Of a stretch of 64,000 bases of DNA, positions 1 to 64,000 are shown piece after piece. The stretch comes from Diplonema japonicum (Eukaryota > Protista > Euglenozoa: Diplonemea), in assembly GCA_964019335.1 (NCBI GenBank), contig OZ025703.1:248001-312000 (forward strand). The letters run 5' to 3'. Below the pieces are notes generated by a model. That model was not told where the DNA came from, searched no databases, and worked only from the letters and a program-made list of their open reading frames with translations. Numbering within the stretch: the stretch's first letter is position 1; every line of letters starts with the position of its first letter. The position numbers were made by a program, and so were the translations under genes.

Positions 1-406
1 CTCATGTGTCCTGCGCAGTCTCATGTGTCCTGCGTAGTCTCATGTGTCCTGCGTAGTCTCATGTGTCCTGCGCAGTCTCATGTGTCCTGCGTAGTCTCAT
101 GTGTCCTGCGCAGTCTCATGTGTCCTGCGTAGTCTCATGTGTCCTGCGCAGTCTCATGTGTCCTGCGCAGTCTCATGTGTCCTGCGTAGTCTCATGTGTC
201 CTGCGTAGTCTCATGTGTCCTGCGCAGTCTCATGTGTCCTGCGTAGTCTCATGTGTCCTGCGCAGTCTCATGTGTCCTGCGTAGTCTCATGTGTCCTGCG
301 TAGTCTCATGTGTCCTGCGCAGTCTCATGTGTCCTGCGTAGTCTCATGTGTCCTGCGCAGTCTCATGTGTCCTGCGCAGTCTCATGTGTCCTGCGTAGTC
401 TCATGT
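1..406. repeat. 19-bp minisatellite (CTCATGTGTCCTGCG[C/T]AGT) x21+, truncated by window edge
   Basis: 21 full units differing only at one C/T position; no spacers. Confidence 0.97.
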
Positions 407-531
407 CGTCCTTCTGAACCACAATCCTAGTCTCAAGCCCACCAACTTGGCCAACGTTTTTCAAAAGAAAGAAAGAAATACCTTATCCCACAGATTTCAA
501 CACTAACACATTTTAACAAAACAAAAACAAA

Positions 532-1530
532 ATGGGTTCCGTAGGAAGCATTGCAGCCGTCATCGACGTGTCCATCACAGCCTTCTACTTGGACATGAGG
601 GTGAACCTCGATGGTGGCAGCGGGTGGCAGAGTCCCATCCACTGTGGGGCTTTCCCCAACGGAGCTGGCAGCAGAAGACCCCAAGACTATACTCGTGTGT
701 CTAGGTGGCCGTCTCACGACGGGAGTGGCAGCTACTTCATGCCGAGGATCACAAGGGATGCCTACAACAATGCCATCAGTCCTCATGTCACTTACGAGGT
801 GAAGTGCAGCATTGACCCCGACTGGGGCAGTTGGGATTACCTCAGCACGTATGTGAGGACCCCTGCTGCTCCGACACCGGCTCCCACCCCTGTCCCAACT
901 CCTGCTCCCACACCCGAGCCCACTCCTGCCCCTACACCTGAGCCCACTCCTGCTCCCACACCTGAGCCGACCCCTGTCCCGACCCCTGCCCCCACACCTG
1001 TCCCCACCCCTGCTCCCTGTGTGACTGGGGTGAAGCTGAACGGGGTCCCCGTGACTGAGATCGACATGGACGGACAGGAGACCCTTGACCTCGGGGGGAA
1101 GACCTGGTCGCACTTCCCGAACTCCATGAACGGGATGCACGCCTACTCCCTCCCGTACCCTGTTCCCGCAACAACTGAGATCGAGATGACCTGCTGCGGT
1201 GGGGAGGAGTGTGTGTTCTTCATGGCTCTGTACAACTGTGCTGCATGCCTCGGACCCAGGCCTGCTGGCCTCGCCGAGACCCTCCTCCTGGACGGGTGGG
1301 ACACTGGTGCATGCTCCCCCAGGTTCGAGGGGGACTTCAAGACCACCGCCTTCCGCAAGGGTGTTGACGCTGTGAACCAGGACGTTGTCCTCACCTACAC
1401 CGCACCCCACGAGGAGATCATGCAGGTGTTCGGGTTGGAGGGGGCTGTTCACAACCCGTGGTGTGTGAAGCCCCATGGCCCTGTGGCTCCTGGTGGAGCT
1501 GGGTGCGGTGGGAAGTGCCCTGTCTTCTAA
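532..1530 (+). CDS. Pro/Thr-linker protein with FN3-like N-terminal domain and Cys-rich C-terminal domain, paralog 1
   Basis: 332-aa ORF, high GC3, [12 protein letters not shown] repeats; three near-identical paralogs in window. FN3-like call rests on the DVSITAFYL...P.TYEV...VRT pattern (inference). Confidence 0.85.
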
Positions 1531-1920
1531 GATCCTTCATGACCTTTCTTTTATTTAAATATTTCCCCCCTTCCTTCCCTGGTGGGTTATTGATAACACC
1601 CTCTCCCCATTAGGGGTTCCTATTTGTTTTCACTCCCTTTTAACACGGATTTTATCATCTGATGACCCTGTGCACACTGATTAAAGTCATTAAGTTATTT
1701 GGATATGAAATCTCCTTTTTAAAAAATAACGGCAAACCCAGATACGAAAGGATAAAATATGAAGAAGATAAAGCACACCACTTATTTATATTTTTTTTTT
1801 CCCGCAGCACCTTTCGCCGGGTGGCTGTGAAAGAAAAAATGGGGGTTTTCTTCTTCTTTCCTTTTATATTTCTGGGAATGCCTTACCCCTGTTATTCCCA
1901 CCCTCTCATTGTTTAACCTC

Positions 1921-2040
1921 ATATTTTATTTTTATTTTTATTTTTATTTTTATTTTTATTTTTATTTTTATTTTTATTTTTATTTTTATTTTTATTTTTA
2001 TTTTTATTTTTATTTTTATTTTTATTTTTATTTTTATTTT
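1921..2040. repeat. (ATTTTT)n hexamer microsatellite
   Basis: About 20 tandem units visible. Confidence 0.95.
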
Positions 2041-3356
2041 GCCTTAACGTAGCGGTTGTCTCAAGACAACAGCAACAGAGTAAAAAAAAAAAAAAAAAGA
2101 GGGAGCTTTGCTGCACAGTATGCACGGTTGCAATTATTAGTTGAACAGTAGGCATCAAAGAAATCTTGTTGTCTTCTGAAACAAATAATAGCGGGCGTGA
2201 CCTTGCAGCATCTTTCTCCTCTTTGTAAACTACATTATTTTCACCCCCCTCTTTTTTTTTTTTTCTTTTCTTATGAAAAAAAAAAGAGCAGATAATCTTG
2301 ACCCCCCCCTTCACATGTCGAAACGCGCAAAATTTATTTCGCTTGAATAAAAAGAGGAAAAAGCAAACTACAAAAAGAGAAAAAAAAACAAAAAAAAATC
2401 CTTTGGACTTCTTTCTATCTAGTTATCAAGTGATTTGGGCAGCATCAAGTGTAGTTGTACTTCCTTTTTTTTTTTTTTTTTTTATTGTTCACACCTCCTC
2501 GGCTTTTTTATTTGCCCACCTACAAACATTATTTCCCTCCTCGATTTTTTTTAGTCAAAAATCGTAGTACCACCTCTCCCTCCCCTTTTATTTCTTTTTT
2601 GAAATCGCGGGGGGGGTTTTTTTTTTTAATTCTTATTTCTTGTCTTCTTCCCCCCCTTTTTTTTTCTTCTATGTTTTCCATTATGTTCTTTTTTTCCTGG
2701 TGCCGAGTGATGCGACTTTCCGTAAGTTATTGCTTGAGCGTTGTGCCAAGAGAGGAAGAAAGGTGGGGAACGAAAAAAAAAATCGAGGAAGAACATGAGG
2801 GATTAAGGATAAAAACCCGTGCCTTTCAACCATGTCAGGGATTCAAACCCCTGACATCAAAATCCTTTTTAGTTCTTTTTTTTGTTTTTTCCCTCTCTTT
2901 CCCTCTCTGTTGATGTGCCCTCCCTACTCGTGTCAAAGCGTGAAAGGGCTAATAAGGGTCACTGTCGAAAATCCTCCTTATTTTTTTTTCTTCCTCTTTT
3001 TTCTTATCTTATTCTTTAAATTTCTTTGTGAGTGTATGTGGAGGGGGGTCATGGCCTTTGCAATAGAATTAAGCCGGTTGATTTACATTTTGCTTTAAAA
3101 GCTGTCACCTGAATGAGATATTGTTTGGGGAACCGTTTGAAAGTCCAGCGATGGAACTCGGACCTTCTCTTCAACTATCTCTCAAAGCTTCTTCAGCTGC
3201 AGGGGCTTTTTTACCTTGTCTATGGACTAGGTTTCTTAGTTTGAGTCAAACCCCGTGCAGACAGAAAGGAGGGTGGAGAAAGAAAAAAAAAAAAAAAAAA
3301 AAAAACATTACTCGCTAGATTTTAAAAAAAGAAGAAAAAAAAAAACAAAAACAAAA

Positions 3357-4370
3357 ATGGGTTCCGCAGGAAGCATTGCGGCCGTCATCGACGTGTCCAT
3401 CACAGCCTTCTACTTGGACATGAGGGTGAACCTCAACGGCGGCAGCGGGTGGGGGTGGGAGGGTCCCATCTACTGCGCGGCTTTCCCGATGCCCACTAGC
3501 ACCGACCCGCACTTCCATCCATGGGACCACACTACGGTGAGCAGGCGGCCGTCTCACGACGGGAGTGGCAGCTACTTCATGCCGAGGATCACAAGGGACG
3601 AAAGAAACAATCCCATCCGCCCTGAGACCACCTATGTTGTGAAGTGTGGGATTGACCCCGACTGGAGTCGTTGGTCTTACCTCGGCACAACTGTGAGGAC
3701 CCCTGCTGCTCCGACACCGGCTCCCACCCCTGTCCCAACTCCTGCTCCCACACCCGAGCCCACTCCTGCCCCTACACCTGAGCCCACTCCTGCTCCCACA
3801 CCTGAGCCGACTCCTGTCCCGACCCCTGCCCCCACACCTGTCCCCACCCCTGCTCCCTGTGTGACTGGGGTGAAGCTGAACGGGGTCCCCGTGACTGAGA
3901 TCGACATGGACGGACAGGAGACCCTTGACCTCGGGGGGAAGACCTGGTCGCACTTCCCGAACTCCATGAACGGGATGCACGCCTACTCCCTCCCGTACCC
4001 TGTTCCCGCAACGACCGAGATCGAGATGACCTGCTGCGGTGGGGAGGAGTGTGTGTTCTTCGTGGCTCTGTACAACTGTGCTGCGTGCCTCGGACCCAGG
4101 CCTGCTGGCCTCGCCGAGACCCTCCTCCTGGACGGGTGGGACACTGGTGCATGCTCCCCCAGGTTCGAGGGGGACTTCAAGACCACCGCCTTCCGCAAGG
4201 GTGTTGACGCTGTGAACCAGGACGTTGTCCTCACCTACACCGCACCCCACGAGGAGATCATGCAGGTGTTCGGGTTGGAGGGGGCTGTTCAGAACCCGTG
4301 GTGTGTGAGGCCCCATGGCCCTGTGGCTCCTGGTGGAGCTGGGTGCGGTGGGAAGTGCCCTGTCTTCTAA
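3357..4370 (+). CDS. Pro/Thr-linker FN3-like/Cys-rich protein, paralog 2
   Basis: ATG at 3357 matches paralog start MGSAGS; the upstream poly-Lys extension is homopolymer DNA. Confidence 0.85.
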
Positions 4371-4968
4371 GATCCATTCATTACAATGTTTTACCGAAGC
4401 CTTTTATCACTTTCAAACCTTTAATTGCAGAAGACAGAATAGGAAAGCTAATAACCTTCTCATCTCTTTTAACCGACATATTTTTCGAAACGAGGGGGAA
4501 AAAAAGGGAAAAGCATGCCAATGAAAGATTAAGCACCATTCTTTTTCGAAAGTTGCTCTTTTTTTTTTGAGCCAACACTGCGCCCTTCAACAGGCCGTTG
4601 AGAAGGAGTGTGGGTGGTCTTTATTGAGCATGCTCCCCCCACCTTTTTTTTTCCTCTTCTTTTTCTCATTTACCTCCCTTTTTTATTTTCCGTATCACAA
4701 ATCTAAATTAACCTTTTTTTTTAAACAAAATGTTCTAATCGAGAACAAGTGTAAAAGAAATTCTTTTTTTTTTCCTGAGAAATGAAAAAAAAAAAATAAT
4801 AAGTGTCAAAAAGGAAGCTCTTTATCAGCTTCTAGATGATGCTTGAAATATTTTTCTTCCAGAAAAAAAAAAAAAAAAAAGAAAAGAAACAGAAAAAAGG
4901 GAATTCTTTTTGTCCAATCACGGTCCCTCAAAGAAAGGGGCCCCACCTTTATTTCTTTCGTCTTCTTT

Positions 4969-5007
4969 AGGCGATCTTGTCACATACTGCAAGTACCCTT
5001 CAAAGAC
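4969..5007 (+). repeat. 40-bp hairpin motif, subfamily 2
   Basis: aggcgatcttgtcacatactgcaagtacccttcaaagac; homologous to 13362 and 52406; flanked by near-direct repeat gtcttcttt/gttttcttt. Confidence 0.8.
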
Positions 5008-5327
5008 GTTTTCTTTGACTCCTTGACTGCCCAGCCGCCGAGCACTTAAAATTGCTTGAGCACGAGTTGTTGGAAAGAAAGGGAGAAGGAAGAGGAGGAG
5101 AAAGCGAAAAAAAGGTCCACCCCAAGACTATTTTACAGCCCCACACCCCCTCCCCTTTTATGTTCTCATCCCACCATCAGGTACCTTGAGACGAAATTGC
5201 AATGATTTGCATCCTTTTGCCAGTATGACCCCCAGCATGGCGCCTACGGTGGCACCGCTCTGTCAGTCCCCACTACTGAGGGTCAAACTTTTTGTTCGTA
5301 CTCCTTCCCTTTTCTTTTTCTTCTTTT

Positions 5328-5366
<39 letters not shown>

Positions 5367-5437
5367 TTTCTTTTTTTATATCCCACTTTCTTACTAGCCT
5401 GAACTAACCCCACCACACAGATCTTACATTTAAAGAA

Positions 5438-6499
5438 ATGGGTTCCGCAGGAAGCATTGCGGCCGTCATCGACGTGTCCATCACAGCCTTCTACTTGGAC
5501 ATGAGGGTGAACCTCGATGGTGGCAAAGGCGACACATGGGAGAGTCCCATCTTCTGCGCGGCTTTCCCGATGCCCACTAGCACCGACCCGCACTTCCACC
5601 CATGGGACCACACTACGGTGAGCAGGCACCCGTCACGCCCTGGGTGCGGCAGCTATATTATGCCGAGGATCACAAGGGACGAAAGAAACAATCCCATCCG
5701 CCCTGAGACCACCTATGTTGTGAAGTGTGGGATTGACCCTGATAATAGCAGGTGGTCTTACATCAGCACGGTTGTGAGGACCCCTGCTGCTCCGACACCG
5801 GCTCCCACTCCTGTTCCTACGCCTTTGCCTACACCTGTTCCCACACCTGTCCCAACTCCTGCTCCCACACCTGAGCCCAGCCCCGAGCCCACTCCTGTCC
5901 CTACACCTGTCCCAACTCCTGTCCCCACACCCGAGCCGACCCCTGTCCCGACCCCTGCCCCCACACCTGTCCCCACCCCTGCTCCCTGTGTGACTGGGGT
6001 GAAGCTGAACGGGGTCCCCGTGACTGAGATCGACATGGACGGACAGGAGACCCTTGACCTCGGGGGGAAGACCTGGTCGCACTTCCCGAACTCCATGAAC
6101 GGGATGCACGCCTACTCCCTCCCGTACCCTGTTCCCGCAACGACCGAGATCGAGATGACCTGCTGCGGTGGGGAGGAGTGTGTGTTCTTCGTGGCTCTGT
6201 ACAACTGTGCTGCGTGCCTCGGACCCAGGCCTGCTGGCCTCGCCGAGACCCTCCTCCTGGACGGGTGGGGCGGTGGTTCGTGCTCCCCCAGGTTCGAGGG
6301 GGACTTCAAGACCACCGCCTTCCGCAAAAGTATTGACGCTGTGAACCAGGACATTGTCCTCACCTACACAGTGCATTACAAGGAGATCATGCAGATGTTC
6401 GGGTTGGAGGGGGCTGTTCAGAACCCGTGGTGTGTGAGGTCCCATGGCCCTGTGGCTCCTGGTGGTGCTGGGTGCGGTGGGAAGTGCCCTGTCTTCTAA
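5438..6499 (+). CDS. Pro/Thr-linker FN3-like/Cys-rich protein, paralog 3
   Basis: 353-aa ORF with a longer PT linker and the same C-terminal domain. Confidence 0.85.
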
Positions 6500-7208
6500 G
6501 ACCTGTCTTGCAAGTCTTCCTCAATTAGTATCCAATCTGATAATATTCTTTTTTTTTTTTTTTTCTCTCTTCCCTTCTTCCTCCCTTTAATTTATTCAAA
6601 TTATCCCCTTCTTCTTTTTTTTTTTTTAACACCTAATGGGCAGGGAACGGTGGGAACAGCTAACTGATACCTTCTTGTTATCTGACACCGCCTTTCGTGC
6701 CGATGAGGCCGCGAAGAAAAGAAATCAATCGGGGCACAAGAACAACAAACTCTCGATCCGACACACGAACAAGAAACATAATGCTGATATGAATTCTCAG
6801 TTTTTTTGCTTCCAGCGCCCTTTATCCGGCTGCTGAGAAAAAAAAGGGTGTTAATGGATACCGATGGAATGTTGCTTTCATTTTTTTTTTTTTTTTAAAG
6901 ATTTTTTTTTTAATTCCTTCTGTTTTAATTAGTCAGAAGCAATGAGGGAAAACTGATTTATCTATTTAACTGATTCTATTGGCTATTTAAAAAAAAAAAA
7001 AAAAAAAAAAAACGAGAGAACATTCCTTGGGTTTGTTTTCGTTTTTTTTTTTTTCTTTTTCTTTTTCTTTGCTCCGTTTCCCCTGTCGCAAGGATGCAAC
7101 AATAAAAAAAGAAGGGGAAATACAGAAATAGATAAGCTCTGAGTTTCTCGAGCCATGTCCTTGCGGTGATCATCCTTCTCTCTCTATTTCCTTTTTTTTT
7201 TTTTTTTC

Positions 7209-7248
7209 AGGCGTCCTGCCACATACCGCAGGTCCCCTTAAATGTCTC
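7209..7248 (+). repeat. 40-bp hairpin motif, subfamily 1
   Basis: aggcgtcctgccacataccgcaggtccccttaaatgtctc inside a poly-T tract; near-identical at 16433, 21506 and 36183. Confidence 0.9.
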
Positions 7249-7460
7249 TTTTTTTTTTTTTTTTTTTTTTTTTTCCCGTTCTGATTTTGATTCGCTATCG
7301 TTGGTATAATCAACTTAATTCCTTTGTAAGGGAATGTGCTGAGTACTACTTTAGTTCTTTCCCTCGTCTTTACCCCCTCACTATGAGGGGGGCATTTCCC
7401 TCTCCTGTCTTTTCTTTTTCTTTTTTATTTCAAAGGCAACATGGTTTTTTTTTTTTGTTT

Positions 7461-7491
<31 letters not shown>

Positions 7492-7771
7492 AACAAACTT
7501 GTATTTTTTTTTTTTGTTTTTGTTCCGAGTAAGGATTTTACTTAAGCAGGGGGGGGGGGTTTTTTTTTTACCTCCCTCCCCCCCTTACTCGGGGGAAAAC
7601 AAAACAAAACAAAAAGTCAAGTTTTACCATAAAAATCTTTTTTTTTTTTTGCAAGAAAAAGTCATGCATTATTCTCTGACTTTTCCAAATCAAAAAAAAA
7701 AAAAAAACAAAAAAAAATCAAAAAAAAACCCTGTAGGCAAACGGTATCGCTCGATCCTAATAGACACACCC

Positions 7772-7806
<35 letters not shown>

Positions 7807-7864
7807 CAAAAAAAAAAAAGAAATCATTACGAAGTGGAGGGGAAAAAAAAAAAAAAAAAAAAAA

Positions 7865-10455
7865 ATGACGCTGTCGATCAAAAACCGAGGAAGGAATGTA
7901 TCCTTCAGTTTCGAGATGAAGGAACGTGCAGCAAAACCATTCGAAGCATCTGAAGAATCCATCGAAGAAGAAGACAACGAGACAACAGAAGAAGAAGGGG
8001 ACGACACCACGGAGCCGATCGAAGAGCACGAGCGACAAGAATCCCAACGAGAACTATACTCACCGTGGGAAAAAGTCCGCGCGAAAAAGGCCTCAAAAGC
8101 CAAGGCCTTCCTCATAGAAATGTTACTATACGGGATATTTGTGGTCGTATTCTGCCTCTCAACATTCGCCCTACGGTCACCATGGACATACTGGAGCGCA
8201 GAGGGAACCAGAGTAGCACTACAATTCGACGAAAGAAACGGATATAAAGATATTTCTGGCACCGATGACTTCTACGAATTCCTGGAAACCATTTTTATTC
8301 CAACATTATACCCCACACAGTGGTACAACGATGAGGCCATGACAAGCTATGAATCAAGGTTTCCGAATTTACACAACAGGTTGCTGGGGACCGTTCGGCT
8401 TCGACAGGTCCGGGTTCAGAAAAACAAAAACTGTTTCGTTTCGATAAAGTTCACGGCGTTTGTAAGAGACTGCTCCCCGCCGTTCTCCTCGTCCGTTGAA
8501 TCTACAACCCCGTACGGCCCGCCCCACAACAGAACTCTGTTTCGATTTTCTTCCTCGTCGCATCTTTGTTCCGCAAGCCCGATTTCACATTACTGCACAA
8601 GCATTACAACTGGCAAACGAGGTGATATTTACCCATCCGGTGGATTCACAGTGGACCTCCCTGTGAAACAGTCCTCTGCAATGGAAACTATTCAACAATT
8701 GAAATCCAACCGATGGATCGACGAGGACACCAGAGCGGTCATGCTCGACTTCACGCTTTACAACAGCAATGTCAAACTGTTGATCGTGACACAGCTTTTG
8801 GTAGAATGGTTCCCAACTGGTTCGGTGTTCCCTCGAGCGTCTATTAAACCCATTTCCCCGTTGACATTGGAAAGCGATTCAGAAATTCTGACGCTAGTCT
8901 TGGAGGTGTTTCTAGCGACGTATTTATTCTGCTATCTTTTAAACGAGATTGCCGAATTTTATACGTACAAAAGCGTTCTTCGGGAACGGTGCTTGGTGTG
9001 CAGGAAGCAGGAGATCCTCCGGACCGGCGAGGAAAAAACCTACAGCTGCGCGGAGTGCGACAACGTATTCGACCCTTTCGAATCCCGAAAATGCAACCAA
9101 TGCCTCCGGGAATACTCCCCCACAGTACACCTCTGCTGGAAGGGTTATTTTCAAGACCCCTGGAACTGGCTTGATATGGTCAATCTTGTATTTTTCGTCG
9201 CTGTTTTCGGGCTGCGGTTCAAGCTTAGACACGATTTGTCAGATGTAAACTTCAACACCGGCGATCAGTTTATATTGCTGTACCCGTTGGCGGTCCAGTA
9301 CAGCACCGCGAATTATCTTAACGCTGTAAATGCGTTGCTGTGCTTTTTCAAGACGTTCAAGTATCTTGGAAAGTTCGCGCAGCTTGCTATTCTCATCAAG
9401 ACGCTGTCTAACTCGAGAACGGAAATCGGGTATTTTTTGATTATCTTCTCGATCATCTTTGTGGGATTTTCGCTGGCGTTTCAGCTTGGGTTTGGGTCGG
9501 ACCTGAAGGACTACCAAAGCTTCACAGACTCTCTCATGAGCCTTTTCAGAATGTTGCTAGGAGACTTCGACTATGGTTCCCTGGAAGAGAGCAACAGGGT
9601 TCTAGCCCCGGTATTCTTCGTGTTTTACAACGTGTTGGTGCTGTTTGTACTGTCGAACATGTTTATCGCCATTGTCTCGGGTGCCTACGCAACAGCGTAC
9701 AACGAAATCGACGAAGGCGGTGATGTGACATTTGTCGGTTCCTCTTTGAAGCTTCTGTACAACACCTTGTTGATACGTTTCAACAACTGTATTGGAAACC
9801 AAACATTGTTGACCGACATCATGGTGCTGATAGAGCATCTTGAAGCGATTGAAGACCTTGCTCCGGAGAAGCAAGACGACATCAGGATGTTTCGCGACGA
9901 GGTGGAGCACAACCCGAAGGATAACCACCTTTTTAACGCTGTTTTGAACGCATTCGGCCGGCGTATCGACCGCGAGATGTTCGAGGAGGATTACCATATT
10001 TTGAGAAACACTTTGATCGACTACAGGAACACAGAAGAAGCCGCCGAAACGGGTGACAGAAAGTCCACTATCTACCCTTCTGCAGAGCTTGCGCGTAGGT
10101 CTTCGTTCGGTACAAGCGTTTCTTCGCCTCGGGCACTGAAGTCCCGGCATTCTATATTTGGTGCCATCAATGCCGAGCGTCGGGCTTCGATGGAGCGTGG
10201 TACTAGTGAGAACTTGGGGGCCAGGCCGTCTCTCAGTGCCGCGCACATGATGCTGTACCAGGCGAAGATAAAGAGTTTGGAGGTGACCGTGGCCAACATC
10301 TCGAGTAACATGGATTTGCTTCTGCAAAACCTGCAGTTTCAACAGGGCAACAACAACAACAACAATTCAGGGACGCCGCCAGCTGCAGGCAAACGACGCA
10401 GCAGCCACGCGCAAGGCGTCCCGCACACAAGCTGGTTCTCATCAAACAAACTGGA

Positions 10456-10462
<7 letters not shown>
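7865..10462 (+). CDS. PKD2: Polycystin-2 (TRPP/PKD2)-family cation channel
   Basis: TOP-domain motifs RLLGTVRLRQVRV, YPSGGF and WIDEDTRAV..DFTLYN; WNWLD; pore LFRMLLGDFDY; S6 LSNMFIAIV; C-terminal coiled coil. The symbol is family-level. Confidence 0.9.
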
Positions 10463-10489
<27 letters not shown>

Positions 10490-10571
10490 CGAGATTTTTT
10501 ACAAAATCTCCGACCACCCTTTTTTTTTTTTTTTTCTTTCCGCCCTCATACACACTTTAACTCCAGAATGA

Positions 10572-13199
10572 ATGATATGGTTATGGTTGTGTTTGGTACT
10601 GCTGTGGGCAGCAGAATGCAACGGAGCAGGTAGCGTATGGTGGAACTGGTGGGACGAAGAAAAATGTGTGCCGGGAAATGTCGACGGTGATCACCTTGAG
10701 TGGACGAGCGATGGGGAGTGCTTGCACGCGAGCAGACTAAGAGATGGCGACCCGCTGAAGGGCTGGGGCGGCAACGACGTAAAACTCACCTGCATAGACA
10801 CAACAGGGAGCGAAAACAACTACAACGCGAAGGACGACAATATCCTGGTGAGCTTCTTCGCCTCGCAAAACGCAACTTGCGAGGGAACACCACTCACGAC
10901 CTTCCTCCTCAACTACTCGCAGTGCGGCTACGACAACCCGTTGCTGGCAAACACCTCTTCCTTCCAGCAAGCAAAGTTCCGCTGCTCACGATGCAACTGG
11001 ATGTTCTACCGCGAAGCGGCTCCGCCGTACTTCCTTCAAGGCCTCGGCATCATCATCTTCCTCGTAGTGTGCATTCTTATCAATTACTTCCTTCAGGACC
11101 GCTTCGACAGATTCGTCAAAACGATGTCTGCGAAATACGGTAAAAAGCGGAACATTGACACCTTCATCGGCAGTCTCGTCCGTGTGAAGGTGAACCAGGA
11201 AGCTGTTACTCCACTCTTACCAAACACACCGCCTTCCAAATCAATCCCGCTGAAAAAATTCCGGAATATTACAAGGAACACGTCGGCAACGACGCTGTCA
11301 CCCTTGACACCCTTAACCTTCACAAGAGGAGGTGGAGGCAGGGGACGTGGCAGCATACATTCATTATCCGACACCTCGAACCCCGTAACACCCGTCACCC
11401 CAATATCGATAAGACGGGAAAGGGGGCAAACCTTTGCTGGACGCACCACTAGTATCCAACCCCCGCAGGGATATCTTCGCGACGAACCGTACCTAGAGCA
11501 ACCAAGGGGCTTCCCCAACAGGAGACGGGGCCTCACAACTGTTGTGAAGGATTATACAGAACACTCTGTGGAGGCACAGTCTTTGGAATCAATCGCGGTA
11601 CACCCAAATCGAAGCGTGGAGCAAATGGAGGTCCTTCTACCAAACGGTCGGCAAATGTGCGTCGTGTGCGGGAGGGAAACAGAAACGGGAAGTTTTAGAA
11701 AACACGGGTGGAAGTGCGCATCATGTAAAGGAAAACCCCATGTTCCATTGTACACGGAAACCGGTCGGCATCAAAATCAAATCTACAAAAATGTTGTAGC
11801 CGAAGGAGGCTTTGGAGAATACGCGGAAATATCAGCAAGAGACGGGGAGAAGGTTCTGTGTTCATTTATACAACCATTATGTTGGATTCGTGCAAGCATG
11901 CTGCCCAAGAAACATCCAGGGGACACGTCGAGGCTGGACACAATGGAGGAGAAGCGGGAGAAGCAAGCTCACATCGAACATTCTTTGACAACCGTTTCTG
12001 ACCCTGCTGAACATTACGACGATTCCCACTCAACATACCCAGAGGCGCTGCGCGGGTCGAAAACAGAAGAATTATGGGCACAACTGTTGCAAACAACACC
12101 GCACTCGATTCTGGAGGAGATTACCAAGAATGAAACTTCTGAAAGAGAGAGATCCTGTTTGGTGATGTTACGCGGTCCTGTTGGGGTGTGGATGCCGATT
12201 AGATCCGTTGAAAAAATAGCAAGCTGCGGCAGCGGCTACGTCCGCGTTTCTTCGAAGGAAAAATTTAAACAATCATGCGGCGAAGAATGGAAAGATTGGT
12301 GGGCTGACTTCGAGCTCTGCGTGGGCATTATCCAACGAGTCTATCCAACCGACGACGGGGAGGGTTTTGTGGCCAATGTTAAATTCAAGGGAAGCGCGAT
12401 TTTGAACATTCCAGTGGAAGCTTTACACAAGGTGAGCAAAAAAGAACATTACTCCGACTTCTTAATGGCCCCGCAGAAGGTCACGCATCGGACAATGATG
12501 GCAGTTTTCGTTGCATCCGCCCCGCCGTTGCTCGCACTAAAGGCCGTTTTCCTGATGTTTTTCTTCGCCAGATCCGTTCACTCCGTGTTCCAAGACGGCC
12601 ATCAAGGTCGGGCCACAAAACATTCAGCTTGGCTAGCTTACGAGGAAGTGTATTTTAAACTCTTTAACTCTGGGTATCCTACGCTGATGGCGGATTGCGG
12701 TGCGGTTTCCGTGTATTTTTCGTTTATTTTCAAACCGAAGTTTTCCGAGCTTGTGTCCGGGGTGGGCATTCCAATTGTGTCCATGTTGGTCCTTTCGTTA
12801 GGCATCTCCCTCCCCGCCATTATCACACATGCGATACCTATGATGGTAATGTACTCTTGGATATGGGTGCCTCTTGTTCTTGTGATTTACAAGTTGCTCA
12901 GGTTTGCGCGGTCTCGTCTCGAGCCGACGCCGCCGGAAGTTGATTCTGAGAGGCTGTATGATATGCCGTACTTCATCCAGCACCACAAGCGGTATTTAAT
13001 TCTCTCCGGGTTGTACCACCTTGGGTTCAGGGTGTGTGGTGAGCTCCTTATGGTGCTTTTCCTTCAAACTAACTACAACTACGGTGTGCTTGCCTACGAC
13101 GGTGTACCTTACTTCCAAACCATCACAGAGGAGTTTAAAATGAGGCAGCTGGTTTGTGTGTGGGAAATGGGGGCTAGAGTCATTAACTACATATTGTGA
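10572..13199 (+). CDS. Multi-pass membrane protein: signal peptide, Cys-rich ectodomain, cytosolic CxxC..CxxC finger and SH3-like (Mib-repeat-like) segment
   Basis: 875-aa ORF with hydrophobic N-terminus, TM near aa 155-175, CVVC...CASC, and several C-terminal TMs. Confidence 0.8.
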   Translation: MIWLWLCLVLLWAAECNGAGSVWWNWWDEEKCVPGNVDGDHLEWTSDGECLHASRLRDGDPLKGWGGNDVKLTCIDTTGSENNYNAKDDNILVSFFASQNATCEGTPLTTFLLNYSQCGYDNPLLANTSSFQQAKFRCSRCNWMFYREAAPPYFLQGLGIIIFLVVCILINYFLQDRFDRFVKTMSAKYGKKRNIDTFIGSLVRVKVNQEAVTPLLPNTPPSKSIPLKKFRNITRNTSATTLSPLTPLTFTRGGGGRGRGSIHSLSDTSNPVTPVTPISIRRERGQTFAGRTTSIQPPQGYLRDEPYLEQPRGFPNRRRGLTTVVKDYTEHSVEAQSLESIAVHPNRSVEQMEVLLPNGRQMCVVCGRETETGSFRKHGWKCASCKGKPHVPLYTETGRHQNQIYKNVVAEGGFGEYAEISARDGEKVLCSFIQPLCWIRASMLPKKHPGDTSRLDTMEEKREKQAHIEHSLTTVSDPAEHYDDSHSTYPEALRGSKTEELWAQLLQTTPHSILEEITKNETSERERSCLVMLRGPVGVWMPIRSVEKIASCGSGYVRVSSKEKFKQSCGEEWKDWWADFELCVGIIQRVYPTDDGEGFVANVKFKGSAILNIPVEALHKVSKKEHYSDFLMAPQKVTHRTMMAVFVASAPPLLALKAVFLMFFFARSVHSVFQDGHQGRATKHSAWLAYEEVYFKLFNSGYPTLMADCGAVSVYFSFIFKPKFSELVSGVGIPIVSMLVLSLGISLPAIITHAIPMMVMYSWIWVPLVLVIYKLLRFARSRLEPTPPEVDSERLYDMPYFIQHHKRYLILSGLYHLGFRVCGELLMVLFLQTNYNYGVLAYDGVPYFQTITEEFKMRQLVCVWEMGARVINYIL

Positions 13200-13235
13200 A
13201 TGGGGGGGGGGGGGGGGGGGGGGGTCATTATTCGG

Positions 13236-13277
<42 letters not shown>

Positions 13278-13361
13278 GAGCTTGAAAAAACAGTTCTTCG
13301 TCGATGTCGGTGTTCCGCTTGGACTGGGCGAAATTAAAAAAAAAAAACGCCGGTTTGCCGA

Positions 13362-13400
13362 AGGCGATCCTGTCACATACTGCAGGTTCCCTTCAAAGAC
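13362..13400 (+). repeat. 40-bp hairpin motif, subfamily 2
   Basis: aggcgatcctgtcacatactgcaggttcccttcaaagac. Confidence 0.85.
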
Positions 13401-13883
13401 ACCCTTTTTTTTTTCCTGAGACTCACTCATGCTGCAGTGTAGAAGAGGAAAAACGACCTTTCTTTTCTTTTTTTTTTTTAATTTATGATGAGCGAAAAAC
13501 GTGTTAATTGTAGTTATCAAACAAACAAAAAAAAGAAGAAAAAAAAAGAGTTTGGCTTGCACTATTGTGCAAAACCCAACAATTCTTCTTTTCTCTTCTT
13601 TTTTTTGCGTCCTTTGGAACGCCTCCATTGATTCGAAATACCTCAAACGCCGCCTGCGCTGTGGCAAAGATAGCAGAAGGCAGAGCAGCGGCCCAAGAAA
13701 ACCTCACTAAATGCGAATATTGTGTCCCAATCATGGTTTTTTTTTTCTTCTTCTTCCTCTTCACACCCGGAAGGTGGGAGATCTTCTTTTATGCTTTCAT
13801 TGTCCAGTCTTTTCAAGAAAGTACGAACCAATGTAATATAAGGGAGCGAGAAAAGAAAAAAGATAAAAAAGTTTTTTAATTCC

Positions 13884-13926
<43 letters not shown>

Positions 13927-14121
13927 GTTCTGAACGTACCCCCTCTCTTTTCCAGTATCACAACCAAACCCTGCACATTCTCCCCTTCCATTGCCTGCTT
14001 GTTTCTTCATTGTATTCTTTTGTTCTTCTTCTTCTGTTTTCTTTTTTAAATCTGAACGGGGGCAAAAAAAAAAAAAAAAAAGAGAAACAAAAAAAAAATA
14101 ATAATAAAAAAAGAAAATGAA

Positions 14122-15114
14122 ATGACGTATTCCGGACCACCACCGCCGCCACCATCAGGCACCGTGTCAGGGATATGGTTGAAGGCCTTCAGCCCTGCAA
14201 GGCCCGGGAAAAAGGATTTTTCATACACCCCTCACAAAGACAACGAAACGTTGCTGGACAGGCTGAGGGAGATAGGATGGAGAAAAGGGGAGAGGAGGAT
14301 CACCCCAGAACCCCCTCTTCACGCGGAAGGGGTACCGGTACCTGTTACATACAGGGCTGTCGCACCACCTAGCACCTCTTCAATGTCCTCTTCAGGCGCT
14401 GCTGAGTCAGTCTGTTCAGTCATCGATATGTACAGCAAGATACAAGACAGCCTCACCGCTGTTAAAAACGAGAGTTTTTGCAACAATTGTGAAATTCGAA
14501 GCCCTGTGTACGAATGTGGGCCGTGTGGCGGGTATCAGTTGTGCCCATCCTGCTTTGACGATATCCACAAGCAGAAAATCCTGTCTTCCCACAAAAGAAT
14601 CTTGATCAAACCTGTACACCCCGCTGCAAAACCGGAAAAAGAAGAAGAAGAACAAGAAGAAGAACAAGAGGAAGGTTACGAAGAAGAAGAAACCATCCCA
14701 GACAGTGTTTGTGATCAGCTGACATTGACACTGACACCACGAAGCCGTTCATCCTCCCTTCCTTTTCTCCCCCCTGTGCCATCAGTGTCGCAGCCATCTC
14801 TCTCTGAGGAGCTGTCGTTAGAGAGTGCGTTGCAAGCGATGGCACTGTCTGTTAAGAAGCTTGAGACGAAAGGGAAGGACACGCGGGAAGAATGCCCCGT
14901 AGAGGAGGTGAGGACCCCACCCCTGCACCCGTCGATCTTGGAGCTCTTCGACGAAAAAGAAACCCCTCCCGACGATGCTGCCACCCCCCGCACAACGGGC
15001 TGGTCGGAAATGAAGAAACTCCGCCTTCAGATAGAACGCTCCATCACGACCCCTCCTGCTGTGAAACAGGACCGGTTCGTCTCCCCGTTGAACCCAGACA
15101 CGGTGTTGGGCTAG
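14122..15114 (+). CDS. B-box zinc finger protein
   Basis: CNNC...CGPC...LCPSCFDDIH......SHKR B-box pattern. Confidence 0.8.
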   Translation: MTYSGPPPPPPSGTVSGIWLKAFSPARPGKKDFSYTPHKDNETLLDRLREIGWRKGERRITPEPPLHAEGVPVPVTYRAVAPPSTSSMSSSGAAESVCSVIDMYSKIQDSLTAVKNESFCNNCEIRSPVYECGPCGGYQLCPSCFDDIHKQKILSSHKRILIKPVHPAAKPEKEEEEQEEEQEEGYEEEETIPDSVCDQLTLTLTPRSRSSSLPFLPPVPSVSQPSLSEELSLESALQAMALSVKKLETKGKDTREECPVEEVRTPPLHPSILELFDEKETPPDDAATPRTTGWSEMKKLRLQIERSITTPPAVKQDRFVSPLNPDTVLG

Positions 15115-15236
15115 AAAAAAAAAGATTTTTTTTTTGTAATAATGTACTTTTTTTTTTTGTTTCTTCATTTCTTTTGTCATATAAAAAAAAAAAAAAAACT
15201 CTGGAAATAAAAAAAAGGGGGGGGTGTTCTCCTGTA

Positions 15237-16205
15237 ATGCTAGATGGCGAGGATGCACCATGGGGCAACACGTTGGAGTTCCTCGGTGCCGTCGGGAAGG
15301 GAACGTACGGGGAGGTGTTTAAAGTACGAAACATAGAAACCAACGAGCTGCTCGCACTGAAAAAGGTGAAACTACACGGGTCTGCAGAAGGAATCCCGGG
15401 CACGGTGGTCAGGGAGATCGGGCTGCTGAAGAAACTGAAGCACAAAAACGTAGTGCCCCTGTACAAGGTCTACTACAGCGCGTCGGGGAGGATCCAAGAC
15501 GTAATGCAAGTTTTTCTAGTGTTGGAGTACGTTGACATGGATCTGGAGGCTGTGATAAAATGCTTCAACACGAATAACCTTGGAATAGGTGTTTCACGGG
15601 CGTTAAACATAACGAAGCAGTTGTTGGAAGGACTTGTCTACTGCCATACGATGTTGGTTTTGCACAGGGACGTCAAGCCTGCTAACCTCCTCCTCACCAA
15701 TTCGGGAATCGTAAAGATCTGCGATTTCGGTATAAGCAGGCCCTTCATGGCCCCTAAACGAAAATACTCTCGCGAAGTAGTGACCCTTTGGTACAGGGCT
15801 CCTGAAATTCTACTTGGCGACGCGTTCTACACTACAAAAGTCGATATCTGGGGCGCTGGGTGTATTTTAGCAGAACTGTTGCAACAAGCACCGCTTCTGA
15901 AGGGGGACAGTGAGTTTGGTCAACTAATCAATATTTTTCGGATGTTTGGGACGCCTACCCCTGCTGACTGGCCGGGGATAGACAAGCTTCCTTACTTCTC
16001 CCCGGATTTCCCTTTGTGGGAGCAATCTGAAAGGTTGTCCGAGCTCTCGGGGGTGAGCAGCGATGTCCTCGATCTCGTGACTACGATGTTGACACTGTTT
16101 CCTGACCAGAGGACCACTGCGAGGAACGCGCTGAAGCACCCAGTTTTTCAAGACAAGGCGATTGATTCAAGCCTCTTGGTCCCACCTTTCACCGATGTTT
16201 ACTAA
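15237..16205 (+). CDS. Cyclin-dependent kinase (CDC2-related)
   Basis: GKGTYG, ALKK, EGIPGTVVRE (PSTAIRE variant), HRDVKPANLL, DFG, EVVTLWYRAPE, GDSE. Confidence 0.93.
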   Translation: MLDGEDAPWGNTLEFLGAVGKGTYGEVFKVRNIETNELLALKKVKLHGSAEGIPGTVVREIGLLKKLKHKNVVPLYKVYYSASGRIQDVMQVFLVLEYVDMDLEAVIKCFNTNNLGIGVSRALNITKQLLEGLVYCHTMLVLHRDVKPANLLLTNSGIVKICDFGISRPFMAPKRKYSREVVTLWYRAPEILLGDAFYTTKVDIWGAGCILAELLQQAPLLKGDSEFGQLINIFRMFGTPTPADWPGIDKLPYFSPDFPLWEQSERLSELSGVSSDVLDLVTTMLTLFPDQRTTARNALKHPVFQDKAIDSSLLVPPFTDVY

Positions 16206-16369
16206 GTATTTTTTTTCGGTTGGGAAATTTTTCAAAAGAAAATTGGGGCCTTTTTTTCTTTTTTTTCTTTCTTATGTATATGTACCCCCTATGACATATG
16301 TGTGGGTATTACGTTACAAAATTATTGAATTTTATTTGTAGGGCCACCACCAACACCGGCCTCCTTTAT

Positions 16370-16375
<6 letters not shown>

Positions 16376-16411
<36 letters not shown>
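16376..16411. repeat. (AT)n microsatellite
   Basis: Direct observation. Confidence 0.9.
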
Positions 16412-16429
<18 letters not shown>

Positions 16430-16432
16430 TTC

Positions 16433-16472
16433 AGGCGTCCTGCCACATACCGCAGGTACCCTTAAATGTCTC
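16433..16472 (+). repeat. 40-bp hairpin motif, subfamily 1
   Basis: Identical to the 21506 and 36183 copies; poly-T on both sides. Confidence 0.9.
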
Positions 16473-17194
16473 TTTTTTTTTTTTTTGTTAAATATATATT
16501 TTTTTTAACCCGATATAAAAAAGGGAACATGGATCCTAAGCATCTCCTGCGAACCCAACATTGACGCAGTAAGACGCGAGAAAATAATATGGCAAAAGTT
16601 TTTTTTATTTTTTTTTTTTATTCCCTGATTTTTCGCTCCAGTAAGGGGGGGGGGGGGGGGGGAAGCAAAAGGCAAACCTACAAGTTTTTTAAGAAATAGA
16701 AATGGAGGTAGGTATAACGGCGTTTTTTTTTTTTTTATTCCCCTACTCTTCTTAGAGGTGACTTTATATCGCAAAAAAAAAAAGAAACCAAAAAAAAAAA
16801 ATATGATAATCTGGGTGTGCTGTAAAATAAAAACGTGATATAAAAAAAAGGGAAAAAAGAAACTACCCAAAAAAAAGGAATTCCTCCCTGGTACTTACCG
16901 GGTCAAGAGCAAACAAAAAGAACTACACCTCCCCCCCCTCCCCGTGTTTTAAGCACGCACGCATGCCCATAATGGCTTAGTGTTCAGACTTGAGATCACT
17001 ATTTTGCCAAAAAGAAAAATGATCGGGCACACACGCAACTCACACACACAACTCTCACTGCCACCTTTCCTCCACACCGGAAGAGCTACCAAAAGTGTAA
17101 GAATTTAACACATGGGGCCCCGGATTTTAGTTTCCAATTCCCCCCCCCCTTTTTTTTCGTTCTTTCCTTCGTAAGTAAAAACGGTGCGGTATGC

Positions 17195-17225
<31 letters not shown>

Positions 17226-17653
17226 TCTTCCTCTCATGATCCCATCGTGGTACCAGTACTACAGGGGAAAAAGGGGGTTTTATCGAAGCCTTACCCTTAC
17301 GTGTACTTGCGTTGCGAGATTCTACCCCCCCCTTTTTTTTCCCTTTTCTATTTCATTTATTTAAAGCCTTATGTCATAGTTTGTCGTCTGTTTCGTCACA
17401 ATATGCAGTGCAGAACCACGACTGGAAAGGAATGCGTAGATTGAAATGGTGGGAAAGGTACTTTCCAAATACCATACGTACTTTCTTTTACTGCCACCCA
17501 CCCCTTATATCGGGGAAAAGAAGTGGTATATAAAAAAAAGGGGGGGGGGGGAAAAGCGAGGAAAAGCAGCAGCAGAACAGACAGACCCAATCTAATCTCC
17601 TGTCGTCGGTCGGCGGGAAAACAATTTCTTGTGCCAGATGATATGATTTTTCT

Positions 17654-17691
<38 letters not shown>

Positions 17692-18458
17692 GCTACAGCT
17701 CGGCCTCCTTTATCTCTATTTATATCTATAAATATATTTTTTTTTCAAGTGGTGGGGATAACATGGAAATATAAAGAAGTACATCAGATGTGTTGTTCGC
17801 TGTTGACCTCCCGGGTTGAGCTGCACACCGCACGCATTAAGGACACGACGCGGAACGCAGAAGAAGCTACAGCTAGGCCGAGGTGCGCCCCCTGTAATCA
17901 AGTAAGTGGTGCTTGTGCAGGGTGCCCCCACCGGCTTCCTTTAAATCATCGAGTTTTTTTTTGTTGCTGGTCTTTCCAGTCCTCCCACATTTAAAGCAGG
18001 AAGGAAAGCCCGGACCCTCCACAGGCAAGGGCTCCTCATGAAGCTTATTAGTCTCTGATCTGAAGCAGGCAAGAAGACGGGATATAATTATTTTAAAAAA
18101 AAACGTCTTCATGAACACCAGACAGGGAAAATTATTTTGTGGGTTTTTTTTTTTTTTTTTTTTTCCGACAATCTACAACAATATGATTTTTTTAGTCACT
18201 ATGAATGGACGGGGGAAAATACTCTCTCTCAAAAAAAAAAAAAAAAAAAAAAAAAGAGAGAGAGAGAGAGGAAAGACAACCGCCCGCAATCGCATCCGAA
18301 CAATAAAAAGAGAAATGGAGAAAAAAAGAAAAGGAAAACGATTTTCCCTTTTCTTCTTCCCTTCTCGTGACATATCGCAACAGGAAAATAGAACAACAAG
18401 AAAAAGAAGAAAATGGTTCACGGCATTCCCGTGGAGATGCGCCTACGCACACTACTTT

Positions 18459-18490
<32 letters not shown>

Positions 18491-18492
<2 letters not shown>

Positions 18493-18603
18493 TTACAAAT
18501 ATTTATCTTTCAAAAAATGATTTTATAACTATATGCAACTTGTGCCGAGCAAAAAACTTTCGCAGCTTTTTAAAAACCTTTTTTTGCTCGTGCGAACAAC
18601 AAA
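18491..18603 (+). repeat. ~115-bp dispersed repeat (second copy at 43107-43219)
   Basis: Near-identical tgttacaaatatttatc...gagcaaaaaa...tttttgctcgtg.gaacaacaaa. Confidence 0.85.
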
Positions 18604-18704
18604 GACATATAGTCATAAAGAATTATTTTTTTTTTCTTTTCCCCTTTTTTTTTGTGGGGTACAGAAGCTCAACTAAATTTTACTATTTTCACTCTTCTGA
18701 AATA

Positions 18705-20252
18705 AAGGGGGGGCCCAAATAATTCCCTCCCAAATAATGTGTTTTTTCCCAAATAATTCTTTTTTTTTTCAGGGATTTTTCCACTCCAAATTTCCCAAAT
18801 AATTCCCGACTCCCTTTCTTTTTTTTTGGGGGGGGGACCAGGGGAATGGGGGGTCACATGGTAGTCCTGCAACAGGTTTTTCTCAGTTACGCCTGTGCAG
18901 GGTACTAGCCTACCTAACCCATGTACTACACCCCTTTTTTGACCAAAGAGTCGATTTCCGCCTGGTTTTGGGCACTTACAAGCAATTCCTTTGCATTTTG
19001 AACAGGGACCACGGGGGTTAGCACCTGGGGGTTATTGTGGGAGACTATTTTTCTTAACGCAAGAAGCTAGATGGTTCGTGATGAACGGTTCAAAATTTCA
19101 TGGAACTACTTAGTTCAAAGGCGCTTTGTGGGTGGCCCAGGTGCTTCTGCATTGCCGGAGGGGCACATGGATTCATGTGTTGACAACTTTCATGGCCCGC
19201 AATGTCAATATTCCATTCCTGAGCAAGATCCCAAAGCTGTGCTGTAGCCCACTGGCGGTATTGTGAGGCTGCTTACACAAGTAAGAGTGCTGGCCTGGCG
19301 AGCTACAAGGGCAAAAACCTTATTTTCTTCTAGAAGATGAGAAATATATTATAGTGCAACGTGATCAGACTGGAACGGCCGCCCCGGGGCATCCTCTGCT
19401 CAACCCGGCGGATGTGGGAGGCCCTTCTTCGGAAGGTGCCAGTCGCTTAATCAGTGCCGTCGAATGCACGCTATTTTATTAGTACAAATATAACAATCGA
19501 TTGAAAAGGAAAAGTACGTATTGTGAAGCTGCTTCTGTGTGGCACCGGCGATTCAGACCTCCTGCCATTTTGAGGGGTTAGGGGGGGCTGCGACATGCCC
19601 CAAGCAGCCAAGGCGGGACGTTGGTTGATGAATGCAGCAGAGCGCCGAATCAACATGGCACTGTGGGTAGGGCAGGCACATGAGAAAGGTCATGCAACTG
19701 CTTGGCACCTTTAGCTGTATGCGATCTCGCGGCTACCTTCCAGGTAGTTCCAAGGAGACCATACAGCTAAGGGCACTTAGCGAAGTAAGCACTTTGAAGG
19801 AGTCAGGCTTTAGACAGTGCAACACAGAACATTGTTGCGGGTGTTACAATGGACACTACACCTGACGAGACTCCAGCAGCCTCCCAAGCCCTTGCAGCTT
19901 CTCAAGCCCTGACAGTTTGCCTCTCAGACCCCCACAACCTCCCAGCAATCACCTAACGCCAAAACCAGGCGGTTTGTCTGCAACGTTTGTGGGTTCTCCA
20001 CGGCCTGGGAGAAAAACTGTTAAAAAATTTCCCTTGGAAAAAAAAAGGGCATGAAAAAAATCTTGGCACGATTTGGCATGTTAAGATTTCCGAAGTGCTC
20101 TAAGCCCCACTCCCTGCTTTCCATGTGGCAGGCTCCCCAGCCCAAATAAGTACAACCCAAATAAGTGTATTCCAAATAATTCTTTTTTTTTTTTGGAGCC
20201 CAAACACCCCCCCTCCACTGCCCAAATAAAGGGATTATTCGGGGGGCCCCTT
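18705..20252. mobile_element. TA-flanked TIR DNA transposon (non-autonomous or decayed) with CCCAAATAA subterminal repeats; contains a fold-back element
   Basis: TA|aagggggggcccaaataattccct ... agggattattcggggggcccctt|TA; removing it restores aaaTAgctatt, the terminus of the hairpin family. Confidence 0.7.
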
Positions 20253-21209
20253 TAGCTATTTTTTTTTTTTTTTTTTTTTTTTTTGGCGGTTAGTAAGCAG
20301 AATTATTATATCCCCCTTTGTCAGCAGACGGTACCTCATAAAAGCCCCTTCTTTTTACCAACTCGGGCTTAAAGAAATGTTTTAAGTGAGTATTTTGTTG
20401 GCTGAGGAAAACTTCAAACATCAAAGTGTTTCTGTTAACTAAGAGGGGGGAGAAAAAAAAAAGGAATCTGTACCGTCCAATTTTCTTACTTTTGTAAAAG
20501 ACGAAAAAATTTCGTCAAAGAAAGAAAGACAAAACCCCGCAGAGTATCGACCGCGAAAAAAAAAAAAAAGAGGGAAAAAAAAAAAAAAAAAAAAAAACAC
20601 CCAAGAAAAAAAAAAAAAAAAAAAGAAAAAGATGCCCTTTCGTCATTTCTTCACTCACTAGGGCTTTGACTAAACAATTTACATGTAACGCTGGAAGAAA
20701 CATAAAAAAGAAGAAACATAAAAAAGGGAGGGGGGGGGGGGGGGGGGGCAGCTTCCTTTTGACTAATTGATTTTATACAGTTATCGCGTTATGAAGTTTT
20801 TAAAAAAAGAAAAGTAGGCTTCGCCGCGGAGGAAGAAGCGCGCCCCCCCCCCCCCCCCCCCCCCCCTGTGTAGTGATCTTTTTTTTATGGGGTAAGACAA
20901 CTCCCCCTATTCACCTGCCCGTGGTGACCCTGCCCACGGCCGGACGGGAGCCGTGGCGAAAAGGTGGTTCCTAATCACCACAAGGGGAAGGGTACGGAGA
21001 TGTGCTCTGCCTGCGAAACACGAGTAATGACAGTTTCTAGCTAAGTTTGTTTTCCTTTACGGGGATTGAGAGGAAACACAAATAGAATCAACTTTACCTC
21101 CTTCCCCTCCTATTTTTCTTCCCTGTCATCCCAAGGAGCAGCGCTCCAGGACCAATGCATACCCATGGTGGAAAGAACGCTGTCTTCTTTTTTTTTTTTT
21201 TTTTTTTTT

Positions 21210-21545
21210 AGAACGCATCCACACCAGTAAGGGCATAGCGCCCCTCATCCCAGCTGCGTCAGTAGTTTCTGTCCACTCCCTGCGCACGTTGGGTTACTAC
21301 AACAGCTCCGTAAGGGGCTACTCCTCTAGACCGGTATTCGCCTCCCCGGTGACCCGCCACATCCTTGAGAAACAACTGTACAACTATTGTGTCCTTACCA
21401 ACTCGGTTGAGGGTTTTATACCTAAGGTACCGAGGAGGGTGAACGAGGGGCCGAAGGCCACACCACAGCAGAAAGGTTCGATCAAGAGATAGATTGAGAC
21501 TCTTCAGGCGTCCTGCCACATACCGCAGGTACCCTTAAATGTCTC
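21210..21545 (+). mobile_element. Putative longer element ending in the 40-bp motif, extended to a 50-bp imperfect hairpin (GAGAC...GTCTC)
   Basis: GC-rich island between poly-T tracts; a short ORF ends at 21492 just before the hairpin at 21496-21545. Confidence 0.5.
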
Positions 21546-21561
21546 TTTTTTTTTTTTTTTT

Positions 21562-22266
21562 TATTTAATTCGAGCCGGGTTTTCAAGGGTGGGAGTGAAA
21601 ATAATATTTCACTTTATATCACGCTCGAGAAATAAGGCCCAGGAGTGACATAATGTACAGGAGTGATATAATGTTACATTATGTCACCCCTGCACCTATT
21701 TTAAGCCAAACTCCCTAGAAACACAGAAAACCATGGGAAGAAAGCCTAAGGCGATGGGGAGGATTACACGTCTCGGGGGTGCTAGTCAGTCTGCTCAACC
21801 CATCCCAGAATCAAGATTCTGCAGTGGGCCCCTGCATCCGTCATACATGCAACCTCAGATGGTTCCAGCGGTAGCGATGCACAGGATAAGCCTCGACATC
21901 AACATTAATGTTATGACTAACGAGAATTGGTGACTTGAAATCCCCTTGTAGCTTGTAATACCCAACCTTTTTTGCTGCCTCTCAGTTTTGATTTCTTCTT
22001 GTAACCTGTGCCCTGCGCCTGTAACCTCCCACCCTTTCAAACCCGGCTCTTATTAAATAAAACAACATATTAAATGAAAATAAGTGCATTATTTCACTTG
22101 TGGTGGCGGGTTTAACTCGAAATTATTACTACACTCGCTACGCTCGTGAAGTAATTCGGATATTACTACACTCGCTTCGCTCGTGAACTAAGATCCTCTC
22201 TCGTTAAACCCCCTGCCACCACGCGTGAAATAATGCAATCTTATTTTCATTTAATAAATAGTTATT
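21562..22266 (+). mobile_element. Terminal-palindrome non-coding element, type A copy 1 (Crypton-like, unclassified)
   Basis: 5' IR gagccgggttttcaagggtggga with partner near 22027-22049; ~190-bp branched 3' palindrome; ends aataaatagttatt. Confidence 0.8.
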
Positions 22267-22881
22267 TTTTTGTTGTTGTTGTTGTGTAGCACTCACGGTT
22301 CCAAAAAAAAAATGATGTCCTTTTCGCCACATGCTTTTTTTTTTTTTTTTTTATCAGAGATTTTCTTTCGGTATTAACGATAGGCAGTGCAGTTTGGTTT
22401 TTTTTTTTTTTTTTTTTCTTCCTTTACTTAAGCGGGGGGGGGGGGGGGGGGGGGGCTAAACCGACAAGCCTTATGTGGTCAGTCACTTTACATTTCCCCG
22501 TGACATTTCTGAAAATCCCGAAATCTGAAGCCTTCGCTCAAACAAAAAACAACAAAAAAAAAAAAGCACCTAACCAGAGGAAGCTTGTTCGTGAATCAAA
22601 AGTCTTACCTCAGGACAATTGTATTAATAAAAAAAAAAAAAGCATTTTTGTTCCTTTTTTTCTGTTTTCTTTTTTTTTCTTTGGTGCACACCAAGTTGTG
22701 ATCCAAAGGGACAAGGATATGGGGCAAAATTATGCGTTACAAATAAATAAATAAATAAATAAACTTGCTTTATTACACCATCACCAACCCCCCCCCTTTT
22801 TTTTCTTTCACATAACAAAATCTCATCGTAAAGAAAGAAAGAAAAAAAAGAGAAGGGGAAAAAAAAAATGCAGCCGTGTCG

Positions 22882-24314
22882 ATGGCCGACTACGATTTAC
22901 TTCTGTTAGATGCTTGGGCACAAGTAGGGCACCAGACAAAAACACTCACACAGCCCTCTGCCTTCTCCCGTCCCTTCAACGACGTTCATGTATCCCCGCT
23001 TCGTTATAAAGATGACCAGGACTCCTTACGGGAAGCGGCTGATGCTGTAAGGTACGCCGCCGTGGAACGGCACCACGTTCCAGGAAGCCAACCCAGGCTC
23101 CTGAGAGAAGCAGCAAACTCACTCAGAGAAATGGACTCTCCACGTTCCTTAGAACCGCCTGAAGCCGTCCCACCCTCCACAACAACTACTGGGCACACTG
23201 GAAACTCCACTGGGAACATACAAACAGTATGCGACTTGCTAGTTTCCTCCCGACTGGAGACGAACGAGCTCAACAGGGAAAAGGAAAGCCTGCACAGAAA
23301 AATCTCGGAACTCGAGGCGAGGCTCAAGGAACTAGAGGAAGCACCCCCCAGGGAAATCGTCAGAGAAGTCATCGTAGAGATCCCCGTGGAAAGGGTGGTC
23401 GAAGTACCTGTGGAACGAATCGTGGAAATTGAAAAAAGAGTAGAAGTAGAGGTCGAGGTCGAGGTGGAGAAAATCGTTGAAGTAGAAAAAATCGTCGAGG
23501 TCGAGGTAGAAAAAATCGTTGAAGTGGAAAAAATCGTCGAGGTGGAAAAAAAAGTAGAGGTGGAGGTAGAAGTGGAGAAGGAAATCATAGTCGAAAAAAT
23601 CGTGAAAGTTCCTGTAGAGGTCCAGGTGGAGAAGATCGTACGGGTGCCGACGGAGAAGGTTGTGGAGCGGGTCATCGTGAAGGAGGTTCCTGTTGAAAAA
23701 ATCGTCGACAGGGTTGTGGAAATACCTGTTGACAAGATCATCATCCAAGAAAGGATCGTGGAGGTGCCTGTGGAGCGGATAGTCGAAAAAACCATTGAAA
23801 TTGAAGTTCCTGTGGAAAAAAGGGTTGAGATACCTGTCCTCTGTTTGGAAGGCCGTGAGTCACCCCCAGCACCACCATCTAACAAGTTGTATCAGTCACC
23901 CACACCCCCTACAACAGTGCCCTACAGGTCCCGGCTTGCCCCTGCACCCCCTACCCTTTCGCCTATGCCTTCTTCGTTTGCGTTTACTCAGAACTCTTCT
24001 ATCGCCTGCACAGAGGAAGAGGTGGGTAACCATCATCACTTCCCGTCTCCGAGGACATCGCCGGTTCCTTTAACCTCACCTGTTGTTTCTGCGGTGCCTG
24101 TCGTGTCTGGGGGGAACATGAACTCTGAGGAAAAGCGGATTTCCCCAAGGAGGACGCTGGACAGTGGGGTTGGCGGTACTGGTCATACTACGTTTGCTGA
24201 ACAGGTATTATTATTATTTAAAAAAAAAAAAAAAAAAATACAAAGGCAAACGCGTTGCTCATGAGGATTCAAGACACGCAGAAGGTGTACCTCTCCAGAA
24301 GGTTCGCGAAATGA
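22882..24314 (+). CDS. Articulin/epiplasmin-like VPV-repeat cytoskeletal protein (exons 22882-24204, 24246-24314)
   Basis: EVPVERIVE/VEKIVEVE repeats after a coiled coil; a 41-nt GT-AG intron gives C-terminus ANALLMRIQDTQKVYLSRRFAK*. Confidence 0.8.
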
Positions 24315-24399
24315 TGGTTTTTGCTGCTTCGATCCGAAAGAAATTGGAACCAGAGTGTCCCCAGAAAGGGTGGCCGGTTATTTTTTTTTTTTTTTTTTT

Positions 24400-25142
24400 A
24401 TATAACTCGAGCCGGGTTTTCAAGGGTGGGAGTAAAAATAAAATTTTACTTTATGTCACTCCTAGCTTTATTTTCACTCCCAGTTTACCTTGAAATTAGG
24501 CCCAGGAGTGAAATAATGTTCGAGCGTGAAATAATGTAACATTATTTCACTCCTGGGCCTAATTTCGCCTATTCCACCTAGGTTTAGGGCAAGTTACAGC
24601 AAGATCAACGCCATCATTCAACGAAACTTGGGTAAAAAAATGCAGAGCTTTCCCAGGGTTGCACTTCTTTTGAAGAAGGCCATGAGGTGAAAAAAAGCTT
24701 CAGTGTTTAGTCAGGAACAAATGAAGGAGTATCTGGCAATGAAATTCAGCGACCCCTACAACATAGTGCGTCTGGCATATGCAGCTTGCATGTTTGCAAG
24801 CGGGACGAGGACAAAGAGTTGCACAACTGAAATTGAGCGACGTTGTATCTCCCACCCTGTAACCCAAATCCCACTTTTCACTTGTTGTAACCCTGTAACC
24901 TCCCACCCTTTCAAACCCGGCTCTTGTTAAATAAAACAACGTATTAGTGAAAATAAGAACATTATTCCACTTGTGGTGGCAGGTTTAACTCGTAGCTTTT
25001 TACTTCACGAGCGCAGCGAGTGAAGTAAACGGGATATTAGTTCACGAGCGAAGCGAGTGAACCAAGATCCCTACTCGTTAAACCCCCTGCCACCACGCGT
25101 GAAATAATGCTATCTTATTTTCACTTAATAAATAGCTATTTT
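24400..25142 (+). mobile_element. Terminal-palindrome non-coding element, type A copy 2
   Basis: Same ends and architecture as 21562-22266, with a different internal segment. Confidence 0.8.
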
Positions 25143-25484
25143 TTTTTTAGATTTTCAGTTGAAAACAAACTTTTTTTTTTGTAGATTCCCTTAGTCCCTT
25201 TGTATTTTGTTTTTAAACGGTATTGTTTTTTTTTTTTTTTTAAGTATTGTCTTTGCTAAAGAAAAGAGTAGTGGTAATTTTTTTGGTTAACCTTCGCAGG
25301 TCACACAAACAACAAATGCCGACTCTCGTGAGAAAAACTACAAAACAAACGGTTACGCGAATTCGTATTTTTTCCACCAAACCCTTTTTTTAAAAAAACC
25401 TTTCTTGACGATACGGTAATTTGAACATTTTCCTGGAAATTTATAGGGGGAAAAAAAAATAGGACTATCAAAAAAAAAAAAAAA

Positions 25485-25886
25485 ATGGCCACCGCTATCA
25501 CCGACGCCAGGAACGTGCTCCTTGAACAGACCAAGCCTGGTACGCACGCTGACCACGAGTCCAACGCCAAGGCCGCGCAGGCCATCACCGTTGCCAGGTA
25601 CGCCGCCTTCGCTGCTGACGGGAAGGTCCTCCCCGAGGTGTACCCCCCTCCTCTCGCTGGTGACGGTGCTGATGTGTACACGATGGCTGACGAGGCAGGT
25701 GAGGGTGCCGTGACCTACAAGGAGTTCTCGAAGTTCGTCGGCCGCAACCAGAACCTGAAGAACAGGTTGAGGGAGGGCTGGGAGTTCTTCTGCGGGCACT
25801 TCTCCATCGAGAACCTCGAGGACTGCCCCAAGGAGAAGTTCATGGAGATCTGGGCTGCCGCCGCCGCCAAGAGGACCGACGCGTGA
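25485..25886 (+). CDS. Small EF-hand-like protein, copy 1
   Basis: 133 aa, high GC3; DEAGEGAVTYKEF resembles an EF-hand loop; duplicated at 28982. Confidence 0.8.
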   Translation: MATAITDARNVLLEQTKPGTHADHESNAKAAQAITVARYAAFAADGKVLPEVYPPPLAGDGADVYTMADEAGEGAVTYKEFSKFVGRNQNLKNRLREGWEFFCGHFSIENLEDCPKEKFMEIWAAAAAKRTDA

Positions 25887-25963
25887 ATAAAGTTTTCTTA
25901 CCCCCACCCGGAAAGCTTCTATATGACTACCCCCCTCTCCCCACCAACGATTCTTTTGATTCT

Positions 25964-26001
<38 letters not shown>

Positions 26002-26286
26002 TTCCTCTGACTTGGTCAGTGTTTATTTTTTTTTTTTTGTCAGGTTGCAATTTCTTTTTTTTTTCCTGGAAGTTTAGAAGAGAAAATAAAAAGGAAAAAA
26101 AAAAAAAAAAAAAAAAAGAGGGTGAAAGGAATAGGGTTGTTGTTGCTTTTGCTTTTTTTTTTTTTTTTTTTTTTTTTTTTTCCTCTTCTTCTTCTTCTTT
26201 TTTCTTATTTCTTTTCTTTTGAATCAGTTTATTCTTCTTTTTTTATTACTATTACTAAGTATTATTGTGGACAACAGCCGGAGGGG

Positions 26287-26780
26287 GGGGGGGTCACATG
26301 GTAGTGGTAAAACGGGTTTTTTTCAATTTCGCCAGTGCAGAGTACTGGTGCCACCACACCCCTTTTTGACCAAATAATCGATTTCCGATTCTGGGCACAT
26401 TTGGGCACCTGCAGGGAATTATTTTGCATTTTTAAAAGTGGCCACGGTTTGGTACCTGGCCTGTTGTCTCTCTTGAATCTTTTGAAATTTTCTGAAAAAA
26501 CTTAAGTATTTGTCATGGTTTATACCTCCCTTTGAACGCGGCTCTTTAGGACGCCGCTACCGTTTGAACGGCAGAGTACAGTCTTGCGTTGTAGGATTGT
26601 GAACTTTTCCGTGTTTTGCGCAGCATTTCTGATGAATATCTATCATTTTCCCGAGGTTAGGATGGTAAGTTTGTTTCTGCAAAGATTTCAGGTACCAAAC
26701 CGTGGTCACTGTTTTCAAAAATACAAATAAAGCATTAACAAGCGCTCAGAAGTGCCCTAATCCGGCGGATTTCGATTTTT
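26287..26780. mobile_element. Fold-back (MITE-like) element; homolog begins near 18849
   Basis: Shared start ggggtcacatggtagt...cccctttttgaccaaa..tcgatttccg; ~85-bp internal inverted repeat at 26375-26459 and 26689-26780. Confidence 0.6.
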
Positions 26781-26800
26781 TTTTTCTTCCTTTTTTTTTT

Positions 26801-28653
26801 TATTTCACTCTTCGTCATTTTCTTCACTCACTAGGGGGCCTCATAATTTAACGCGAAAAATCGCCATAATTTAACTACTGTAAAACGAATAATGTCGGAC
26901 GGAAAAATTCTCGGACGGAAAAACTCCCGGACACCAAAAAAACCCGGACATTTTTCCGTCCGGAGTTTTTCTGGGAAGAAGTTTTTTACTTAAGGGGGGT
27001 AGCAGCTCCCACCACGTTTGCCTGGAAGGGCTTTATTCCTTGTGCAGAGCCAAAATGTCACCCTGCGTGGCAGTTTGAATTTTTCTTCCCCTTTCAATGC
27101 ACCAACAAACAGCACCCACGGGATCTTTAACTTCTCATAAACCCGTACTTCTTTCGTCAGATTGACCAGTTCGACTACCCAAGGCACGTTGAGCAGCTGG
27201 CTTGTGAGGGGCCCAACTTTGGTGCTGACACCCCCGGCCAGCTCACCCCCGAGATAAACTCCTTACACCGGGCCAGTACAAACCCCCGAAAGCAGCTTGG
27301 CGGCCTCTGCCTCGGTCAGAAGACGGCAGCAACAGGTTCAACAGAGCCCCCGGTTTCTTCCAGACGGAAATACTGGACGTTGCTATTCCACCCTACCACA
27401 CCCTGGCCGCCGCGACGCCGTGATAGCTGCGTATCGCCCAATACGGGATTTAGCATCCTTCGGGGGCTGAAAGATTTTTGCTTGAGTCGATAGGTAAACG
27501 GGCTTGGTGAGCCTATCCCAGCACAACAAATATGCACCTATGCAGAAGGGCTGCTGTGCGCCAATCCAGCCCGAAAGACAGACCTGGTAGACTTTGGTGG
27601 GGCACTGTCCTTTTCCACTGGCTAGGCTGACAAAATTTTGCAGCAAGAAAGACAAAAGCCGCAAGCCACCTCCGGAAAGCCCGGAAACGAGAAGGACAAC
27701 GAGAAGGCACGCTGTTTCACCATGGAATTCAGGTCCATAATCGACACCCATAAAGTAAGGCCGGAATTGGTCTGGAATACGGGGTTAAAAACCAAAACAA
27801 AAAGGGGTGCTAAGGTCGTAAAAGTCCGTGGCTTGGGGGACAAAACGGGCTATAACCGAACAGCTGGCTGTTTCCTTGGCTGGATGGTTAAATACAAAGG
27901 CAAAGCGGAAACGCAACCGGCAGGGATTATCCGTGCCCCGGTCAAGCACCCGCCCACCGAATGGAGCCTAACGGCATCGCCCAATCATTGGGCTAATTAT
28001 GATACTCGGTATCTGGGTTACGGAGCTGTTTCTTCCTTTTTGCTATAAATCATCAATTCCCATGGTTTTGCCGAACGGGCCGATTCTGCTGCTTGTCGGC
28101 GACCACAACTCTCACACGACCTATGCCTATGGGTTCGTAGAGTGGTTCGCAGGCGCAAACGTGCACATTGCTTTTGTCCCCCTGGGCTCACCTACATGGT
28201 TCAACCGATGGATATTGGGTTGAACGCAGCTGTAAAGCATCTATTAAGAAAGGTAGTAGGCCACACGAAGGCTCGACAAGCTTAATTGCCTCAGGGGCAG
28301 CAAGGGAGGACAAAGATGCAGAAAGGGAACCCTGGGGGTTTCTTCGCGCGGTTGCCGTTTGCAGCCCTGGCCAGTATGTAGGTGGTAGTGGACCAGGCCC
28401 CCTGACGGCCTTACCTAAAAAAAATTCCCGGACGGAAAAATTCCCGGACGCCAAAAAAACTCGGACATTTTTCCGTCCGGGAGTTTTTCGTTTTACAGTA
28501 GTTAAATTATGAGATTTTCGAGTTAAATTATGGGGCTTCAGAGTGAAAAAAATGGGTCTTGTCGTGGAAAAAAATGTACCCAACCCCTTGAATTTTTTTT
28601 CGGGAACTCGAGTTAAATAATGACTCATAATTTGTTGGCAATAAATAGCTATT
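26801..28653 (+). mobile_element. Terminal-palindrome element type B copy 1, interrupted by a pogo-like insertion and internally deleted
   Basis: 26801-26877 and 28501-28653 match the two ends of 34970-35541. Confidence 0.8.
26878..28498 (+). mobile_element. pogo/Tigger-like (DDE_1) Tc1-mariner superfamily transposon with decayed transposase
   Basis: TIR ctgtaaaacgaa...ttcgttttacag; TA duplication confirmed by the empty site tttaacTAgttaaa near 35083; frameshifted LLLVGDHNSH...HIAFVP/GLTYMVQPMDIGLNAAVK near 28060-28240. Confidence 0.88.
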
Positions 28654-28981
28654 TTTTTTTTTTTTTTTTTTTTTCACTTTACCACGTTTTTAAGGGGCAT
28701 CTGATTAGCCCCTGGGGGGTCACCACCTAGCAATCTGTTTTAACACACACACCACTGAAGGGTTTATATACCCAACCTTTGAAGGGTGATGAAGTCGACC
28801 CCTCTTTCTGCCCCCCTTTCTTTTACTGAAAACGCGTGATGTAGGTAGCTTGTTGTGGGATGGGCTGCAAGTGTTGGGTTTCCTTCCTTCTGACCGCGTC
28901 TTTGGTGAGAGGCAGATGGGGAGAAGGGGGAAAAAAAGGAGAAAAAGACCACCACAGCGACATCACAAACCTCTAAACAAA

Positions 28982-29383
28982 ATGGCCACCGCTATCACCG
29001 ACGCCAGGAACGTGCTCCTTGAACAGACCAAGCCTGGTACGCACGCTGACCACGAGTCCAACGCCAAGGCCGCGCAGGCCATCACCGTTGCCAGGTACGC
29101 CGCCTTCGCTGCTGACGGGAAGGTCCTCCCCGAGGTGTACCCCCCTCCTCTCGCTGGTGACGGTGCTGATGTGTACACGATGGCTGACGAGGCAGGTGAG
29201 GGTGCCGTGACCTACAAGGAGTTCTCGAAGTTCGTCGGCCGCAACCAGAACCTGAAGAACAGGTTGAGGGAGGGCTGGGAGTTCTTCTGCGGGCACTTCT
29301 CCATCGAGAACCTCGAGGACTGCCCCAAGGAGAAGTTCATGGAGATCTGGGCTGCCGCCGCCGCCAAGAGGACCGACGCGTAA
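28982..29383 (+). CDS. Small EF-hand-like protein, copy 2
   Basis: Protein identical to copy 1; stop is TAA rather than TGA; flanks unrelated. Confidence 0.8.
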   Translation: MATAITDARNVLLEQTKPGTHADHESNAKAAQAITVARYAAFAADGKVLPEVYPPPLAGDGADVYTMADEAGEGAVTYKEFSKFVGRNQNLKNRLREGWEFFCGHFSIENLEDCPKEKFMEIWAAAAAKRTDA

Positions 29384-29637
29384 GCACCGACCCCTACTGC
29401 ACTACGTGTCGTTCATGTGTCCGTCTCGCCCCCACCTCTCTTGCCGTGAAGGGGGCTTGTGACGTGATGCAGAAGACAGCGGCGTGTTCATCATAATAAA
29501 AAAAAAAGAGAAAAAAAAAAACACCTTTCCCACCCTCCCTTTTTTTTTTTTACCCCCCTCTTTTTATAGTTTTTTTTTTTCCGGCTCCTGTTCTGCTTTA
29601 AAAAAAAAAAAATTCTGCAGTTGCAGGCTTTCTGACG

Positions 29638-32385
29638 ATGACCGACGCCAAAGATGGGCAAGCGAGCCCTAAGAAGAAGGTCGTGAAGAAGGTGGTGAAG
29701 AGGGTTGTGAAGAAGGTGGCAAAGAAGGATGGCGATGGGCTTGTTTCGTCGATCACGAACAAGTTCGAGGAAGGAGCCACTAAGTCGCCCTCCACAGCCC
29801 CGTCCACGCCTCCCACAGAGGAGGGCGCCGCATCGCCGCAGATCAACGTGAAGGCCTTCGCCAACACCTTGGACAGTGTTGAGGTATGTACACCACTACC
29901 TACCTACCCCTACCCCTACCCTACCCTTACCCTTACCCCCACCAGGCTGGAGAAACCTCCGAAATCGAACTTAAGAAGCACGTCGTTGAGAACGATGGTT
30001 CTCCCGCCGCCAACGGCCGTGAGGTCGAAATCGATCATGAAGCCGAAAAAGCCGAAAAGGAAAAAGAACTGCAGAAGATCGCTGAGCTTGAGGAAGTCAA
30101 GGTAAGATGCTTTAAAAGGGGGGAAAAAAGGGGGGGAAACAGGCACAAAGAAGAGAAGCCAAGGCAGCAGAAGAAGCCAGAATCAAAGCCGAAGAAGAAG
30201 AAGCCGCTAGAAAGAAAGTCGAAGAAGAGGAGGCTGCTAGGATAAAGGCTGAAGAAGAGGAAGCTGCTAGGAAGAAGGCTGAAGAAGAAGAAGCGGCAAA
30301 GAAGAAGGCAGAAGAGGAAGAGGAGGCCGCCAGGATAAAGAAGGAGGAAGAGGAGGCTGCCAGGAAGAAGGAAGAGGAAGAGGCAGAGGCTGCCAGGATA
30401 AAGGCCGAAGAAGAAGAAGCCGCCAGGAAGAAGGTGGAGGAAGAGGAGGCTGCCAGGAAGAAGGCGGAGGAGGAGGCAGAGGCTGCCAAAATAAAGGCCG
30501 AAGAAGAAGCTGCTGTCAAGAAGGCCGAGGAGGAGGAAGCTGCCAGGAAGGCTGAGGAGGAAGCTGCCAGGATAAAGGCCGAAGAGGAAGAGGCTGTCAG
30601 AAAGGCCGAAGAAGAAGAAGCCGCCAGGAAGGCCGAGGAGGAAAAAGAGGCTGCCAGGAAGAAGGCTGAGGAGGAGGCTGCTAAGATTAAAGCCGAAGAG
30701 GAGGAAGCTGCCAGGATTAAAGCCGAAGAGGAGGAAGCTGCCAGGATTAAAGCCGAAGAGGAGGAAGCTGCCAGGGTTAAAGCCGAAGAAGAGGAAGCTG
30801 CTAGGATTAAAGCCGAAGAAGAGGAAGCTGCCAGGGTTAAAGCCGAAGAGGAGGAGGCTGCCAGGGTTAAAGCCGAAGAAGAGGAAGCTGCTAGGATTAA
30901 AGCCGAAGAGGAAGCTGCCACCAAGAAGGCCGAAGAAGAAGAGGCTGCTAGGGTTAAGGCCGAGGAGGAGGAAGCCGCCAGAATTAAAGCCGAAGAAGAG
31001 GAAGCCGCACGGAAAGTCGAAGAGGAGGCAGAAGCCCAAAGAATAAAGGCTGAAGAGGAAGCAAGGAAACAGGCCGAAGAAGAAGAGGCTGCAAGGAAGG
31101 CTGAAGAGGAAGAAGCCGCCCGCAAGAAGGCCGAAGAAGAAGCAGAAATCGCAAGGGTACAGGCTGAAGAGGAGGAAGCTGCCAGAAAGCAAGCTGAAGA
31201 AGAAGAAGCTGCAAGAAAGGCTATCGAAGAGGAAGCAGCAAAGAAGGCTGAAGAAGAAGAGGCAGCAAAGAAGGCCGAAGAAGACATGGAAGCAATGGAG
31301 GAAAAGGTATATTCAAACAAAAAAAAAACACACAAACCAGGAGAGGCAAGAGAGGGCAGAGGCAAGGCGCTTGAAACAGGAAGAGTTGAGGAAGGAACAG
31401 AAGGAAAAGCTGAGGCAGCGGGATCTCGAGAGGAAGAGACAAGAAGAAATAGCCAAGGAACAGAAAAAAGAGGAGCAGATCCAGAAAATGAAACTGGAGC
31501 AGGAAAAGAGGGAAATCATCGAAAAGAAGAAGAAGGAGGAAGCCGAGAGGAAGCTCGAGGAAGAACGTCAGAAAAAGTTGAGGCTGGAGGAAGATGAACG
31601 GAAACTCGAGAAGGCCAAGAAGAGATGCGAGGAGTTGAAGAAGGACAAAGCTGAGGCCAACAAAAAGGAAAGCGAGAGGCGCACATCTCTCAGAGAGGAA
31701 GAAAGGAGGAAGGAAAACGAAGCAATTAAAAAGGCTTCACAGAAGGAAAGGGATGAGAGACTCGCCAGGGAGAAGAAAAGCAAGGAGGACGAAGCCCGCA
31801 GGATAGAGGCAGCCAAGAAAGATGAGATCGATGCCAGGAAGAGAGAAGAGCAGATGCTGAAAAACCAAGCCAAGGCCGACAAGCTCGCAGAAGAGCAAAT
31901 GAGGGCGAAGGAAGAGAAACTCAGAAAACAAGAAGCAGACGCTGCAAAGGAGGCCGCAGCTAACGCGTATGGAAAGAAAAACTCAGGGGAAGAAGAAAAA
32001 AAAACAAAAAAAAACATTTCCCCCTTAACAGGAAGAAGCACAGGGAGGAGAGGGAGAGGAGAAGGTCCTCAGCAAAGACCGCGCCTGTGGAAGTCCCTAC
32101 TGATGTATGTGGTTTTTTTTTTTTTTTTTTTTGAATGGGGAAAAAAAATATTACAGTTCATCACTACTACCGGATCCCCGAAGAAGCAGGTTGCCCCGAG
32201 ACCGAGCTCCAGAAAGGCAAAGCCTGTAAAGGAAATTGCACACAAGGAGACTACCAGCGTTCAAGACTTCCAGAAATTCATGATAATGGTGTGTGGAGGA
32301 GGGGAATTTAAAAAAAAAAAAAAAAAAAAAGGGTGTTGGTGTATTCGTTGTTGTGTCCCTTGTTCTGTTCCTGCTGGCGAACTAA
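29638..32385 (+). CDS. Tail-anchored coiled-coil protein with KAEEEEAAR repeats; 7 exons (29638-29883, 29946-30101, 30143-31306, 31341-31966, 32032-32104, 32157-32288, 32332-32385)
   Basis: Six GT-AG introns of 62, 41, 34, 65, 52 and 43 nt join the track ORFs in frame; ends with hydrophobic [21 protein letters not shown]. Confidence 0.78.
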
Positions 32386-32604
32386 GCCATCTTCTGAGGG
32401 TCGAAGTTGAGTAAACAGTGTGAAATTATGGGGGGGGATTGGGGGAAAAAAATGGGTTTTTCTTTTGAATAAGACTGGGCTCCCCCCGTCGGGAGCAAAA
32501 AAAAAAAAAAAAAAATTCTTTATAAGGAGAGAGGAGGGGGGGAAAAGTGTATTTTGACATAACAGAAGCTGTTTCTCATTTTATTTCTCCCTTTTTTTTT
32601 TTTT

Positions 32605-32635
<31 letters not shown>

Positions 32636-33065
32636 ACTGGGGCAAAAAAAAAAAAAAAAAAAAAACTACTAAAAAAAAAAAAAAAGCAAAAAAGAGGAAG
32701 ATGAAAAAGGAGGGAAAAAAAAATGTTGGGAAAATATTTTTTTTTTTATCCATTTGATTCACAGTCCGTGCTTAATACCCCACAACTTTATGCCTTCCTC
32801 CCCTCCCTTCGCTGACGCTCAAAGCACAGTTTCACTCACCTTTCTCTGTGCATTCGTGCTGACACGAAACTTTTTTTTTTCCTCTCTCCCTCCTTCTCTC
32901 TCTCTCTCCCTTATTTACTTTGTGTACCCCCTCTTTTTTTTTTTTTTTTTTATTATTATCGTTTTCATCCCCCATCCCACCCCTATTTCCTCACTCGATG
33001 AAAAAAAAAAAAAAAAAAGAAGTATGAAAATAGTTTTTTTTTCTCTTAATCCCCTCCTCCACGCA

Positions 33066-33099
<34 letters not shown>

Positions 33100-33376
33100 C
33101 TTTTCTCCCCCTCCTCGCGCAAAAAAAAAAAAAAAAAAAAAAAAAAACGGAAGAAAAAAAAAATTGAATAGGGGAAACAATGAAGGAAAAAAAAAAAGCG
33201 AGCGAACAAAAAAAAAAGGGGGGGAAATTCTTTGTTTTTGATTTTTTTTTTTCTCCTCCACTTTCTTTTTTTTTTTTTTTTTTTTGAATAAAATCACAAA
33301 ACACAAACAAACCTCACAAAAAAAAAAAACAGGGGGGGGAGAGTGTGGGGGGTGGGGGAAAAAAAAAGGAAAAAAA

Positions 33377-34621
33377 ATGAATTCCCCACTCGTGACACAG
33401 ACCCAAAAGCGAAGTAATGAACAGAACGAGATCTTTCTCAATCGGAGGAAAGTCGCCGAATATCGAATATGGGGACAAGGCCTCATGGGTTCCCTCCGCC
33501 TCTGCATCCAAGTAACCGGGACAGTATGGGCAGAAATCTGGCCTCAAGTGGTAGTAATGCTTGTATTAACACTGGGAGCAGCATCAGTGAACCTGGCATA
33601 CTCGTGGGACGTTTCGTTGATAGGCCATCAAATCGTATTGGTACCAATGTCCTTCTTGCTGGTGTTTAGATGTTCTAACTCGTACCAACGGTACTGGGAT
33701 GGCAGAACGCTCTTAGGTCTTTTGGTATTTCACTCTCGAGAACTAGTTTGCAAAGCAGCCTCCTTCGCGCCGGAACGACACGAAAAATTCGTAACTGATA
33801 TCAAACGCTACACCATATGTGCGGTAATGGCCATCAACATGACCGTCTCACAGCATTGGCAGAAAATAGAACAAGACAGAGAAGACCGGAAAACCGGTAA
33901 AAAAGGAACATGGCGGTGGGAAATCGAAAATTTAAAGGACCATCTCACCCAGGAAGAATATGATGATTTAAGAGATATTCCAAAAAGCCACCCGCTGGTC
34001 ATGTTTCTTTGGATTCGCCATGAAATTCAACAAGCTTGCCAATCGAAGGTTCTGACACCGTTTCAAGGTTTTGAAATGTCTGCTAATGTGGGGGAATTGC
34101 AACAGGTTTGGAATGGGATGTCGAAAATAACCTCAACCCCGCTTCCGTACCCGTGGGTTCACCTTTCAAGGCTTATATTGTGGATGTTCTTGTTGACGAT
34201 GATCCCGCCCGCGGTTTCTCAGTTGGGCTTCAATTCTGCTCCGTTTCTGCTTGTTTCATCGTTTCTCTTCTTCGGGCTGGTGCAGATAGGCAACGAGATG
34301 GAGGATCCTTTCGGTTCTGACATTAACGATTTTGATCTTGCTTCTTTTGAAACGTCCGTTATTGATGATGTTGCTATGATAACAACGCACCGAATAAGGC
34401 AGCATACACGTGCTAAGAGCAAGACAGTAGTGCCACGTCAGGACGAGATTATGAAAGAATCTTTTTTGGAGGAGACGCTGCCGAGGGACCCCGTGGTCCC
34501 TTCTTCGCCGCACTCTTTGAGCAATTATACCCTTCGGCCGTGTGGGAGCGATCGGTTCCAGGAAGCGCCTATTGACAGCGCTTACTCCTCTGCTATGTAT
34601 GAGCTGAAGAGCTTTTCGTGA
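33377..34621 (+). CDS. Bestrophin-like (YneE/VCCN-type) channel
   Basis: FLLVFRCSNSYQRYWDGR, TPLPYPW, IGNEMEDPFGSDINDFDL. Confidence 0.9.
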   Translation: MNSPLVTQTQKRSNEQNEIFLNRRKVAEYRIWGQGLMGSLRLCIQVTGTVWAEIWPQVVVMLVLTLGAASVNLAYSWDVSLIGHQIVLVPMSFLLVFRCSNSYQRYWDGRTLLGLLVFHSRELVCKAASFAPERHEKFVTDIKRYTICAVMAINMTVSQHWQKIEQDREDRKTGKKGTWRWEIENLKDHLTQEEYDDLRDIPKSHPLVMFLWIRHEIQQACQSKVLTPFQGFEMSANVGELQQVWNGMSKITSTPLPYPWVHLSRLILWMFLLTMIPPAVSQLGFNSAPFLLVSSFLFFGLVQIGNEMEDPFGSDINDFDLASFETSVIDDVAMITTHRIRQHTRAKSKTVVPRQDEIMKESFLEETLPRDPVVPSSPHSLSNYTLRPCGSDRFQEAPIDSAYSSAMYELKSFS

Positions 34622-34969
34622 GGGGTGTATTTAAAAAAAAAAAAAAAAAAAAAAAAATGTTTCATTTCATTTTTTTTTTTTTTTTTAAAGGATGCTAGAT
34701 GAAGTGCCATTAGGGCTCACGGCATTTTTTTTTTTCTTTTTTTTTTTTTTTTCCTTTGTGTGTATAGAAAAAATATAATTATAACTAAAAAAAACAACGA
34801 ACCACGCCAGGGCTTAGGCTTTGTGCATTCAGAAAAAAGAAAGAAAGTAAAAATAGAACGCTTTCTTTTAATGTTTAAAGAAAATACGGTAAATAATCGA
34901 AAACAAAAAATAAGCAGAAAGAAGAAAGGAAAAAAAGAAAAAAAAAATACCCTCCTCTTTTTTTTCTTT

Positions 34970-35541
34970 TATTTCACTCTTCGTCATTTTCTTCACTCAC
35001 TAGGGGCCTCATTATTTAACGCGAAATGGCCATTATTTAACGCGAAACGGCCATTATTTAACGCGAAATCGCCATTATTTAACTAGTTAAATAATGAGAT
35101 TTTGCAGTTAAATAATGGCCCTTCAGAGTGAAAAAATGGGTCTTGTCGTGGAAAAAAATGCACCCAACCCCTTGAAAAATTTTTTTGGGGTGGGGGTATT
35201 TTGACTATTTTTGGCCATCTGAGGCCATTCCAGCCCTTAAAAGTGGGAATAAGTGCCTTACTTCCCCTTTAAATGCCACGGCGAAATAGCTACCCTGTAT
35301 TACCTTAGGAAAATCCCCAAAAAGCTGACCTGCGTGAAAAAAAACAGCAGTGAAAGCAGTGAAGAGTGAGTGACTCAAATGACGAAGAGTGAAATAAAAC
35401 GACTTACTTGCCGCCAAATGAGCCATTATTTAACACTCGTTACCCGTTTTTTTGCACTCGGGCCCTGCGGGCCCTCGTGCAAAAAATTCGGGAACTCGAG
35501 TTAAATAATGACTCATTATTTGTTGGCAATAAATAGTTATT
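34970..35541 (+). mobile_element. Terminal-palindrome element type B copy 2 (uninterrupted)
   Basis: 5' tatttcactcttcgtcattt with internal partner aaatgacgaagagtgaaata; 3' palindrome centred on gggccctgcgggccc; ends aataaatagttatt. Confidence 0.8.
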
Positions 35542-35856
35542 TTTTTTCCCTCCTCCGTTTTTATTCACATCGTGAAATATTGTTTGTTTATGATGTGAAA
35601 CAGTCGATTACTGTAAATGAATAAATAAAAAAAAAATAAAAAAACCGGGGGTGTTTTTTCTGTGACTTTTTTTTCTTGAAGGCCACTCCGACTTGCAGTA
35701 AAGTTTTTTTTTTTTTTTTTTTCTTGTATTGTTTTCAGTTTTTTTTTTTTTTTTTTTTTTCTTTTTTTTTCCCCTTCTCAAGAGAAGAAAAAAAAAAAAA
35801 AAAACACACGAAAAGGGGGGTTGAAGAGTAGGGGAAAGGGCAGCGAGGGAAAAAAA

Positions 35857-36168
35857 ATGCCACTGCTCAAAATATTCAGCACCAGGGCGCTTCGCCTAGA
35901 CATGCCCAGACTCCACGGAAGGGTGATGGAAATTTTCAAAACCCCCTCAGCCGGTGTCCAGATAGTCTCAGAGCCCAATGTGGCGCTCCACCCCCCTGGT
36001 GTGTTCATCGAAATGCGCGCTAAAGCGAAGGAAGATCGCACCGCAGAGTGGATGGAAAAGGCTCTGGAGGAGCTGACTGGCGCGATCAAGGACGCGGGTG
36101 TGGAGGAAAAGGTCAGAATCCGTTGCGAACTGTTCGAGGAAGCCAAGTTGTTCAAAAACAAGTTTTAG
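35857..36168 (+). CDS. Small protein with N-terminal Pro, putative tautomerase/MIF superfamily
   Basis: 103 aa starting MPLLKIFS; beta-alpha-beta-like pattern repeated twice (inference). Confidence 0.6.
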   Translation: MPLLKIFSTRALRLDMPRLHGRVMEIFKTPSAGVQIVSEPNVALHPPGVFIEMRAKAKEDRTAEWMEKALEELTGAIKDAGVEEKVRIRCELFEEAKLFKNKF

Positions 36169-36182
36169 TGTTTTTTTTTTTT

Positions 36183-36219
36183 AGGCGTCCTGCCACATAC
36201 CGCAGGTACCCTTAAATGT

Positions 36220-36222
<3 letters not shown>
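36183..36222 (+). repeat. 40-bp hairpin motif, subfamily 1
   Basis: Exact copy, 14 nt after the upstream stop codon. Confidence 0.9.
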
Positions 36223-36265
<43 letters not shown>

Positions 36266-36347
36266 TCCTCCCATATTCCGTTCACCCCACCACCACCATC
36301 GCAGGATGGAAAAAAAAAGAAAATGACAAAGTGAACTGCACCCCACT

Positions 36348-39300
36348 ATGCGTCGATCAACAACCCCCAACAGACAGGCACGCAGCGTCTCCGCCACACG
36401 GAGCCTCAGCGCGACAGGGAACACTCCCTCTGTCTCTGTCCCTTTGGGTGAAAGGCAAAGCGGGATAAAGGTTGTGAAGAGCGGGTTCAGTGGGAAGAAG
36501 CTTGAACTCAAACCCGTGAGGCATGAAAAGTTCCCTGCCCCCAGCCCGGGCACGAACCTGGTGGAGAACGAGACTGCCATACCTCGAAGATCTGCATCCT
36601 TCACAGCAATGCCCAAAGGAATGCAGTGCAAGAGTGTGTCGCCTCCAAGGCGACCGAAACCCGTAGCAAAAGCACGTCTGGATGACCGGAGTCGAAGCCC
36701 AACAAGAACCCGTGAGGCACACCCTCGCGAAGTGGCCATCGCAAGCCCCACTGACAGCATCGCTAGTTTCGAGCAAGCGGAGCGGCGGTTCAAAAGCCCT
36801 GTCAGAAAACCTGTTCTCAAAAAGCAACCCCTTGCACCTGCGCCCACACCCGCAAGCACCACATCGGCGAAGTTAAGACGGCAAGCCACCGAGAAGAAGC
36901 TTGGACCCCCAGCGGTGATTAACCCTACTCCTGCTCCTGTTCCTGCTCCCCGGTCGCGTTCCCTTCCAAAAGAGGAAGGCGGTAGAATCGACAAACCGAA
37001 GTACAAAGCAGCACTGCCGCTTGAGGCGACCCCTGGGCGGCGGCAAACCCAAGTCACACCTGCGAGGAAGGTCAGCTTCAGCATCGAATCTGAAGACGCG
37101 GAGCAGCAGGTGCAACATCCTCAAGCAGTGCTTGTCCTCGATGATGACGATGACCTTGAGAAGGACCTGGAAGAGGAAATTCGTCAAGTGGAGTCCAGGT
37201 CGTACTCCCCTCCGAAACGTGCCGGGCCGCAGCATCCGTCCACATCCACCATGGCCCACTTCCTTGACAGGTTCGATGCGGAGGAGCGGGTCAGGATAGA
37301 AGAGATGCTGCAGACCGTACCACAGCCTCCCCCTCCGTACCAGAATCCTCACTACCACCAACATCACCATCAACATCACCATCCTTTTTACATTCCAGGA
37401 GCCTACTCGTCTCATATGCATCGCAGCCATTCTCTTCAGTACGGCGGTGTGGGGGGTGGTGTCTCGCCCCAGGCGTTCCGTGCACCTGCCTCGCCCTCTC
37501 CAATGCCTGTCGTGCCTGCCCCGTCTCCGCAAAGCGTGCACGTGGCGTCAGTTTCTCCCTTGCCAGCACCCGCGCCTCTTCTTCCTTCGCATCCTTTGGT
37601 TGTACCTGCGACTGTGCCTTCTCCGATGCCCGTTCCTGTCACTGCCCCTGCGCAAGCCCCTTCACAAGGAAGGACGGCAAGCTCGGCACTCCCAAGCTAC
37701 AGCACCCGTGCACAGGAGATTCTTGAGCGTGCCCGGAAACGCAAAGAAGAGCGCAGCTCTGCAGCACCGCTACAAACACAGCAAGGTCCCCCTTCGCCCA
37801 CCGCCCTGCCCACCACGCTCATCGCGCAGAACGTTGTCGACAGGTACCCCAAGGTGGCAGCGGCAGTCGGGCTCATCGACGACACATGCAGCGAGACGGA
37901 GACAGAGGTCAGCGAGGTGGGCGAGGTGTCCATGATAGAGGAGTTCAAGAAGAGGTCTGACAAGATACGCGCAGCGCTTAAAAGGAATACGCAAGAAGCG
38001 GAGAACGCCGTGAATGCGGCAGAGGAGCAAGCCGAGAAGGAGGCACAAGACGCGCTGGAGAAGCTGAACGCGTCGAAGGAAGAAAAGTACAAGAACATCG
38101 AAACGACAAGCAGGGATTGGGAGAGGGAGACGGAGAGGACACCCTACCATGCCAACCACACCTCAAGGAACAGGATCGACTACTCCATACCCGTCACGCC
38201 TGAGCGGCCTGGAAAGCGTGCGGCGGCTGCCATGCGGCAAAAGGCGTTGGAACAGCAAAACGACACGAACAAGCCCCTCCCCGCACATCTTGACCCGAGG
38301 GCATGGCGCAAAAACGCAACCTCTACTGGTCCGAAGAAACGCGATCTACCGCAAAACGACACAAAGGTTACGAAGAGGGTCACTTCGCACCGCATCGATG
38401 CGCCGGAGCAGAACATAGAAGAAGTGCCTGTCCCACGGGAAGCGTCTGAAGTGGCAGAATCCCCACCGCCGCCACCAAAGTCCGCATGCAGCCCGCCACG
38501 GCAGAGCGTGTCAAGCAGCATCTCTCCACGAAGGATGTCCCCGCGAAGAAGGAAGCCCCAAGCACCGCAAGTGGACCCTGAGGTGCAACGCGAGAAGCGG
38601 CTTGCAACTTTGATCCAAACCATATGGAGGGGATTCTTCGCGAAGAAGGTCGCCCGGCGTTTGAAAGCCGAGCGGAACAGGAAAAAAGACTGGGTATCCG
38701 CGCTGAGAATACAGAAGACATGGCGTGGATGGGTGGCAAGACAGGACGTGAACAAACAAAAGGAAGAGAAATCCGAGCTGGACGCCGCCGTCCGCCTGCT
38801 GATGTCGTCGATAAGGCAGTCCGCCTCCCTGACCCACTCTGACCTGGAGTACATTAGAACGTTCGTGCAAGCAACACCAGGGCTGCAGACGAAATCAGCA
38901 GAGAGGGAGTACGCAAGCCTCTTCAAGGTCTTGAAGAGCGGTGACCCTGATGACTGCAAAGCTCCTATAAAAGAAGACAGGCATTTCAAACACATACCAA
39001 GAGAAGAAGTACCTGCTGAGGTGGAAGCTGTCCGAGACACACCATTCATACAAGAAAAATACTGGGACAAGGCGATAAGCACTGTGGTGGACGAGGTTGA
39101 CGAAGCCGTCCTCGCAGCATGCGAACTGACGAAAGAATGGGATGAAGGACCTGACCCACAAACGCTCTTGGATGGGTACAAAGAGGAACTGGAGGTGATT
39201 GTTGAACCACCAGTGGGGAGGGAAGGGCCTGTTGAGATGCTAGAAAGCATCAAACAAGAAGGCGCATTGATTATCGATGAGAAGGAGAGAGCAAAGGAAA

Positions 39301-39785
39301 AAAAGGATTACCTGGTTGCGGTTGACCCTGCCGTGGACGATTTTGACTTGACGATGCACGGGATGAACATATCTGGCAAAGAGACCTTTGATCACGATGG
39401 GGTGGAAACGAGATCTGTGTCTAGTTATACAGCTGCTTCCACTGCTGGTCTTCCCTTGGACATGTCGGCTGCTGAGCTTCTTGGGAACATACCATCTTTG
39501 CAGTCTTTTGCCATTGAACAGCCGTTGGCTGGGACGCTCACTTTTCCCCACCGCACGCTTCCCACTGCCTCGCGTTCTTCTTCCCTCCTTGCGGCCGGCC
39601 TTATCCTTCACCTGTCTCATCACTGGCCTGACACCTCTAGGCTGTCTTCGTTCGTTCCCCCTGCTGAGATCGCCGAGGCCAATGCGGAGTCTTTGAGTGA
39701 GGTGTGAGGGGGGGGAAATAAAAATAAAAATTTTCTTTTCCAACAGATCTTGGCGCGCAGCAACGCGGAAGATATTGCCATGTAA
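36348..39785 (+). CDS. Large low-complexity protein with two IQ calmodulin-binding motifs (probable last intron 39702-39746)
   Basis: LIQTIWRGFFAKK and LRIQKTWRGWVARQ; a 45-nt GT-AG intron adds ILARSNAEDIAM*. Confidence 0.78.
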
Positions 39786-40152
39786 AATTAAGAGGGGAGC
39801 GAGGAAGAGGGGAAAAGGGGAAAAAAAAAAGTTTGAAAAACGAGAGGAAATTCAATTATTTCTCGAAGAAAAAAAAGAAAAAAAAAAAAAAAAAACCTTT
39901 TTTTTTTGAATAGTGGGGGGGGATGGGAAAACCCCTTAATAGTTTTTTGATTTCCCTTGCCCCCCTCCCACCGTTCACTTTTTTTTTTTTTGTTTGTTTG
40001 TTTTTGATAGATTTTTTTTTTTTCTCTTCCCTTTTTTCTTTTTGATATATATTTTTTTTTTTTTGTTGTTTTTAGACTGTCCCCCCCTTCCCTTCTTTTT
40101 TTTTCCCCCACCCTTCCGTAGCCTATTAAAACAAGAAAACCGGACCAAGGAG

Positions 40153-40184
<32 letters not shown>

Positions 40185-41012
40185 ATGCTGCGTAGAACCC
40201 TTGCAAGCAACATGAGGGCCGTGGTGGGTGTGAAGCACACGGTAGACTACAACATCAAGGTGAAGGTGAAGGACGGAAAGGTGGCGAAGGACGTGAAGCA
40301 CTCGATGAACCCCTTCTGTGAGATCGCGACAGAGGCGGCCATGAAGCTGAAGGAGGCGGGAGTTGTGACTGAGATCGTTGCTGTGACCATCGGTAACGCA
40401 AAGGCAGCTGAGTCTCTTACAAAGGCCATGGCGATGGGTGCTGACAGAAGCGTTCACGTAGTGGGTGAACAGGCAGAGATCGATGGCCTCGAAACCCTTC
40501 AGGTTGCAAAGGTTTTCGCCAAGCTCCATGAAGAGCTTCAGGGTGACATTTACTTCATGGGCAAGCAGGCCATCGATGACGATCAGTGCCATGTCCCCCA
40601 AATGGTCTCAGCCCTTTTGAACATTCCCCAGGGAACCTTCGCTGCTGGGCTCAAGGTTGCCGATGACAAGTCGTCCATTGAGGTCACACGGGAAGTTGAT
40701 GATGGGAGCCAGACTCTCTCCATGAAGCTCCCTGCCGTGGTTTCGTGCGATCTCCGCCTTAACACACCCAGGTTCGCAACCCTCCCTAATATCATGAAGG
40801 CGAAGAAGAAGCCTATTGACAAGAAAAAGTTGTCTGAGATGGGAATTGACCTCACACCCCGTGTCGAGGTGGTCGAATGCGCGCAGCCTGTTGAGCGCCA
40901 GGGTGGTGGCAAGGTTTGTTGATGGGGACGGGGGAAAAAAAAAAAAAAAAAATAGGTTGCCGACGTCGACGAACTGATCAACAAGCTGAAGAACGAGGCA
41001 AAGGTTCTGTAA
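40185..41012 (+). CDS. ETFB: Electron transfer flavoprotein beta subunit (exons 40185-40913, 40956-41012)
   Basis: SMNPFCEIA, AMGAD, GKQAIDDD, DLRLNTPRFATLPNIMKAKKKP; the 42-nt intron restores the canonical C-terminus KVADVDELINKLKNEAKVL; MLRR presequence. Confidence 0.95.
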
Positions 41013-41814
41013 AATCACAAACAAAAAAAAAATTTTTTTTTGAGGGATAGGGGAAAGAAAAGACATAGTGTTCTGCCCTTTTCTTTTCTTTTTTTTTTTT
41101 TTTTTTTTTTAAATTTTGTTTTCCCGTTTTCCCCCTCTTTTTTTTTTTTTTTTTTTTTCCGCGAGTGTATTATTACTGATTCTTCTTTTTTTTCACCCCC
41201 ATTTTTATTTGTTTGTTTGTTTGTTTGTTTGTTTTTTTTTTTTTTTTTTCCATAAAAATGAAAAGAATTGATACTTCTTCTTTTTTTGTCCCCCCTCTTT
41301 TTTTTTTTTTTTATGGTTTGAATCTGGGGGGGGGTGTCTTATGTAAAGCATAATTCATTGCCGACCCTCAAAATTTTTGTTTTCTTCTCTCCTTTTCTTT
41401 TTCCAACCCAGTTCCAATTCTTTTTTTGTCCCCATGTTATTCCCCTGTACTTGCCTCCAAAACAAGATGGATCCAGGTTCGATTCAGGATGGACGTACTT
41501 CTTTATTCAAGAGTGTGAATTTCCAAAACCTCTGCCCGAACCTAAGTTTTTGGGTGCCAGGCTTGCTTGCTACTTCAAAAAACTTTACAACGGCGATCTT
41601 CTGCAAGCGGCGCAACCTACCCCTGTTTTTTTTTCCAACTTTTTTTCAACGTTATCAGGGTGGTGGTCCTCTTCCTCCACTCTTCTACCGCCTTACAGTA
41701 GCTGCCATCCTACCGAGAGACTTTCGGTCTGCTCTGAGACCGTTTCTGCGAGAATCGCAGACGCCCTTCCCTTCCAACAATATGTCATATTCCTACCCGA
41801 CCTTAAGAATCGTC

Positions 41815-41887
41815 GGGGGTGTAGCTCAAATGGTAGAGCGCTCGCTTAGCATGCGAGAGGTAGAGGGATCGATGCCCTCCATCTCCA
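41815..41887 (+). tRNA. tRNA-Ala (AGC)
   Basis: Full 73-nt cloverleaf, G3:U70 identity pair, anticodon loop TTAGCAT, T-loop ATCGATG, followed by a T-run terminator. Confidence 0.95.
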
Positions 41888-41925
41888 CTTTTTTTATATT
41901 GCTAATTTCATCAGGAGATACTAAC

Positions 41926-42957
41926 ATGAGCATAACAGTGTTTATTCGAGCACCGTCCGAGGTACATGATTTGGAAATAACTGGGAACGAGACGCTGCGG
42001 GTTCTGTACGAGAGGGCAGCGAAGGCGTCCGATGTTGTTGGTAAAACGTTTTTGCTGCGGTACGAGGGGAATGAGCTGGCTGACGATGTAAAAAGGCAGA
42101 TACAGGACACGGACATTGTGGAGGGGTGCGAGATACTGTTGGAGTGCAACAACGAAATGCATGTCCGAATAGAGGACCTTGAGGCACGGCGAGGTTCCAT
42201 AAAGCAACGCGTGCATGACGATCCTGACTTGTTGCTGGTTCTAGACGCATCAGGAGCGAAGCGAGGTGTTCTTGACCTATCATATTTCCACAAGAAACTT
42301 TGTTTTATCCGCCATCTGTGGATCACTGACCCTTTAGGAAGAATAACAACCATTGGGGACAACAGGTATCTAGCTCACTCTGCAGTCTTTGGGCAAGGAC
42401 ATTCCCTTGAAACGTTATCAGTTGATCTTCCATACGTGACCGAAGTAGGTGACAGCTTTTTCACGGGAATGCCTTTTCTCTCATCGGCGAATCTAGCAGG
42501 GTTTTCAAATTTGATTTCTGTAGGGAGCAGTTTTGTATCAGGGTGTCGATCTCTTGTGTCCATTGACCTTCCTCGTACGCTTAAGACAGTCGGGGTTCGG
42601 TTTCTAGGAAACTATCCTTGTTCGACTATCGACCTGTCTCCTCTGGCTAATACCGAGTACATTGGTGACGACTTCCTTTACGGTTCGCACATAACCTCTG
42701 TTGACCTTTCACCATTGGCAAATACAAAGAGAGTGGGGAGGAATTTCCTAGCATGGACACACATTGCATCGCTTGATGCTGAGCCTTTGAAGAGCGTGCT
42801 TGAGATAGGCGATTCATTCTTGTATGGCTGCAGCGCACTGAGGGAGATTGACTTGACACCCCTGAAGGACGTAAAGCTACCGTACTGTGGTTTCCTTGAA
42901 CAAACCGGAATACCCGAAGCAGAGAGACTGATACCTCAAGCGAAAAACACAGCGTAA
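41926..42957 (+). CDS. Ubiquitin-like domain + BspA-type leucine-rich repeat protein
   Basis: N-terminal Ubl pattern (ITVFIR...ETLRVL...LRYEGNEL....I.EG..I.L); repeats IGDSFLYGCSAL.EIDL.PL. Confidence 0.82.
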   Translation: MSITVFIRAPSEVHDLEITGNETLRVLYERAAKASDVVGKTFLLRYEGNELADDVKRQIQDTDIVEGCEILLECNNEMHVRIEDLEARRGSIKQRVHDDPDLLLVLDASGAKRGVLDLSYFHKKLCFIRHLWITDPLGRITTIGDNRYLAHSAVFGQGHSLETLSVDLPYVTEVGDSFFTGMPFLSSANLAGFSNLISVGSSFVSGCRSLVSIDLPRTLKTVGVRFLGNYPCSTIDLSPLANTEYIGDDFLYGSHITSVDLSPLANTKRVGRNFLAWTHIASLDAEPLKSVLEIGDSFLYGCSALREIDLTPLKDVKLPYCGFLEQTGIPEAERLIPQAKNTA

Positions 42958-43106
42958 GAGGAGAAGGGGTGGGAAAAGAGATTAATGAGCCCTTTTTTGA
43001 CAAGGCAGCAGCATCAACCGGAAGGTTTTTAGCTTCACCCCCCCCCCCTTTTTTTTGTTCAAAAATGGAGCTTTCTTTTGTTGTTATTTGTTTCTTTTTT
43101 TTTTTT

Positions 43107-43219
43107 TGTTACAAATATTTATCTTTCAAAAAATGATTTTATAACTATATGCAACTTGTGCCGAGCAAAAAACTTTCGCAGCTTTTTAAAACCCTTTTTT
43201 GCTCGTGAGAACAACAAAA
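43107..43219 (+). repeat. ~115-bp dispersed repeat (copy of 18491-18603)
   Basis: Near-identity by eye. Confidence 0.85.
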
Positions 43220-43959
43220 TAATTATTTTTTAAGTCTTGTTTCTTAACCAGGAGGGGGGGAAACCCCTATTTCCCGAAACAAGAATAAAAACTGCGAGGG
43301 TAGGGTCAATACGATGTGCGGTGTGAACATGCTATTCAGGGATTTCGTAAAGTTATTCAGTGCAGGGTGGTATCAGGGGGGGCTGAAGAAGACCCCAGAT
43401 ATTTCTTATTCTTGCTTTTCTTTTGGAGGAACACCATCCGAATCTAGCCAAAAATAACTTTGCCCCGATGTTGCTCAACACACACCAAGGCCCCCCTTTA
43501 TCTTCTGTGTTTTTTCTTCTTCTTTTATTCTACAACATATCTTCTTACCTTATGCACTTGAGCCGAGAAAACACTTTAGCAGTATTTCTGGTTTTTTTTT
43601 TCCCCCTTATTATTACTATTATAGTTTTTCTTCTTTTTCTTTTTTTTTCTACTCGTGCGAATAACAGAAGACATAAAATTGTAAAAGATTTTTTTTTAAA
43701 GAGATCTACCGGTCGAATAGTGCCTTCCAAAAACTCAACCCTACGATCCGGCCCCACGACGCAAGGCTGCAACAGAAGACTCGTCTTCACCGAACAGACC
43801 ATGCGAAACCTAGGTGGCATGAGAGAGCGAGGCACGACTACACATGCAGGCACTCGCTTTTCTTTTTTCCTTCTCTTTCTTCTTTTTTTTTTCCCTTCTC
43901 CTTTTGTTTATCTCTCCTGAATTATTTCGTCTTTGTTTTGTTCACGCTTCTTCTTTCTA

Positions 43960-46900
43960 ATGATGGAGAAAAAGAAGAAAACCCCTCAGGTAAAACCATA
44001 CATGACCTCGACCCCCCTGGACCAATGCTATCTACCTGAGGGCGGGTTGAGGAGTGATCTCTCGGAGGAAACTGTGGAAAATGCAATGAAATGGATTTTG
44101 GAAGGCGAGGGGGGTGAAAAAGGGATGAAGTTTTTGGGAGAGCTGTACAGAAAGGCCGGAGGTGCGATGGGGTTAATCGGCAAAATAGAAGGGTTCTTAG
44201 ACGTGGGTTTGGACGGTACATTTTCTTCAGAGTTCTCGTTCGAGGGGGAGGTGGAGCGAGGGAACGAGTCCGATGAGGACGAACATTTTGAGGAAGATCA
44301 AGATTTTCCAAGGGGGAACTCAGTCATCGATTTTGCAGATGGAACCCCTGCACCGAACCTCGTCACCTGGCTAAAGAGACTTCCGAACTCAAACCCAGAT
44401 CTTGGTTATCGGTGTGAACACGCAACTCAACTCTTAGAAACGATCCATGTGGTTCTGAACCGAGAGCTTCCTGGGTTGAAATGCTCCCTTGAAACGAACG
44501 GCGAGGTTGAAACATGGATGGCGGCCCTGAGTTTACTCCAACCAGACGATGGCTTCCAGTGTTTCCTTGCAGGATGTTTGTACACAGCCGATCTCGTGAT
44601 TGAAAAACCAGGCGAGAAGTGGTTTTCCCCCAGCAAGAAACTGCAAACAGTGATTATAAAGGACAAAGAGATTTTAAAGGCGCACGGTATAACAGCGGAC
44701 AGTCATCGACTGCCTTTGTACTCGACAGTGAACACAGCGATGCGGGGTGTTGCGGATTTCGTGGATGGAAAGCGTGGTGGTGAGGGGAAAGTTGACATTT
44801 TCACCGATCCCGAGAGACCCCAACAGGTGCAGGTCATCAAAATCTTTCAGCCGATGATAAGACGGGTTGAGGAACTGATCCACAGATTACCGAAAAAGAT
44901 AACAATCGTCTTCAGAGGCATCAAGGGCAACATAAGCAGTCGGTACAAAGTCGGGTCCGAAGTGGTCTGGAACGCGTTTTCTTCAACGTCGGCTGAACGG
45001 GAAGCCATCTGGTCCTTCATGGGCAAGAATCGAGAAAAGAGCACCCTCTTCGTCATTATATCATCGGGTGCGGCGAGCGTTGAGTTCTGCTCCGTCTACA
45101 AAAAGGAAGAGAGGGAGTACCTCTATTCTACCAACATAAAATTCAGGGTTTCTTGGAAGCTGTCCCCGACCCTCCTCCGTATGATGGGTTGCCATTACGA
45201 CATCGTTGTTTTGAAGGAGAAATCGAGCCTGCTTCAGAAAAGCTCTGTGAAAATAGCTGCTTTAAAAGAAGTCTTGAACCAAACCATGAAGCTCTTCAAA
45301 GACTTTCTAGCAAAGTACGTGGGCGGTAAAGTCGGCGACAGAGAACGCGCACCTGCGGAGTCCACCAAGCTGGTCCTGGAGAAGATTATGAATTGGGTGG
45401 AAATCAACAAAGAAACCCGCGGACACCTGTGTCTTCTTGGTGACGGCGGGGCAGGCAAAACGTCAGCTGCCGTTGCAGTCTTGTCAAAGCTCATCAAGGA
45501 TGGTGGTGATAAGATCTTTCCAGTCTTTGTCCCATTGCCTATTTTGAAGGAAAAGTTGGTTATGCCTGGCGGGATCGATTCCTTCATCTGCGACTCTTTT
45601 GATCTGTCCCCCACGGATTTGAACTTGTTGGGGTCGACTTATGATGTGATCCTCGTTCTTGACTCACTCGACGAGGTTGGAATCGACGAACTGGCTGCAA
45701 AGATTACCAAATCAGGAGCGGCGTCCTTGCTAGAAATACACCCCTGGTGTTTTAAAAACACCACCGTGCTGTTGACGACTCGGACAGACTATGTTAAAAG
45801 GTCTGGACTGACTCCCACTCAGTTGTGTGGTACTGCGTTGGAAACCATCTTCCTGCAGCCTTTTACAGATGCTGACATTGATCAGTACGTCGGAAAATAC
45901 CTTGGGGACAAGGAGAAGACAGAGAAGGTGCTCGGGGTTTTGAGGTCAAAAAAGCTTCTGGACAAAGTACGGAACCCATTCATGTTGCACATGTTCGCGA
46001 GGTCGTGTAAGGACCAGGACTTCTCGGTGCTCCACCCAGGGAGGTTCGTGGAGAACGATGTTTACGAAACTTACTTAAAGACGGTGATACGAAATAAACA
46101 GGAAGACGTGTCGAGAGAATTGAACCAGATCCTGCACCTCGCCGAGGAAATCGCGTGCAAAATGCTCGATATGAACACATGGGAGCTCCAGCACGGTCCT
46201 GTCATCGCCGAGTTGTTAACGAACCACCACGGGATGGACCTCGGTTCGATTAAGAGTCGATTGCATAGTTTGCCTATCCGCATCGAGGACGAAGACGACG
46301 GGCAGAGTTTATTCACGTTCAGGCACAAGAGTCTTGGAGAGTACCTTGTTGCAAGACGGCTGTGGCGAGAACCCGTACAAACGTTGGTGAACCTGGTGTC
46401 GAGGAGAGCGTGGAGTAAGGACGTGCCCAACACCTTGAGATTCTTGGAGAATGAGGCGCTTCGCGACGAGGATTCAATGTCTGAAAGAGATTTAAAATGC
46501 AGGGGGGAGCTGCTGCAACTCCTCATGAAAACGAGAGACCGCAACAAATCGACCCAGAAGACAAGGATCGTCGCGTCCAACGCAATGGCGTACATGACAG
46601 CCTGTCGGTACAATTTCGAGCGCGACAACCTTTCCGGCCTCATTGTAGAAAACTCTGACTGCCGCAACTCCGTTTTCGTCCTCGCCAACTTCACATCAGC
46701 TAGGTTTGAAAACTGTTGGATGGAAGGAACCGAAATGTACAAATGTGTCCTAACCTCATCCGACTGGACGGGATCGTCCTTCGGCATTCCATTACCCCCA
46801 TTAAATTCTCATTCCGGTAAAATTACATCCATCACGATGGCACGAGGAGGCGCGCTTCTTCTGTCCACTTCTGAAGACCATACATTTCGCGCGTTCGATC

Positions 46901-48666
46901 TCAACACCGCTACACAAATTTATTGCTTACCTTGTCCGCACCCCGTGACGTCGATGGTTCTGACGCCGGACGAACGGATTGTAATCCTTTCTTATTCAAA
47001 CATTTTCGAAGTCAGATGCCGTGTGGAATTCACTTTGATCAAGAAGGTTGAAACCGAATCCAAAATATCCTGCATAGTCCTGCACGGTGGGCTGATATAC
47101 ACAGGGCACATCACTGGCACAATCTACACCTGGGCGCTCGGAAGCGGGAAACAACGGAAAAAGATAACGATGGAACAAATAGATCCGACGCATATCACCA
47201 CAATCTCTACGGGAAAGGACACTGTCCTAATCGGTTTCAAAGGAAGCCATCCCGTGATTCTCAACGGTGGCAATCCAAATCGGAAAAGCACATACACTGA
47301 TCACCATGAGCAAGGTGTGACGTGTTCAGTCCTGACCAGCGATGGGTTAAAGGCTGTCACGGGAGGAAAGGAGAAAACCGTATTCATATGGGATACAATC
47401 GAAATGAGAACAGTGGCGAGGCTTGAAGGACACTCTGCGAGCATTACAAGCATAACACTTGACCCGAGGGAGCTTCGGATCGTCTCCGGGAGTAAAGACG
47501 ATACAATCCGTGTTTGGGAGCTTATGACGGGCGTTTGTTGCCTAAAGCTCGAAGGCCACTCACGGTACATCACATCCCTGCACATCACCCCCGACGGGTC
47601 ACGTCTGGCAAGCGGGTCCAATGACCATACAATACGCATCTGGGACCTTTCCACATCAAAAGAACCCCCTCGAGTTGAAAGCCATTCTAGATGGGTGACG
47701 TGTGTCGCAGCAGATTTCTCTGAGAAGCGTATATTCTCAGGGTCCGACGACTCTACTGTTCGAGTGTGGAATGGAGTCACAGGACGCGAAATAGTCCGTT
47801 TTGACACCCCGGGGTACCCGCAAGCTTTGCACCACTCAACAGACAACCACCTGTACTGTGTAACAAACACAAAAACGATGCTGATATGGAACCTGTCCGG
47901 TATGGTGTTGGTTCGAACGGTTCAGATCGATTCCAGTTACGCGTCCTTTTCCGACAGTGCTGAGTACTTCGCCACGTTCCGCTCAGAGGCCGTGGTGGTT
48001 GTGTACCAGCAAGACAGACACTGCGAGGCCATGACTCCTATCCTTCTGCAGCACGCCTCGCCAATCTTATCCTTGATAAAGGTTTCCAGCCATGCTGATG
48101 TTGTTGTCACGTATCTTGCATCAGAGGTGTTGTGCATGTGGGGGAAATGGAAAGGTGGGGGTGTTAACTCTCCGCAGCCACCTGTCTTGGTTGCGGTGAA
48201 GAACGTACTTTCACTTGACACATCAAGGAACGGTGGTGTAGCTGTTGTAGGGTGCAAGTCTGAGATCTGTTTGTATGACACTAGGTCGGGAGCGACGCGG
48301 CACCGATTCCCTGTAGAGCTGACTAGTGTGGTTGCGGTGAAGATATCAGACTGTGAGAAGATAGTCGTCAGCGGTTGTTCGAACAAGACAGTTTTGATTT
48401 TCAACGCCACCACAGGCACTGCTACCCACACCCTGTGTGGAAACTCCGATACCATCACAGGCATAGCCCTGTCACCTACTTCTATTGTAACGGCGTCAAA
48501 AGACAAGACCATTAGGGTGTACCGCTTGGTCTCTCGAGGCCGCGGCGGGTCGCAAAACACAATGGCATCTATCCTCACCATCGGGGAACGAAACACCTGT
48601 GTCCGAACGTTTTCTTGCATTGGAGCGAACATGGCCAAGCCTGACAGCAGGGCGAGGTTGTTGTAA
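43960..48666 (+). CDS. NLR-like STAND protein: ADP-ribosyltransferase domain + NACHT NTPase + pentapeptide-like repeats + WD40 repeats
   Basis: ART motifs LYT, LY..VN.AMR, VFRG, FSSTS, EREYL; Walker A GDGGAGKT; Walker B LVLDSLDE; LLTTR; NP.ML; F.HKSLGEY; multiple GH...WD repeats. Start codon uncertain. Confidence 0.88.
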   Translation: MMEKKKKTPQVKPYMTSTPLDQCYLPEGGLRSDLSEETVENAMKWILEGEGGEKGMKFLGELYRKAGGAMGLIGKIEGFLDVGLDGTFSSEFSFEGEVERGNESDEDEHFEEDQDFPRGNSVIDFADGTPAPNLVTWLKRLPNSNPDLGYRCEHATQLLETIHVVLNRELPGLKCSLETNGEVETWMAALSLLQPDDGFQCFLAGCLYTADLVIEKPGEKWFSPSKKLQTVIIKDKEILKAHGITADSHRLPLYSTVNTAMRGVADFVDGKRGGEGKVDIFTDPERPQQVQVIKIFQPMIRRVEELIHRLPKKITIVFRGIKGNISSRYKVGSEVVWNAFSSTSAEREAIWSFMGKNREKSTLFVIISSGAASVEFCSVYKKEEREYLYSTNIKFRVSWKLSPTLLRMMGCHYDIVVLKEKSSLLQKSSVKIAALKEVLNQTMKLFKDFLAKYVGGKVGDRERAPAESTKLVLEKIMNWVEINKETRGHLCLLGDGGAGKTSAAVAVLSKLIKDGGDKIFPVFVPLPILKEKLVMPGGIDSFICDSFDLSPTDLNLLGSTYDVILVLDSLDEVGIDELAAKITKSGAASLLEIHPWCFKNTTVLLTTRTDYVKRSGLTPTQLCGTALETIFLQPFTDADIDQYVGKYLGDKEKTEKVLGVLRSKKLLDKVRNPFMLHMFARSCKDQDFSVLHPGRFVENDVYETYLKTVIRNKQEDVSRELNQILHLAEEIACKMLDMNTWELQHGPVIAELLTNHHGMDLGSIKSRLHSLPIRIEDEDDGQSLFTFRHKSLGEYLVARRLWREPVQTLVNLVSRRAWSKDVPNTLRFLENEALRDEDSMSERDLKCRGELLQLLMKTRDRNKSTQKTRIVASNAMAYMTACRYNFERDNLSGLIVENSDCRNSVFVLANFTSARFENCWMEGTEMYKCVLTSSDWTGSSFGIPLPPLNSHSGKITSITMARGGALLLSTSEDHTFRAFDLNTATQIYCLPCPHPVTSMVLTPDERIVILSYSNIFEVRCRVEFTLIKKVETESKISCIVLHGGLIYTGHITGTIYTWALGSGKQRKKITMEQIDPTHITTISTGKDTVLIGFKGSHPVILNGGNPNRKSTYTDHHEQGVTCSVLTSDGLKAVTGGKEKTVFIWDTIEMRTVARLEGHSASITSITLDPRELRIVSGSKDDTIRVWELMTGVCCLKLEGHSRYITSLHITPDGSRLASGSNDHTIRIWDLSTSKEPPRVESHSRWVTCVAADFSEKRIFSGSDDSTVRVWNGVTGREIVRFDTPGYPQALHHSTDNHLYCVTNTKTMLIWNLSGMVLVRTVQIDSSYASFSDSAEYFATFRSEAVVVVYQQDRHCEAMTPILLQHASPILSLIKVSSHADVVVTYLASEVLCMWGKWKGGGVNSPQPPVLVAVKNVLSLDTSRNGGVAVVGCKSEICLYDTRSGATRHRFPVELTSVVAVKISDCEKIVVSGCSNKTVLIFNATTGTATHTLCGNSDTITGIALSPTSIVTASKDKTIRVYRLVSRGRGGSQNTMASILTIGERNTCVRTFSCIGANMAKPDSRARLL

Positions 48667-48942
48667 AAAAAGAAAAAAAAAGAAAACACACGAAAGAAGA
48701 AAGAGAAAAGGCCTGTATAAGGCCCCGTCCACATGTGCTTGTTTCTCCCCTCTCCCCTTTTTTTCTTCTTCGAGCGAATGACGTTCTCCGTAGCCCTTGT
48801 TTCATTTCTTCCCCCCCCCCCCCTCTTTGACACCGTCTATGTTTAGAAAAAGAAGAAGAAAGAAAACCAGAAATAACAAACAAACACAAAAGTGAAGGGA
48901 AAAGGGGGAAAAGAAAATGCACCACCGGACAATTATTCAAAA

Positions 48943-51900
48943 ATGGAACACTCGGTAAGCAGAAAATCAACAAAGGTGTCGATAAGGAGCCAGTCGATAG
49001 ATGGCAACATGAGCAAGACATACACACCCGGGAGCGGGCTAAAGGGCAAGGTGGTGCAGGGAAAAGTCACGGTACACGTACTTGAAGCAGAGAAACTCAC
49101 AATCCCAGAAGGCGTAACGAACGTAAAGCCCTTCGTAAGGCTGTCCGCAGGCGAGGTCTCGCACGACAGCGAGGTGGCGGTGGGATCGTACTTGCAAATG
49201 TGGCGTGACCAGAGCTTCACGTTTCAGGTTTTGGGAAAAACGACCGTTGAGATAAAAGTGTACCATAAGAGAGTGGAACAAGACCAGGAACATGATTTCT
49301 TGGGAGAAACAACAATAAGCATCGAGCAAAAAACGGACTGCGGGCAGAAATGGCTCCCACTGTCGCAAACAACGGGGGGCCAGATCAAACTGAAATGGTC
49401 ATATGAGGAAGAGAGTCCTGCGGTGATCGCAGCAAACCAGCAACAACAGCAAATAAACACTGTCAGACGCCTTACAAACTCGTCCTCGTTTGGCGCGTCA
49501 TTCGACAAGTCAGGCGAGGAAAAGGAGTCCGACCCAGACGTACTCGGAAAACTCAAACTGGAAATAATCCGAGCAAAATCCTTAACGACCCCTCAATACT
49601 GGATCTCCTTTTCACCGTACGTCACATGCTCGTACCAAGGCAGCGATCATGAAACAAAAGTGCAGAAGAACACAACGAACCCGTTTTACAACTTCAAAAT
49701 GGAGATCGATGTAAAAGACACTGATCCTGTTCTATTCTACATCAAGGACAGCAACACGACAGGTTCCGGTGACGGCCAAGCAAGGGATTATGGGTGCGTC
49801 GGGTGGGCATACGACACTGCGGTCTCGATGAAGACGAATGTTGTCAGTTTGCAGGTTTTGCAGAACCTCGACGACGTCGAACCCCCTGAGGACCTAGGGG
49901 TTCTCGAGATCCGCGTCTCGTACAAATCCTTCGCCTCGAGGAAGAAGAGCACAGAGAACGGAGACCCCTCCTCCGTCCAAAACGGTCTTATCTCTTTGGG
50001 CTACCAACCTGTCATCAACGGATCTGTCTCAATCGTCCCGCAGGATTGCCAGTACATATGGTACAATATGTACGACGATGCTAAGTTCAAGATGACCATG
50101 GAACAGAAGGTCATCGAAGCCTACCTTTCCGATCAGTTAAAGCAAACCGCGTCCCCTGGCAGGTTACGACCGAGACTCTCCACCACGACCTCCGTAGCAG
50201 CAGAAACCCGAAGAAACGACCCGGTCCCGCTTACCATGGACTCAGTAGTGACCCACGCGTGGGGCTGCACCAGAATGCATCATGTACTTGATATGGCGCG
50301 GCTTTGCGGGGAGAAGATCAGCGGGTGTGAATCCCTTCCGATCTCCCCGTCAGATCTGCACGCGTTGCGGGTGAAATTGGCAGAGATGACCATCATGCGA
50401 ACTCAGGTCATCCGGGGCTCAGCTTCAATCTCAAACACGTTAAAAGCTCTGTGGTACTTGTTCACAACAGGGTCCACCATAGACACAAAGGAAACCCACG
50501 TCGAGCCCGACTTTGGTGAAATACACTACAAGGCTCTCGCAACACATTTCTTGCAGACCTTTGTACCGGGCCTGTCTGCGGGCCTCGCAGACGAGCTGGC
50601 CAACACCGAGTGGGAAGTGGTAGGGTCATCAGGCCGGGATGACACTGGAACATTAATGTTGGAACCGGAACGATTCTATCGCCACATATCTTTCTTTGCA
50701 TCTCTGTGGTGCGACACACTGACGGAGTACGAGGTACAGCAGTACTTGTCCGTGTCAACGCCTGTTGTTGTGGAAGCGAGGAAGACGGTTCTGAGGCTTA
50801 CAAAGAAGAAGGTGAAGGCGAAGATCGTCAAGGAGGGTTTTAAAAAGCCGGAGCATCTCGATGAGCTGGGGCATCGGCAGGCCCCTCAATCCAGACGGAA
50901 ATCGTCCGCAACAAAGAAATCCCCGTCGCCACGTCATTCAAAGAAAACCTCGACTGTCTCGGTGAAAAGTCGCGGCAGCACCAGCGGCCCACCTCCACGC
51001 CCTCCTGAGTCGTTTCAGAAAGACGATGACGAGGACGAAAACAGCCCTATGTTGCAGAATACAAATGACTACTACGAAAGTACTCTTAGATCCTTGCGTA
51101 AAGGCTCCGCAGACAGCTTCGGGTCATACAGCGATTTGACAAAAGTGCTCAATCAATCGTATGCGATTTGTCCCCCCCCCCCCCCCCCCCCTTCCCTCTT
51201 TCCACACCGAACAGGGATAAACCCCACCACGCGAAGACGAAAAGGAAAAGCAGGAAAAGCCTCGCGTCCACCAGTTCGATGAGGCACAAGAAGAAGCGAT
51301 CTGCGTTCGATGTATGCTCACCCCCCCTACATTATCTCGACTCTATGTTCGCTCACTCCAGGTCGCTGAAGAGAAAGTTAAGCATGCTTTCGAAATGGAA
51401 GACTTCGACTGGAGAACAGTCTCGACGTGGGCCAAAGATGTCTTCGGTGGCTGGGAGGGGGACAATATGTCCGATGTTTTGAACATGTCGCATTCTGAGG
51501 TAGGAAAAAGAAAAAAGAAATTTAAAAAAATAAAATAAAAAAAAATAAAGGTAGACATGATCATTCTCCGCCTGTTCCCGGCGGAACTGCCTAAAAAGCA
51601 CCCGAAGGTCAGAAACGATCTGATCGCAGCCGTTGTGACGTTCTTCCAAACGATAAAACCCAAGGCAGAGGTTCCCCCGGAACAGCAAGGGGCAAAGGTC
51701 GGGCAGTCGAACATACCCGAGGGGTGCTTAAGGATCATCTCCGCGTTCTGCGGCGTGCAGGAGCTTAAGAAACTGGTAGCCGGGTGCAGAATGACGAAAA
51801 TGATGAACGAAGGCTTGCTGATGGAAAGGGTGGAGAGAATGTACCCGCTGCCGGGCGAGGGGGATTTGGAGAACGCACTGAAAGCTGTCTTCACACAAAC

Positions 51901-52372
51901 AGCCTGTGCCGAGCTTCGACAACAAGTGGGAATGGGTAAACTCAAAGCCCCACCCAGGCTGGCACAAGTTGTCGCAGAAATGGCCTGCACAATTCTAAGC
52001 ATCGAAACGAATGGATATTGGGCAAAGTTTAGAGAAGTTATATGCAACCCATCCTCGTATTCACACTTCTCGGACTACTCTCCTGCCACTCTCACTTCTA
52101 CTCTCTTCCACGCGTGCTCCAAACTCAAGGAGGACACAGATACCGGCATCGACAGGCAGGGACGCCAGTTGAATGAGTCCATGAGGGGGCTTTCATGGGT
52201 AACACTCACGGAGGAGACCCTCAGCAAGGCAGTTCCCGATGCTCTTGTGTCGCTTTATAAATGGGTCAAGCTTCTGATGATGGCGTACTCAAGACACTCC
52301 GGTAAAACTTATTTCTATATTGATACATACGGCTGGACACATAGGGCGTCGAAGGAGCTGTTTTGGGATTGA
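48943..52372 (+). CDS. Double C2-domain protein (exons 48943-51158, 51215-51311, 51362-51499, 51551-52372)
   Basis: Two C2-like segments (VHVLEAEKL..PFVRL..DFLGE; LEIIRAKSL..SPYV..TKVQKNTTNPFYN); three GT-AG introns of 56, 50 and 51 nt keep frame. Confidence 0.78.
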
Positions 52373-52405
52373 TTTTCTGTCAAACACAAGATAAGGTGAT
52401 TAGTT

Positions 52406-52434
52406 AGGCGATCCTGTCACATACTGCAGGTTCC
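52406..52434 (+). repeat. 40-bp hairpin motif, subfamily 2 (3'-truncated)
   Basis: aggcgatcctgtcacatactgcaggttcc, 33 nt after the C2 gene stop. Confidence 0.8.
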
Positions 52435-52435
52435 T

Positions 52436-52470
<35 letters not shown>

Positions 52471-53062
52471 GAGAAAAAAAGTTACTTTTTTTACGTTCAA
52501 TGACAAAAGAAAAAGAGAGAAAAAGTGCTTCTCCTTGTTTTCTCCGTCGGTCTCTAATGTAAGTTAGTTTAAAAAAAAAAAAAAAAAAAAAAAGAGCCGT
52601 TTTATGCTCTTTTGCTGGTTCCCCCCTGTTTTTGACACTGGTTAAATAGGTGGGAAAATAGGGTGTTTTTTTTTTCTTCCTTTCTTTTTTTATTTCAAGA
52701 TAAAAAAAGGGGGGGGAGGAGATGTTAACTCGACCCCCAAGTTTTCGAAATGTTTAAAGCCGCCCCTTAGTCTCCAAGGTTTCCAATGTGCTCAAAGCCA
52801 GCCCCCGGTTTTTAAATGCCCAAATAAGATCCGGGACTCAAAGTCACAGATCTTGAGCCATTTCTCAAGCTTAGGGTTGATTTTGAGCATATACCCCGGA
52901 CTTCGGTCAAGTTGGCAGCTTTCTCAAGAAAAAAAAGTAAAAATAACTGACCCTAATTGTAAACCAAGAAAAAAAGAATGTATCCCCCCCCAAAAAAAAA
53001 GAGTCACGACCCCCCTCCCCGACACAAGGGAGACCCGAACAGGGTCTTATTGGGGATTCTGA

Positions 53063-55011
<1,949 letters not shown>

Positions 55012-55020
55012 GGGAAAAAA

Positions 55021-55758
55021 AATAGCTATTTACTGCCAACAAGTAATGACTTTACCGTTACCTCGAGGTTCCGCATTTTACCGTCGAGGGCCCGCAGGGC
55101 CCGAGATGGTAAAATGCGGAACCGAGAGGTCGGTAAAGCATTACTTGGCGGTAGGTAAGTGGTTTTATTTCACGACACTCTGAAATTACTTCACCACGAG
55201 GGGCACAACAGGGTGACAAGGGGTACAACAAGAGAGGGGTTACAAAGGTTACAATACAAGTTGTTTTTCCTCCTTTTGTTGACTAAGAGCTGCCGCTGTC
55301 GCTGGCATTGCCACTGTCACCATCTCTAATCAGGCCTTCCCATACCTAGCGCGGCCGCTGGCTCCTTTTTTTCTGCTGCTTCGGTATTTTGAAGTCTTTT
55401 GGGGTGCTTGGGTAAGCTGACTAAGTTACCCTTACCCACAGAAGAGTTACCCACAGAAACTGGGAACAGGCCTAGCCAAAAGTGGGCAAATTGGGAGGAA
55501 AAAGTAGTCCAACTTGGAACTGAGCCGAGGCAAAAGTTGGCCAATTGAGCTGAACCTGGGGGGAAATAGCAAACTGAGAGGAAAAAGTAGCCCCACTGGG
55601 AACCGAACCGAGGCAAAAATTGGCCTACCGAGGCATATTATTTACCGGAAACCCCCTATTACTTCACGGAAAACAGGCCATTATTTCACCGTGAAGTAAT
55701 GAGATTTAGCGTGAAGTAATGGGCCCCCCAGTGCGTGAAGTAATTTCTGAAGAGTGAA

Positions 55759-55761
<3 letters not shown>
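55021..55761 (-). mobile_element. Terminal-palindrome element (B-related), reverse orientation
   Basis: aatagctatt terminus at left; palindrome centred on gagggcccgcagggcccga; IR tatttcac..ctctgaaattacttcac / gtgaagtaatttctgaagagtgaaata. Confidence 0.8.
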
Positions 55762-55799
<38 letters not shown>

Positions 55800-56004
55800 C
55801 ACCGTCCCCCTCTCCCTCCTTCAATTGTTGTATAGAGTTTTTCTTTTTTTTTCTTTTTAAAACGAAAGAGGAGCGAAAGAGAATATTATTATTAATACAT
55901 CAATTCTCTCTTTTTTTTTCTTCTTCTCTTCTTCTTTCTTCCCCCCCCCCCCCCCTTCTTCTTCTTCTCTTCCGTGGTTGGGCCTTACTTTTTTTTTTTT
56001 TTTT

Positions 56005-56254
56005 CATTGTACTCTCAATTTTGACTTCATTCACTTCCACCCCAATTTTATTTCACTCCAGCTATTTAATTTCACTCGGTTCGAATTGGGGGTGGGGGAA
56101 TCCCTTCCCCCAATTTTTGATTTTTTTTTTCCTTACTGAATGAAGTAAAATTGAGGGGTAAGGGAAACTACCACCTTGTTCGCATCAGATGTACGAGTTT
56201 TCTCTCATTCTCTTGAGTGACAGAAAATCCATTTTTCAATGTGAATAAATAGCT
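56005..56254 (+). mobile_element. Short degenerate member of the terminal-palindrome family
   Basis: IR ctcaattttgacttcattc / gaatgaagtaaaattgag; ends aataaatagct; embedded in poly-T. Confidence 0.5.
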
Positions 56255-56687
56255 TTTTTTTTTTTTTTTTTTGCCTGGAAAGTTTTTTATTAACCAGTTT
56301 CTTCTTTTTTATTTTTTATAGGTGAGCAAAAGAATTTATTTTAATGAATGGAAAGAAAAAGAAAAAAAAAGGGAACCATGGGACAATGGAGAACGGGCAC
56401 AATGCATATGAGTGATTTTCTTTTGTTCTTCCCCCCCCCTTTTTTTTTCCTCTTCCCCTACTATTGTTCTTTTTTTTCGTCGTTTTCTGTCCCCCCTTCC
56501 CCTCAAAAGCCCCTTTTTAAATTGTGGAGTGTTTTAAAAAAAAGAAAAAAAAAAGAAATAGTAGGAAAGAAACGAAAAAAAAAAAAAAAAAAAAAAAAAG
56601 AGGGGGAATAGAAAAAAGGATAATAATATGCTCCCTTGTTTGCAACAGTTTCAAATTGCCTCTGATATTTTTTTTTTGTTGTTTCTT

Positions 56688-56722
<35 letters not shown>

Positions 56723-57093
56723 TTCGAATTATGATGCACGCTAACTCTTCCCTTCTTTCTTTTAAGGTAGAAGAGAATAGGGGGAAAAAAAAAAGGGGTT
56801 TTTTTTCTCTCTCGTTTTAACTTTTATAGGTCACTACCCAATTTCTATACAAATTTAGGCATAATTCATCCACGATAGGATGCAACCAAAAGACCAGGCA
56901 AGCCTCCCCCCTTTTTTTTCCCTTCTTTTTTTGAGCTTCAATAATGTGCGAATAAAAAAAAAGAAAAAAAAAAAGAAAAAAGCCGAAACACCACTTTGTG
57001 CCATCCCCCCCCCTTTTTTTTCCCCCTTTTCAAATCGATACGAGTGTTTTTTTTTTTTTTTTTTTTTTTTTCAGAAAAAATGCGAGAGTTTAA

Positions 57094-59045
57094 CCATAGG
57101 AAAGTACACTATACCCTTTAAAAAGCACGTGACCCAGGGGGTAAAAAAAACAGTTTATTTTCCATGCAGGGGGGCTTACTTAGAGTTCATACGGGGTCGG
57201 GAGAGGAAATCTACGACAAAGTACTGAGCATCAAGAGCGACTTTGCTCAACCCACTCGAGGGCGCTTGGGCGGAGGACAGCCTCCCTCACTTGCTTTTTT
57301 TTTCACAGATGTCAATTTTGTACCAACATTGGGTCCGGTCGGACGCTGGAGCCCTTGAGGATTTTTTTTTTCCAGCGCCCCCAGAATTGTCGGGTTTTAT
57401 CATGTCAGGGTAGTCATTTTTTGTATGAAAAATCTCAAAGCACTCAGGGCACAGAACAACATTGCACGCTTTGCAAGTGTAAAATTGCTTTTTATTGATT
57501 TTTGGCACAGCCCTGTGATTGCCCTTGATTGGCCAGTGCTGAAGCGTTTTGTCCAACCTCTGAATAGACGGAGATGCAGGCGGCTCCCCACACTCCCGTA
57601 ACGTGTCCCCACACCCCCGTATAGTTGCGTATTTTGCAACTAGCTGCCTTGCCAAGTCAACTTTAAAGTCTTTAAAGCTTTCATTGGAGGCAGGATGGGC
57701 ATTTTTGTAGATTATGACGGCATTGAATGCAGAAACATTCAAATAATAATGGAAAACCTTCATTGTCCAACGGGGCGAACGAACAGTGCGGGAGCACTGC
57801 TATCCTTGATGGAATCGCACGTCCACCCCGCCCATCAGGGCGTTGTACTCTTTGATGTGCCGCGGCGCTGGTACCTGCTTTGTGACGGAACTACCCTTCT
57901 CGCGACGCAAAATTGTCACCTTCTTCGCTGCAATAGGCAAAGTCGAAAAGAACACGGGTTTGGTCCGGCCGTGCCACAAGAGGAACTGGATGCTGTCCGA
58001 ACTCTGTCGCATGACACTGTCATAACGTGACAGTTGTTTGTTGGCCTCCTTTTTCGTTTTTCTGCCCACTGTTGTCTTCCGGGGTCGAACCATGCCCACA
58101 GGGATGTATTTTCTGTTGCGCCGCACCGTTCCGATCGCGTGCATACCCTTACTCAAATGAGAGCAGAAGAGGGGGTAATTGGAATAAAAGTTATCCATCG
58201 CAACCCAGTGGCCACGATGCTCGAACGGGCGCAGAAGACATGGTACCGTGTCCTTCGGGTCCCCACCAGAGAAAATTCTAATGTTAAGCGCGTACCCCGT
58301 GCATGAATCTGCGACGGTGTACACCTTAAAGCCATAGCGCTTGCGTTTAGCTGGTTGAAAAACGCGGTGCTTATGGCGGGAGAACGAGCGAATCATTGAC
58401 TCATCAATGCTCAGCCCTCTACCGGGGTGGTATGCAGCTTGGGGTCCATCTGGGGACAATCTGAGAATGCAGCATCTCCACTTTTGATAGTGTCCCGTTG
58501 CCCTGGGAGCCAAAGTGGACACAACGGAAGATATGGAGAAACGTGGCGCGGTTCATAACACGGCCTATGTAAGGCGTTGCAACCTCTTCATTTGTAGACC
58601 AATAATCCTTGACGTCCATCAAGAACCAGACGGCGATCCAGGTATACAGTTGTGCCACGTCAGAGTCAAATGTGGTGCCCTTGGATGTGGCATACACCTT
58701 CGAACAGCTGATAATGGACCTCAGCAAGCTGTCTGTGATAAACAAACTGAAAAGTTGTAGCCTATCCATGTCGTCGTTCGATGTTGTTGGATCCTTGTAC
58801 CCACGCCATTTCTTGGCCTGTATACGGTCGATTTTCGTCCCCCAACGCACAGCACCCTCATCTGAGGTGGTGCTGGAGTTGGAAGAAGCACTTGAAATCC
58901 GCGGAGTGGGTATTTCAAATTAAAAAAAAAAAATCGCGGAACAACGGGTCTTAGTAAAGTCCAGGGGCTGTGTGGCACAAAAAGTGTCACATAGAAAAAG
59001 AAAATTTTTCTTAAGGACACATATGTCCTCATGGTCCTTTAGTGG
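57094..59045 (-). mobile_element. piggyBac-family DNA transposon (decayed)
   Basis: TTAA at 57090-57093 and 59046-59049; imperfect CCA-starting TIRs; frameshifted transposase inside. Confidence 0.8.
57287..58850 (-). pseudogene. piggyBac (PGBD4-like) transposase pseudogene
   Basis: Fragments in different frames: LFSLFIT..DYWS; LSIDESMI..YGFK..MDNFYS..GTVRRNRK..YNALMGGVD; C-terminal CKAC...LCPECFEIFH. Confidence 0.9.
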
Positions 59046-60591
59046 TTAAAGAAAAAAGAAAGCGAAAAAAAAAAAAAAGAAAAGTATGCATTTATGAGCT
59101 CCATTAGGTACACTCAGGATTGATTTTCTTCTTTTTTTTTTTATCTATATTTCTTCCTATGCATCACCGTGAAGGACAACTGATTTCTAAAAAAAAAAAG
59201 AAGAAGAAAAACCACTTTCTGCTGATCGTTAATTCGCATTTTTTTTTAATAAATTTTTTATGAGGTCGGGAGGATCAAGCAGACACCCTTTGCAGAACCA
59301 GTGACAGAAAGAAAGTCAGCATTCACCGCCAAAAACAATTTCTCTCTATCCACCCGTTTCTTGACCCCCCTCCGATAAATTAGCCTCTGTCCTTTATGGG
59401 TCGAAAGAAAGTGAACACGAAAGATTGTAGGGGAGGGGGGGAGGAGAAATTATGATTTGTATTTTCTTTTTTTTTTTTCTTTTCTAAATCCCGGATCTAA
59501 AAACTTATTTTTTTGCACGCTCCTGTGGGAACTTACGAAACTTGTTAAAAGTTACAGTTGGTGATTTTAAGGTCTTTCAAAAAAAAAAAAAAAAAAAAAA
59601 AGTTTCAGATAACAACTTAATCAGGTGAAAAAAAAAAAAAGAAAAAAAAATCTTCAAAAAAAAAAAGTGACGAACTCGGGAAGGGTTTCATCCTCGGATG
59701 ATTGAAACCTATCCCCCCTCCCAAAGAAAGAAAAAAAAAGAGAGGTGTGCGAAGGGGGGTCAACCTTTTCTATTGGTAGCGAAACTACTTGGCGTACCCC
59801 AAGGGCCCTTCGTCACACACCTTGTTCACATCAATCAAAACAACAGCAAAAAAAAAAAAAAAAACTTTTTTCTTTCTCTTTTCATAGTGATGGTAGGGAA
59901 CACTGGGTGGAGGGAGGCGGGAAAGGAAGCGGGAAGGAAACGAGGAAAACAGAATCTAGACCCCCCCCCCTGCCTTTTTTTTTCTTCTTCCCCCCCTCTT
60001 ATATCTTTTTCCTCGTTCACTCCCCTCCATAACCACCGCACCTCCAGTCTCAAGTCACTTGCAATGCCAATCACTCCCCCCCCCCCTTTTTTTGCTGAGC
60101 CAGTATTTCCCCAGGTTTCCCCCTCTTTCAACAAGTCGTATACCTTCCGTCTGTCCAATTCACGACTCCCCCCCCCCCCCTCCTTTCTCTCTCTCTTTTT
60201 TTTTTGAAGGCACACGAGAGGAAATAGAAAAAAAAAAAAAGAGAAAAATAATTTATTAATAAAAAGGGGAAAGATCAAAAAAAAAACCAAAACAGAATGT
60301 TTCGATTTTTTCAGTTCAATTTCCTCCCCTCCCCCCCTTGTTGTTGGGGGAAAAAAAAAAGAAAGAAAGAAAGAAAAAAAAAAAAAAAAAGTGAACAGAA
60401 AATTTCACGGCGCTCTGAAATCACTTCACCATTTTTTCCTTGTTGCTTAGGAGCAGCCGCTATCAGCAGTCTGTGCTTCAGAGGCTCTGGTTTCAGAGCT
60501 GGTACTGTTGATGATTTGGTTGCTCTGTCGCAGTGTGTTCGGTACCTGCAGTGGTGAACATAGTGGGTGGTGGGACTGCTGCGGCATTTTG

Positions 60592-60626
<35 letters not shown>

Positions 60627-60635
60627 AGCCTATAA

Positions 60636-60690
60636 ATTCACCGCGAAGTAATGAAATTTAGCGTGAAGTAATTTCAGTAGAGCGAATGAA
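60636..60690 (-). repeat. Fragment of the 5' end of the 55021-55761 element
   Basis: ttcaccgcgaagtaatgaaatttagcgtgaagtaat matches 55686-55720. Confidence 0.6.
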
Positions 60691-61091
60691 AAAAGAAAAA
60701 AAAAAAAAGAAAAATGGGGGGGAAAAAAAAAATACTAAATATATACCTTACGTAAAATGTCAAGCAGTGGAGGGGGGCCATGGCAGACCACACCCTCACA
60801 CAGCTTGTAGAAGTTTTTGCACGTGATGTATATAAATATATTTTTTTTTTCTGTATGAATAAGAAAGGGAAAAAGGGAAAAAAAAGAGTGAAAACCAAAA
60901 AAAAAGAAGACCTTCAATTCCCCATCTCTCTCTCCTCTCTCTCTTTCTCTGCCGCCGCCACCCACCCTATATATGTATCTGTTTTGTGTCAGTAGTTCCC
61001 CCTTTTTATTTTTTTTTTAAATACTTTTTTTTTTCACGCACTAAATTTTCCAAAAAAAAAGGGGGGGGAGGAGGGGGGGGGAAAAAAAGAA

Positions 61092-63563
61092 ATGGGATGC
61101 TGCTGCACAAGAGAAGATCAGCAACCGGAGACAAAAGACAAGGGACCGCAGGTAACCCCCCCGGCCAACAAGCAAAAAACCGAAAAAATAGTGGAACAAT
61201 ACAACGTTTTTGAAGAGGAAAACGCAGTCGAAGAGGAAGAATACAACGAAAACGGAAGACGGAAGGAAGGCACACCAACAATACTGGGAGGAGCCGTCGA
61301 AAGGGGAGGGCTATACAAGATACCGGACAGCCGGGGAGCCCTCTGCCTGGCAGGCGAACAAAGAACTGAAATTCCAGAATTCGCAAACGTGGAAATCGTA
61401 AAAAAACTGGACATCTCGAAGAACAAGCTAAAGATTCTGAAAACAAGCCAGCTCTCTAAATGGGAAAACTTAACACAAATCGATCTCTCCTCCAACCTGT
61501 TCCAGGACGTCCCTGGTTCCATTAAATCCTTAAAGAACCTGACAAATCTGAACGTCTCTTCCAACCCCTTGAAAAAAATCAAAGAAGGTGCCCCAACGGA
61601 ACCTTGCGGGGTGATCTCACATTTAACATCTCTAACATCTCTTACCATCCAAGACTGCAAAATAGAACAAATCCCGAAAGGAATCTACAAATCGACAAGC
61701 ATCACCGATCTCAACGTCGGGATGAACCCCGGGTTGCGATTTTCCAGAAAAGGACAGACCTCGCTCCACAACATGACTGCATTGTTGACATTGCAAATCC
61801 CGTTTTCGTCGGTTCAAGCTGTTCCGGAGGAACTTCAAGGTCACCCAACGCTAACTTCTATAAATTTAACCGGAAATCTCATTCGTGATTTTTCAAGTTT
61901 GCAAAAAGTTCCGCATCTTACCGAGATTAAACTAGAAGGCTGCATGCTTGGGTTCATTCCAGAAGGCATCCTCATCTTACGCGGTTTAACATCGTTATCC
62001 TTGGCCGGCAATGTTTCCATTGCATTGGACGGGATCGAAAAGTTTCCTTGTTTGTCGAATCTTTCTCTGTTCGGATGCAGACTCCCCATCCTTCCGATTC
62101 CCTTATTGAAATGCAGTTCAATAACTTCGTTAGATCTGCAGGGTAATCTTTTAAACGACGCCGCGTTGATGGCTTTCAAAGATTCAACCATATCTGAGAG
62201 CCTTACAGAACTGGATCTTTGTTACAACCCCGCCACGATAGGCAAGGTTGGGTACAAAGCCATGGACGCCATTGTGTTGCATTTGAAGCATCTCACAGTG
62301 TTCTCCTTTCAAAAATGGGGGGACAAGACAAAATTTCCGGAGGAGAAAAACGTGATATATTCGAACAAAGTACCAGCGAGGCTGTTCGGTGCAAACTTAA
62401 CCAGCCTGAATGGCGTACCCGTGAAGGAAGGAGTGTTCACCGGGCTCGACACCATGGGGGAATCAATGAAGAAAACAATACGAGAGGGAACGTTTGGAAT
62501 CGATCTCGGAGTGGAATGGGAAGACGAGATAAAAATGCACGTCGGCCTGCTAAAACTGTTCACCGCTGCGAAGCACAAGATCCTAAAGAACCCTGAAAAA
62601 ACCTTGAAACGGTACAAATTCTACTTGCAAAACGTTGCGGCCACAAACAACACGATGGACTCCACCGGTGAGGAGCTGATAACACCACCTTTGGACGTTC
62701 TGTTCTTTCTGTACATCCACGTCACCAACCCGAACCTGTACGCTTACGATTTGAAAGCAAACGATCTCCGCCCTGTGTTCCACCTTCCTTATCCATTTCG
62801 ACAAGATTCTCTAAACGACGATATGAGTTTCTGGAAGGCGTCCCGTGTGGAGAACACGAATGACATCTTCAAGGAAAACAGTGTTTACAAATCCTCGGCT
62901 GTTTTGTGGAACACGCGGATCCTCCCTGTTGACAACAAGGACCCTTGTCTTAACTACGAATGGTTTGCAAACGACGATTATCGGGAGGCGGAGGTGGGAT
63001 CCGATTCTGAAATCGAACTGAAACTGGATTTCCTCGATGAACTATCCGGCGCTGTAGAGTATGTTACAGAAGCTGCCGGTCACGCAGCAGAACTTACCGA
63101 AGCTTGGTTCAACGGTAAGGATCGGTACCTGAAGTACATTGTCCTACACATGCTTGAAAAGGATAAATGTTTCGTTCCATCCATGGGCATACAGACAACC
63201 GCACACACCCACCAGTGCATACCCGTTCAGTACCTGCATGCAATGGGGTATTTATGTAATGGGCAGTATATAGGGCTTGGGCTGCCGGAGAGCAACGCAC
63301 ATCAGGCGTTCCTCGAGACCGGTTCGTTGTGGGCTGAACATTTTGAAGAGGAGTACATGACAACGACGGAGGTGCAAAACGAGGAGAAGATGATGGCGCA
63401 CAGTCCTCGTCGAGAGGTGGTCCCTATGAGGCGTGCGTCTTTGCTCAAGAATGCCGCGCGTCTGAACCTGGAGAACAGCGGGACGGTCACGAGCAGCACG
63501 CTGACCAGCCAGTCGCGGGTTCGTTTTTTGCAAGGGTCGACGTCTTCTCCTTTGATTTTGTGA
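61092..63563 (+). CDS. Acylated LRR protein with C-terminal GRDP/DUF1399-like domains
   Basis: MGCCC N-terminus; LxxLxLxxN repeats; two RY..Y/F...P..D/G....H.H...P..Y units; F.ET..LW...F...Y. Confidence 0.82.
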   Translation: MGCCCTREDQQPETKDKGPQVTPPANKQKTEKIVEQYNVFEEENAVEEEEYNENGRRKEGTPTILGGAVERGGLYKIPDSRGALCLAGEQRTEIPEFANVEIVKKLDISKNKLKILKTSQLSKWENLTQIDLSSNLFQDVPGSIKSLKNLTNLNVSSNPLKKIKEGAPTEPCGVISHLTSLTSLTIQDCKIEQIPKGIYKSTSITDLNVGMNPGLRFSRKGQTSLHNMTALLTLQIPFSSVQAVPEELQGHPTLTSINLTGNLIRDFSSLQKVPHLTEIKLEGCMLGFIPEGILILRGLTSLSLAGNVSIALDGIEKFPCLSNLSLFGCRLPILPIPLLKCSSITSLDLQGNLLNDAALMAFKDSTISESLTELDLCYNPATIGKVGYKAMDAIVLHLKHLTVFSFQKWGDKTKFPEEKNVIYSNKVPARLFGANLTSLNGVPVKEGVFTGLDTMGESMKKTIREGTFGIDLGVEWEDEIKMHVGLLKLFTAAKHKILKNPEKTLKRYKFYLQNVAATNNTMDSTGEELITPPLDVLFFLYIHVTNPNLYAYDLKANDLRPVFHLPYPFRQDSLNDDMSFWKASRVENTNDIFKENSVYKSSAVLWNTRILPVDNKDPCLNYEWFANDDYREAEVGSDSEIELKLDFLDELSGAVEYVTEAAGHAAELTEAWFNGKDRYLKYIVLHMLEKDKCFVPSMGIQTTAHTHQCIPVQYLHAMGYLCNGQYIGLGLPESNAHQAFLETGSLWAEHFEEEYMTTTEVQNEEKMMAHSPRREVVPMRRASLLKNAARLNLENSGTVTSSTLTSQSRVRFLQGSTSSPLIL

Positions 63564-64000
63564 TTTTTTTTTTTTTTTTTTTTGCCCACTCTTCTCACTA
63601 TATATTTATTGCAATTTTTTTTTTGACATAAACTCCCCTCCATTACCATGGGTACTTTTTTTTTTTTTTTTTTTTCTTTTTCTCGCATCCCTCCGTCCCC
63701 TTAGACTTTTTACTACAAAGAAGCTATAAAAAAGAAGGGGGGAAAAAAAGCTTGTATTTTTTGTTCAAAAATACAAATGCACAGGCAAACCTTTAATTGG
63801 TCAAAGAAGCATTTCCCCCCCCCCCCCCCCCCCCTTCTTCTCTTCCCCTTCTTTCTTTGAGCGGTGTTTTTTTTTTCTTCTTCCCCCCCTTTTTTTTTTC
63901 AAGGTGTGCTTCGTGTCCTTTCTGCAGTGATAAAAGATTGGCCTACTGCTTTGCTTTGTGACAAGACACGCGCGGACCAGGTCGCCAAACTGTGGACATG

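Follow-up and report, generated by a model that had tools for sequence, protein, structure and literature searches.

An open reading frame of Diplonema japonicum predicted to encode an NLR-like protein with a toxin-type ADP-ribosyltransferase domain

Introduction

The locus described here raises the question of whether a diplonemid protist possesses an NLR-like receptor whose effector is an intact ADP-ribosyltransferase (ART) domain, as was proposed by a sequence-only reading of the window, a stretch of 64,000 nucleotides of Diplonema japonicum DNA (contig OZ025703.1, positions 248,001 to 312,000). The question bears on defense and symbiont policing in free-living protists outside fungi, plants and animals, of which, to our knowledge, almost nothing is known. 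D. japonicum has been reported with Holosporales endosymbionts in excerpts of a recent study (10.64898/2026.01.29.702485).

The system was not known at the outset to be described in euglenozoans, and no paper on an ART-NACHT protein was found in the literature searched. The main text of PMC10161547 is without the terms nacht, adp-ribosyl, wd40, nlr or immun, and adp-ribosyl is absent from PMC9815663, PMC13581612 and 10.1101/2022.07.19.500537, four reports whose supplementary tables may list such architectures. An ART effector is unmentioned in the main texts searched on bacterial NACHT/Avs antiphage systems. The logic of effector, NACHT and repeats is familiar; an intact toxin-type ART effector is one not found described for an NLR.

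Domain organization of the open reading frame

The ORF listing of the window gave an open frame at 43933..48666 (+) with the first ATG at 43960. The gene and its modules, in window coordinates, are as follows.

43960..48666, + strand: ART-NACHT-pentapeptide-WD40 gene, a complete intron-less ORF of 1568 aa plus stop
43960..44316, + strand: N-terminal stretch of ~119 aa with no assigned domain and no Pfam family
44317..45234, + strand: ADP-ribosyltransferase domain of the R-S-E clade with an N-terminal helical part, aa ~120-425
45427..46602, + strand: NACHT module with NBD, helical and winged-helix domains, aa ~490-881
46612..46764, + strand: short pentapeptide-repeat beta-solenoid linker, aa ~885-935 (PF00805)
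46801..48663, + strand: WD40 beta-propeller array, aa ~948-1568 (PF00400)

The sequence-only reading had proposed an uninterrupted frame with no need for an intron and the module order ART, NACHT, pentapeptide, WD40. All 1568 codons are open from the ATG at 43960, the ART, NACHT and pentapeptide families scored above their Pfam cut-offs and the WD40 array follows them, in agreement with that proposal. The motif positions were also exact for V-F-R-G (44908-44919, aa 317-320), F-S-S-T-S (44977-44991, aa 340-344), E-R-E (45109-45117, aa 384-386) and G-D-G-G-A-G-K-T (45439-45462, aa 494-501). The Pfam profile evidence for the predicted ART, NACHT, pentapeptide and WD40 modules is far beyond chance. 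The N-terminus is hydrophilic by eye; relatives often carry ankyrin repeats at the N-terminus, as judged from Ank families listed for several homologs.

Fold and catalytic residues of the N-terminal domain

The ART family PF01129 matched aa 314-398 with 27.7 bits, or 29.5 bits when a shorter cut-out was used, against a cut-off of 22.3, and PF03496 (ADPrib_exo_Tox) stayed under its cut-off of 23.4 bits at 12.1-13.9 bits in the Pfam search. The AF2 model of the domain had a pLDDT of 86.8 and a pTM of 0.85. A Foldseek search of the PDB with this model returned 127 matches at E≤0.001 with Vis, HopU1, Tre1, ExoS and C3 at the top, and all among the matches listed were R-S-E-type ARTs or ART-fold effectors. 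VIA-align, with an alignment covering model residues 1-305, gave Z≥8 for 125 of 884 chains, including Serratia Tre1 (6drh; Z 15.3, 183 aligned, rmsd 2.8) and rat ART2.2 (1gxy; Z 14.8, 200 aligned). The residues expected of an R-S-E enzyme were located as follows.

44914..44916, + strand: Arg319 of the V-F-R-G motif, the 'R' of R-S-E; Arg in 16 of 16 aligned sequences and in 147 of 151 ART cores
44983..44991, + strand: Ser342-Thr343-Ser344, the S-T-S motif; S342 and T343 in 16 of 16, S342 in 150 of 151
45109..45117, + strand: Glu384-Arg-Glu386, the ExE catalytic motif; both Glu in 16 of 16

Sequence alignment placed R319, S342-T343-S344 and E384-x-E386 on the motifs of Vis (Y-R-G, S-T-S). The 16 family members aligned, a subset of the full set hand-picked from hit lists, were 19-46% identical, yet the catalytic R, S and ExE were invariant among them. 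A wider census of ART-core residues took in 150 of 159 ART-hit proteins, the 9 left out not spanning the catalytic core; in the 151 aligned cores position 384 was E in 140 and Q in 9, and position 386 was E in 149. In the 75 ART-NACHT proteins whose alignment took in the core, the triad read R-S-E-x-E in 67 and R-S-Q-x-E in 7 and was degenerate in 1.

The agreement of AF2, Foldseek and VIA-align, together with the intact R-S-ExE triad, bears out the ART fold that had been claimed for this domain. On the evidence of the model, the N-terminal domain is an R-S-ExE mono-ADP-ribosyltransferase fold for which enzyme activity is predicted, in the clade to which the bacterial ART toxins Tre1, HopU1, ExoS and Vis and the vertebrate ART2.2 belong. 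The ExE motif, typical of arginine-directed ADP-ribosyltransferases, points to arginine as the likely acceptor.

The nucleotide-binding module and the C-terminal repeats

The Pfam NACHT family PF05729 matched aa 490-650 with 33.9 bits against a cut-off of 26.7. A phmmer search of PDB sequences with the NACHT region yielded chance-level rows only (best E 0.29), and the fold was decided by fold search: the AF2 model of the module (pLDDT 89.9) gave 370 Foldseek matches at E≤0.001, the top ones being NOD2, NLRP14, NLRP9, NLRP2, NLRC4 and NLRP3. Conservation of the nucleotide-handling residues was scored in 32 sequences, again a subset of the full set hand-picked from hit lists.

45439..45462, + strand: Walker A, G-D-G-G-A-G-K-T; G499 and K500 in 32 of 32, G494, G497 and T501 in at least 90%
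45652..45675, + strand: Walker B, L-V-L-D-S-L-D-E; D571 and E572 in 32 of 32
45775-45783, + strand: sensor Arg608 (T-T-R); R608 in 32 of 32
46318-46326, + strand: winged-helix His789 (F-R-H); H789 in at least 90% of the 32 sequences

With a profile score above cut-off, a predicted fold like that of solved NLRs and all nucleotide-handling residues present, the NACHT module first proposed from the Walker A motif stands. Judged by its predicted structure, it is a NACHT ATPase of the kind seen in animal NLRs and would be expected to oligomerize in a nucleotide-dependent manner.

The linker was recognized by PF00805 at aa 897-924 (23.8 bits; cut-off 20.2), and PF13599 scored 21.5, under its cut-off; in the AF2 model the linker forms five short strands at a 10-residue spacing. 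From aa ~948 to the C-terminus PF00400 matched six stretches with 142.6 bits, and many beta-propeller family models matched as well, including the Pfam TEP1 propeller models PF25047 (95.5 against a cut-off of 89) and PF25048 (65.2 against 32). The length of the array would accommodate roughly 14 blades. Tandem Repeats Finder at a minimum score of 30 found no DNA tandem repeat inside the ORF, which indicates that the WD40 repeats are not homogenized. The sole rows that it reported were a short poly-A at 48665-48686, beginning at the stop codon.

Relatives and rate of divergence

The ART region was matched by 273 representatives at E≤0.001, and a downstream NACHT was also present in 77 of the 160 ART relatives examined. 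Named family members were diplonemids and one prokinetoplastid. The sole named source from outside the euglenozoans was the transcriptome of Pigoraptor chileana (P0091), the protein from which falls in a starred tree clade with a Lacrimia protein; since Pigoraptor cultures are fed kinetoplastid prey, it may represent prey carry-over.

A tree of 73 rows was obtained from 163 sequences (the 160 relatives and three ORFs of the D. japonicum genome), entry being limited to those in which a hit to the ART core was followed within 600 residues by one to NACHT and which spanned 350 residues or more. The gene occupied a long branch (0.72) with a best identity of 42% over 518 tree columns, and no one-to-one ortholog set was visible in the tree. 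The D. japonicum genome holds one copy of the gene's subclade, without near-identical siblings, and two distant paralogs, placed in the opposite half of the tree. The latter are an 83%-identical pair with no extra divergence in their WD40 part; the one on contig C77 ends early, with WD40-like sequence going on in another frame. Six recent paralogs in another assembly were 78-94% identical over the N-terminal, ART and NACHT parts and 32-79% identical over the WD40 part, which was the lower value in 15 of 15 pairs. The chassis of NACHT, pentapeptide and WD40 also occurs in the D. japonicum genome with other N-terminal parts, one of them with an OTU-like domain.

The HSP90 of the same genome served as a yardstick. 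Identity reached 97-98% with D. japonicum transcripts and fell to 86-89% with other diplonemids and to 72-75% with the listed HSP90s of named euglenids and trypanosomatids, which places the host among the diplonemids, in the genus Diplonema. The sequence-only reading had set against its own proposal the possibility of a conserved single-copy housekeeping ortholog, and had called for a count of paralogs and N-terminal domain swaps. The best relative at 42%, compared with 86-89% for HSP90 among diplonemids, and the multi-copy character of the family speak against such an ortholog; the count gave 77 ART-NACHT proteins among 160 relatives, lineage-specific expansions and a chassis with an OTU-like N-terminus. 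The family is old, multi-copy and fast-evolving, and its members come from diplonemids and from at least one prokinetoplastid. With both modules in 77 of the 160 relatives, it is large enough for evolutionary tests.

Function and setting

Taken together, the evidence makes it somewhat better than an even chance (about 0.55) that the protein is a cytosolic STAND (NLR-like) switch in which NACHT, pentapeptide and WD40 modules control an ART output, that ADP-ribosylation is gated by a ligand and that the setting is most likely conflict, be it antiviral defense, control of bacteria or endosymbionts, or regulated cell death. By analogy with other STAND proteins, the WD40 array would keep the protein closed and ADP-bound until ligand binding lifted the closed state; nucleotide exchange and oligomerization by the NACHT module would follow, and oligomerization would free or cluster the ART domains. 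These would then ADP-ribosylate a target at the expense of NAD+, probably on arginine, or simply consume NAD+. A more specific proposal is tentative, with the odds somewhat against it: an arginine-directed ART executioner in which sensing by a rapidly diversifying WD40 array would lead through NACHT oligomerization to the ADP-ribosylation, in the manner of a toxin, of proteins of the host or of an invader in innate immunity or symbiont control. If the proposal is true, ADP-ribosylation would join the known NLR outputs (adaptor polymerization, pore formation and TIR/TeTIR NADase), and the effector chemistry of this mechanism of innate immunity or symbiont control would be one not found described for NLRs. 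The idea is experimentally testable because genetic manipulation is feasible in Paradiplonema papillatum, a related diplonemid, as stated in excerpts of PMC12621601.

Several observations weigh against an immune role: the one copy of the subclade, the WD40 repeats that are not homogenized, the ordinary neighbors, the lack of a transcript match in the collections searched and the ART fusions of a non-immune kind. The one copy of the subclade, the ordinary neighbors and the ART fusions lend some weight to the less likely alternative of an endogenous regulatory switch, that is, a STAND-gated ADP-ribosylating writer in ordinary cell biology such as control of the cytoskeleton or organelles. PF01129 occurs in at least 49 places in the D. 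japonicum genome, where ART domains are fused to tubulin and ankyrin modules (two ORFs each) and to WGR plus PARP_reg, and regulatory use of R-S-E ART domains seems to be very widespread in diplonemids; because ART domains are so numerous and so fused, an ART fusion alone is no pointer to immunity. The tubulin fusions give a hint of the cytoskeleton as a possible target. Tre1, the closest solved fold, modifies FtsZ, a tubulin relative. Around the locus lie genes for kinases and channels, for a C2-domain protein and for an LRR protein of the BspA type, and they do not form a cluster of similar genes. Animal NACHT-WD40 proteins such as TEP1 reside in housekeeping particles according to excerpts of 10.64898/2026.09.21.753143. 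Against a regulatory switch speak the fast divergence (best identity 42% against 86-89% for HSP90), lineage-specific expansions elsewhere in which the WD40 part diverges while ART-NACHT stays close, and a tree in which one-to-one orthologs are not visible. Even in a regulatory role the protein would be a rarity, a protein-modifying enzyme under the control of a STAND module.

A different question concerns the chemistry, the output conceivably being depletion of NAD+ by an NADase, as with the TIR/TeTIR effectors of other STAND proteins, in place of protein ADP-ribosylation. This is considered improbable. Members of the ART superfamily can be NADases (10.64898/2026.10.19.760177, in excerpt), and NWD1, NWD2 and TEP1 carry a TIR-like NADase domain at the equivalent position (10.64898/2026.09.21.753143); an ESM-Atlas lead that scored 0.84, below the trust line of 0.9, was a rotifer cluster with NACHT, TIR_2 and ART together. 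The nearest solved structures (Tre1, ART2.2, HopU1 and ExoS) are nevertheless protein-modifying transferases, and ExE, the arginine-transferase motif, is kept in 67 of the 75 ART-NACHT proteins.

That the ORF might be a silent relic, still open and no longer expressed or used, is very improbable. Expression is unsupported, since collections that included D. japonicum transcriptome proteins gave no near-identical match: identity was at most 48% for the ART region, 38% for aa 1-900 and 41% for the last 600 aa. The search with the last 600 aa returned generic WD40 proteins only. The early end of the paralog on contig C77 also counts in favor of a relic. Against this, 1568 codons are open, all family-invariant catalytic and nucleotide-binding residues are kept, the ART and NACHT models are both confident, and de novo transcriptomes often miss long, weakly expressed or inducible transcripts. 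Least credible of all is foreign DNA, whether as contaminant or by recent bacterial transfer, to which one could be led by an ART fold best known from bacterial toxins and by Atlas leads (scores 0.83-0.86) to cyanobacterial NACHT-pentapeptide proteins. The gene lies within a same-strand array of eukaryotic genes in an assembly of 62.5 Mb, its GC3 (0.588) is like that of five neighboring genes (0.48-0.61) and its named relatives are all eukaryotic except one metagenome protein; contamination or recent transfer was rejected on this composition and genomic context. Scans of 185,579 prokaryotic species genomes with the NACHT-pentapeptide part and with the metagenome homolog (P0013) confirmed no relative, a result that says little on distant bacterial kin because only close relatives are within reach of the method. 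Individual modules may have an ancient bacterial origin.

Relation to known systems

The predicted ART domain resembles Tre1, ART2.2, HopU1, ExoS/ExoT and Vis in fold (Z 12-15), with R, S-T-S and E-x-E aligned; it differs from them in lying inside a STAND protein of 1568 aa, neither a secreted toxin nor a GPI-anchored ecto-enzyme, and in an identity of only 16-21%. Orthology with the vertebrate ecto-ARTs (ARTC) is judged unlikely, and this reading was not adopted, because the domain is part of a NACHT-WD40 protein and the N-terminus appears hydrophilic by eye.

Bacterial NACHT/Avs-type antiphage STAND proteins likewise combine a sensor, a STAND NTPase and an enzymatic effector, and the Atlas leads are cyanobacterial NACHT-pentapeptide proteins. 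The NCBIfam model EruA matched weakly (E 6.1e-5); with 21.3 bits against a cut-off of 1000 the protein is not a member. The PADLOC defense-system models gave 0 families, and the known antiphage NACHT systems were rejected on these two results.

The comparison with fungal HET-E/NWD proteins made in the sequence-only reading held for the layout alone. The effector-NACHT-WD40 layout is shared, and relatives of the Diplonema gene show expansions with variable WD40 parts; the protein has no HET or other fungal effector domain and its WD40 units are not near-identical in tandem. Membership was rejected, ART being the only N-terminal Pfam family and highly similar tandem WD40 units being absent.

Animal NLRs (NOD2, NLRP3, NLRP9, NLRP14 and NLRC4) provided the best match to the NACHT fold, with Foldseek E of 1e-11 to 1e-8 at 10-15% identity, and their Walker A, Walker B, sensor Arg and winged-helix His are present in the Diplonema protein. 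Unlike these, it has a WD40 sensor in place of LRR and an effector enzyme in place of a CARD/PYD adaptor. The Pfam search reported no C-terminal LRR family, and the term NLR-like is preferred to NLR in the strict sense because the C-terminus is WD40 without LRR.

The animal TeTIR-NACHT-WD40 proteins NWD1, NWD2 and TEP1, as described in excerpts of 10.64898/2026.09.21.753143, share with the Diplonema protein an N-terminal enzyme domain of an NAD+-using kind set immediately before a NACHT module, with WD40 propellers after it. The Diplonema protein differs in the R-S-ExE ART fold of its enzyme domain, which is not TIR-like, in the pentapeptide solenoid between NACHT and WD40, and in its host, a diplonemid protist and not an animal.

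Open frame, domain architecture and genomic surroundings

In the ORF listing of the window the gene occupies one open frame, 43933..48666 (+), in which the first ATG at 43960 yields 1568 residues; introns are unnecessary, in agreement with the intron-free gene (43960-48666) proposed in the sequence-only reading. WD40 and propeller models dominated the Pfam scan of the whole protein (PF00400 at 142.6 bits over six stretches); the cut-offs of two TEP1 propeller models were also exceeded. Piecewise scanning of the N-terminal 980 residues against Pfam located three further domains:

aa 314-398, R-S-E type ADP-ribosyltransferase (ART), PF01129, 27.7 bits (29.5 in a shorter cut-out) versus a cut-off of 22.3
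aa 490-650, NACHT, PF05729, 33.9 bits versus a cut-off of 26.7
aa 897-924, pentapeptide, PF00805, 23.8 bits versus a cut-off of 20.2

The first WD40 unit begins at approximately aa 948. The proposed order ART-NACHT-pentapeptide-WD40 was thereby confirmed, and the motifs VFRG, FSSTS, ERE and GDGGAGKT were each found precisely where that reading had placed them.

Nearly all long ORFs of the window lie on the + strand, and a scan of selected ORFs identified these as ordinary eukaryotic genes. The GC3 of the ORF (0.588) is inside the range of five neighbours (0.48-0.61).

41815-41888, tRNA-Ala (AGC) gene, between protein-coding genes and directly upstream of the BspA-type LRR gene
directly upstream of the ART-NACHT-WD40 gene, BspA-type LRR protein
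directly downstream of the ART-NACHT-WD40 gene, C2-domain protein
other scanned ORFs in the window, polycystin-type channel, kinases, bestrophin, IQ protein and a further LRR protein

Elsewhere in the window, the 2-kb bin at 30001-32000 is compositionally extreme, with a GC skew of 0.391 and an AT skew of 0.698, indicating a strongly purine-rich strand, and ORFs there overlap on both strands.

The genome assembly (G000) comprises 62.5 Mb in 132 contigs. One HSP90 gene of the assembly shares 97-98% identity with Diplonema japonicum transcripts in EukProt. Its identity is 86-89% with Flectonema, Rhynchopus and diplonemid-like ENA assemblies, and 72-75% with the HSP90s of named euglenids and trypanosomatids among the matches listed.

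The ART domain

A phmmer search of PDB sequences matched only Vis, an arginine ART of Vibrio (E 0.0025), whose Y-R-G, S-T-S and E-x-E pair with V-F-R-G, S-S-T-S and E-R-E of the query. When aa 120-445 were aligned with two paralogs from the same genome and 13 homologs (n = 16, 19-46% identity), R319, S342, T343, E384 and E386 were invariant (16/16), as were N258 and R262 in an upstream helix. The AlphaFold2 model built from this alignment (pLDDT 86.8, pTM 0.85) gave 127 Foldseek matches in the PDB at E≤0.001; all those listed are R-S-E-type ARTs or ART-fold effectors, among them Vis, HopU1, Tre1, ExoS/ExoT, C3, SpvB, Certhrax, VahC and XopAI. VIA-align returned Z≥8 for 125 of 884 chains, including Tre1 (183 aligned, rmsd 2.8), rat ART2.2 (200 aligned) and HopU1. 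These results uphold the ART fold that had been claimed for the N-terminal domain, and the model alignments, such as that with ART2.2 over model residues 1-305, place the predicted domain at approximately aa 120-425, helical N-terminal part included. By the rule that pairs ExE with arginine as acceptor and QxE with other residues, the ExE motif makes an arginine-directed transferase the likeliest predicted activity.

The NACHT module

In an alignment of 32 sequences the Walker A G-K, Walker B D-E and sensor arginine R608 are invariant, and the winged-helix histidine H789 is kept in at least 90%. The AlphaFold2 model of aa 440-960 (pLDDT 89.9) terminates in five short strands spaced ten residues apart, the pattern expected of a short pentapeptide solenoid. 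A PDB search by sequence alone gave no meaningful match to the NACHT region. Foldseek returned 370 matches to the model at E≤0.001, the best being NOD2, NLRP14, NLRP9, NLRP2, NLRC4 and NLRP3 at 10-15% identity.

Paralogs and related architectures in the genome

The ART query matches 13 places in G000, and only three ORFs combine ART with NACHT: the main gene and two paralogs.

contig C102, ART-NACHT ORF, 1766 aa counted from the first Met
L015:3037-6591 (-), G000:C77:93536-97090, ART-NACHT ORF, 1185 aa

The C77 frame stops early and WD40-like sequence continues downstream in another frame, which a frameshift, a misassembly or a distinct gene could explain. The two copies are 83% identical, with no WD40-biased divergence gradient. 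In a maximum-likelihood tree of 73 rows (quick search, SH-aLRT support only) they fall in the half opposite to the main gene, which has a branch of 0.72 within a supported 29-row clade and pairs weakly with an ENA protein; its best identity is 42%. Judged from these values, the main gene does not belong to a local expansion and is not a one-to-one ortholog that evolves slowly, and the conserved single-copy housekeeping ortholog against which the sequence-only reading had been set does not describe it. The paralog count suggested there gives two distant copies in this genome.

PF05729 locates six places in the assembly: the three ART-NACHT genes, a C12 gene (NACHT-WD40, sub-threshold score) and two tandem ORFs.

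G000:C103:63257-69577 and 71119-78561 (L030-L033), tandem gene pair whose open frames run to 2115 and 2487 codons

In both, NACHT, pentapeptide and WD40 follow a long N-terminal region that lacks ART, and the second contains an OTU-like stretch (aa 845-918, 28.4 bits versus a cut-off of 23.3). Thus, the NACHT-pentapeptide-WD40 chassis bears differing N-terminal parts, like other STAND families.

PF01129 exceeds its cut-off in at least 49 places, many of them ORFs of ~1000 aa clustered on C96, C91, C66 and C49, so that R-S-E ART domains look to have undergone a large lineage-specific expansion. Pfam confirmed ART in 11 of 12 other ART-match ORFs scanned, including the two ART-NACHT paralogs, two ART-ankyrin proteins and the following:

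L025:1861-6900 (-), G000:C13:363560-368599, ART-tubulin fusion, Tubulin 130.5 bits plus Tubulin_C
L022:3075-8384 (+), G000:C15:697074-702383, ART-tubulin fusion, tubulin GTPase domain 131.2 bits
L019:4695-6446 (-), G000:C73:72694-74445, WGR, PARP regulatory and PF01129-type ART (38.8 bits), 584 aa

In the tubulin fusions ART is first and tubulin C-terminal, separated by ~590-770 open codons; the C73 ORF matched no catalytic family of PARPs at E≤0.01. The variety of partners indicates that ART fusion is a general habit of the diplonemid lineage of D. japonicum.

Distribution of the family

The full-length query found 14 proteins at E≤0.001, 11 of them at 34-38% identity and 1606-2028 aa, with no match in NCBI/UniRef sources; annotated trypanosomatid proteomes therefore seem to be without the family at the sensitivity used. 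When representatives were searched exhaustively with the ART region, there were 273 matches at E≤0.001 (38 at E≤1e-10, 11 at E≤1e-30), none above 48% identity. The NACHT region was also matched by 77 of a set of 160 ART relatives. After 9 of 159 matches not spanning the catalytic core were dropped, ART-NACHT proteins (n = 75) comprised 67 R-S-E-x-E, 7 R-S-Q-x-E and 1 degenerate, and R-S-E-x-E was found in 70 of 75 without a NACHT match. The few named sources of ART-NACHT members are the diplonemids Lacrimia lanifica, Namystynia karyoxenos, Flectonema neradi, Artemidia motanka and 'Hpha' (presumably Hemistasia, a diplonemid), together with Papus ankaliazontas, which we take to be a prokinetoplastid, and one Pigoraptor chileana transcriptome entry. 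In the metagenome protein P0013 the NACHT region was matched and the ART region was not.

Six close ART-NACHT-WD40 paralogs of an ENA assembly (P0004, P0006-P0009 and P0011), four on one 798,917-base contig, are a recent expansion. Over 100-column windows they are 79-98% identical from ART to NACHT and 56-68% in WD40. By pairwise BLASTP the N-terminal, ART and NACHT portions are 78-94% identical and WD40 32-79%, the WD40 portion being the less identical in 15 of 15 pairs, a gap that register shifts between repeats could inflate.

Discussion

The analysis establishes the domain architecture and shows that both enzymatic cores are intact. From STAND biology we infer, on good grounds, that the NACHT switch would gate the ART output. 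A role in conflict or immunity is plausible, at about even odds; its main support is the fast divergence, the sensor-biased (WD40) variation among the six expanded paralogs and the exchange of effectors on one chassis. The abundance of PF01129 domains and the lineage-wide habit of ART fusion weigh against an immune role. So do the finding that no transcript-derived protein matches the gene, although the collections include a D. japonicum transcriptome, and the results that the ORF shows no repeat homogenisation, the gene no defence-model match, and the scanned window neighbours no clustering with similar genes.

A full-text literature search of main texts found no description of a fusion between an R-S-E ART and a NACHT module, nor of NLR-like genes in diplonemids, in line with the sequence-only reading, which knew of no euglenozoan description. 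ESM-Atlas leads include cyanobacterial NACHT-pentapeptide proteins and a rotifer cluster combining NACHT, TIR_2 and ART (score 0.84, under the trust line), so the ART-NACHT combination may be present elsewhere in databases and so far undiscussed. Among known systems, the catalytic motifs line up with those of Vis, the predicted ART fold is like those of Tre1, rat ART2.2 and HopU1 (Z 15.3, 14.8 and 14.4), and the fold nearest to the predicted NACHT module is that of the animal NLRs. The nearest printed analogue of ART-NACHT-WD40 is the TeTIR-NACHT-WD40 group, which includes NWD1, NWD2 and TEP1 (10.64898/2026.09.21.753143).
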